Shown piece by piece: positions 1 through 64,000 of a DNA stretch of 64,000 nucleotides. Under the pieces are notes generated by a model. That model saw only the letters and a program-made list of their open reading frames with translations. It ran no database searches and was not told the DNA's origin. Positions within the stretch are counted from its first letter, which is position 1; every line of letters begins with the position of its first letter. The DNA is taken from assembly GCA_951406725.2 (NCBI GenBank), contig OX597816.1, positions 145,576,001 to 145,640,000 of the forward strand, in the 5' to 3' direction. Made by a program: the position numbers and the translations under genes. This stretch comes from Octopus vulgaris. Taxonomy: Eukaryota.

Positions 1-248
1 ATTTGTATTGTATTACATTTCTAAACGAAGTATCAGTGAGTTGCTTACTTTCCACTGTTTCGTTTGCCATTATCAGATCGTAAGCCGTAAGTATTATTGT
101 AATTATTTATTAATAAACATTTGCAATTAAGTCTTCTATAACAAATATCAGTTTTGAACTAGAATTTATAATTCCCTTTCATTAAGTGGCATGTATATCC
201 CTATTAAAGATGAATACTTTCGAATTATTATTATTGTTATCATTATTT

Positions 249-333
249 CGTTCTGAGTTGAATTTCCACCGAGGTCGACTTTGCCTGTCATACTAACGAA
301 GTCGATGAAATGAGTACCAGTTACGCACTGGGA
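249..333 (+). mobile_element. Truncated SINE, family A (tRNA-type head, Deu/Nin-like core)
   Basis: Matches the core of the copies at 6894 and 29985 (gttctgagtt..ccgaggtcgactttgcct..gtcgat..agtaccagttacgcactggg). Confidence 0.75.
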
Positions 334-344
334 TGGTTTCTTTC

Positions 345-2450
345 CAGATATAGATGGAGCAAGCAAATTAATGCTGTATTCATGGCGTGTTAATACCTGA
401 GCAGCCCGGTAGAGGAAAATGGTGCTCAAATTAGGGGTTAACGTCAACGTATGTATGATCATTGGAGAGAAAAAGGATTGTTTCAACTCACACAGAGAAT
501 ATGTGATCAAGCTAGGGCAATAAGGAAGAATTGTTCGTTCACAAAATTAGAGATCGAAGCTGTCAAATGACGGATCATGGAAAATAACAGCAGAGATGAC
601 AATGAAAATACAGTTCTTATTAATAAGAGTAGTCTCATAGCACAGGAAAGGATCAGTGGTAGTATACTTGATGAGATGCATATAGATTATCTAAAAGAAG
701 ATAATAAAACTAATGCCGACATGACAGATGAACAATAGGCAATCTACGACAGAATAAAGGTAAGACTACAGGAGAGCAATTGTGACATTATTTGCAACCT
801 TAAAAATGTTGATCGATGGAAATTGAACCAAGAAACGAAAAATGACTATAGAATTCTGAAATACATCAGAACAAACAACATCACAGAAGCAAATAATTTG
901 ATCAAGGCAGCAAGTAATGTTGTAGCAGAAAATGTGGGTTTAATGTCAAGTAAAAGAAATATAATGGGAGTGACAAGCGGAAAAAGCCATGGTGGAAAAG
1001 AAGAATCCAGGCAGGGTTAGACATGCCCTCCAAGGAAATCTCTGTGTTTGACCGAAAAGAGAAAGGGGAGCTGAAAAGCGAACAAAAATATAGGGGCACT
1101 GTAAAGGGAGTATAATATTGAAAGAAAGGCCCTGAAAGTAGTAGTGGAGGAACTGAAACAGCATCTCGTTGCAAAGAAAGCAACGTTGGTAAGATACGCC
1201 CAAAGAATGAAGTGTTACCACCAGAATAGGTTATTCGGAGTAGATCAGAAGAGATTCTATAAAGAAGTATATGGAGAGTGTACAGATTAAAAGTTGATAC
1301 CAAATAACATTGAAAATCAAATGTGTTGGAGTGACATCTTGAGCAAAGACAAGGAACACAAGAAAGATGCTGAATGTTTGCAAGAACTGAAACAAACAAT
1401 AGTCTGTCCAAAACGGTTAGGGAAGTGAAGGAAATCAGCAAAAAAATGTACAACCGGATGGCCCCTGGACCAGATGGAGGTCAAGGTTGATTTGGTGAAT
1501 GTCATGCACGTATAGCTGCGCAAATCAACACTTTATTAAATGCTGACCAAGTAACATCAGAGTGGTTGACATTGGGTAGGACAGTGCTGTGCCTGAAAAA
1601 CATAGAAACAGGCAATACGGTAGACAATTATAGGCGGACTGCCTGATTCCAATGATCTTTGCACTCTGCTTGATACCACTGAGAAAAGCAAAAGCTGAGT
1701 ATGTATTCAAAAGCCGCCAAAAAAATCAACCACTATTATTCATGGATGACCTCAAACTCTATGGTAAAGATGAAGCCCAAGTCAGTTCCTTCATTGATGC
1801 GGTGTACACCTTCAATGCTGATATCAGAATGCAGTACGGATTGAGAGTGGCAAAAGAAAATGTATGGACGGGCTAACGTTAACGCCGGGGGAGGTTATGA
1901 AGCAGATAGAAGAAACGGGATATAAGTACTTGGGGATTTTGGATATGGATCAATTGATTGGGAAGGAAATGAGAGGAAAATTTAAGGTGGGGTACCTGCG
2001 CAGACAATGACTGATCGTTAAGTCGAAATTAAACGGACGGAATAAGATCGAGGCTTTCAACACCTGAGCGGTTTCACTCCTTAGATATGGAACAGGAGTA
2101 ATCGCATGGACAGTAGACGAACTAAACAGTTTAGATAGAAGGACAAGGAAGTCGCTAACCAGATGTGGGTCACTCCACCCAAAAAGTTATGCACCACGAA
2201 AATGTGGTGAAGAGGACTTATTGGATGCGAACACAGGATTAGAGCACAAGAAAACAACACAGTATGGTATGTAAAAAATGCCACAGAACCGCTATTACTA
2301 AGTCAGGCTTGTGTAGAATGAAAGATTGCGAAGTTAAAGCACGATACAAGAAATTGAAAACGAATGAAACTGAAAATAGATGGGTAAAGAAAAGAAAGCA
2401 TGGTCAATTTCATAGAGATGTTGAAGATAAGAGAAAGTAAGAAAAAAGAT
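345..2450 (+). mobile_element. Decayed R4/Dong-clade non-LTR retrotransposon (RT, many stops and frameshifts, internal deletion)
   Basis: Fragments read [11 protein letters not shown] (~497), YHQNRLF..DQKRFYKE (~1215), LLFMDDLKLYGK (~1735), YKYLGIL (~1921) and SKLNGRNKIEAFNT..LRYG..W...EL..LDRRTRK (~2022-2150), all typical of R4/Dong ORFs. Confidence 0.85.
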
Positions 2451-2461
2451 TTCATTAGCCT

Positions 2462-2610
2462 TTACGCTTGAATACAAATTCCACCGAGGTTATCTCTCCC
2501 TTCAATTTTTCGGCGTAGATAAAATAAAGTACCTTCTGTGTATTGCGGTCGATGTAATAGACTTATCCCTTCCTCCACACATGCCGGCCTCGTTCCAAAA
2601 TTTGAAACCG
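2462..2610 (+). mobile_element. Degenerate SINE family A fragment
   Basis: caaattccaccgagg..gataaaataaagtacc..ggtcgatgtaat..ccaaaatttgaaacc resembles other family A copies. Confidence 0.6.
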
Positions 2611-5600
2611 CAATCATTTTAGACAATGTTTTTCTTTTTATCCACAGTGAAGATACAGACAATAAATATATACAGTAATTTTTCCACACAACAATACATA
2701 ATTAGTTTACAACATATTTATCATATAACTCAATAAAGTTGCCAGAGATTTTAATGGTTTACATTATTACCTATACTTCATAATTAATCTAGATTAATTT
2801 AAATTGTTGTCATATATATTCAAGTTAATTTTTATCTTTTAATTTCTAATATGTCAGTTTGATGTAGAAATAAAAATTGAGTTTAAGCCTAGTTCGTAAA
2901 TTTATGATATAATAACGGGAGTTAATAATAATAAATGACCGAATAAAAAATTCTTGGACACCATAGAAAATCTAAAACTGTTATTAAAATAAAAATAGCT
3001 GCTACTTGTTTTAAATGTCTTTTTTTAAAGTAACCAAAAATTTTGTGATCAGAGGGTTAATACTAAATTAATGAATGTAATTAAATCCTACAATTTATAG
3101 AACAATGGAGCAAATTGCATTATAAAATGAAACAGATACTTGCTTATGAAATAAAGTGAAAAAAAAATGAACTATAGAAATGAGGAACGTGAGAGAGTTT
3201 TATACATCAATGTGAAGGATTGTGTTTCCTATCACATACTTGTACATCAGGTAGAAACAAATTAAACTATAACCTCAAATCCTATTCAAGATGATATTAG
3301 CTGCATTCCTAAATATACTTATTCACTTGGTAACCCGTAGTATAGAAATCAATTTCAGACTTATTATTTTCGAAACATTTGAATACTTCAGAACTAAATA
3401 ATAAATTAATTGGGGAGACATTCTCAAATATCACTTTCAGAATATTCATCTATCTCTTAAATTCAGAAGAGCGCTTGTTTATATTTAGCAGGTAAATATC
3501 TTTAAGCTTATTTTTATATTTAATGGATCACCAATTACCATTTTCTTGACATCAGTTAAGAAGAAATATTCATTTAGATACTCTACGGATTCCAAGAACC
3601 CATAGAAGGGGCTTATTGATTGGCAACAAAAGAATAAGACTACAAAAAGCATCCGCTATAGTTAGTGTTTGCTTTCTCTTATCTTCGCACAATTTAGTGT
3701 TGTTTTCCATTTTCATACGTTAGTTTTGGTGCTGTTTTGCTTATATAAAATGTCTCTCCAGAGCTTGCTATGTTATCAAACGCCTTTCAGTAGTCAATGC
3801 AGTGAATGGTTTCATTCGTTTTCCAATCTCCTAAAATTATTTTGTTCAGTATTTGCTACACTTCATGCCCATACATGTCCTTACGCATTTACCTGTTACC
3901 CAGTGTTAAGTTATTATTTTTTGGCAGATGAGTAATCAGCTGATTATTGGGCATGGGTGAACCGATCTTGTATTAGATCTTGTATTATAACTTTGTGATT
4001 ACTCACCGGAGGTTAAATATATAGCCACGTTAGTGTGTATGCAAACATATTAAATTTTTCCGTCTTATATTCGTAGACATTAGTTATTCGTTTCTGTCAG
4101 AATATTGTACCATACCACTAATATTTGGCACTTTTATCGACATCAAAGTTTAAAACATAGCATGGTAAGAAATCTCTTTTGTATTACAAAGATTGAATTG
4201 ACCACTGTATGGTAGGATTTATCTATTAGCGGTGGTCAACAGTTTGAAATACATCAGATTTTCCTATCGGTTAGGGCAACGAATATGTATAGCAATAATC
4301 AGTAGCAGAGGTGTTCTCTCTATTTATCCTATGTCAGTTATTCCTATGAAATATTTTGTATATATTTCAGCAGCAACAACCTATCAAAGCTGGAGCTAAT
4401 AACATGATGGCATTTTTAAACCGTACTATTGGATAACTGTCTCTAATCTCACCGTTAAACCTGAAATGCTGAGTAAGGGAACTTAGTATTTGACATTTAA
4501 TTTATTGTCTCGAACGCAAAATGTATGAAACGCATTCATGATATCAGTGGAATTCGAAAACAGAATGCACATGTCCGGAACAAATAACACGTATTTTTCC
4601 AATATTCTAGCAATTCTTCCAAGTGAATCACGCTTGATGATAAGAAAAATAGCAATAAAAGAACGTCAGCAAGCATTATCATTTTTATTATATTTGTGAT
4701 GTTTTTCCATTTGCGCGTTTGTGAAATGCGAGAGCAATATAAATAATTGATTAAATATGCTATATTATTTTTGTGCTTTTAATATCGACCAAGTTTTAGA
4801 AATGCACAAATTAATTACAAAAATATGCATGTGAATACCTGTTTTTAGATATATATGATTGACTTCATGTAATATAGGGCCCAAAGAAGTCAAATGGGTT
4901 TACACTTGTAAGTATATTGATCTAATGCTATTATTCATATGCGATTAGTATGAAATCGTCATTAGGGCTTGTATAAAATAAATTATTTAAAATAATAAAG
5001 AAGATGAAATGTAATCCTATCAAGCCACCATCTGTTCTATTCACTGAATGGATTGATATTGAAGTACTTCAGTGGCAAGTATTTGAAAGCAATTCCTTCT
5101 CTATTGATTTTCATTTTTAAAACAAAGAACATAACATCAATTTACTAGATTACAGTTGAGCTTAAGTCAATATAAGTTTAATACAATTTATTTTCAATTT
5201 CTTATTGTGGTGCCTTACAAAGCACGTTCGCAATTCACGTACGTTTTACCAACGCATACCCACACACACACAAATTATATATATATATATTTACATGCGT
5301 GTGTATGAGTGTGAGTAGGATGTATGTATATCATATATTCACATATGTGCTTGGCAACTCAATCAGTTACACACATATACAATACTCATGTTGTCCACTA
5401 TGATTGTTTTCACAAAGAATCTCTACAGATGTTAATGTAATTTTTCTAATGTTTCCAGAGCAATTTAATTTATTTAAAACCTTTCCAAATTTTCAAATTC
5501 AACACATTTTGCCCGGTAGTCTGGGTCAATTTTTGTTATTTGTTCTTTCGTGAACTTTTTTTCTGCTTTACTGCTTTGCTAGTTTGTTTAATTCTTTTGT

Positions 5601-6893
5601 AATTTTTTTTATTAGTTTCTAGTTTCATTGTATTTAAATCCGATTTTCTTTGATTTCAATCTCTTTCTCGAGAATGGTTCTATTGTTGTGGTTTCTTTTT
5701 CTATAGCATTTATGTTCTTTGTAATTACATTGCCGTCAGCTTATGCTCCAGCAACTTTCGTATTCTAATTTAAACATAAGATTTCTTTACTAGTTGTGAC
5801 TCATACAATGTTGTATTGCATGATGTTGCCAAGTAAATGTATATCTGAATCGATTACATTTCATTCCCTTCGAAGCTTCTTACGTTTTGATCTCCTTAAT
5901 ATTAGGTGGCTCCGCTCACAATCTATCCTAATTGGAAGAGAATTGCAGTGGAAAATATATTTTTCGATCGTTTAACATTTTTTAATATTGAAATTAAGAA
6001 AAAATATCAAATATTTTTCCCGAAGAGAAAACTTGAATTCAATTAATGTGCAATTGCATTAGCTGTGGGTCTTTCAAATAAGTTTTAAATCAGTTTTGCT
6101 TCAAACGAAAAACAAAACACAAAAATAACGAAATAAACAAAGAGTATCAGAACGCAAAATTGACGATTCAAGCGATTTGAAATTGGATTCTTTATGCTAC
6201 AATTACTGTTTTTAACTGAATGAATAATACAAAACTACGTGATTAATTTCTTGCGTAATTCTATAGTCATGTGTCGGCACAAGTGAATCCAAAATATGTC
6301 AAATCTTTCATGGTTATATATTTATTATTGAAATATGAATGTGCTTAACATAAAATGATACGCATATTTCTAGGGCGCGTAGAGAAGGAAATGTTGCCGT
6401 ACTTTCTCGAGGAAATAATTTAGATTTTATTTCTACTTGAAGGTTCATTCGAAAAAGTGACCATTGTAACGTACACTTCCAACCCACAGATTTGGGGAAC
6501 TACTTAAACGAAACTGACATTCAACGTTCAATAAATGTTCTGAGATGTTGTTTTATGTCGACTTCAATGATTTAGCAATAATATGCTTGGTCTATTTATT
6601 AGCATAAATGAACACATATTTTACATGTTTGTACATCAGTTAAAAACTGAGAGCACTCCAGATCTAATAAGAAAGTAACTGATGTAAAGTGATTAATTCC
6701 TATAGATAATATTCGCGAACGATGAGATACTGCGTCCAATTCTTCAGTATAATGCCTTCAAGATCAGATACTTTGATAAACACTATTTTCCTAAAATCAT
6801 ATATTTTGTGGTATATATTCAGACGACGTGACGAAAAGAATAACCGTACCCAGGTGGTTCGAGATTGCAAATTATATCCCACTACCTGTAGGG

Positions 6894-7113
6894 GGCGGCG
6901 AGCTGGCAGAAACGTTAGCACGCCGGGCAAAATGCGTAGCCTTATTTCGTCTGTCGTTACGTTCTGAGTTCAGGTCGACTTTGCCTTTCATCCTTTCGGG
7001 GTCGATAAATTAAGTACCAGTTACGCACTGGGGTCGATGTAATCGACTTAATCCGTTTGTCTGTCCTTGTTTGTCCCCTCTGTGTTTAGCCCGTTGTGGG
7101 TAGTAAAGAAATA
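6894..7113 (+). mobile_element. SINE family A with a 21-bp target-site duplication
   Basis: ggcggcgagctggcagaaacgttagcacgccggg head; cctttcatcctttcggggtcgataaattaagtaccag core; TSD tatatcccactacctgtaggg at 6873-6893 and 7114-7134. Confidence 0.9.
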
Positions 7114-8243
7114 TATATCCCACTACCTGTAGGGATATTCTCGGATTATATCTAAAGATCAAAATTTACAAATCACAGAGAATTTCATATCATGCTCGCA
7201 CCAAGTAAATGAAGATGCACCTATTTTGTGTCTCTATAACGCATTATGTATATGGCAGTATTTATTGAGATTTTACAAAATTTACCATGCATAACTTATA
7301 CAAATTATAGACTTCATGATAAACACAGAAAAAAATGATAAATTGTTTTACACCACTCAACTCGCACGCACGCGCGCGCGGGCACACACACACGCACACA
7401 CACACACACATACACACACACATACACACACACACGAACGTGTGTATTTAAATTATATGCTATTTATAAGTTAGATTGTGCTATGCGCGTGTGATGACAA
7501 ATTGCTCTTCACAGAAAATTACTAGAATTTCGAGAAAGAGTGACCGAAATGTAATAAAATCCACAGAAGTAAATATAGGTCTCTATAAAGAAATATGTTT
7601 TTGTGTTTGTGTGTAAACATGCGTGTAAAGTGTTTGCGTACAATTGATGCATTTTTTTTTTTGTTAAGAAATTAATCTAGAAATTGTTGAATTTATCATC
7701 TCACTGTAGATTATTTTGTTTTATTCTGTTGACAGCATACATAGTTTTTCCTTAACTCTTGCCGGCAGTGTGTCCTTTATCGATCCGTACTACAATTGTG
7801 AAAAAGTAGTATGGTTTTTCCTGGAACATGTAGAAATTATTGTGGAAATGTAAGACTGATAACTGCAGAGGTTTAGAAGCTGAGCTATGCCCCTAATGAT
7901 TCACCACCAGTGAAGGGATTGTATTGATGCTAGTATTCCAACTATTTGCGACAAAGTAAGCATATTGACATAGCAACTAAACACAATTTAATTGATTTTA
8001 TTTCGCCTTTCAGTAAATCACCGGTCATGAAACGACATGGTTAGCACCCAACAAATGTTCGTTCTTTATGAGTTGCGATTCACTGTAAATAGAACATATG
8101 TTTTATACTACATATATTTTATAGATCTTGTTCCATAGGTTTCAAACGAGTGAGAGCAAAGTCACATGAACTACTTTATAACTAATTACTTTAATCTATG
8201 CTCTTTTTCCGGTTAATGGTTTCAAAAAAGGATGGAATGAGTT

Positions 8244-9050
8244 TATGAGGTGCATTCAAAATCTATCCGTCGTTACTCTTTCTCGCCAAAGCTAATGCCA
8301 CTGGACAAAATCATTTCGGCTGGGGGTGAGGGCAGCCTTCTTATACAGCGGTAGTTTTCATCGGTTTCCGGCTTTTACGCCTTGAGTACAAACATGTTAT
8401 GCGCGTTGGTTGAATTTTGTTTTCATGGAAGATGACCGAACGCATCTACCAGTGACCATAAATCCAAGTCTCATCATCAGTCATTATGGTTTGCATGAAG
8501 CCTGTGTCGTGATTTGCACTGTTCGACATGGCCTGAACAAATTTTCATGCGGAGTTGCAACTGTAGATACGCCAGCGCCCTGGGGAAGAATTTCGCCGAC
8601 ACTCTGCGTGCGCAAATCCTCCGTTGAAACGGAATGCACTGATTCCACTTCGTAAACAATTTCCTGGATTGTCACCTAATGGTCTATTTGCCGAATCTCC
8701 TTAATCGGCTCCTTGTTTCAGCTTGTGGATCTGAGTTTTTGCCATGGTATCATCGCCAAAGGCCTGCTGGATCTTCTAGGTGGTTTCAGGTTGAGTATCA
8801 CTAAACTTTTAATTAAATTTGATACAATATCTCTGTTCGATGCATTCGGTTAAAAGGAAAATCTGATGAGCATGCACTATACATCTCTACTCTGAGCGTA
8901 ACAATCGGAAACCGACGCTGCTAACTGGCGCGAAATTTCTCTCGCATGTGATGGAAGGGTGTTGTGAATGTCTACTCAGAGGATTTTTCTTGGGTGGCAT
9001 TAGTTTTGGCAGGAGCTAATATAATCTGATACATTTTGAACACAAGGAAT
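8244..9050 (-). mobile_element. Internally deleted mariner-like DNA transposon with long imperfect TIRs
   Basis: Terminal attcaaaatctatc / gatacattttgaac and subterminal gccaaagctaatgccac / gtggcattagttttggc inverted pairs. Minus-strand remnant ..VTIQEIV..TEDLR..RRVSAKFFPRAL resembles the mariner HTH/WVPR region. Confidence 0.75.
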
Positions 9051-10105
9051 TAATTACTAGCATTTATAAATTTAACACGTTCAAATTTTGTTCATTTTCG
9101 TAGCAATATAATATTGTAGTAGTGAAATAGAACCGTATATGAACTAAATCAATTTCAAGTTTGAAATAAGTATTGTATCTGTATTTGTGGTATATTTTGT
9201 AGAATGTGTCTGTAAAATTGAGAGAGATAGAGGAGGGAAGATAGACAAATTGATGGGTAGAGGGATAATTGAAAGTGTGAAAGAAAGAGAGAGTAAAACA
9301 GACACGTAGACAGAGATAGAGTATATAATAACGCCAGTCTAGAAAGTTATCTCTATAAATTTTTTATAATGGCTTCAACAAAGAGTGATTTAAAGTATAT
9401 TTTTATCGATGATCTTACATTTAAGAAATACGAAAGAAACTTTGCTGCAAAGCTTCTCCAATTCAATTGACTTTGAATTAATCCAGGATTTGCGTTGTTT
9501 AAAATCCAATAGTAAATAATTGTATAGGTAGTCTTTGTCTATTTTCTTTAACAGTTTAAATGAAACAATACGGAGATTATAGCAACACGACATTGGAAGA
9601 AATATTCCTTGAGATATGTTACTCCCTCTCACTTTAAAATTATACGTCACCAAATGACTGACTGAGGCAGTAAACATCATAAAATATAGAATGGAATGGT
9701 GTTTCGTAGATATATCATCTCTGAACTCACAAGAATCTAAATACAATTCAAAGAGAGTTATTTCCCTCACACTGATATATCATACATGTATGCAGTTAGC
9801 ATCATGTATTATTTAGGCTCTCGATATACGTATAAATTGATTTTTATGTAATAGTGTTTATGATTTCTATGTTATGCAAATTTCTTCTTTTCACTTTTGC
9901 AATAACTCATACGAACTTTATTGTTTAAACATCGCGTACACCTAACATTAATAATAAACATAATAATCTCTCTTATAATGTCAGGAAAATAGTTCGCTTA
10001 TAGTTTTGTAGACTTCTATTGTACACACACAAAAAAACGACACCTACAAACATATATGCACACATTTAAACATCTATCAACACACACATTAGTGTGAGAC
10101 AGTGA

Positions 10106-10118
10106 CAGAGAGAGAGAA

Positions 10119-10183
<65 letters not shown>

Positions 10184-10252
10184 ATGTGCGTGTGAGAGAG
10201 AGGAGGGAAGATATACAAAGAAAGGAAGAGGGAAAGCGAGAGAGAGAGAGAG
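10106..10252. repeat. (GA)n / purine-rich microsatellite
   Basis: Direct inspection. Confidence 0.95.
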
Positions 10253-11689
10253 CAGTGGATCATCAGCTCACTATAGCATGTTGCTCTCTATACTGATATA
10301 CTTCTCTGTATCTTTCTCTTTCTCTTTGTAGCTTTATCATCCCTTCCTCTGTTGTATTTCTTCTATGATAATGTCTACATCATGCGCGCTTGTGTGTGTG
10401 TGTGTGATTGTGTGTATGTATTCAGAAGGACTTATACATTTAGAAGAAAACACACACGTTCACACACCTATATTTACATACGTTCACTGTATTTTTCGAT
10501 ACGATCCTCATTGATGTAGGTTTCAAAGTTTTCAGTATTTCCCCGAAGTTTACATAAGTAATATATCTGAGAAGCCTGTGGCTTTAATAAATCTATAACA
10601 GTGATTCAGTGAATAGATGTTCAACTGACCAATAACGTCAAGTCACGTCTAAATATTGAACAAGGTATTTGTTATATTATGTCTAATCCAATAAAAATAT
10701 CATGTTGATATTTTGCGTCCAAAATAGAAATGTAATTAAAATTCTTTTCTGACGTGGCTTGGCAAGAATACTAACTTTACCGAATTACAGAGCAACATTT
10801 CCAATAGTGCACAAGAGTAAACATGATTGCCGTCAGGTGGCACATAAATTTTAGAGGACTGGATTCTGATTAATTGAATGATTCTGCTTTGTGCGTTCAA
10901 GTTGCATTACTTTCTAATTTATTTTTCCTGCAACCATAAATTTGGAACAAAGATAGACAATCTTAAATCTAACGCTAAATTCCATACAAGGTATGACTTC
11001 ACAGTACTCTCTCTGATTTGAAGCACATTAATCCAAGAACTAAAATATATTGGTCTTATTCGTCAATAAAATGCAGTTATTTGTGCCTATACATTACCAG
11101 TGAAGCGATATACCATAAGCTGTATCATTAGCATTACTATGATAATAAGGTTCTTCGTTATTTGCACAAACTGTGAATATCGCATGCAGGTATTTTGTTG
11201 CATATGAATTTATATTTATAGCACGAAGAATCCCAGTTCTCAACATAAGAAAAACGAAAATATTGACCACAAACTAAATCTCAAATGGAAGAAGTTCACG
11301 CTATTAGTACACTAGGGTTTATTTCTAATTTTATATTCCCTTAGATTATCCACATCTAGTGAAAGAAGGAGCATAGTGAACTTATTGTAAACTACTGAAA
11401 TTTATCTCACATAATAGAAGTACAGTTTTATAGCATTTTATATACATCATGTCAACGATGGAATATGTATATATTTGTATCAAACCGTAGTATGTACTTT
11501 AAAACGATAAATATATATTTTTTTATATAAATGTGAACAAAATATTTGCGTTCTCTTAGAGTCCACTGCATAGTCATTTTGTAAATTAGGTTTTCCAACA
11601 ATTATACATATCTGCATTTCCGTTGTATCTCCATGAAATGCAATAAATGAAATGTTTATTTAACTATTTTAAATATGACCTGCATTGAA

Positions 11690-11870
11690 AGCGGCCAGTT
11701 GGCAAAATTCTTACCGGAGTTTCGTCCGTCATTACTTCCAGAGTGGAGATTCCGCCGAGGCTGACTTTGCCTTTCATATTTTCAGAGTCGATTAAATAAA
11801 TACCAGTTGTGAACTGGGGTCGGGGTAATTGCTTTCTCCCTCACCTCCAAATACCGATCTTGTATTAAAA
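11690..11870 (+). mobile_element. Degenerate SINE family A
   Basis: gcggccagttggcaaaa..attccgccgaggctgactttgcctttcat..gtcgattaaataaataccagt..actggggtc. Confidence 0.7.
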
Positions 11871-12781
11871 TAGTGCCAAATAAACATCGGAGCATGAAGC
11901 AGTCCAACGTCACTACACTAAGAAGAATGAAACAATGAAGCGGGTGAGCTACGTTGACAAAACTGCAACTTTATTCCCTGGAGCGAAGGCGCGAGAGATG
12001 CGCAAGAATCTATATATGGAAAATGCTAGAGGTGCTATTACATAATTTCGGCATTAGTGTAACGTTATACTAAGTATTTTAGTTTTTATTACTGTTTATA
12101 ACAGTTACAATGTTTTTTATATAGTTGCTTTCTTATTGTTTAAGATAGTTTTCCCTTTAAACGGAGCTTGACGCAAACGTCCCAAACATCTCAAACATTA
12201 TTATTGGAAAAAAATTCAGTCTTACACCTATTTTTGGGATATCCCAGCATATGAGATATTTCGTCATCAGAGCGAAATAGGGAAAATGAGAAGGGTAGAT
12301 ATTAATGAAATGACAGAATAGAGGACGGGGTTAAAAGAATAAGGAGATGAAGAGAGAGAAGAAAAAGAAACATAAAGTTCATAGTTCAAGTTTCCGATAT
12401 TTTAGAGAGAAGTGCATAAGTCTTTAGGTACAATCCTGCGTAGGTCCAATTGGGTTAAAATCCTGATATTGTAAACATCCACAAAAAGACGCGAAAATAT
12501 CAACGTTCAATAACAGAAGGGTAGCAATGATGGCTATTAAGTGGTGAAAGGAAAGAAAAGTAAATGAATAGAAAGAGAGAAATATAGAGTGAAGGGGAAA
12601 TTAAGGATTGTTTTTTGGGTAAAGTATAGTATATAAATATATGGTGTCTAAGATATGGTGTACCTATACATATATTTACATATAAAGATACACACACACA
12701 CATGGAAATATATACACAGATAAATATATACATATATATATATACATGTATATATACATATATATACATATATGTATATAT

Positions 12782-12831
<50 letters not shown>

Positions 12832-12852
12832 TTATATATATATATATTTATA

Positions 12853-13022
12853 TACTTTGATACTTTGATACTTTGATAGGTTTCGGCCATTATTGGCCCA
12901 GGCCATGTCTAACTTAATAGCACCACCTGGTGAAGTCTTTCAAGTCAGAATTTGGGCACTATGGCCCAATCTATCTTTTTTGTGATTGCCCTTTGAGGTG
13001 CTTCAACTTTTATGATACTTTG
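12853..13022 (-). mobile_element. Bipartite 3' fragment of a sister subfamily of the CR1-group LINE, with (TATCAAAG)n tail
   Basis: Reverse complement aligns to LINE ~18596-18649 (QSIIKVEAPQRAITKKID vs QNIMRIEAPQRSITKKID) and then directly to LINE ~19044-19137. Confidence 0.9.
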
Positions 13023-13234
13023 TATATATATGCATATATATATATATATATATGTGTATATATATGTATGTACATGTATGCATATTTCTGTGTGTTTTTC
13101 TATCGAAGAGCCTAGGCTAGAAACTTAAAAGACTTTCGCAATTTCCAAGCGTTAAACAAATACATTTGGTTGTTGTTTACGCACCCGTCTTTGTCTATTC
13201 TTTTTTGTAAATTCTCATTATACATAAATATATA

Positions 13235-13253
13235 TCTATATCTATCATATCTA

Positions 13254-13306
<53 letters not shown>

Positions 13307-13315
13307 CTCTCTCTC

Positions 13316-13409
<94 letters not shown>

Positions 13410-13495
13410 TATTTATATATATATAAATATATATGTGTGCGTGTGTATATATATATATATATATAGGTATATATATACACCTATATATATATATA
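13235..13495. repeat. Compound (TATC)n(TC)n(TA)n microsatellite
   Basis: Direct inspection. Confidence 0.95.
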
Positions 13496-14307
13496 ACCCT
13501 GTATTGATGAGCATTGTTCTATTATTCCATTACTCCATATTTTATGAACTATTCCATTACTCCATATAGTTTATGAACTATATTTGGAATACAAGACAAT
13601 ATAACTGATTTTACATATGAATATTACGGATTTTTGTAGAAAACTAACCAAGGAAGTATATATGGATTTAAAGACTCGCATCAAAAGCAGTAATTTTTCA
13701 AATTTTAAGTTAATGTATATTTCGAACAAACACCATTTCATAGTATTACTTCAAATTTAAAAAAAAAAAATACCATTCGATATGTTATACAAAATTCAAA
13801 TTTTATATCTGGGAAGAGGAGAAGAGTTGTCTATAAGTGCTTATCAATATAGGATTCTATTATAGGGACAGCACTTCCGTGAAACGATCGTAAGATGTTT
13901 TAAATACTTAATTCAAAACTTTTAAACTGTCATATACACATCATATATTTATACTTATACATATTTACATATATCTTTATAGACATTTATATATTTTTAA
14001 TACAACAATTATTTTTCACACGTGTATATCTTTCTGAAGAGTTTTCTGATATTGATTTCCTGATATTAATAATAATATATTATTAAAAAATATATTTATA
14101 CAATCGCTCGTATTAAGTATATAAATACTTAAATAGTATAAATACTTTGATACAATAGAGCACTCAACTCAATATAAATTCAGTATACAATATCTTCCTT
14201 GAATATATTTAAGTAAAACATTATATATACATATATACACACATATATTTATACATATATATATACATATATATATATACATATATATATGCATATATAC
14301 ATATATA

Positions 14308-14350
14308 TTGGCATGATTGGCATGGTTGCTGAAGTATAAAGACGTGTTTT
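14308..14350 (+). promoter_or_regulatory. Candidate internal Inr-DPE promoter of the LINE
   Basis: AGACG(TG) at 14340-14344 lies at +28..+32 from the A of a CA at 14313, just inside the element edge. Confidence 0.4.
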
Positions 14351-14758
14351 TACTCCTCTCCGTGCCGGTCAGCAGCAAGCTTCACAGCTACATTCGTCGT
14401 AATTGACCATCACATATATTCCTGTATATTTGAAACCACGCTTTTTCCCAACTCGTGAGTAGACTTTTCCTTAACCACAAAGTATTTTCATAATTTTCAA
14501 ACGACCAAATATTTTCAAACACCTTCTGATAACTAAAGGATCATCCACACATTAAAAATTAGAAAAAGAGGGAAAAAAAGAAAAGAAAAGAAAGATAAAA
14601 TAACTAGAAGCTCATAATTCAAATTCAAACTTCTCAGTATTACAGCAAACATTCTGTACAATCAATTCTACATACTTCTCCTTAAAAAAAATAAATAATT
14701 AAAAGTAATCAACAAAACAAACGAACAAAATAACATTTAATAAAACATATCAACCAGA

Positions 14759-16057
14759 ATGGCTAGCCACCAAAAATTCAACAAAAACTGGTCTGATAAT
14801 GAAGTCGACGTTCTTATCAACACATGGCATGGCCTTACCGAAACAAAGAGCATAGGTGCTTCGTGTCTGAACGAAATTGCTAAACGAACAGTTCACCATT
14901 TGCAAACTTGATCTGAACAGCAGATACAAAATAAATTAAAACAAATCGAAGTTGCTTTTAAATTAATAAATAAACACTTCGATAAACTGAGATGTGTTTT
15001 CTCTTCGAACGCATCACCGGCGCAGCAACAACAACAACAACCTCAACTACAACAAACTCAGCGGCAACAACAACAACAACAACAGCTACAGCAACAACAA
15101 CAACTTCAGCAGCAACAACCTCAGCGGCAACAACAACAACAACAACAACCTCAACAACAAACTCAGCGGCAACAACAACAACAACAGATACAGCAACAAC
15201 AACAACAACCTCAGCGGCAACAACAACAGGATGAACCACTCCTTGATTCATCTACAATGGCCGATTTGCTAAACGAAACGATTAACCCCCCAGTCACCAG
15301 GGTCACACAAGAGGAAGCACCACCCCTTCCTTTCACTGCCCCAGCAGCTCAATCATCATCATTGTCAACAACATCTCCTCTGCTTACTACTACTAGTACT
15401 ACTCCCACTATGTATCGACAAACATCTTTGTCTTGGAATCGACCGCCTCAATCATTACCACTGTCAACATCTCTTCTACCTACTACTACTACTACAACTA
15501 CTACTACTAATGCTATCTCAAGGAATTTACCTCCTACAGGTCACAAAGGTCGCCAAAACTTCAACAAACTATCATCTACACCTTTCACAACTCACACACA
15601 CACACGCACCTACACACCCACTCGAAACCCCATCATTTGCCGATATTCTCTTCGCCATAGACTGTGCACTGATAGAGACTGCAAATTCACCCATTTACCT
15701 GTAACAAAGCGCTCTATCCCCACAAACTACAACAGCAACCACCATAATACAACACCACCACAACCACCAATATCTCAAACAAGGAATCCCCAAATCTGCC
15801 GCTATTCCCAGCGGGACAGATTGTGTTTGCACAGGGATTGCCCCTTTACCCATCTTCCGGGGACCCGTCGGACATTTAAAGATAACCACTCACATAAGAA
15901 TAACCACAACCACAGTCACCTACAGTTCCCTAGACAGGAAACCACCTATTCTTCCTCTTTTTTAGCTATAATGAATCTAGCAAAAGAACTGGAAAAAAAC
16001 ATCCGAGCTATCACCCACCACCATCCACCACTATTACCCCACTGCACATGCCATTAA
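14759..16057 (+). pseudogene. LINE ORF1 (432 codons, one in-frame TGA at 14909): Myb/SANT-like + polyQ + S/T/P-rich linker + 2 CCCH zinc fingers
   Basis: ATG 14759 is in frame with the listed 15257 ORF. It reads MASHQKFNKNWSDNEVDVLINTW..QT*SEQQIQNKLKQI; 55 Gln in 69 codons (15023-15229); C-x8-C-x4-C-x3-H at 15638-15694 and 15797-15853. Confidence 0.85.
15023..15229 (+). repeat. (CAA/CAG)n coding repeat (polyQ in ORF1 frame)
   Basis: CAA runs punctuated by recurring CCT/ACT-CAG-CGG motifs; frame preserved. Confidence 0.95.
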
Positions 16058-19000
16058 AAAGCAATCAAATAAACAAATCACCAAAACAATTAAAACCATC
16101 CACTCTCGCCTCAACATTTCTGCTTAATGCCCAAAGGCATCAGCCCTTCCACCAATACACAAAAATGGAATATAAGATTCCTGGAGGACTGGGTCGAGGC
16201 CCATCCAAACCACATACCTTTCTTCGTCCTCACTGAAACCCATCTTAGTGACCTCCACTTGGAAGCCGAGGTGAAAGTTAAAAATTTCAAAACCATTCGT
16301 GCTGATCGTGCTGGCAGAAGAAAGGGTGGGACTGCCATTTATGTCCATGATTCATTCTCAACAGAAGCCATGAACATATTTTCCAATGGGTACTGCGAAA
16401 CAGTCGCTGTATTCAGTCAAACCAACAACTTAACAGTAGCTGGGCTCTACAGACCACCCCAAACGCCCCTACCATGCTTCAAGGAATGCCTCAACAGCAT
16501 AAAGTGTTTCATTCAGCAGTGTCAACCTGACAACATTTTAATGATGGGAGACTTCAACCTTCCCGGGGTTGACTGGTCTACAAACAGTCTGCCGCCAGGT
16601 TCTTCTCTCTCAACCCCTGACAGGGAGGCAGTGGAATCGCTTCTTGACTTCATGGATGATTTCTTCCTGTCCCAACTGGTACTCGAACCAACGAGATGTC
16701 ACAAAAACGTCTTAGACTTAATTTTCAGCAATCACATTGATACTATCCACAATATTGCAGTGGAGAAAACCCTACTCTCCGACCATGACATGGTTCTCTG
16801 TGATCTGAGATTTCACTGGCCAAAATGCAAAACAAATGTCATCCCTCCTGTTCATCCATTTGACACTATGGATTTCCACAATGCAAAGTGGGAAGCGATC
16901 AATAATGATCTTGCACAAGTCGATTGGTCCTTCACGCACACATACACACCCACTAACATCAAAAAGTCTTGGCAGTCACTTGTAGACACCATCACGAACA
17001 TATGTGCAAGACACACCCCATTAAGATCTGCAAACAAATCTAAGTGTCGAATCCCTAGAAATAGAAAATATCTCATAAGGAAAATTAAAAGAATTAACAA
17101 AATGACCAACATGCTGAAATACTGTCAACAGCAACACACCAATCTGACTGCCATCTCGTCGCTAGAGATTAAAAAACATAAACTCCAAAACAACATGATG
17201 TCTATCATCAATAGTCAGCGAAGAGCTGAAGAGGCCTGGGCCATTGAGAAGATCAAACTCAATCCCAAAGTGTTCTTTTCATTTGCAAAAAAACACAGAG
17301 TCTCTGGTTCTACTGTTGGCCCTCTGATTGATGAAAATGGTACTCTTCAAGACAATGCCAAAACCATGGGAGAGATATTGCAGAAACAATATTGCTCTGT
17401 TTTCAGCAATCCTGATATGACTGATCTGGGCTGTATCAGTGATGTTACTCCCCAATACACTTTATCGGACATAACATTTGCCGCTCCTGATGTCTTAGCA
17501 GCAATAAAGGAAATGAAGCATAATTCAGCAGTAGGTCCCGATAGGTTCCCTGCTTGTGTCTTGAAGATGTGTCAAAACCAACTTGCACCCCCTCTAGCCA
17601 ATCTGTGGCGGAACTCACTGGATGCTGGATATATACCAAAAGACTTTCTATCCCAGTCTGTTGTCCCAATTTTCAATAAAGGAAACAAATCGCTTGCCGT
17701 GAATTACCGTCCAATCTCACTCACCTCTCATATCATCAAGGTATTTGAGAGGGTGCTGAGATCGCGTATGACTCACTTCCTTGAGAGTCATAATATGCTG
17801 AACCCCAACCAGCATGGATTCCGTAATGGGAGAGATTGCCTGACGCAGCTACTGCATCATTTTGATGACATTTTGAGAGCCTTGGGAGAAGGTTCCAACA
17901 CTGATGTCATCTACCTTGATTTCAGCAAGGCCTTTGACAGGGTTGATCATAAGATCCTTCTGAGAAAACTGTCCAATATTGGTGTCACTGGAAAGCTGCT
18001 GCAGTGGATCAAGTGCTTCCTGTCTAACAGAACCCAAACATGTTGTAGTCGAAGGAGTCAAATCCAGCCCAGCCGAAGTCAGAAGTTGTGTCCCACAAGG
18101 CACTGTGTTGGGCCCACTTCTCTTCATCATCTACATAAATGATATTATTGACACCATCAAACACAGTAACATCAGAACCTTCGCTGATGATTCCAAGCTC
18201 CAGAAGGTCATCAATGGCGTGGATGACCGAATAAACCTTCAGTCAGACCTACTGGCTGTTGTCCAATGGGCGGAAAAGAATAACATGTTGCTAAATGAAG
18301 ACAAATTCGAACTGATCCACTTTGAAGGGAGGACGCTCTGAAACTCCCATACTCTCTTCCTTCTGGAGAAATTCTCATGGCATCCAACAACATCAGAGAC
18401 TTGGGAGTAACAGTGGAAAACAACATAAGCTGGGCTACACATATAAGCACCAAAGTTGACATGGCCCGCAGAATGTGTTCCTGGATTCTCAGAACCTTCC
18501 AGTCGAGATATTCCCACGCTATTATCCTTCTCTTCTCCACTTTTGCCCGACCCCACCTTGAATACTACTGTCCACTGTGGTCTCCCTACACAAAACAAAA
18601 TATTATGAGAATTGAAGCTCCCCAAAGGTCAATCACAAAAAAGATAGATGGCATGTCAGACCTTGACTACTGGGGTAGACTAGAGAAGCTGAAATTGTAT
18701 TCACTCCAACGACGCCGTGAACGCTACATTATCTGTATGATGTGGAAAATATTCCATCAGCACTGTCCGAATGATGTTGGCATCACCTTCAAAATGCATC
18801 CAAGGCTTGGACCACGTGCCATCCGTCCACAACAAAAATCTAAATCGCATCACATAACGACAATACGGCACAACTATTTCACCTCAATTGGACCCGCTCT
18901 CTTCAACATTACACCAGGACACGTCAAAAAAGAAACTGACCACACAAAATTCAAGAAGTCTTTGGACAAATTCCTTCAAACAGTACCGGACAAACCACCC

Positions 19001-19066
19001 ACACGCGGATATGTCTCCGCAAACAATAACTCTCTGCTCGAATGGGCCTTGGTGCCCAAATCCTGA
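16048..19066 (+). pseudogene. LINE ORF2: APE endonuclease + reverse transcriptase, ~1005 aa after repairing three 1-nt frameshifts
   Basis: APE motifs LNAQG, LTETHL, LYRPP, GDFN, LDLIF, SDH. RT motifs NYRPISLT, QHGFR, YLDFSKAFDRVDH, VPQGTVLGPLLF, FADD, RDLGV. C-terminal LYSLQRRRERY. Shifts at 16133-35 (+A), 18036-38 (+A) and 18324 (-G). Confidence 0.93.
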
Positions 19067-19107
19067 ACTGAAAGACTTCTCCAGGTGGTGCTATTAAGTT
19101 AGAGATG

Positions 19108-19121
19108 GGCCAATACTGGCC
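19108..19121 (+). promoter_or_regulatory. LINE 3'UTR stem-loop (candidate RT recognition site)
   Basis: GGCCA-atac-TGGCC; the sister fragment at ~12885-12898 (-) keeps the stem with a different loop (ataa). Confidence 0.6.
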
Positions 19122-19137
19122 AAAACCTTTCTAAGTT

Positions 19138-20579
<1,442 letters not shown>

Positions 20580-20645
20580 TATATATCTATCTATATCTAT
20601 CTATCTATATATATATATCATGTATATATATGTGTACGGACTGAG

Positions 20646-20706
20646 ATATTTGCCTTGCCTTAATGTTTGTTGTCCTCTGTAACAAACATTAAGGCAAGGT
20701 AAATAT
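20646..20706. repeat. 26-bp inverted repeat (1 mismatch, 9-nt spacer)
   Basis: atatttgccttgccttaatgtttgtt / aacaaacattaaggcaaggtaaatat. Confidence 0.9.
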
Positions 20707-20994
20707 ATCAAGTTATACACAATATTATTATTGAAAAATATTCAAAGTCTTACTCCGGGTCCTGATATATTCCCGAGTATGGGATATTCCGTAATCACAG
20801 ACAGATAAGGAATAAACAGAGAAAATGAGAATGGTATATATTCATGAGATGACCTAACGTATCTAATAGCTTCGATCATCTACGAACTAAACTCCCATAT
20901 TTTGTACACACATATGTATATATACATACACACACACACATATGTATACATGTATATATACGCACATATATATATATATACACATACATATATA

Positions 20995-21042
<48 letters not shown>

Positions 21043-21046
21043 TCTA

Positions 21047-21200
21047 TTAAGAGTAGCAAAAGGAATTTGAAGATTTTTCGGCAATTTTTCGCTTGCTAAG
21101 ACTAGCCTCAGATTGCCCAACAATACGACCTCTTTGAAAATCGGACAGTTCTGCTGAATTTGTTGTGTGTTGCATGGTTACAATTCGCAAATGTTTAATA
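21047..21200 (-). mobile_element. Tc1-like transposase N-terminal fragment
   Basis: ELSDFQRGRIVG..EASLSKRKIAEK resembles the Tc1 paired-like HTH start (ELSxFERGRIVG..GxSxRxIA). Confidence 0.65.
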
Positions 21201-21214
21201 TAATGGCACCTGGA

Positions 21215-22242
21215 ATGAAACTGAATAATTACATTGTAAATTTTACACCGCGGAAAACACATCAAGACGCTTAGATCAGAAATATGGAAAACTGACGCAG
21301 GCATAGAAGGCGTGATGAGGCAGAGAGTTGAGTAGGTTAAAACTCGCTATCTGGAAAGATGCGGTTGCTATGGTGAGAAGAGTGATTTTTGTATCGATTG
21401 AAGGGGGCTCTAAGCCCCTCCAGATTGGCGCGATTAGCATCTAATCTAATCTATAAAATAAAGAAGGCGAACGTTGATACAAATTGGATTTTATGTTAAT
21501 AGGGGTGTATATGGGACTGGAAGGGATTAAAATTTACTGGAGGGGTAACGTGAGGTGAGAAATTAATCGGGAGACGTTTTGGGGCGCTACAGTAGTTGCT
21601 TTGCTGTGAAAACGGGAATTTTTTTGATTTGGGGGGACACTTGGGGGTTTAGATTGGACACCTTTTGACCGATTTCAAACAAGTTTTCAATATGGTAAAG
21701 TGTAAACGGATTTGTAATTTAAGTGTGGAAAATATGTTCGAAATTTTGAAAATTAAGGCAAGATTTTTGAAGTTGAAAAAAATTCCTCATTTTTACGTAT
21801 CTTTTGCCGTTTATTTCTTATTGTTTACAGTTTCATTTTTTCTGAAAGAAATTGACAGCTGCATGTAGCCCGTGCTTAGGGCTTTCATTTGCATGGTCAA
21901 TCGTCGAAAAATTCCCAAAAATAAGTACTCAATTTAACAAAGAAATCCTTTTTTTCCTTATTTTTAATCGCTCAAATAGTGGCACGTGCAAAAGGCAAAT
22001 GTGCTTTCCGTGGTCCCTGCTTGATATTTATGATTGAACTTTCAAAATATTTTCTTTCTCAACTTACTCAAGATCCTTTGCTTTTTTTATAAATGGGAGA
22101 GAGATAAAGATATAGACTAGGAGAAAGCGAGGGAGAGTCCGAGAGAAAGGAGAGAGAAACAAAGAGGGAGAAACAGAAAGAAAGCAACAGAAAGTAACAA
22201 CCACACCCTCACCCGCGCTTAGAGCGGGTCACCTTAAACTAG
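21215..22242 (+). mobile_element. Non-autonomous Helitron-like element, copy 1 (5' limit uncertain)
   Basis: 3' hairpin acccgc-gcttaga-gcgggt followed 9 nt later by CTAG|T at 22239-22243; the last ~65 bp match the reverse complement of 44666-44732. Confidence 0.7.
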
Positions 22243-22705
22243 TATATATATATATCGTTTTTGTATGTATGAGTGTATTTTCAGTATTTGCTGTTCTTCC
22301 TCTAAAATTCTGATTGAAATGAGACATTTTCGGTTTTGCGAAGAATTTATTTGCTCTTCAATACTAAGAAATCATTATAACATAGAATTATATGTATTCT
22401 ACATGGGAGTATTTTGAGTGAATATTGTGCTTAATCTTACTTCTGTCACATTTATGAAATTTCCATTTCTGTAAAGGAATTCATTTTCTTTCTGCACATT
22501 CAAACATAATTTCAATGATTTCCAATATGCAAATTTCATAGTGCACCATGTCATTTTTATTCGATGTACTTTTAAAAAGAAGTCTCTGAGAAAATAAAAT
22601 ATCCATAAATTTTATTTCGTCGATCGCTTCACTCTTGTTTCAATTATAAAGAACAAAATAATTTAGAATTACGAAACAGAAATTTTGAACTGTTATATGT
22701 AAGCA

Positions 22706-23099
22706 TAGAGTGGCTGTGTGGTAGGTAGCTTGCTAACCAACCATATGGTTCCGGGTTCAGTCCCACTGCGTGGCATCTTGGGCAAGTGTCTTCTGCTATA
22801 GCCCCGGGCCGACCAATGCCTTGTGAGTGGATTTAGTAGATGGAAACTGAAAGAAGCCTTTCGTATATATGTATATATATGTGTGTGTGTGTGTGTTTGT
22901 GTGTCTGTGTTGGTCCCCGTAGCATTACTTGACAACCAATGCTGGTGTATTTACGTCCCCGTCACTTAGCGGTTCGGCAAAAGAGCCCGATAGAATAAGT
23001 ACTGGGCTTACAAAGAATAAGTCTCGGGGTCGATTTGCTCGACTAAAGCCGGTGCTCCAGCATGGCCGCAGTCAAATGACTGAAACAAGTAAAAGAGTA
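22706..23099 (+). mobile_element. SINE family B (tRNA-type head, CORE-like cttgggcaagt, internal TA/TG tract)
   Basis: A-box-like tggctgtgtggt and B-box-like gggttcagtccc; highly similar to 44137-44532. Confidence 0.9.
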
Positions 23100-23176
23100 T
23101 GATTTTGAAGTTATAAGCCGGGTTATTCCCAATTTTGTTCGGCAGAAGCTGCTATCAGGTACTTCGACAAAATATT

Positions 23177-23388
23177 GGTCTCTAATCTTTGCACAAGGCC
23201 AGCAATTTTGAGAAAGGAGGTAAGTCAATTTAATCGGCCCCAGTGTCCAACTGGTACTTATTTTATCGACAAGGAAAGGAAATAAAGTAACGTCAACCTC
23301 GGTGGAATTTAAACTCAGAATGTAACGACTAACGAAATGCCACTAAGCATTTCGCCCGGCGTGTTAGCGATTCAGCCAGCTCGCCGCC
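23177..23388 (-). mobile_element. SINE family A
   Basis: Reverse complement begins ggcggcgagctggctgaatcgctaacacgccgggcgaaatgc. Confidence 0.85.
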
Positions 23389-23414
23389 TTGAACTTCGAC
23401 AAAATGTTGATTAC

Positions 23415-23560
23415 AAATTTTGGCATACGCCAGCAAGTTCGTAGGATACGGAGATCGATTACATCGACCCCAGTGCTGAAATGGTCCTTATTTTATCGAC
23501 CTCGAAATTGTGCTGCTAAGAATTTTGCCGGGCTTGCTAACGATTCTGCCAGCCCGTTGT
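23415..23560 (-). mobile_element. Internally deleted SINE family A
   Basis: Head and 3' parts present (gccagc..acatcgaccccagtg..ttattttatcgacc..ctaacgattctgccagc). Confidence 0.7.
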
Positions 23561-25690
23561 CTTCAACAAAATATTAGATTCAGTATTTGATGATAAAAGC
23601 ATATTTTGAGAATGAAATCAAAATTCACTGATACTGATATTTAGCAAAACCTATCTTTGCAACCACAAAAGTTATCGAAATGATAGCGTGAGTGGACTTT
23701 AGAACATAGACACGTTACTAAATTTTGACGATAAATTGTGTATAGTAATATATTTTCATTTTAAGAAATTCTTCACTACCCAACTCTTTTTGAGTATATA
23801 CTCCATTCGTGCATCCTTCCAAAACAATATATTTGTAGCAGAGTTAAACTAAGTAGTAGTAATATAATCTCTCTTTTCTGTCATCTCTGCATGCGAAGGC
23901 AAATATTTCTAGTACCCAAGAAAGTATTTTTAACAATTATTTTTATGGACAAAATTTTAATCATAATCTTACACGAACCATATATTGGATGAGATGTGAG
24001 GAGTCCAATTTTTCAGTAAGGAATTTCTGTGAAGCACTAATTTAGGGAAATAAGTTTCGCCAGGTATTGTATGTTTACAATATCGTCTTCTCATCTCATA
24101 ACATCGGTGCATTCTTTTCAAAATTTGCTTTTAGATCGTTTTATACAAGCATAGAGCACTGGTAAGAAATAATGGAATAAAAAACACAGATGTAAACCAA
24201 TTTTATAAGAATTCCATAGTTAATTATAGGAAAACCTGCAAGTCATAAAGTTTTTCGTATGAATACCCGGTTCTCTTGTAATGGAAAGATTCCATGTTTT
24301 TAACTGACACCATTAGTAGAATTGTATTCTCATCCTACAAAAAGCGATAATCAACATATATTGTTTGGCCATAACATATAAGGACACCAACTCCACAATT
24401 GTCACTTATTTGTCAAGAAGGAACAAAAGCTTCAAATCATGATTAATAACAAAGTTTCACTCTAAAATACCCTTTCAGCTATGCATATGCTAATATATTT
24501 CCAGTGGCTCGGAATATTGAATATTTTTATCATTAGAGAAATTGCGTTGGACATCACACCTTGTTTGCAGCTTGCTCAATGACAATGTAAATGTTAGTTG
24601 ATGCCTTGTCTGTTATCTGTTTTCATGCTGTCAGTTTTTATCTACTGAACAATAATAGAGCTGTAATATTATTTTATCAAACCTGCCACGAATCTAAGCA
24701 TATATTATGTTTCTGTGAAGCAAAGGGCTAATATTTGTACACACTGTCAATAAATATGCATATATGAAAAAATATAGTTGTTGATTTACCATAGTCATCC
24801 CCGAGCAAGCAGTACTTCGATCGAATGGTGTTTTATCCGTCATATTTGTAGAGTAAATAGAATGTACCATCTTCCTAGAAAATTTGGTAGAGCAATATCT
24901 ATGGCAGAACTGGTTGTTGTTATAGCAGAAGGCACAAGAACATACAACAATTTTTATCATTGGCTCGATGTTAAAATGGTTATCAAACATATTGGTAAGG
25001 TATAACGCCTTATATATAAAAAATATTTATCAATGTATGATAATCATTCTTGCCAATTTTCCACTAAGAATTTTGCCTACATATTCTAGATATCTTCGAA
25101 AATTGAGAAAAATCGAGATTAATAATTGGACATGTAGCATAAGAAATCACCAGCATCACATCTGAATAAGTGATTTAAAATTTTAATAACTTACTCATGT
25201 CACGTTCACATGACATCTAAAAGTTTTCGCATTTCTGTCTTCTACGTTTGACCTTTCGTATTTATTACTATTACCGAAGATGCAATATAAAATGTGGGTT
25301 GTTGATTTCGTCTATATCGCATATCAGGCAATATCATATTTTAATAATCCTTCAAGAATGAAGACAGAATATTTGTTTTAGACAGACGTAAGCCGTCTCT
25401 AAGAGATTTTCTCATACAAATCCTAGATGTATATGATATTCATTAAGTGATTGTTGATTCAGCATATTAAGAAATCTAATTATAGGGTTTTGATCCTGCC
25501 CCGCAATATTAAGACCTTCAGCTTTGTAAAGCACATCATATATTGACTTCATTTCCTATTTGACGTTCGTGTGTCGTTCATTTCCCTTTTTTGTACATAT
25601 AACATTTTTCATTTCCCATTTAGTGATCGCAGCAATACTTCGTGTAATGCTATTATTATTGTTGTTGTTAATACCATTATTAAGGTGGCG

Positions 25691-25754
<64 letters not shown>

Positions 25755-25764
25755 CAGCAGCAGC

Positions 25765-25829
<65 letters not shown>

Positions 25830-25836
25830 CAGTAGC

Positions 25837-25889
<53 letters not shown>

Positions 25890-25908
25890 CAGCAGCAGCA
25901 GTAGTAGT
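25691..25908. repeat. (TAG)n/(CAG)n/(TAT)n trinucleotide array
   Basis: Direct inspection; source of the poly-V and poly-L pseudo-ORFs. Confidence 0.97.
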
Positions 25909-26449
25909 AAGCGGAGGTATTTTATGTTCATTTTATTTCCATAACAGTTAGAATATATTTAAAATGAGATGTCTTTCTTCTTTCTTTTCGGAAATTTCCA
26001 CGCCATCTTGTTTGCATATCTCTCAGGTTTTTAGCATTTTTTGTGAGATTTTCATTTGTTGTATTGATTACAATATTTGGTTGATATTAATTCAGTGACA
26101 CGAACTTTCTAGTTCTTTTCTAAAGTAAACTATATTAGAACATTCACACTCTCTGCTTATTACTGTTATCTTTTTTTTCTTGTTTCCTTATATCATTCTT
26201 ACGCTTTATTTCATTTTCCCAATTTCTTGTTACTTTCATTTGCTTTATTCCAAGTTGTAATTTAATCTCTCCCAAACATCACCCATGTTCTTTGATATTT
26301 TTTTTTTATGAAACGAGAAATTGTTCTATAATACATATAAGAAGATAAGCTTCTAATTCAGAATGATATACGTTCTCGGGGATGTTTTCTTTTCTTGGAC
26401 TAACACTCTAGAATATGATTTTACTTTACATGGTTAATTTCATCAGAAT

Positions 26450-28950
26450 GTGTTTACGTTTTGTGCTACTGTTGGTATGTAAAAAAGAAATATGCATGCA
26501 ATCCTATTTTATATTCAGCACAATAGTTTTCCAGTGTTTGATAAATTTTCAAAGTTATTTGTCTGTGTGTGCCAAAAAGCAGAATTAGCATACAACGTTT
26601 AAAGGAATTCAGATATATCCGAGTTTCAAACGTGAAGGATTTGATCTGAAATATTTTTCGTACGAGCAAGCTTGCAACATTAAATGATGTAACTATATAC
26701 TTCACCACACTATATTCTTCCGTTATGTACCATAAGGTTTTGCAAAAGAAACTCGATTAGAGTATTTTGGTGTTTTAAAAGACATACATATACAGTGGCA
26801 TTGTGTTTAATTCTCGATTTTTTTCTTTTAAGCGTGTAACATTTTGGTTTCAATTGTTGGCATTCACATTATTTTACGGTTTCAGTTCGGGAAAATTTCA
26901 AGCAGCGATGGAATTTAAAGGACTGCATCATAGTCGTGCAGTTATTTGGAATTATGACATGAGGTTTAGGCGAGACACACGTTTAAAATGGACAACGTAG
27001 GAGAGATTGGTGTATTGGGTAAGCTGAGACATAATTACTCTGTAACGAAATGGTTGGACGGATAAGAAGTTATCATAAATACACATGATGCGCCATGAAA
27101 AAACAATACTTTAGTTGGATTGCGGTTTTATGGTGATAGTGTTTGAATGATAGGCAATCAAACATACAACCACTTTCGGAGAGGAAGCTTATATATATAA
27201 CGTTTCTAGATGTGCGTGGAACCTAAATTAGATTGCATCAAGTTTGGGAGATACAATATCAAGTGCTATTTGGAGCTTAAATTACTTATAACTTTTGGTA
27301 AGGCGTTTTTGTAACTTAAGCAAGAGCTGTTTGCGAGAAGTAACGTATTGTTTGGTATTTATAATGATTTTGATGCGTTTAGTAGACTGCGGTCCATGCG
27401 TAGAGCATAGTATAAATCTATCTACTTGCTACAAAAAGAAGTATTGATAATGTAATGTTAGATTTTAAAAGGCACATTGGAGAGTGTGTCAAAAGATCTA
27501 TGGTATCCATGTCCTGATGACATACGGAGTATGCTTGTATATTTATTGCCAACAACAATTAGGTCATTGATATCTCGCATGAAAAGTGAACATTGAATAT
27601 TTTGTCCAAAACATGCCATTCTACTTCCCGAAGCATTTTGAAGAAAATCACGAATCAAATGCTTCTGCAAAGCTCTAGGAGGTTATTATTTTTTATTTTA
27701 CTTAGATTCAGTCCTCGAAATGGCTTTTTAAAATGCTTCTAAATTTGCCCTTTGTAGGTCGTTTATCTAATGTATCCTGTTATCATGTATTTCTTAGCAA
27801 TGTTTGTAGAATTCCCCTAATAATATCTCTTAAGTCTATGCATTGTAATTATACCATTTTAGGCAGGAATGCTTTTAAAGTGAAAACTTCAGCTATTTGT
27901 GTTGTTTCGTAATTAGATATGTTATTCCTGACTGTCTTCCAGATTATTTTAGTTGATACTCTATATCAGGCATCTTATATAAATTTTAATGTAGCCTCTT
28001 TGTAGAATATTTTATGTCAGTGAGTTTTGCTATTGATGTAACTCGATGTTGAAATTCCTTTGTAAATTTGCTATAGCAACGTCTAAACCACATTGGTGCA
28101 TAATAGCGTGCTTGTGTTTAAATAGTAGTAGTTGTTCTGTGGAATTATTTTAGCCTATTTCAGGCAAGTTGGATCATGTCAGAAAATACATTCTGCCTCT
28201 TCACAAATATCGCCAACTTCTAGTTTAGTCTCTTCTGAATATGGTGAGATGATACTTTCACTGCAGATTGCTTGCTATAATGGAAATATAACCTTTCACC
28301 TATATTATTTCATATAATGTTATAAATATTCTTGCTAAGAGGTTTAGTAAAATTAACAATACTATTAGTTTAAACAGCTATGAACCACATTTAATGCACC
28401 TTTACCTATGTACGTACTTTCTACATTTTGTAAATAAATTGCTATACAGCTTGTAACCTCGATCTCCCTCTCGTCAGTTATCATCCTATATTTAGTGTAT
28501 TTCATTCACTAAGGTACATATAACTTTTCTCAGTTCAGACCTCCTTAATTGTTACAAGGGCGATGCGCTTATAGGCCTTTACCTTATCAATGCATTAATA
28601 GTCTGTTTAGTGTGATATCATATATAACTCCTTTGTAAGAGATCCTTTCGAAATTTCAACAAATTACATTTATCTATCATAACGCTTTGTATTTTCTTAA
28701 AATTCTCTTTTACACTTGTCTACCTTGAATGTACATCGGAAAATTGTAAAAGGTGATAGGCGCCAATCAGCCGTTGGATCCTTCAAATAAAGTATTTTTG
28801 CCGATATTCTTTTAGCAATTTCGAGGGGAAAAAGTGAAACTAAGTGAATAATATTGTTCTTTAAGAATACAGTGTTAAGTAAAGTAATGGAATCGACGAT
28901 CTGGATACAAACACGCTGTTCGAATATCTTTTACATGCAAAACAAGTAGG
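26450..28950 (-). mobile_element. Possible very old RLE-type non-LTR retrotransposon
   Basis: Scattered, correctly ordered motif ghosts: KDP..DWR(P)IT ~28770, CIKCGS*LFKLI ~28390, SRLNL ~26970, KHNATV ~26800, SRLK(P)DI ~26625. Confidence 0.3.
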
Positions 28951-29984
28951 TTGTGTGCCTCGAAATAGGGCTCCTGATGGGAGGTAGGGAAAAATGAAAC
29001 ACATTCCAGAGGCCCAATTGACAAAGACACGACGTGAAGGGAAAACAAATATGTGGTCTATTAAGGACGAGCACCATTTAAATGATTCAAGATAGACACG
29101 TGTATTTTAGTGAGACATTGCGTATGGAAGTCGTATACATCAGACAATAAACTATAATGCCTATACGGCAGCAAAATAATTATCAAAGTAGGTGACTCAG
29201 CAAAGAGGAGATTCAATAGTCTTGAATTGCCAAACTACACGCAATTTCCCTTTATCTGACAAAACTGTTCTCTATCATACTGAGTTGCACTCTCAGATAC
29301 CAACTTGAGGAGGATACCGAAAATCGATAATTTTAGAACCTTGATTCCGTAAAGTAAAATATGTTTGCTAAGTTGATTGCAAATATGATGTCGCTTGTCT
29401 AATGTGTCGAATATAACAGAGCAAACTCCGTTAGATCTAAACAGCTTCCAAATGTATATTTCATAATGCGATGCTTTATGAAATATAACTGTCACATGTT
29501 GTCGTTTTATGCATTTATCAGAATAACACTTTCGACATATAAGCACATATAAGCTCTACTCACGCAGCCTTTTTTTATTCCGAATTCTTTTACTCCTCCA
29601 ATGAAGGGATTCTTTTAATCATTGTTCCGACATAAGTGGTTATTGTTTCGAACCGCTCTTTATCCTTAGGGTATGTTCCAAGTCAAAGCGTTGTTGCAGG
29701 CAATGGCTTTTTAGCAATTGCTTCAAAAATAACATGTATTCAGTCGCAACGTTCACGAAATATGATAGGAAAGAGAAATGTCTATGAACGTGAACGACAT
29801 CGCTACCATGCTGTCAAAAATCTTAACTATTGAGGCATCACTACCGTACTACAGCTATATGACTTGGTAAATACAGTACATTTCAAACAGCGGGTATTAG
29901 TAAGCTTGCATTTCGTATAGTTTGTGGTAAACGCTGTCATCTATCATATCTGTCCTGTTACGTTATTTGGACTATAGTTAGCTC

Positions 29985-30153
29985 AAGGCGGCGAGCTGGC
30001 AGAGACGTTAGCACGCTGGGCGAAGTGCTTCACGGTATTTCGCCCGTCGCTACGTTCTGAGTTCAAATTCCGCCGAGGTCGACTTTGCCTTTCATCCTTT
30101 CGGGGTCGATAAATTAAGTACCAGTTTAGCCCCTTGTGGGTAGTAAAGAAACA
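29985..30153 (+). mobile_element. SINE family A, internally deleted, 12-bp TSD
   Basis: Full head with gagttcaaattcc B box; TSD tatagttagctc at 29973-29984 and 30154-30165. Confidence 0.9.
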
Positions 30154-30619
30154 TATAGTTAGCTCCAAACCTCAATGTCTAAAGTATCAAGGACTAAGTT
30201 ATGAGCAGTATCGTCTGCATTACATGTAAATGGGCTGAGTATTAGACATAATTAAAAATACTTATATTGCCACCTAGTATATGATCATTTGTCCATCCAA
30301 TTTTGTCAGGTATTATGACACTTTTTCTTGTATTTTTTCAGCTTCAAGACAAAATATCTTCTTTGTTTTGCTTACGTTTTGTGGCTACCTGTAACCGTTT
30401 TCTTTGATTCTGAGTTAAAGATTGCTGTAGACCTATGTTGGGTATTTTCTAGTAGTTTTCTCACTGCATTATGTCTTTCAATTTGTTCTATTATAACATT
30501 TCTATGTCAGATTATAGGTGGTGTATTCTTAATTCTGAAATTATTTTTCTTGTTTTTCTGTCTAGTTTAGTTTGTTCATTTAGTGTCCAGTTACAAATAT
30601 AATAACTGTATCTTATAAC

Positions 30620-31480
30620 TGGGACAGCTAGACTATTGATACCTGTTATCTTGTTTTTGTCATTGATCTCTGTTTTAGGTATTAATCTAATTCATCAACA
30701 ATAATTCTTCTTTATCATCTTTCATTTTTGTGTGTGTTGTACTCTATCTAGGTTATTGATTCCTAAGTATTTATATGTCTGATCTTTGTCTAGTTCTCTT
30801 ATTTGATATTCTTTATCTACTGTGATATTGTTATTCTTAATTAGCTTTCCTCTTTTCAAAGTTGCCTTGGCATTATTTTTCTTGGCCGAATTTCATATTT
30901 ATTTCTTTGGTAAATTCATGCACTGTATGTAGTATTCAGCTAGAGATCATTCGCGTTCAAGAGATAGTAGATGGTTTTAGTAGATAGTAGTTATATTTAC
31001 ATCTAGTTCTGTTTAGCATGCCAGTTAAAGACGTCGGTGTCAGAACGAAAAGGAGTGGAGAGAGTCAGGCTCCTCTTCTAATGGGGATGACTACATTTTA
31101 TAATTACCTCTTTTGTCTGATGGCTATTCATAAAATGTTTTATAAATATTCTTATTGTTGGTGCTAACATGATCAGGACTATTGTTTCAATGATCCATGT
31201 GTAAGCGATACTGTCCAAAGCCTTCCAGTAAATGATAGAAGCCAAGCCTCGACCCTTCTTTTTGTTTTGGAAATTTTCAGTTTTGGCTTTGTTGATGAAT
31301 AACTGATATTTAAAATCATATGAGCCATTGCAAGGACCCATCTGCTCTTCTGGAAACAGGTTGTTCTCTTCTAGATGTTTGCCCATACTCTACGATATTA
31401 TTGAAAGTAAGGCCTGGTAAGTTGTAAAGAGACATTGTATAGGTCTGTACTTTCAGAAGATTTAGGAATTAGGATCGCTT
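30620..31480 (-). mobile_element. Decayed R4/Dong-clade RT fragment
   Basis: HLEENNLFPEEQMG..GSYDFKYQLFINK..WKALDSIAYTWII, MKFG and TYKYLGI motifs. Confidence 0.8.
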
Positions 31481-31748
31481 TCCTTTCTGTTAGCCACTCG
31501 AGAGCGATTATTTTGTCGAGCTACTCTGTCATGCAATGTTATTATTATTATTATTATTATTAAAGCTTCTCGGATAGTTCTTAATTATCGTACTTGAATA
31601 CAGGCAACAACAAATCAACAAAGGATTTAAGAGTGCCTTCTCCTGTGACTTAAAGAGACAATAATCTCCTAAGAATGCGAGTTGTACACAAATGCGAGTT
31701 GTACATGGCAGAAGCCATGAGAGCCGCTGTCTGGTACTGCATCAGGGC

Positions 31749-31783
<35 letters not shown>

Positions 31784-31837
31784 GTATTAGTATTGTTATT
31801 ATTAGCATTATTATCATCATCATCATAATCATTTATA

Positions 31838-31975
31838 TCGCTTCAAATTCTGTCGAGGTCAACTTACCTTTCATCATTTCTAGGTCGATAAAATTAAGGT
31901 ACCATTCATGCACATGGGTCGACGTAATTGACTAATCACCTTCCTTTATAATTGCTGGCTTGCGCCAAAATTTGC
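31838..31975 (+). mobile_element. Degenerate SINE family A
   Basis: ttcaaattctgtcgaggtcaacttacctttcat..ggtcgataaaattaaggtacca..gggtcgacgtaattgact. Confidence 0.7.
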
Positions 31976-34900
31976 AACATCATAATTGCTGTCATGTTAA
32001 GATGTCTTTTGTTGCTTTTGATATATAAGACAGTTTTGTTGATTCACTGTCTTGAAACAGATCAATTTACTCGTTCTTCCTGATTGAGGAGAAAGATTGG
32101 TTTTTGTTTCAGACATTTAGTTTTCGAGAACATCTAAATGATTACAATTGCAGCGTGGCTATGCGAGTACATCTCCTAAATGATTACGTCCAAAAGAAAT
32201 GCTGGGTGATATGCCCCAAATTAAAATTTCGAATATTTAAAAAGAAAAACATCATTTACTTTTGAATCGAAATAAGTGGAAAATATCTTTCTTCGTTACC
32301 AAAACAATCATAGGAATATATTAACATAATGAATTTTTTAAATGGATATGTTATTTGCTTTAATGTAGCATAGACGAACTTCACCGATTGAATGTGACCT
32401 GCATTTAGTAACATCTTAGAAGCTTTCGCCTTTAATCAAATCTACTCACACAAATATTGAATGAGTGTGATTTCTCGCTAATAAGGCCAGCTATAAAAAC
32501 GCTAAGCGCTATTAAGCATGGAAAATGCTGTATTTCCTGATCAACATATCAAGTAGCGAGAATAAGAAAATCTTTTCGACTATTGCAATCTTATTAAATC
32601 TTTCTTTGTGCTAAGGCAGTTACTGTTAATAGTAGCGTTTTCGCTGCGTAAAACTAAATTGTTATAATATAGTGGAGCAAGCCGTACTGCCTTCGATATA
32701 TCTTTTTCTGGTTTCAAGATGAAGCAATGAAACGGTATAGCTTCGTGGCTAAACTCTTGTGGTAGGAATTCATCTTTTCGCAATAGCTGCATAAGTATTG
32801 TAATACATAAATTTGGTGTCCTCCATTTCTTCTACACTGGCTTGTAAAATCAGAATCGGAAAACACCAGGAAATATTCAATGATATTCTGAACGTACAGA
32901 GGATAGTAGATACAAGGGTAAATGAATGGTCAAATTGTTTTCCCATATTTAGTTATAAAAGCCTTATTTCTGAGGTCAAATCCCATAAGGGTGGATATTG
33001 ATTTTCATCATTCGAGGTCGATAAAACCGATTTAATCGTCTGTGCCCTCAGTTAAACATTTGTTTTAGAAATCATTAATGTTCTTAGTATTGACTTTTAG
33101 TCTACTTACTGTTTTGATCTCTTACCGAAATTACCTTTTGCTATGATCGATCATGGCGTTGTTTTCGGATACAAACAAAAAATGGCTGCTTCTATAGCAG
33201 GAGTGAATATATTTACATCTACATTTACATCTTTTTCACGTTCTTACATGGTAACTACACTTACGAGAATAAACACGCACACGAAAGCATATAATATATA
33301 CTAGTGTATGTGTGGATGTCGATGTGTGCGTATATACGTATATATATATATAGTCACTCACAAACACTCACTCATACACAGATGTATGTATTTATGTATT
33401 TGTGTATTACACGTTTGCTTTCATCTTCCAACACCAAAGTGATATAAAGTTACAAATAACGTCAACGTAGTTTGCATTTTTATTTCGTATTCAGTAATTG
33501 TTACTCGCTACGAAGACGTGTGAAATAGCTTGCAAGCAAGCTTGACAACAAACGAAGCGATATTTTTCCATTGCATTGTGATACTGGTTAGTTCCTTTTA
33601 TCTACACACACACACACACAGAGTCTCTCTTTCCCAATCTCAAACACTTTTCCATACACTTTCTCCTTTTTCCAATTCACAAAATTAGCTGCTGTCATTT
33701 CTAACAGAATCTTGTCTACGTATATGTCAAATGTAATGTTATATAACTTTTGTAATTTGAAGACAAAGTCTACCTGTGCTTGTAACTAAGAAAAGAATGC
33801 ATGTATTTTTAATGTCGTTCGGTATTGAAGACGAGATGCCGTACGATAATTTCAGCCAGCATTGCACGAAACAAAGAATACCTCAAGAAATAATCACTAT
33901 TGTTCTGTAAAACTTTGATTTTGATCTGCTGTAATATGCACTTTCTAACCATAGTTGAAATTCTAATTAAAATGTTATTGACCATTTCGTATGGTCAAAA
34001 ACAAATTTTCAAAATTATTTCGTATATTTAAAAAAACTTGACGTTATCAAGCACACACTAATAAAACCTTTTTGTTTTTAAAATTATTTTAGTGACAGTA
34101 TGTATTATTGACATTAGATGTTTTTCTTCGGAAAGTCATCCAGTGTCTCTGATGAGAGACATGTACTTCCTCAATCTTCCTCAAATCTTGCAAGATGGTG
34201 TTCGCGGGTTAAAAATGCCAGTGCATGCTCAACCAGTTGATGACGGTGATTGTTGATATTACTATTAGTAGTATAATTACTACTTCATAATTTTATTTTA
34301 TCAATATATTTATAAGATTACATAGTGCTTACAATTATTATTACATTTTCTAGTATGATGGAAGGAGGAAGGATCGGGCTCCGGTATGTGTATATGTGTG
34401 TATATTCAGGTACAGCCACGTTTCTATGGGATAGCTGTGGTCATAATAGCCTTCCTCTTTCCATCTCACCCCGCTCCTCTCGCAATCACACGCATTCGAT
34501 ATCCTACGTAAACCCATGCTCTACATTCGTAAATGCACGTTTTACATTCTGCAGCAATAATCAGATTGTATGTAACTTGAAAACGGGTGAGCATAATGAC
34601 ATGAAATCTTCTGCATCTCGTATTTTTGCTGTTAATGCTGAGGACGTGAGTCGAATCTATTGCGTTGCGTAATTAAGCCAACCGGCTAACGTATGAACGG
34701 CCGTCGGCTTCTTTCAGATAATTTAAAGTATAAACCACGGTTAAATTTTCTGTATTCATTTGTTTGTATATGGTGGTTCGGAGTTTTGCGCACTAAAGTG
34801 GGAACCAGTAATATTTAGTGTGCTGTTAATTAAAATACATAGGAACCAACGTTACATAAAATAGTGTATTTTTTCTGACGAAGTGGATAATTTGTTCTCA

Positions 34901-37299
34901 TCAAACAGTATGAAGTGCGGAACTTCTGTATCAGCTTCCGCGTTAAATTATATAGAATGTTTATAATTTTTTATTATATCTTTGTTTAAAACATAAACTT
35001 AGGGATGGTATATGATGTATATGTGGATTATATGATAGCATTTTGTGCAGATTTTATGAATTTTTTTACAATAAACGGATACTTTCCTTAATTTCCTTGC
35101 TTCTGTTATATTGACTATTTCTTCATTTTCCTAGTTTATTCCAAACTAAATTTGTGGTTGCAATTAATAATGCTGCTGAAAAAGTATGTTATCATCTTCT
35201 GAAATTTGTGATATTGGTTACCAATGTTAAAAAAACATAAATGAAACGATATGTACATGTTTTCTGCAGCATTGCTTGGTTTTAATAATTAGGATGCATA
35301 TTTTTAATAACACAGGAAATTAAAAACGACACCAGACTCTTTATAATTTAAAATTTAGCTACTTAATTGTTACTAAATGAAGGGTATGCTGCTAGTATTC
35401 AGTATGAAAAATATTTCTTCACACGTTTGCGTTGTTTATGGACATGAAAATGAAAATAAATAGTTGTGTATGCGTATAAAGTAGTACTTTATATACATAT
35501 ACACACACTCATAAATATATGTATATATATATATATACGTATACACACATACTCATACACAACCTTATATATATAGTACTATTCTGCCATCTCTTCATCT
35601 TAACTATGAGCTTTAAATTCTGCAATGCTTAGATATTTAATTATTCATAGTTTTCTCTTACAGTGCTCAAAGTTCGACTTCTATTCATCGGATACTGAAA
35701 ATTGTTGAATTGTTATGCATGTTCATCATTTACACATTTTTCTTTGTTCATAGTTTTCTAATCCCACACGTTACATAGCATAGCATGATGTTACATATTA
35801 TAGCAATCTACGGTTGCTGAGTTAAAAAATGTCGCATGGGCAACTAAAAGGACCAACCACAGAATGTCAAGTTATCTGAGATCATCTACTGTCTTTAATC
35901 CCCATCGAAACGAATTAAGATATAATTTCCAAACAGTGGCGAAATGCGACTGGCCAATAACTAGTACACCTCAAATGCTTCAAAAGAGAGAAGCGACGTT
36001 GTTGCTTGCGAATTAGAATAAAACTTATCAGTTGACATTCGTATCTGATTTCACCCATGTTATATAAAATTCAAACAAAAATACAGGTTGTATGAGGCGA
36101 TGAAAGATATACACAGCTCTTGAGAAGCATGTATTAAGTTCACTTGAACTATCTTTAATTTGGATGAATTGAAGTGAGATTACATGTCTAAAGGAAGCAG
36201 CTTGATACCGGTCGCAACTGAAATAAATCCAACCGTTCTAATTATTAAAAAAAGCCTTCTTGCCGTGTATACGGATTTGTCACCACAATGGCCTACGTGC
36301 GGAGGACGTTGTATTTTATAAAATTATAAAAATAACTTACACTAAATTCTTTCTCTTCCAAAATGTTTCTTTTAGTTCCATTAGGAACATCTAAATTTGA
36401 AAACAGACGTCATTATTTAAAGTTTCAAATATCAAATAGGTTGAGCATGCAGCACATCGTATTGGGATATTGTATCAATTTTAATCTCACTCAGTCCTGC
36501 TGCACTCTGCATGTTTCCTCAGACTATATCATATTTTCACTGCCATTATTCTGTTCCGATTGTACTACTTTGAATGGTGTTTATTTTTTAAAAGAAACTC
36601 CTTACAGAAACACATTTGTTAAATGCTACATGGGTGATACAACGTAACGCAATTCTAATTACATCAATATCTGACACTTCGTAAACATCTTATTGCATAA
36701 GAAGTTTCTTTTGTAGCTGTCCTCGTCGTGTATTTGGAGCATGAGTGTTCTTACATCAGCACAATGAGAATAAAGTATAACACCACAAAACGGTTACAAA
36801 TAGCAATAGAGTAGGTGGATAACTATGTCTCTGTCAAGTACAAGAGGTGACGTATGAATGTCATATAATACACAATGAATTTAATTTCCATGGGTTTAAA
36901 ACAAGTAAACAATGATTTATATCGTCTCCGAATTATGCAAAGTTTTACTTTGCTCCTTTAAAATATTTAGTAAAGAACAAAACAGTGAAACCATTCATCA
37001 ATGTTATCTATTACATGCAGTAAAGCCAATAGAAACGGGAACTAAATCAAGTACAGGATACATTTTACGAAAGTAACGCATTAATATTACGAATTTCAAG
37101 AAAATAAATAAGTATGTATGTTTGTCTATATGTATGTATGTATGTATATATGTATGTATGTATGTATGTGCAGATTTGTAAGTTTTATATAAGTATTCTC
37201 ATGCACGTAGTTGCATATCTAGACATGCTCATATATATTTAAATGGTAAACTTCTGGAAAGTTTTATTAATTTTTACTGTTCCAGTGATGGGTTGAATC

Positions 37300-38195
37300 T
37301 GTAGTCATCGAATTAGCTTTCTCCTTCCTGGTTTTGAAAAGCCTAATTTCTCAAGATTGGTATTTAGGTAGTGTGTTACATATCACAAGGCCACAATTAT
37401 TACAGGTATAAACCTGAACTTGTAATCTGGATAGAGTAACTGCAGATTTCTCAATAGTTCAGCATAGATGTTCTCTTTTCCCACTGATCTTCAGCTTAAT
37501 GTTAACATCCGTCGGGCAGCTAATTTCCACAACTGTACACGGTTTCTCTTCTCTATCCGAAATCATTATATCAGGTCTGTTGTGCTTACATTTTATTGAG
37601 GTCTTCACTGGGACATTCCACCAGTATTCCTTTTTATTATGAATGGCTATGGCTTCTACTGTATTGTGGGTTCTTATTTCTTTGCCCTCAGCATTATCTT
37701 TCTGACGATTTTATTATAGAGTGTCCTCGCCGCAACGTCATGTCTCATCGCTAGACAATACCGTCATGACATTTTCGAACAATTGCTTGTGATGTCGGTG
37801 ATATCTTCAGTGCGAACTCCACAAAGTTTGCATACGTTGCTCCATTTTACTGCTTTTCCTGCATCCTTATCCCTTTTGTGCATCAGGCACCTGGTTGATA
37901 TTTCCTGTTCCTGGATTTCGAACGCATACCCTTCAAAGTGAGAGGTAGCAATCCGGCTATTGGTCCATATTAAACTGCTTTGATCATCGATGTTACTATC
38001 ATCACGGAGCTTTCTACTAACATATCCATACATAGTCTGCTGCTCATATAGGCTCATCCTTTCATCTGATGATACGTCGTGTGACTTCTTTGAGCACGTA
38101 TTCGAGGTAATCAGAAAAAGAGTGTTGTTCAAGGAGCTGCGTTCCGAGCCTGATGATGTTATGAGCCTCATGCATGCAAAATTGGTCAAGGGTTG
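37300..38195 (-). mobile_element. R4/Dong-clade 3' fragment: zinc knuckle + restriction-like endonuclease
   Basis: EGYAFEIQEQEISTR..CKLCG..EDITDITSNC..RHD..WWNVPVKT..HNRPDI..VVEISCP..FIPVII. Confidence 0.85.
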
Positions 38196-38204
38196 TAAGT
38201 ATGT

Positions 38205-38285
38205 TTGTATGCATGTATGTATGTATGTATGTATGTATGTATGTATGTATGTATGTATGTATGTATGTATGTATGCATGCATGCA
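38205..38285. repeat. (TATG)n microsatellite
   Basis: Direct inspection. Confidence 0.95.
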
Positions 38286-40251
38286 TGTGTTTATATGAAA
38301 ACATAAATATATCTGAACATACATGTATATGTGTTTATACGTATAAGCTTACATGTGCATAATACAGACACACACACACGCACACACACACTGATATGCA
38401 CATGCATATACATGAGTACACACACACACTTACGTATAAATACATACATATATTCAGACGCACGCCGCGAATATAGCGCCATTGTTTCCGCATGTTGTGT
38501 CAAAAGCTTGTCGTAAATTTTCAGTAGTATATCTCTCTCAGTATGTAATTATTGACGCTGTTATCTGTAAAAAGCCAACGCACTATTTCTCTACATTCGA
38601 TAATAAAATCTTCTGATAAATGTTCACATGTGTTCCTCAGTTACTTCCACACGCAGTCCTAGAAACATATTGTCATTCATCACCTCAACCATTCGCCACC
38701 ACAGACCAGCCCAACCACCTACAGCCCGCGAGAAGCTCATAGATCAAATATAAATATTAATATGTTTTACTATATCTGTTAGTATGATAAATCTACTGCA
38801 CTTTCCTATGGTTAGCTAAATCGTCAAAAATTGAATTTGTTAGAAACTTCATATTTTATACATAACATTTCACAAATATTCGGTTTCATTATTTATAGAA
38901 AAAGCGTCATGTACAAGTTTTGAGCACTCAAATCGAAATGCACACACTGTCGCATCTCAAAGTTAAACCACCACCAGTTTTTTGCACGTATATGTATATA
39001 CGTATATATTCGTTTATATATGTATATATATTATTCACATACACACACACACACACATATCTGTGCGTGCCAGCTTTTGCGTATTAAACAATAGTCAGAA
39101 CGTTTGGAGGCATACATCACACTCTTGTATACGCTTCGTAAACTCCTAGCTCTATTTCTGCATGTGCTCCGTACATATTACGTGCGGATATATATGTGTG
39201 TGTATATATATATGTGTGTATGTATATATATATATATATATATAAAGAGAGAAAGAGGGAGAGAAAGAGAGAGATATGATCATGTATAGATATAAATTTA
39301 TAAATATATTTACATATTTCTATACCTAAAGTCATATACACCTGTGTATACACACATCTATATGTTTGCATTATCCACATATTTCTAACAGAATATTTTG
39401 CTGCGATATGCACCACAAATCTTTCGTTTCACTTATAGTAGATGCTGGCTTATTTTCTCATTTTATTCTTTGCTCTTCCCTAAACCCATTTCGTTCGCAT
39501 GCTGAAGCGGAAAACCTACTGGTTCTATACGAGCTCTCTGCCCTCTCAGTCTCCCTCTCTCATATCATAGAGCGCTCTTCATCGCAGAAGCAGAAAGTCA
39601 TTTAGCTTTGCAGCAGTTACAGACTGCATACATATCCGCATATCAGCGGAGACGTTTGTTTCTTTATCCTTCGATTCAGTTAACCCAGAAGTTATGATTT
39701 ATATGTTTATGGACGCTAAGCATTCCAAGCTGTGTTTTATATAGTTCCATTTAAGCGCATTTTCTGCTGTTTTCATTGACTCACATAAAGTAATATAACT
39801 TGCCATTTTGTAATTCATAATAATATTATCATTTGATATATGCGCGCATTTATGTTCTTTTACAAATTTTTAAGGTGTTCCTCATATCAAGTAAAATCAA
39901 ACCTATTTTTAGAGTTCTTAAATTTAGCGAAGTTGTTGCTTTCAGTGAAATGTGAACATAATATTTACAGAATTTTAGTTTGGTAACTATGGCATTAGGA
40001 AATTTCTATGGCACAGCATATTGTTTTGTGTTTTTGGAAAGTTATATGAGAGTTAAAATGTAGTGGCACATACGTCTTAAAAGATTTTTCCAGTTTCTCC
40101 GAATCATTCTAAGGCATGGAATATTACGTGTGTATAAGGTTTTCCGAATGCTCAATGTGATATAGGCCTATGCTGATAATGTATTTGCAACATCCTTAGT
40201 GTTCCTATCCCCTGACAGGCTCTACATATATGCGCACACACACAGAGACAC

Positions 40252-40327
<76 letters not shown>

Positions 40328-40404
40328 ATAAATATTAGGGAATGAATCCAAAATTACAGGGAAAAATCAGATTTAGGGTTAAATTCAATTTTATAGTTAA
40401 ATAT

Positions 40405-40580
40405 TATATAATATAATTCGAGACAAAACCACTATTTTAAAACCAAACAAGGAAAGACTTAATCAATACATAAAATTTTAATATAAATTAAATAAATAAA
40501 ATAAATAATTTATATTAAAATTTTATGTATTGATTAAGTCTTTCCTTGTTTGGTTTTAAAATAGTGGTTTTGTCTCGAAT

Positions 40581-40591
<11 letters not shown>
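40405..40591. repeat. Perfect 86-bp inverted repeat with 15-nt spacer, within a ~270-bp insert in (TA)n
   Basis: 40405-40490 is the exact reverse complement of 40506-40591. Confidence 0.95.
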
Positions 40592-40635
<44 letters not shown>

Positions 40636-40823
40636 AGCATGTGTATTCAAGCATGTGTGCATGTGTGTGTATTGTGTGTGTATATATATATGTGTGTGTA
40701 TATATATATACACACACACACACGTATATAAGAGATGGAGTTGGAAATAGCATAGAAGTAAGTGTAAAGCATTTCAATTTAAGAAGGAATTTAATAAAAA
40801 TGATTTTAAAATTATATAAAGAA

Positions 40824-40866
40824 AATATTACCGGTTTCGATGATGAGTCTCATCTTATCAAACATC
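40824..40866 (-). ncRNA. Degenerate minimal hammerhead-like motif
   Basis: GAUGU-UUGAUAA-GAUGA(gacuca)UCAUC-GAAA-CCGG-UA^AUAUU; the core has U3/A8 instead of C3/G8. Confidence 0.5.
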
Positions 40867-41654
40867 AGTAAAAATTTATAAAACTTTAAAATAAATGTAG
40901 TTTATCTTCTGTCTGTGTTCAAGAACATGTCTGGAGATTTTTCGCTGAAGTCCTCTTAAAGAAGTTATTGTTATAGTTTGGTATAGAGTTCAAAGTGACA
41001 GAGAGTAAGAGAAGGGTTGTCTATTGTCTAAAAGAAATATGTGTCCACCTTTGTGTGTGTGTGTGTCCTTTCAATATGTTTGGAATATAACCAGCTGTGT
41101 GTTGATGTGTGTGTATATTGTGATGAATGCCTTGTTGAAGAAAGAATTCGGAATTTTCTTTGGGTTAGATGTATTCTTTTGAGTGTCTCCACCTGTGTGT
41201 ATGTGTGTTCGTGTGCGTGTGTTAGTGTGTGTGTGTATGTGTGTGTGAGAGAGAGAGAGAGAGAGACAGAGAGAGACAGAGTGCGTGTATGTGTGATGTG
41301 TTTGTGCATGTGTGAGTGATTTTTCTTGCGATGTTTTCTTTTGTGTATGCGTGTGTGTATTAAGCGCTTGTGTGTGTTTGAGTGTATGTTTTTGTGATGT
41401 TTTCTTCTGTATGTGTGTGTGAATGTGTTTCCGTGTACGTGTGTGTGTTTGTGTGTGCTTTTATGTGATGTTTTCTTTTTTGTGTATATGTGTACGTTTG
41501 TAAGCGAGTGTATGTGTGTAGTCATATAGATATTGGAGAAAAGATTTAGGAAATGATGGGAAGTAGTTTTCAAAACGATAATATGTATCAAATTGTTTTT
41601 AAGTGTCTGTTCTTATTTATTGGTTGGAAGTGGTTGGGTCTACACTTGTTTTTC

Positions 41655-42170
41655 GGTGTATTGTTCAATAGGTCATTTTCTTCTAGGAGCATTATCAACT
41701 TCTTTCCATGACTTTACTGATATGAAAAGTCAGTGAGATTGGACTGTAGTTTTTGGCTTCGGCTCTGCTTCCGCCTTTGTGGATAGGGCATATAATGCCT
41801 TCTTACAGCTTTTTAGGGATCATACCACTTGCAAGGAAACTTTGGAAAAGTATCTGAAGAGATTTCGCTAAAGCATGGTTACATGACTTTAGAAGAATAG
41901 CTAGGAAGCCATCAGGGCCAGTGGCGGAGTATGAGTTCATTTCATTTATGGCCGCTGTTACATCTGTTTCCTCACTGTTGATGTAATCGATGGCTGGCGC
42001 CTTCTTTTTTAGAGCGGCAATTTCAAAGAATTCGGCCGGATTTTTTATCTGCGTTTGTCCAAGGGAGGAAAGTGAAGACACTTTTAAATTGTTCACTGAG
42101 TATTTCACTTATTCTTATTGGGTTCGCCATCATTGAGCCATTCCCTTGGCACAATGGTCACATTTGATAT
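41655..42170 (-). mobile_element. Decayed CR1-group RT fragment
   Basis: SYSATGPDGFLAILLKSC..LQILFQSFLASGMIP..ICPIHKGGSRAEAKNYSPISL. Confidence 0.85.
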
Positions 42171-42243
42171 TGTATTGTGGCTGTTTCTTTTGTGAATTCA
42201 TAGAAAGATTTGGGATTTGATTTTATACTTCCCACCGCATTTG

Positions 42244-42303
<60 letters not shown>

Positions 42304-42354
42304 TGTGTGTTTTGTGTGTGTGTGTGTGTGAGCGTGTGTGTGCGTGTGTGTGTG

Positions 42355-42551
42355 TGTCAGTGTTTGTCCACCCATCACATCACTTCAGATGTTGGTGGTT
42401 TATATCCCTGTAACTTGACAGTTTGGCAAAAGATACCGACAGAATAAGTACTAGGCTTCCAAAAAATATAAGTGCTGAGGTCGTTTTCTTCGATTAAAAA
42501 GCCAGCAAGGTCGCTGTCAAATGACTGTGATAAAAGTAAAAGAATAAAGAA
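42355..42551 (+). mobile_element. 3' half of SINE family B
   Basis: tgtttgtcc..gatgttggtg..ggcaaaagataccgacagaataagtact..gtcaaatgactg..aagtaaaagaataaaga. Confidence 0.75.
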
Positions 42552-43147
42552 ATTACGTACACGTATGTTTGTATAGTTATAATGTAGATATAAATATTCA
42601 GTAAAGATTTCCTATTTCGAAAATCGATCTGTAAGCCTTTTACATACTACGATTTTCTGGCCTTCAAAAGAATTAACAAATCTACAAAGGTATAATAAAC
42701 GTGGTTTACCAACATAGCAATACACACAGAATAATATCGACATTGCATGCTCTCTTTCTTTTCTCTCCTAAATAAATATTTCTTAACTAATATTATTTTG
42801 ACTCTGTGTAGCGTTTTATTATTTGTACGGATGTATTTTTCAGAGCATATATGTACACAACGAATAGTAACAATTGCAAATGCAATTTATTCATTCAAAA
42901 CAATATTAGCTTTGGAAGATTTGGTATTGAATGCAATTCATCACCGCTTGTTCAAGTTTTCGCCGGTATATAATTGTAGATATGAATGCTAAAAGCTTAG
43001 GTGAAACTAAGGTATGTAACAGACAACTGGAAATTTGATATACGTCTGCATACAATACGTTATCTTCGGGCTAATAAATTTAGTCTGAAATTGCAAAATG
43101 TGCATACATACATACATATATACGTATATACATACATACATACGTAA

Positions 43148-43189
<42 letters not shown>

Positions 43190-43841
43190 TACTATAACCA
43201 CATTGTACGGAACGCGAGTGAATGCAACTCTCGAAGCGAGCCCCCTAAAAACAAACTCCGCTTGCATATCATATGATTTCGTAATTAGAGCACAAAATGC
43301 ACTTTTTACTCGTCAGTGCAAGCATAGTCGAGACATATAAAAATAAACAAAAGTAGCATACCAGACGAACACCACATGTATCCAGCATAGTACATAGAAA
43401 TTGTTTGCATTTATATATCTATGTAAGAGGCGGTTTCGAATTGCATTTCGGTACGCATTTCAGTACGCAGAGAAACAGTATATATATTTTTTTTAATGAA
43501 ACAGAAGCCAAATTCTTCTATTACTATGCAAATAAGCATAGGGCCGCTGTCTCACCCGTTAGTCTACTGGTTGGTGATAGCTGCATTCTCCAACTTAATT
43601 AATCACTTTTTTCTGTATTTAAGGTGGTAAATTAGCCAAATTCTGCTTAAATAAGTATAGTGTTATTTGTAAACTATAATAAAATAAGTTTTGATATTCA
43701 AATTTTAATTTTAGCTGCAATATTTGGAGTTAAAAGTTTTTTTCATTCTTTACTTTACTAGAAGTAATAGCTTGTCCCATACTTTTACAGGTGGTGTTAT
43801 TACTTTGGTCCAAACTTATTTAAGATATCTAAATTATATAT

Positions 43842-44055
43842 AATTGCAGCGTGGAAGGTGTTTATAAGCCATTTAAGAAATACACAAAAAAACGTTAGAT
43901 TCACTTCAACATTTAAATATTTAATTTTCCAAAATATTTTCGTCGCTTTGAGAACGCGACTTCTTCACTGACAAAATTTCGTGCTGCACTGAAGTAAATC
44001 TAACGGTTTTTGTGTGTTTCTTAAATGGCTTATAAACACCTTCCACGCTTCAATT
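43842..44055. repeat. ~66-bp inverted repeat (about 4 substitutions + 1 indel) with a hammerhead-like motif in the 81-nt spacer
   Basis: 43842-43908 vs reverse complement of 43990-44055. Confidence 0.9.
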
Positions 44056-44136
44056 GTTTTCGGTCAAGCACACGATCTAAGATAAGGTCACTTGCCATGC
44101 AAGTATATCACCGTCAGATTATATATATGTATATGT

Positions 44137-44530
44137 AGGAGTGGCTGTGTGGTAAGTAGTTTGCTAACCAGCCACATGCTTCCGGGTTCAGTCCCACTGC
44201 GTGACATCTTGGGCAAGTGTCTTCTGCTATAGCCCCGGGCCGACCAATGCTTTGTGAGTGGATTTGGTGGACGGAAACAGAAAGAAGCCTGTCGTATATA
44301 TGTATATATATATATGAGTGTGTGTATGTGTTTGTCCCTCGAGTATTGCTTGACAACCAATGCTGGTGTGTTTACGTCCCCGTCACTTAGCGGTTCGGCA
44401 AAAGAAACCGATAGAATAATTACTGGACTTACAAAGAATAAGTCCTGGGGTCGATTTGCTCGACTAAAAGGCAGTGCTCCAGCATGACCGCAGTCAAATA
44501 ACTGAAACAAGTAAAAGAGTAAGAATAAAA

Positions 44531-44532
<2 letters not shown>
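44137..44532 (+). mobile_element. SINE family B
   Basis: Highly similar to 22706-23099. Confidence 0.9.
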
Positions 44533-44576
<44 letters not shown>

Positions 44577-44732
44577 ATATATGTATATATATATGTATCT
44601 ATATATATATATATTTATATATATATATATATATATATATTAATATACATAAATATATATATATACTAGCTGAAGGTGACCCGCTCTACGCGCGGGTAAG
44701 AGTGTGGTTGTTACTTTCTGTTGCTTCCTTTC

Positions 44733-45046
44733 AGCACGTAAAAAGCACCATACGAACGTGGCCGATTGCAGCACCGCCTTGACTGGCTTCTGTGCTGGTG
44801 GCACGTAAAAAGCACCAACCGATCGTGGCCGCTGCCAGCCCCCTGGCACCTGTGCAGGCGGCACGAAAAAAGCACCCACTACGCTCACAGAGTGGTTGGC
44901 GTTAGGAAGGGCATCCACCTGTCGAAACACTGCCAGATCAGACTGGAGCCTGGTGCAGCCTCCTGGCTTCCCAGACCCCTGTCAAACTGTCCAACCCGTG
45001 CTAGCACGGAAAACGGGCGTTAAACGATGATGATGATGATGATGAT
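44733..45046 (+). mobile_element. 5'-truncated retroposon 3' end with (GAT)n tail (RTE-type), nested in the Helitron
   Basis: Absent from Helitron copy 1; three gcacg(t/a)aaaaagcacc repeats; ends cgttaaac(gat)n. Confidence 0.7.
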
Positions 45047-45734
45047 TCTCCCTCTTTGTTTCTTTCTCCTTTCTCTCTCACTTTCCCCACTCTCTTACTC
45101 TTCCTTTCTCTCGGACTCTCCCTCGCTTTCTCTTACTCTCTATCTTTATGTATCTCTCTCCCATTTATAAACAACAAAAGATCTTGAGTAAGTTGAGAAA
45201 TAAAATATTTAGAAAGATCAATCATAAATATCAGGCAGTTACAAAGGAAAGGTCTGCTTCAAGACAGACAGTAAAACACTAACATTAAAAAGGACAGCCT
45301 AACTTGCGAGCTGAATAAAAATAATAAAATATTGGAAACCAAAGTGTGAAGGGATAGAATTTGAGGATAGTAGAGTCACCATGGCTGGCATTTCTTAACG
45401 ACGGACAGCAACGTATTGACAGTTCAACGGCTGGCGTAAAATTTAGAACTTGATGTAAAAGAAAATCCCTAAAAACCAAGTTTTGACTTGATTCGTTCTC
45501 ACGACAGTAGACTCACGATGGCAAGCATTCAAAACTTCTTCATCGTGGACGGCAACACATTGACGATTAAAAGGCTGGCGCAAATTTTTTAGCTTGATGT
45601 AACAGAGAATTGCTAAACACCCTCTCCTTTAAATTTTAATCCCCTTCCAGCCCCATTTATACCCCTTTTCACCTTTTGGTTAATATAACCCGATTTCATT
45701 TGGGTCTACTGGGGCCACATTTTATAAGATGAGG

Positions 45735-45932
45735 ACTCAACCAAGTTTCCCAAGTTCTGGTCATAGACCATAGAACACTCAACCAAGTTTCCCGATTTCT
45801 GGTCATAGACCATAGAACAGTCAAGCAAGTTTCCCGAGTTCTGGTCATAGACCATAGAACACTCAACCAAGTTTCCCGAGTTCTGGTCATAGACCATAGA
45901 ACACTAAACCAAGTTTCCCGAGTTCTGGTCAT
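45735..45932. repeat. 42-bp minisatellite, ~4.7 units
   Basis: actcaaccaagtttcccgagttctggtcatagaccatagaac-like units starting at 45735, 45777, 45819, 45861 and 45903. Confidence 0.95.
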
Positions 45933-46177
45933 TTGCAGAATAAATAGAGACGGCGGAGGTGGCAGACGTCGTTGCAATGTAAACATGATTTGTTATAAGA
46001 GAAAGATTGTCCAGATTGTGTGTTGGTGGTGTTGGTGGTGGCGATGATAATTATCATTAGGAAAAAGAGTGAGTGAGTGAGGAAGACATACATAAGTTGT
46101 GGCGATGATAATTGTAGACCCCTTTTCACATTTTGATGAAGAGAACCCGATTTCATTCGGGTGTACTGGGGCCACAT

Positions 46178-46222
<45 letters not shown>

Positions 46223-46326
46223 ACGCTGTAGAAATTAAATTAGAGATAAAACCACTAATAGGGAAATGAAACAGTAAAAAACCAAAAACAAAAACATAAA
46301 AATAAAAATATAATATTAGATATATG

Positions 46327-46357
<31 letters not shown>

Positions 46358-46778
46358 TGACAGGTAGACAATAGAATGCGATGGCGATGGCGATGGGGAT
46401 GGCGATGTAATATTTGTTACTGCCCATGAACGCTGATAGATACATGAGTAAAATGTATAGGAAGGTAAGAGATAAGAGTGAGTGAAAATGTTCTTGGAAG
46501 AGAGTAAATAGCGACAGAGTGATTTGAGGAAGACTTTACATTAAATAACGGTAGTTGCATTGACAAATGAAGAGGAGTGACAGAGTACTGGAGGAAATAG
46601 GGTGAGGTAGGAAGATGGCCCCTAGCAACCACACCTTTTAAGATAGGGATTTCTAAGGTAGCCCACGCGCATCGTCACCTCATTCTACATGTCCGTGTAA
46701 ATTTTGGAGCGAATCGGACGGGATGTAGTGGCATTGAAAGCGAACCAAGCGGTAAAAACGCATTTCAGTTTTATATAT

Positions 46779-46847
<69 letters not shown>

Positions 46848-46850
<3 letters not shown>

Positions 46851-47472
46851 AGATTCAAGTGAATTCTAATGAATTCACATGAATATGGTCCTTAACTAGG
46901 ATGCACCGGAAATCTATATGGTGTTAACCATACGACAAGTGGGGTGATTACACATAGGCAAAAAGCAACAAGAATAGATTAAAATATCGGTACAACTGTT
47001 CTGTACGAGGACATCTTTAATAAGCTACAAAAAATGCAGTAAATATAGATGGCTCGTAATCGTCAGCCGAAAAAACGTCAGAGATTCCCAAACATCAAAA
47101 GGGGTAGATACAAATGAGGGTGTGAGTTTAACTGCATTGAAGAAAGTTCGTTCCTGGAGATCCGATGAAAGGTCTTGAACTTACAGAATATGTGCATGTC
47201 CATATATAGTTCATAGTGAATTGTTAATCAAGTTACGTGAAGAAATTTTGGATACAGTCGTGCGAAATTTCTGAGAATCCGAGTAAGAAGCAAAGTAACA
47301 AACTCACACCCTCATTTGTATCTACCCCTTTTGATGTTTGGGAATCTCTGATGTTTTTTCGGCTGACGAGTACGAGCCATCTATATTTACTGCATTTTTT
47401 GTAGCTTATTAAAGATGTCCTCGTACGAAACAATTGTACCGATATTTTAATCCATTCTTGTTGCTTTTTTCC
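46848..47472. mobile_element. Fold-back, hammerhead-bearing element (Penelope-like, non-autonomous) in (TA)n
   Basis: 170-bp arms 46960-47129 / 47300-47469 with 6 mismatches and a 170-bp spacer; TA tracts on both sides. Confidence 0.8.
47359..47442 (+). ncRNA. Type I hammerhead ribozyme motif (canonical core)
   Basis: UCGG-CUGACGA-GUACGAG...CUCGUAC-GAAA-C-AAUU-G-UA^CCGA; predicted cleavage after 47438. Confidence 0.88.
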
Positions 47473-47533
47473 TATATATATATATATATATATATACATA
47501 TATTATATATATAAATATATACATACATACATC

Positions 47534-47585
<52 letters not shown>

Positions 47586-48698
47586 CGTGTATATGTGTGT
47601 GTATGTGTGCGTGTGTGTAAATAACGCACATCCACAGCACACAGCAGATACACACACAGATATACATACAAACACACGCACAAATACAACACATACCACC
47701 ACACACACCTGCATACATACACAAATACGTACATACACGAACACAATAAGTTCATTCCATAGTTAAAACGCATACACAACGAAAAAACAAACATATACAC
47801 ACGCTATAAAATTCTAACAATCACAACAAACACAGACATACACAGATACACACACCACACAATAACTCACACACATGCACACTCATACAGATATATACAT
47901 ATGCAGGCACACACACACACCACCACCACCACCCGGGCAATTATAACATTACAAACATACACACACATACACGCCGGACCAACACAACACATAAAAACAT
48001 ACACAAGCATATATACACGTACATAGAACCGTGCGCATACACTCACACCCTCATACCATCTTGAACTAGTCGAAAAACCACCGAACCATGACAGACAAGC
48101 CCAGAAACGAAAAAGTCCTTTTGATTCCACAAACTATTCGAAGACAGTTCATGTGACTGCTCTCAACCAACCTCACATACTATTTCTAAAAATAGTAACC
48201 ATCCTTGCAAAACACATATACAAGCCTGGAGAGGAAGAAAAAAGGTTGGTCATTCCTCGTTCAGTTAGTTTGACAAAGCGTCCTAACTAGTTTACGCACC
48301 ACTTCAGTTCGCCATAGCTTGTAGTTTTCCTTTTCTCAAAACAAACCCTGTTACAATTATTTCCAGAACATTATTTCTTCATTTATTGCCTTATTTGCCA
48401 GGAGATATTTAGTAGTTATTTATTAAGACTAATGCACGAGCATGTACACTTCCTTTAGTTTACCATTAGGGGCAATATTGTATTATTCACATGTTTATAA
48501 TTCAAATGTTAAGGTAGCTGTTGTTAAAAAAAAGAAACTTTTCTTTAATGCTTAACTCTGATAAAATAAATATCAATGTTATCGCGTAATACATTTGAGG
48601 ACTGCTCCTGGGTTAGAATTTGTAACCCAGGTTGATTTTCACGTTGTTATATTATATTCACTCACTCGCATGAATACCCAAAAATTGCTTTAAATAAT

Positions 48699-48899
48699 GG
48701 TTTCAAATTTTTGTACAAGACCGACAATTTCAGGAAAGGGTCGTAATTCATTACATTAAGCCTAGTATTCAACTGGTACACATTTTATCGATGAAATGCA
48801 TAGACAACCTTGGCGGGATTTGAACCCAGAACATAAAGGCAAACGAAATGACGCTAACCATTTTAGCAGGTGTGCTAACAATTCTGCTAACTCGCTGCC
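48699..48899 (-). mobile_element. SINE family A
   Basis: Reverse complement begins ggcagcgagttagcagaattgttagcacacc; B box gggttcaaatccc. Confidence 0.8.
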
Positions 48900-48985
48900 T
48901 TAAAACTACATTATGTAAAATACAATTCTATGAAATATGCATGGTTGTACATGTGTGTGTGTGCGTGTGCATGTATGTATGTATA

Positions 48986-49054
<69 letters not shown>

Positions 49055-49379
49055 TAGAAGGTTGAAATGGAACACACAAGTTGATATATATGGAAAAATG
49101 TCAAGTATAAAATGCTAAAATAATTTTATAAAGAACATTTCATTACTGGTTTCAGTCATTTAGAATTTTTCAACTGTAAGTATTGAAAACAATTAAATTT
49201 TGGAAACATTAAAAGAAAATACGCAGTATTCAAATACAACGGACATTTTACTTGTTTCCGTCTGTCTCTGTCTCTCTTGTTTACTCTTGGCTCTTTTTCA
49301 GCAGGGGAAATGTTTTGAAGGATGGTGTCGAAGGCTTAATTGTTGAGAGGTTTGGTAGGGCTTTTGGTTGTAAATCCTT

Positions 49380-49745
49380 CTTTAATTTCGGATGTCTGAG
49401 TTCGTGGATGTTGTAGGCCACGTTGAAAGCATATTAGTGAAGGTGGGTAGTTCCTGGTGATGAATGTATCCTTTAGTTCATGTAGTCGAGTCTCTGGTGT
49501 TTGCATTAGAAACTATAGTACATATACTTTTTGCTAGGCTGAAGGTGATATTCATTCTGGTGTGTCTGGGGTGGCATGAGTTGAACGGTAGTAATTGCTT
49601 CGAGTCCGTGGGCTTATAATTTATATCTGTTTCTATTACGTTGTTAGATTTTTTAATGAGGATGACGAGGAAGGAAAATTGTTGATGGCAATATTCCATC
49701 GTGAACTGAATGTTTACGTCACATCCATTTATATGTGCGTGGAAT
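49380..49745 (-). mobile_element. Penelope-like element RT thumb/linker fragment
   Basis: NIQFTME..FSFLVILI..ETDINYKPTDSKQLLPFNSCHPRHTRMNITFSLAKSICTIVS..TRD..HELKDTFITRNYP matches the PLE pattern IQFTxE..PFLD..YxKPT..SxHP.. Confidence 0.88.
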
Positions 49746-52700
49746 TCTAGACACACACACATATATGTGAGTGTGTGCGTGTGTGTATGTGTGCGAGTGT
49801 GTGTGTATGTGTGCGAGTGTGTGTGCGTATACACAAACACACACACACACATTTATACATACATGTAGACAGACACATATTTAAATTTGTATGCGGCTGT
49901 GAGAATAGATATGTATGTGTGCTTGTATTAATGTCTGTATATGTGTATATACATCCATATATAAGATATTAAGTATAATAGATAAGTTTGTCTGGATATT
50001 CGTATTGTAATAATTATTCACAAGCATGTGTAGACGTACTTTCAGGCTCAGCTATGTGCACATAATAATGTAGATTTCCAGTTTTATATATATGCTACTT
50101 CTAAAACTATTTCGATTTGGATACTTTTTTTTTTATTATTTCAAAGAAAATAATGAGGAATAGATCTAAAGAAAATATGGAGAAATTAGAATTACACACG
50201 CACTTAAAACATAAAAACCGGATGAAAGTATATTGAAAATGGTAATATTAAATTACAATTAATTTGCAAACTGAAACATAAAGGAACTGAACAATTCACA
50301 CACACACGCACGCACACACACAAACACACACACATGCACGCACACACACACACACACGTGTGTTTGTGTGTATATGTGTGCGCTAGTGTATGTGCCTATG
50401 CGAGTGTATATATATATATGTATATATATATATATGTATATATATATATACACGCACACACATATATATATAGTTTACATATATATATTTATATATTTTA
50501 TATACATAGTTATACATAAATAGGCATGTATTTTAGTGGTGCAAGATGCAATTGCAATAGTTCACTAGTTTTCCGGTCAAATGTCAGCATTAGCTTTCTT
50601 AGTAATAGTACGAATTTGGAGGAGCTTTGCTTGATATACATAAAAACACATACACCGTATTGATTGTTTTTTTGTTTTTTTGTATAGTTGCATATAACAT
50701 ATCACTGAAATGATACTCGAATGAGCAATAACTAATTTAATTTGAATATCAAATATAAGTTATTTTTAGTAGAGAGACGCTCCTGTGACTTTGAAGATTT
50801 AGCTTAGTTTTCATCGTTAGACTTTAAAGTACTTTAGGTTAATTAATAGTTATATATAGTTTATGGTCATCTTCTTGGAGAAGGTCCCTTTGTTGCAAAT
50901 TTGCCATGATATAATTAACTTGGTAACATACACAGAAAGACATTTTTAGATGCTTTAAACAAGGAAGAAGAAATAATGAGAATTTCCGAAGAAAGATGTG
51001 GTAGACTAATAGGAAGGAGTAGGAAGAAAAAAAAAGGAAGAAGAAACCAATTAAATGAAATATATGTTGAAAAAGGTATATATGAAAAGTTTATATAAAA
51101 GGTAATCAATATTCAGTAATTAAAGGAAATATATTTTAAGGGCAGAGCGATAAATACAGGTCAAATATTGTGATTCGAACTGATATTTTGTGTCCGTGCA
51201 TATCTTCAGATATTTAGCTTATTACTTTTTCTGGCCTCTGGAAACTCATTATTTCTCGCTACCCATTTAAACTAATCCTGAGCAGAATTTTATAGGCCTC
51301 AAAAAACACCTTTGTTGCAGCTAAAATTTGACATTACGAAAATAGACTTTTACATATATATATATTCATACATGTGTGTGTGTGTATGTGTGTGTGTGTG
51401 TGTAAAGGTATATGTATATATATAGAGGGCGACAAAAAACCAAATATTTTAAGGTGAAATTCCTGATGTACAATCATTATTTTTCTATATAAAATGATAA
51501 GTGCCTATGTGTGTATATATATATGTGTGTGTGTATGTGTGTGTTGTGGGGAGTGTGTGTATCTGTATGCTTGCGCCTGTGCATCAATATATCCGTGTGC
51601 TAATATAGAGATGTATATTATATGATATTGTTTTATGTAATTATGAAATTTCACTGTAGATTCGAAATTTACAAGTTTTTAAAGTGTATAGATTTAAACA
51701 ACTTACGAATTGCCATTATTCACATTTAACGTATTTTGTAATAAATGCTAAAATCTACAGATGTAATAACCCAGCAAAGGTTGTTAGTTTCCCTTATGAT
51801 TTTGAAGTACTGACCCGTCCGAGCAGCATAATGTCATTATGGTATTATCTTCCTAGAGCGAAGGGTGGGATACGTTCGATTAATACTGTCTAATCTTTAT
51901 ACATTATATTATTGAATGCAGATAATAAGCTAACTGTATCTATAAGCCATTTTGATACAAATCCGTCCCTAAAAACGGAAAGTATTCAGCTTTACAGAAA
52001 TGCAAGTAATCTATAACTGATTCCCCTACGAAATTTTATTAGTGCTATTTCGGCGATATCAAGACATGCTGAAGACAGTATTTATAAAAGTAGTAACATG
52101 CCCCAAACGAACAGATATAACTCTGTCTTACTAACATATCACGAAAGTGTTCGAGTGAGCCACATGCGATATACTAATCAAAGGCATTCCACAAGAAGAA
52201 AACATCTGGCACAGGATTTACAAATATAAAACTAAATTATTAGTTATCTGGATAAAAAGTTGACTGTATATAATTTAATGCCGGTACTATATAAAGTGTA
52301 ATCTTGTTTCTAATGCTGTGATAAGGTTGACATCACAGTGAAGTAAGACATTTTTTATCTTTGCTTTCTTGAACGACCGATGCCAGACGTTAACAGTCAT
52401 AGAAAGCTGTCTGACATATCCCTGTTGATAATTCGCGTGATACAATTCATCTTTATCCTCCTTCGCTCTTCATAATCCTCTTAACAATGCAGATAATATA
52501 AAAATTAAACATAAGAATCAACTATGCAGACGACTCCTATATGATGCGAGGCATTAAGATTCGCGACTCTATTAATGTTCATCGCAGCAAAATTTCATGT
52601 CCACCTGATGAAGAGAAGGTCCCCGGCGAAATATTCTAAGTCATCTTAAAGATAACAACAATAGAACACTGCGAATCAAGTTGACTTGGTTATAGCTTTG

Positions 52701-53670
52701 TTTGCAATTGCATAATTTTCTAAACTCAAGCTGACAACGGCATATAAAAGTTTTAGTAGCTGTAGGGAGATATTTACTATGACATGAACGGCATATAAAT
52801 TCTCTCTGGGCAATGGGAATTACTTACAAGACAGTATTCTTTGATTTATCCAATATATTACAATCCAACGGGAAGAGTAAAAACATTCACCAAATACCTA
52901 ACTTACTGAAAACTTTCTATAATTTATATGTAGAATATTTGGAAAGGCAGATATATCAATATGTACACAATATCAAAATATTGATAACATAATATATGTG
53001 TTCCTGTTATATACTGACACTTCCTTCACCAAAACTTCGAATCGAGACAAGTGACCGCCCGCAACAATTTCTCATTTAAATCTCATCAGATAGTAAGGTT
53101 TTCGTAGCATAATTACAAATGGTGACTCATGCTTTGTCCAGAGTATTACAATTTTGATCCTATTATCTCTCACTACAACAGCAGCATTCACTTAATGACT
53201 GCAAACAACCACGTTGGCTTCCATCAATTTGTTCAGCTATCAAATAGTTATCTCCACAAAATCTGGAATAATGCATCTACGCAGAGACTATATAAAAGAC
53301 AAAAGTCTTAAACCCTTAAGGTGGTGATTCAGCACGGCTTTCACAGTGATGGGTAAGACAAACTAAATGCAAAATACAAACTAGACTTACGAAGAAATAG
53401 AAAGAGGTGAATGTATATTGCGGAGTAAAATATTTCTGCATATGTCTATATGGAATTATGCGTGTCACAACTTCAGTTTCATTGCGATATTGTGTTGCCT
53501 GAAATATCATCGTTTTATAAAAATCCATTCTTGAAATGGAATTTTGTATAAATAAATAAACTATATACATACATACACACACACACACACATATATATAT
53601 ATGCACGTATATACACATACGCTATATGCACGGATATGTATATGCATATGCATATATACATATATATATG

Positions 53671-53707
<37 letters not shown>

Positions 53708-53745
53708 ATATATATGCTATATGCACGTATATGTATATGCATATG

Positions 53746-53783
<38 letters not shown>

Positions 53784-55330
53784 ACTAAACATACATACAT
53801 GCGCTCATGCATACATACATACATACATACATACAAATATAGCTGCTTGTTTTATGTGTCTGCGTATGTATACAGAAGAGAGGGAGAGGGAAAGGGAGAG
53901 AGATACAGTGGGAGAGGATAGGCAACAAAATAACGTCCGTGGGAGAAATGTTAAGATGATGTACTTAGACAATATTCATCTGAAACATTCTTGAAGATAG
54001 TCACAAAGGGAAAAGAAAAAGAGAAAAAAGAAAGAATACAGATTCGTGAGAAAAGGTGGAAATGCGAGATAACCATTCAACACAAGAATAAAATGGAAAG
54101 GATGAGCGACAGGATACAAAATGAAATACACAAGAAGAAAAGAAGATTAAGTATTTTAAGGAGAAATATTCGAGACATTTATTTGATAAAGAAGTATGTA
54201 GTCGAGTGAGCGAGCGTGAGGGTACCGTCAACTGTAGAGATCAAACTGTGTTGTTGAAGAATGACAACAAAGATAATGTATGTGAAAGAGAGAAAGAGAG
54301 AGAACCAGAGATATCAAGATATAAAGGAATACTTCTAGAAGGAGGGGAAATAATGAGAGAAGGAGAGAGAGAGCGCGCGGCAGAGAGTAAAACAACAGAT
54401 AAACACGAGATAAATAAGAGATAAATAAAATAAGTTATATATTTAGTGATACAATGTTATAGTGATAGAAGCAGTATGAGAGCTGGATATCGCATAACTG
54501 TGAGAAAGAAAGCTGATATCGCATGAATGAAAGATATGCTGGTGTAATATACTTGAGCATAAAAACAAACATTAAGATGGTTGGTTGCAATGAAAAAATA
54601 TCTTGACAGTTTGATGAATGATATAAAACTTTGTGTAAGAGGTATTTGCATATTTCTATGCATTGCAGAATATCTTTTGAAAATAATCTTCATAATGATT
54701 AGACAATAAAATAAAATAAAACGTGGTATAAAAAATTGCAGGACCCGTATGAAATCGATAATTGCACCAAAATTAATGGCAGCATTGACAGATCGAATAA
54801 CTACGTATAATTTATCTGATTTGGTTTCCTGATTTGGTTTGTCTTTGTGAGTATAGTGTTAGTAGTATTGATAATATTCTTTGCATTATTTTTCTCTTGA
54901 TGTTTATAGTAGTTTTTTAATTGTTTGTGTTAATATTAATATTGCTATGGTTGCCTGGTTGAAGCTAGTGGTGATATAGTGTTAGATATATAGATGTCAT
55001 ATATGAAGAAGTTTTAAAAACTGTTGATTTTTTATTCTCCTCATTGCTACGTTGTTATTTCTTATTTTTATCCATTGATCAACTTTGTTGTGCAAACAAT
55101 GCTATCCCTTCATTATTTCAGACATTCCTTATCTAAGACTACATTTACACATTAACAAATGTTTGCTATATTTTTTTTAATGTTTTATAAATTTATTCTA
55201 TTTGGATTTCTCTAATTTTCAAGCAGGGCCCAATGACTCAGCGAAAGAGTGTTGTGTTAATGCCCCCAAAATCAAATCACGCATGGCTGGGTTATTTTTT
55301 GTCATCTAAAAAACACACACACACAAATAT

Positions 55331-55391
<61 letters not shown>

Positions 55392-57061
55392 ATTTGTATG
55401 TATGTATATATGTATGTATGTATATATGTATGTATTTGATGGTCATTTACTCTCCTGAGTTTTTCCATCTTCCTTCATATTGTATTCCTATAAGAAATTG
55501 AACTCAGCAAACCAACTTTTATTGCATTTATTACACATGAGTTCATCACTGCCGAAGCTGACTTATGACAAAGACATTATGTTCATGATTACTCCATTCT
55601 TCTATTGAGCATTTCATATCTCGCATTGAATTTTCTTTTGAAAGATCGTCAAGTGTATTTACTGCGAGATGCGTCTGTACTTCTTACTAGATACATCCAT
55701 CACCCAATTTCTCTCTCCTAAACACATACATGGTATGTCTTTATTTGTGTCTTTTGCTTGCTACCCACAACGATCAACTCATCATTGTGCAAGCCGCTTG
55801 GCGTTCTGTTTTGATTATAGGTCTGCTCAACCAGAAATGATCTGAGGCTAAACAACAACGGGAGCAATAAAATCTGAAACACTGCGGATTAGGTTTATTT
55901 TATTCTAATTCTAAAAACATATATTCGCTATTTATTGGGGTGACACTTATTCAGGTGACTCTAGATTCTACTAGTCATAATAAATTGCCTACCTAATCGC
56001 AGTCTCAGTAATAATTTCACTTTTTGGAATCGAGTTTGAGACATTTTGTTGCGACATCGGCTAATACTTTCTAGCTACTATTATAAAATGAAATTGCTTT
56101 TGCCAAAGCAATGTAATGTTTTAAACAGGCAATTTGCTCTGGAGCGTTATATATCTGCATTATTTTTAAAGCAGTTTGTAATTTTGGTGTTTTTGATTGC
56201 AAGTTTTAGCTGTTCAATTTACCGCATTTAGATTCACTTTTTGTCTAGTGTTGCTGTTAAAGGTTTATGGTTTTCTGTTTATGAAGTGTCATTATTGCCG
56301 AAAGTGTTACCGCATGTTATATTATCGTTGGTGATCTGATATCATAATGAATAACGATTCTGTTGGTGAATATATTGCTATATTTTTTACGCATATTTCA
56401 AGATCCTGTCATCATAAAATTTTATTCTATATAATTTTGGAATGAATCATATGATTACTTTATGTAAAAATCTGCATCTAGTTTAGAATGCAGATGTGGC
56501 TATTATAAATAGACGACTTGACTCATATCTTTAAAGTTAAGCTATTATGGGTTATATAATTTCAACATTCTAATTACTGTTTTGTTAGAATTATTTAACC
56601 TATGGTGAAATATGATTCAGCAGAACTATATAAAAAAAAGGACTCTTTCGTAAAAATGCAATATTTCATTTATGTATTTACTAGGATTCCACTTCAGATC
56701 TTTATGAAAAAAATATTGGATATGCGTTCTGAAAGATCTATTTGAACGATGTTTCCGGCATGTTGATCAAACGTGTGTATGCGTATCGTAATCTATATGT
56801 AAAATATACTGCTGGGATAAGCTATCTTTGGGGGTGGGGGTGGGGGAAATTGGAAGTTCTTTAAGTAATCACTTCCAGCTACACACAACCTTTGTGTTAT
56901 AAACCTGAGATACATGTGGAGAACGCCGCATTTAGTTTTTATAAAATGCATAATAGATTCTTTTATAACATACTTGCTACGGTTTAGTATTTCAATAGGA
57001 TTTAAAGAAAAATGTAATGAAGTGAACGTGGCTGCATTTGGTAAATTCATAAAAAATATTC

Positions 57062-57100
<39 letters not shown>

Positions 57101-59932
57101 AGTGTGTATGAACGCTTGTGTGTATATATGTATGTATATTATATTGTATAAACACACCCAAAATTGTGCAGCTGGGAGAAATTCACTTGATCTGTTCTGG
57201 GAACTATATGAGCATGTAAGATTCTTTTAGTTATTTTTTGCTATTCACTTTTCTCTTCAATCATTCACTGTAGCTATATATCTTCACAATGTTTCTGCTA
57301 TTATTCTTATATGATGTTTTTCCTAACTTCACCAACGCAAAGTATTCTAGTATTTCCTCGCGCCTCTATATCTTGTTTGCACCTTGAGCAAATTATGCTA
57401 AAACATCCTTCAGTCAACCTTTATCCACATCATAGAATTTTCATCTATTACCAAATCTGATTGTATTGCCTTGAATACTTATATCCATTTATCCTTGCCA
57501 AAACTGAGATCGGCGTTATTTGAAAGCTAGAAATTAATTAAAATTTAATAACAAATAATAGATTTCCTTAATTTGATCTATAATGTCGAACTATTTTACT
57601 CTATACATTTTACATGAGGTACGAAAACAATACTCTATATCATGAAGTTGTACGCCAGAATAAAAAGTTGCATTACAACTGATGTTTTAAATTATGGTTA
57701 AAACATCAAGATATGTACAAAGCTTTCCTATAGCAAAACATATTACTTGTCCTTGTTTCACTTGGTTTCTTAGGCAAACTATTTTAGTAAAGCCTCCAAT
57801 CCACTAATATACAGAAACTGTGCTGTACCTAGGCTCGTCGGATATTCTGTACATTGTTTCGTTGTTGGACTTAATTTCAACCTAATTTAAAGCAACTAAC
57901 TTGTCCTTGTTTAGTTTTACAGGAGTTCGTTGTGCTGGTGGTTTTCGGTCGTGTGTCTGACAATAATTCACTAGTCTTATGATCTGTCTGCATCGAAGAA
58001 ACTCTTGATTTGTGATTGCTTCCATACCTTTCTCCAAGCTACTTCCAAAATCTCAAGAATGCTCACATTGTACTTCAAACAAAACGACAATTTTGTGTTA
58101 AAATCGTCTTCATTATATGTTTTGATTAGAAAATTTGACAGTAAAATTAGTAAAGGTCTTTCGCATAGATACCAGAAACTGAAACCTATTGTCTATTCCT
58201 CGGCATATGTATTAGAAAGTGAAAACTACTGTCCAGTCCTTGGGTTCTCGGCTCCTTCATAATACCTTCACGAAGACAACGAAAAGTGCTATTGCAAATG
58301 ATTTCACTCATTGGACTAAACAATATAAAAATAAAAATAAAAAAATAAAATGATAAGTAATGATAATAATTTCGTCAATTATTGCAATGTTCTGGCATTT
58401 ATACGTAATGCGCAATTAGATATTTTGATACTCAGTATTTATGAATCAATTAATGAATTAAATTAGTAAAATATTTTAGTCAATGTCGGAAGCGGTTTCC
58501 GTTTTCACAACGCTGAAAATTCTAATCCACTTAATCATTTTAAGGGGATGCTTTCTTTATTTTAATCTACGTAATTAGCATAAGGCAAACTTGGATAATA
58601 TTTATGATTTCTCCAAATTAGAGGCAAATATATTCAACCGGTAATTAAGTCTTGTTTGCCCCTTGTTTTACCAGGAATTTTCATATTCTTTACGGTGGTT
58701 CTCGATTATAATGCCCCCTCAAATAATCACGGGACACAAACATAAACATGCAGGTCCAGTCGACTTAATTTATACATGTGTACTTGGTATAAATATTTGA
58801 ATTTAAAAAGCAGGGAAATAAAAATATCAGAAAGCAGGGGAATAGCAAAAATATATATTTATTATAAAACGTGGAAGTTGATTTCTGTGATGTCGCCATT
58901 TAAAAACATGGTATTAGGCCAAAATAGGAAGTCTTGTCCTCGGAAAATAACGATTATTAACGTTACCAGCTGCGATACATTCAAAATTTAATTTCGTCAT
59001 TGATAACAATAGTACTTCACACAAGAAAACTAAACAATTGTGCGGAGTGACACGATAACTGATAAGAGTCGATGACAAAGCAAATTCTGGCGAGGTTTAT
59101 AAAGGCACACGTTTTCATGGTTGTCAGAATATATCTTGCAATTGTATCCGCCATGTATGACTGCGAGCAGTCTTTTTCTAATAACAATGCACCTGCGCAG
59201 ATACATTCTAGAAATGAAAGACTATCGTTTTATTGGAAAACAAAATGTGACCTTTAGCTTCATTTCATTTCATATATGCAATGAAGGTTGTTGATTTAGC
59301 AAAAACCTTTTAATGCTTTTTCTTATTTATTTATTTGATTTAATACTGCCTGTTCCAAAAAGAAATAGAAAATTCTAGATGAAAACAAATAAAGTTTAAG
59401 AAGAATTAAAAGTTAGTCAGCTCAGATTTACAGCAGTTTTTATGTTTGGAATCTTATACATATTAAGCTATGTAATTCTGTAATATGTTAAAAACTAAGA
59501 GTAAATTTGCGTATAATGAAGGTTTAGACGCGTTGATTGTGAAAAGTATAGAATATTTAATTGATTGGTCATGTGACAAAGACGTTGAAGGCGCTTAAGC
59601 AGATATATATGGCAAATGAAATGAAGGGAAAGTTTGTAATAGAAAGGATATAATACGTCTCTTATTTTCGAAGTTCAGAATTCAAATTAACAGTTTCATG
59701 CCACCACAATTAAAGGAGAACTTAATCCGAACCTAATGCCTACTTAAATGGAAATTACCATTTGATTTATGGAATAAATGTATCTGATTATATATGCTAT
59801 CAAGACTTCATCATCGGGGGCTTACAATGCTAACAATTTAGAAACTACAAAGTTATTTCTATGTGATTAAGACACTATAAATTCAGTTCTCGCGCTGCGT
59901 AATGACTGGTATACATATCTCTGTCGCTTTCT

Positions 59933-59975
<43 letters not shown>

Positions 59976-60369
59976 GCTATACAAATCCCTGCTTGTCTTT
60001 CTATGTATTTATCTATCCAAATCAAACTTATACATTAAATTTACGTGGATATTCGCCTGCATTGTACTTTCACTTTCCATCGCTTCAAGTTCTCATTGTA
60101 CTTTTCTCAAGTCAATCCTACTCCTGTTACACTTTTAGTCTTATTCCATAGAATACAGTACACGAAATATTATATCAAGTAACATTTGCTACGCCTTTGA
60201 GCACCAAACTAATAAATTTCATCCTGAAATACCCACCAACGTTTTTCTTTGTAACTTATTGCTATGTATGACTATCATACACACTAGTATGAGTACGTGT
60301 GAGAGCCCATGTATCTATGCAAATCTATTTATGTAGAAGTTGTGTCAGCAACTGATAGTGGTGCGAAAC

Positions 60370-60925
60370 TCCTACGGTTGTAGAGGGCCACACGGGAGTG
60401 GCAGTCACGACTGCATTTAAAGGAGTTCTCTACCGGCGCTACTGGTTTTCCTTTCGTTGTGTGGGCTTATCCTTGGTTGTAAGTTCCTGCTTCTTTTCCA
60501 TCGCCTCATCCCCCTTGGCAGCATTTGTCTCCAGTGTGAGTGATCATTTGCAACCTCTTCTTATTTCAGAACATCCTGATCCTTGAAACGACGATGAGGT
60601 CACCCTCGTGATCTTGGACCGGTGGTCAATTCCTCATACAAGAGGTCTCTTGGGATCCCCACCTCCGGCATGCGATGTACATGACCGAGCCAGTGCAGAC
60701 GACACTGCTGGGTAAAGGTAAATATATTTGGTACCTTGGTACAGTTAAGGACTTTGCTGCTGATGATGCAGTCGGTTCACTTGATATACAAGATGCGAAA
60801 TTACAATAGTGAAAGACGTTGAGACGTCACTCTTATCGGGAGGAGAGGTTCCGTGTCTCACTGCCGTAAAATAGTGTACTGTAGATGCACGCTTTATAGA
60901 TAGCAATCTTGATGCTATCGTGACT
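60370..60925 (-). mobile_element. Decayed RTE-clade LINE 3' fragment
   Basis: IAIYKACIYSTLFYGSET, RLHWLGHVHRMPEVGIPRDLLYEEL..G..RG*P..RFKD and CSRDCHSRVALY. Confidence 0.85.
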
Positions 60926-61046
60926 CCCTCTCACTGACGGCTGCTATCATCATCCTCATCATAGAAAACATTCTTGTCAGTTATCGCCACTCAACAGTAA
61001 GCCTGCTCTTTTCCTCCGTTAGATTCATTCTGTTTCTTATATAGCA

Positions 61047-61095
<49 letters not shown>

Positions 61096-62049
61096 GCTAA
61101 AGTTGGTTCAAGCTGACCCAGCGTGATCCTGTTCGAAGAAAACTTGCTGGCTTTTTCTTTTATTTATTGCCTTGATCTCTATATGTCCCAAATTGCTTCC
61201 ATTCTTCCCCCTAACCCCCACCACACTAACCAAACAGCTTTTGAGACTAGTGATTCGCTGCAAAGTTTTCTCTTTGGGCAACAGCACGAAAATAAAAATA
61301 AGATGGCAACAATTATAGTATTAAGCAACTGTAACTCCAACGCTGACCTTCGATGTATGTAAGACTTTCGTCGTTTTTAACTGAACTTCTACTAAAGTTC
61401 TTTGCCTTCCAAATCTGTACCCCTCTCTGACAGACCCTCTCTCTCTCTCTTTCTCTCTCTTTACTTATTAAACCACAGTATCACTGGTGTGGGGCCGTCG
61501 GCGACCAAACCAGAAAATCCACTGATCTTGTTTTGTGAGGATGTGTTTCTTGCTATTTGATCACCCTGCAGGATTAATTAGGTGCTCGGGCTGACTCCTT
61601 CAAGTACTTGATATACATACATGCATAAATAGTAATTATTTAAGCATTGGGTACATATCTAATAGTTAGATAGTGAACCACGTTCACTGCCTATGACAAT
61701 ATAACGTCATGCATGGCATATTTACAGCTGTTGCTGGATCTAACTTAGCAATTCTACAGTCTTCGTCAAATATATATAACAAATGATAGAGACGGAAAAT
61801 GGAATATTCGAGAAACTTTATTGCTCACCGAGACCGTTTCGACCCATTATACACCGATCCATCACGGGCGGGATACTGTACAACTGGTTGTGGAACATCC
61901 CTCTATACAAAAGTGTCTCGTCATGCAATTTTACAAGGGGTGTCTCGTTAAGTAAACCATCTTTCTCTCGGTTCTAATACGGTATGTTGTATTAAGCAAA
62001 TCTGGTATTTATCTACGATACGCTTAAGATACAGTCTATTCACAGTTTG

Positions 62050-63610
<1,561 letters not shown>

Positions 63611-64000
63611 CTATGTTTACGCCTGATACATACATTTTAGTAGCCTATATCTTTTTACTGTAAACATTTTTAAAATTGATGAAAATACATAGAAACAGTT
63701 TTTTCCTACTATTTCTGTGAACTAATGAGATATTGTTTTATTTATCAAACAGATATTTATATGTAACCCTCTTATTATTTTTTTTATATATTGAAAAAAT
63801 CTGCTATTATATCTGCTGTATAAACCCACTACCAGTCGCAAAATAGGAATTACAATATATTGTCAGTTTTTCCGTTTACCTATTTCAGAGAAGAGGAGGA
63901 GAGATTTGCAACTGACTGAATGCATTAGGTGTCTGATTACCCGCTGGGGCGTCGACGCCATATAACACCTCTACTCCATCTGTTCTATTACGCTTTATTC

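Follow-up and report, generated by a model that had tools for sequence, protein, structure and literature searches.

A Myb/SANT-like ORF1 domain, probably captured, and a conserved slippery heptamer in a young octopus CR1-group LINE: a likely route to a fused Myb, CCCH-finger, endonuclease and reverse transcriptase chain

What kind of protein is encoded by a reading frame of the octopus genome that joins a Myb/SANT-like N-terminus to a glutamine tract and CCCH zinc fingers, and how would such a protein serve the element that carries it? The window analysed here is a stretch of 64,000 nucleotides of Octopus vulgaris DNA, and its positions 14759–16057 are the ORF1 of a full-length, young octopus CR1-group LINE, which we call family A (Table 1). 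Dispersed copies, 5′ truncation and a short tandem 3′ tail are traits of that group found here, and the ORF2 domains PF14529, PF03372 and PF00078 all score above the Pfam cut-off. A preliminary description of the locus had placed the ORF1 start at ATG 14759, in frame with 15257 and separated from it only by TGA 14909. Translation of 14759–16057 agrees, the TGA, at codon 51, being the sole internal stop in 432 codons. It is specific to the window copy, since CGA stands at this codon in every one of the 29 sisters that the 30 best-scoring loci include; contigs from four of four public runs carry C at 14909. Of the proposal that CGA had become TGA by CpG decay, the C-to-T change is real and the decay is not evident as a process: 5 of the 69 substitutions against one sister are CpG transitions (106 CpG sites), and a uniform rate predicts about 3 such changes. 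Because of this stop and the three ORF2 indels (near 16133, 18036 and 18324) the window copy is dead, while family A itself is young.

Table 1. Parts of the family A copy in the window and its flanking tracts.
Feature	Positions	Strand	Basis
Full-length CR1-group LINE copy, family A	14310..19138 (ends approximate)	+	Unbroken alignment to sister L044; junctions compared among sisters
5′ UTR, about 450 nt	14310..14758	+	5′ end common to sisters; anchor-to-ATG 407–445 nt
ORF1, 432 codons, broken by TGA 14909	14759..16057	+	Translation; sisters
Myb/SANT-like three-helix domain, aa 9–83	14783..15007	+	PF13837 in intact sister; model; fold neighbours; dN/dS 0.13–0.25
Private nonsense codon TGA, CGA in sisters (conserved Arg before helix 3)	14909..14911	+	29/29 sisters; R51 invariant in 17 aligned LINE domains
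Gln-rich linker, (CAA/CAG)n microsatellite, variable length	15023..15229	+	55 Gln in 69 codons
Thr/Pro/Ser-rich low-complexity linker	15230..15625	+	Composition; translation
CCCH finger 1, C-x8-C-x4-C-x3-H, copy of the clade's last finger	15638..15694	+	Finger alignment
CCCH finger 2, duplicate of finger 1	15797..15853	+	Finger alignment
T_TTT_TTA heptamer, ORF1 frame (Phe-Leu), predicted −1 frameshift site	15958..15964	+	Identical in 8/8 lineages
ORF1 C-terminal amphipathic segment from conserved x-F-L, putative helix	15956..16024	+	Helix from sequence pattern; position conserved in families A, B, D and relatives
ORF2 frame (APE endonuclease and RT), −1 overlap with ORF1, three indels	15934..19066	+	Pfam Exo_endo_phos_2, RVT_1
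3′ UTR, short tandem tail, no poly-A	19067..19138	+	Core common to families A, B, D
(TA)n tract, 3′ junction	19137..19287	.	Repeat scan
TA-rich tract, 5′ side	14218–14308		Repeat scan

The youth of family A is evident from its copies. In the 2.8-Gb host genome its 5′ part gave at least 40 matches at 98–100% identity among 134 candidates, and its 3′ end gave 1834 candidates. Seven full-length copies have a mean ORF2 identity of 99.3%, and in five of them ORF2 stays open for 1034 codons, counted from the heptamer; ORF1 is open, with both fingers and the C-terminal helix, in 17 of 29 sisters. A protein search of the genome (best 150 of 770 candidates) returned 97 matches at 72–100% and 53 at 53–59%, the latter mainly from a second family, B, whose elements share the layout of A and have a short Gln linker. 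PF13837 has 43 matches in the genome, and the 20 retrieved comprise 5 host-like loci and 15 copies of an older LINE family, D; those that are readable encode the Myb domain, a short Gln stretch and four CCCH fingers. At four loci (L031, L032, L043 and L145) copies of A, B and D adjoin with only TA tracts between them, as if inserted into each other's flanks. In L031, L032 and L033 an indel in the T run puts ORF1 and ORF2 in one frame of 1416–1468 codons, and these fused frames may be real or may be homopolymer assembly errors. Synonymous difference between A and B is 0.46 in the RT, 0.62 in the endonuclease and fingers and 0.75 in the Myb; together with a 3′ UTR core that barely differs among A, B and D, this suggests 3′ exchange or strong constraint. 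Another abundant young CR1-like family of the octopus has an (ATT)n tail and a 949-codon ORF2, and no ORF1 was seen in the two copies inspected (L211, L212).

The N-terminal domain is of Myb/SANT type, as had been read from its residue pattern, and is under purifying selection. Taken as an isolated domain, it scores with Myb_DNA-bind_4 (PF13837, gathering cut-off 27 bits) at 27.7 bits in family A (intact N-terminal 87 aa), 31.2 in B and 35.0 and 42.3 in D; the full-length family A ORF1 falls below the cut-off with 22.3 bits, and older copies give 17–24. All ten best named matches in the ESM atlas lie in the Myb/SANT clan (score 0.88), which we take as a lead only. When 1.84 billion proteins were searched with a profile built from 8 LINE domains, seven matched: three close relatives, one O. 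vulgaris ORF1 fragment and three host tandem Myb/SANT proteins. A word-based protein search with the first 90 aa as query yielded none. Structure prediction from 8 sequences gave a shallower model (pLDDT 64.9) with no coherent fold match. A second model, from a 17-sequence LINE-only alignment, reached pLDDT 82.5 with a predicted three-helix fold (helices 13–30, 37–44, 53–72 and 74–83), and most of the structures that resemble it are homeodomain, Myb, SANT or GARP domains. c-Myb, GT-1 and TRF1 are among the 50 shown, as are residues 147–199 of the R2 protein (Z 6.0, rmsd 2.1, 53 aligned); no structural match is strong, the best Z being 6.6 and no Foldseek E falling below 0.001. In the two unsaturated comparisons, dN/dS of the Myb is 0.25 (0.09–0.64) and 0.13 (0.07–0.34), beside 0.13 in the fingers, 0.12 in the endonuclease and 0.09 in the RT. 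Two basic residues of the predicted recognition helix, R51 and K61, are invariant in 17 LINE domains, and an aromatic residue in helix 2 of host domains is lost in families A and B. On balance, we predict that the domain binds DNA, a view that we favour modestly.

The rest of ORF1 is made of parts of very different stability. What had been described as a 69-codon Gln tract does span 69 codons and is impure, with 55 Gln and a longest pure run of 7. It is an unstable microsatellite linker: it measures 12–57 aa in the 28 sisters where it is measurable and is short in B and D, on which grounds its interpretation as a conserved functional module was rejected. The two C-x8-C-x4-C-x3-H fingers lie 53 aa apart, just as first reported, and conform to a motif, P-x2-C-x8-C-x4-C-x3-H-L-x2-T-x-R, whose eight invariant columns hold in ten of ten aligned fingers; the octopus finger aligns with the last finger of the non-octopus relatives. 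All Pfam CCCH models, zf-CCCH included, stay below cut-off for these fingers, and the nearest solved sequence to the finger profile is that of the Nab2-type CCCH fingers (E 0.0099), a weak match of 12 residues only. A word-based search with the ctenophore finger region found one protein only.

When were these parts assembled? The reverse transcriptase phylogeny suggested in the preliminary description comprises 45 RTs, rooted on RTE and drawn from a set of 175 plus five of the octopus genome, with L2, Jockey and I outside it. Families A, B and D cluster together (UFBoot 98) and join (100) a group holding a ctenophore element with a non-Myb ORF1, all within a CCCH-ORF1 clade (93) whose sister group is the canonical CR1-like elements (95). 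Outside the octopus, the nearest ORF2 sequences share about 40% identity across the first 480 aa. A CCCH finger array is present in the ORF1 of L051, L054, L056, L057, the ctenophore protein P0023 and P0114. Non-octopus ORF1s in which the N-terminus is present begin with a helical region and a PHD-like Cys finger, and the LINE-Myb profile matched none of seven non-octopus ORF1s (the six fingered ones and L052; two are 5′-incomplete fragments). By sequence comparison the CCCH finger is ancestral to this LINE clade and the Myb was seen only on the octopus branch. An ancestor likely gave up a PHD-like N-terminus, took on a captured Myb/SANT domain in its place and retained the CCCH finger. A provisional parsimony order would run from a PHD-like domain with a finger array, through replacement of the N-terminus by Myb (D), to loss of three fingers and duplication of the last (A, B). 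Fingers were seen in the ORF1 of 6 of about 110 clade tips of a larger tree, and because ORF1 is known for few of these tips, the Myb gain could predate the octopus branch and its date is provisional. That the transcription-factor-like architecture was gained as a unit is not supported, since the finger is old, the Myb new on the octopus branch and the Gln tract unstable. Four metagenome CR1-like elements (L061, L068, L072 and L113) have an ORF1 that looks esterase-like by eye, judged by what we take to be esterase motifs; in published surveys the esterase-like ORF1 type is found in vertebrates. Proto2, a first guess at the identity of the octopus element, was dropped, its RT grouping with CR1 and not with RTE. 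CR1-Zenon, described in the accessible part of PMC13343379 as a CR1-related group of molluscs and crustaceans without ORF1 and with a poly-A tail, was likewise rejected as an identity, the octopus LINE having an ORF1 and a tandem-repeat tail, against the published definition.

The overlap of the two reading frames holds a signal that the preliminary description had missed. ORF2, in the −1 frame relative to ORF1, overlaps it, and an identical U_UUU_UUA, which we take to be a slippery heptamer of the HIV-1 type, lies in the ORF1 frame in all eight lineages: families A, B and D and the five non-octopus loci that hold an ORF1 end (one D copy is frameshifted before the site). It stands 32–134 codons before the ORF1 stop, at the Phe-Leu with which the C-terminal segment starts; four kinds of codon precede it (Ser, Pro, His and Asn), and the −1 frame opens 2–9 codons upstream and runs into the endonuclease. 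The same bases occur at 1 of 35 other Phe-Leu pairs in the ORF2s of these lineages (p 1.6e-6, octopus counted once), and the T run is kept in 29 of 30 family A loci. No ATG precedes the first endonuclease motif in 5 of 8 lineages. A programmed −1 frameshift leading to a predicted ORF1-ORF2 fusion is, from the sequences, the likely explanation. Overlap of the ORFs in CR1-like elements is mentioned in older notes. Canonical CR1-like elements (L058–L130, metagenome), meant as negative controls, came out positive, so that frameshifting is probably not special to the octopus family: in 26 of 33 the two ORFs overlap with a −1 shift, and a slippery heptamer followed by an open −1 frame is present, as a raw count, in 21 of 33. 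Their heptamers are A_AAA_AAC (often, at a conserved Lys-Asn), G_GGA_AAC, C_CCT_TTA and T_TTA_AAC. Sequence comparison suggests that −1 frameshifting may be common in invertebrate CR1 LINEs; in the accessible part of a frameshifting review, HeT-A and TART are the only non-LTR elements mentioned.

TA-rich targets had been proposed for this element, and its insertion sites are indeed of that kind. The 5′ junctions are TA-rich in 23 of 30 cases, against a background of 6.4%. (TA)3 occurs no more than 30 nt from the 3′ end in 29 of 29 cases (one was skipped for Ns) and from the truncated 5′ end in 13 of 16, against a window background of 11%. At the 3′ ends of a control LINE, a CR1-like family from the octopus genome in which two copies showed no ORF1, the figure is 8 of 24 (p 5e-8). 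Families B and D also end in TA. The TA adjoins truncations at many different points, which argues that it belongs to the target; target-site duplications are not definable because both flanks are TA repeats. Since the endonuclease of the control LINE differs too, the TA preference is a correlation only and cannot be assigned to the Myb.

How might these parts work together? The architecture, the sister copies, selection, the tree position, the heptamer, the overlap and the TA-rich insertion sites are observed, and we consider it likely that a captured-Myb ORF1 and the conserved heptamer give a fused Myb-fingers-endonuclease-RT chain. Most ribosomes would probably make free ORF1p, which would coat the RNA of the element through its CCCH fingers; with slightly greater assurance, a minority of ribosomes would slip at the heptamer and supply the enzyme, with Myb, linker, fingers, endonuclease and RT on one chain. 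If the Myb binds DNA, it could, by analogy with R2, help to hold the enzyme on the target and bias insertion to TA repeats, a tentative idea against which it counts that the endonuclease alone could do the same. A wider scheme, which we regard as rather doubtful, would make the enzyme of invertebrate CR1-group LINEs a frameshift fusion and their swappable ORF1 reader (PHD or Myb) a targeting module, the octopus Myb swap having rebuilt an R2-like Myb-finger-RT protein that steers thousands of insertions into TA microsatellites. A competing account, to which we give slightly less than an even chance, keeps the architecture and the frameshift and denies the Myb any part in targeting. The TA preference would then be due to the endonuclease, or to the tandem tail pairing with the nicked strand, and the Myb would serve in RNA binding, chromatin contact or autoregulation of the promoter in the 5′ UTR. 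The family A tail ends in TTA and runs directly into (TA)n, SANT-type domains in general often bind proteins and not DNA, and L120, a relative without an assigned ORF1 type, has a (TACA)n 3′ flank, all in keeping with that account; nevertheless, the two non-Myb relatives L054 and L057 have no TA tract at their readable 3′ flanks, and the invariance of R51 and K61 also speaks for targeting.

Could ORF2 instead have a start of its own in the overlap, an ATG or a non-AUG codon reached by reinitiation or leaky scanning, with the heptamer no more than a conserved Phe-Leu and no fusion formed? We think this improbable. An in-frame ATG does follow the heptamer by 29 codons in family A, 24 in D and 32 in L056, and the one in family A, at 16048, overlaps the ORF1 stop in a way that resembles the known coupled stop-start LINEs. 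Structure downstream of the heptamer is also weak, no conserved stimulatory RNA structure being found in eight sequences, pseudoknots excluded (z −2.06 to +0.97). Separate translation, however, leaves unexplained why the same seven bases recur in every lineage although Phe-Leu has many codings, and why the −1 frame opens just upstream each time in lineages most of which have no usable ATG. Far less probable still is that the N-terminal domain is a generic helical hairpin with a coiled coil, resembling Myb/SANT by chance. The Pfam score of family A is borderline (27.7 against 27), and PDB sequence searches with the Myb alignments matched RecX and GCN4 chimeras and no Myb, but family D reaches 35–42 bits, host Myb/SANT proteins come up when the whole library is searched reciprocally with the LINE-only profile, and the independently built model has Myb and homeodomain neighbours. 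For the fused chain, which we prefer, the conserved frameshift signal offers a more direct route from Myb to integration than the putative tethering by a condensate-prone ORF1p that had been put forward.

The element combines traits of several known systems. CR1-lineage LINEs of the Jockey superfamily (PMC4120745) likewise have two ORFs, an APE and RT ORF2 and a short tandem tail, with a modular, swapped ORF1 as here, and the octopus RT clade is sister to canonical CR1. Table 1 of that survey (Metcalfe and Casane 2014) names PHD, RRM, CCHC, Tnp22, esterase, coiled coil and zf/lz modules, and the terms Myb, SANT, CCCH and frameshift are absent from its main text; the impression that the combination is new among described ORF1 modules therefore holds as far as the accessible part of that survey goes. 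The R2 protein carries an N-terminal Myb beside zinc fingers on the RT chain, which recognises target DNA, and, in the accessible part of PMC12503042, has a single ORF, a C-terminal restriction-like endonuclease, C2H2-type fingers and an rDNA target. In contrast, the octopus LINE has a PF13837-type Myb in a separate ORF1, joined to its APE endonuclease only if frameshifting occurs. The same domain family includes MSANTD-like host proteins and plant trihelix GT-1. PIF/Harbinger Myb-like proteins also belong among the Myb_DNA-bind_4 proteins. In the five host-like octopus loci with the PF13837 domain, no CCCH or RT follows it, and in L131 and L132 a low-complexity linker does. In HIV-1 gag-pol, U_UUU_UUA is read in the frame of the RNA-packaging ORF, close to its end, and opens the polymerase frame; the octopus LINE has the same heptamer and layout, but is a non-LTR element, and no strong hairpin was found downstream. 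Within the accessible parts of the literature searched (PMC10294476 and PMC5009743 included; Repbase, Dfam and subscription papers lay outside it) we found no Myb/CCCH LINE ORF1 and no −1 frameshifting in CR1. A term search of the accessible part of PMC5203782 gave no match, and its supplements may list such domains for L1. The CCCH clade may already be catalogued in Repbase, Dfam or subscription papers.

ORF1 swapping is a known habit of these LINEs; the frameshift signal has the wider reach and lends itself better to testing. Two questions about LINEs at large, how most of them translate ORF2 and what lies behind the frequent exchange of ORF1 domains, may be advanced by a seven-base, clade-wide signal testable by a simple reporter and by a dated series of ORF1 swaps in one genome (PHD-like with fingers, Myb with four fingers, Myb with one duplicated finger). 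Should ORF1 be fused to the enzyme, those of its domains that read chromatin or DNA would act directly in targeting. Family A, young, with open frames and a strong preference for TA repeats, is a candidate force in shaping octopus genomes as well as a natural model for site-biased insertion. Around the ORFs of the window copy, some further features were seen. Its extreme 5′ end (14310–14340) is unlike that of most sisters and common to L003, and short 5′ units are repeated in it and in L025. A diverged tandem duplication of about 540 bp (19283–20200) directly follows the 3′ TA tract. Elsewhere in the window there are an older LINE RT fragment on the minus strand (41701–42238), 34–51% identical to family B ORF2, a 42-bp tandem array (45735–45932; 4.7 copies, 94%) and a long (GTA)73 array (25691–25909).
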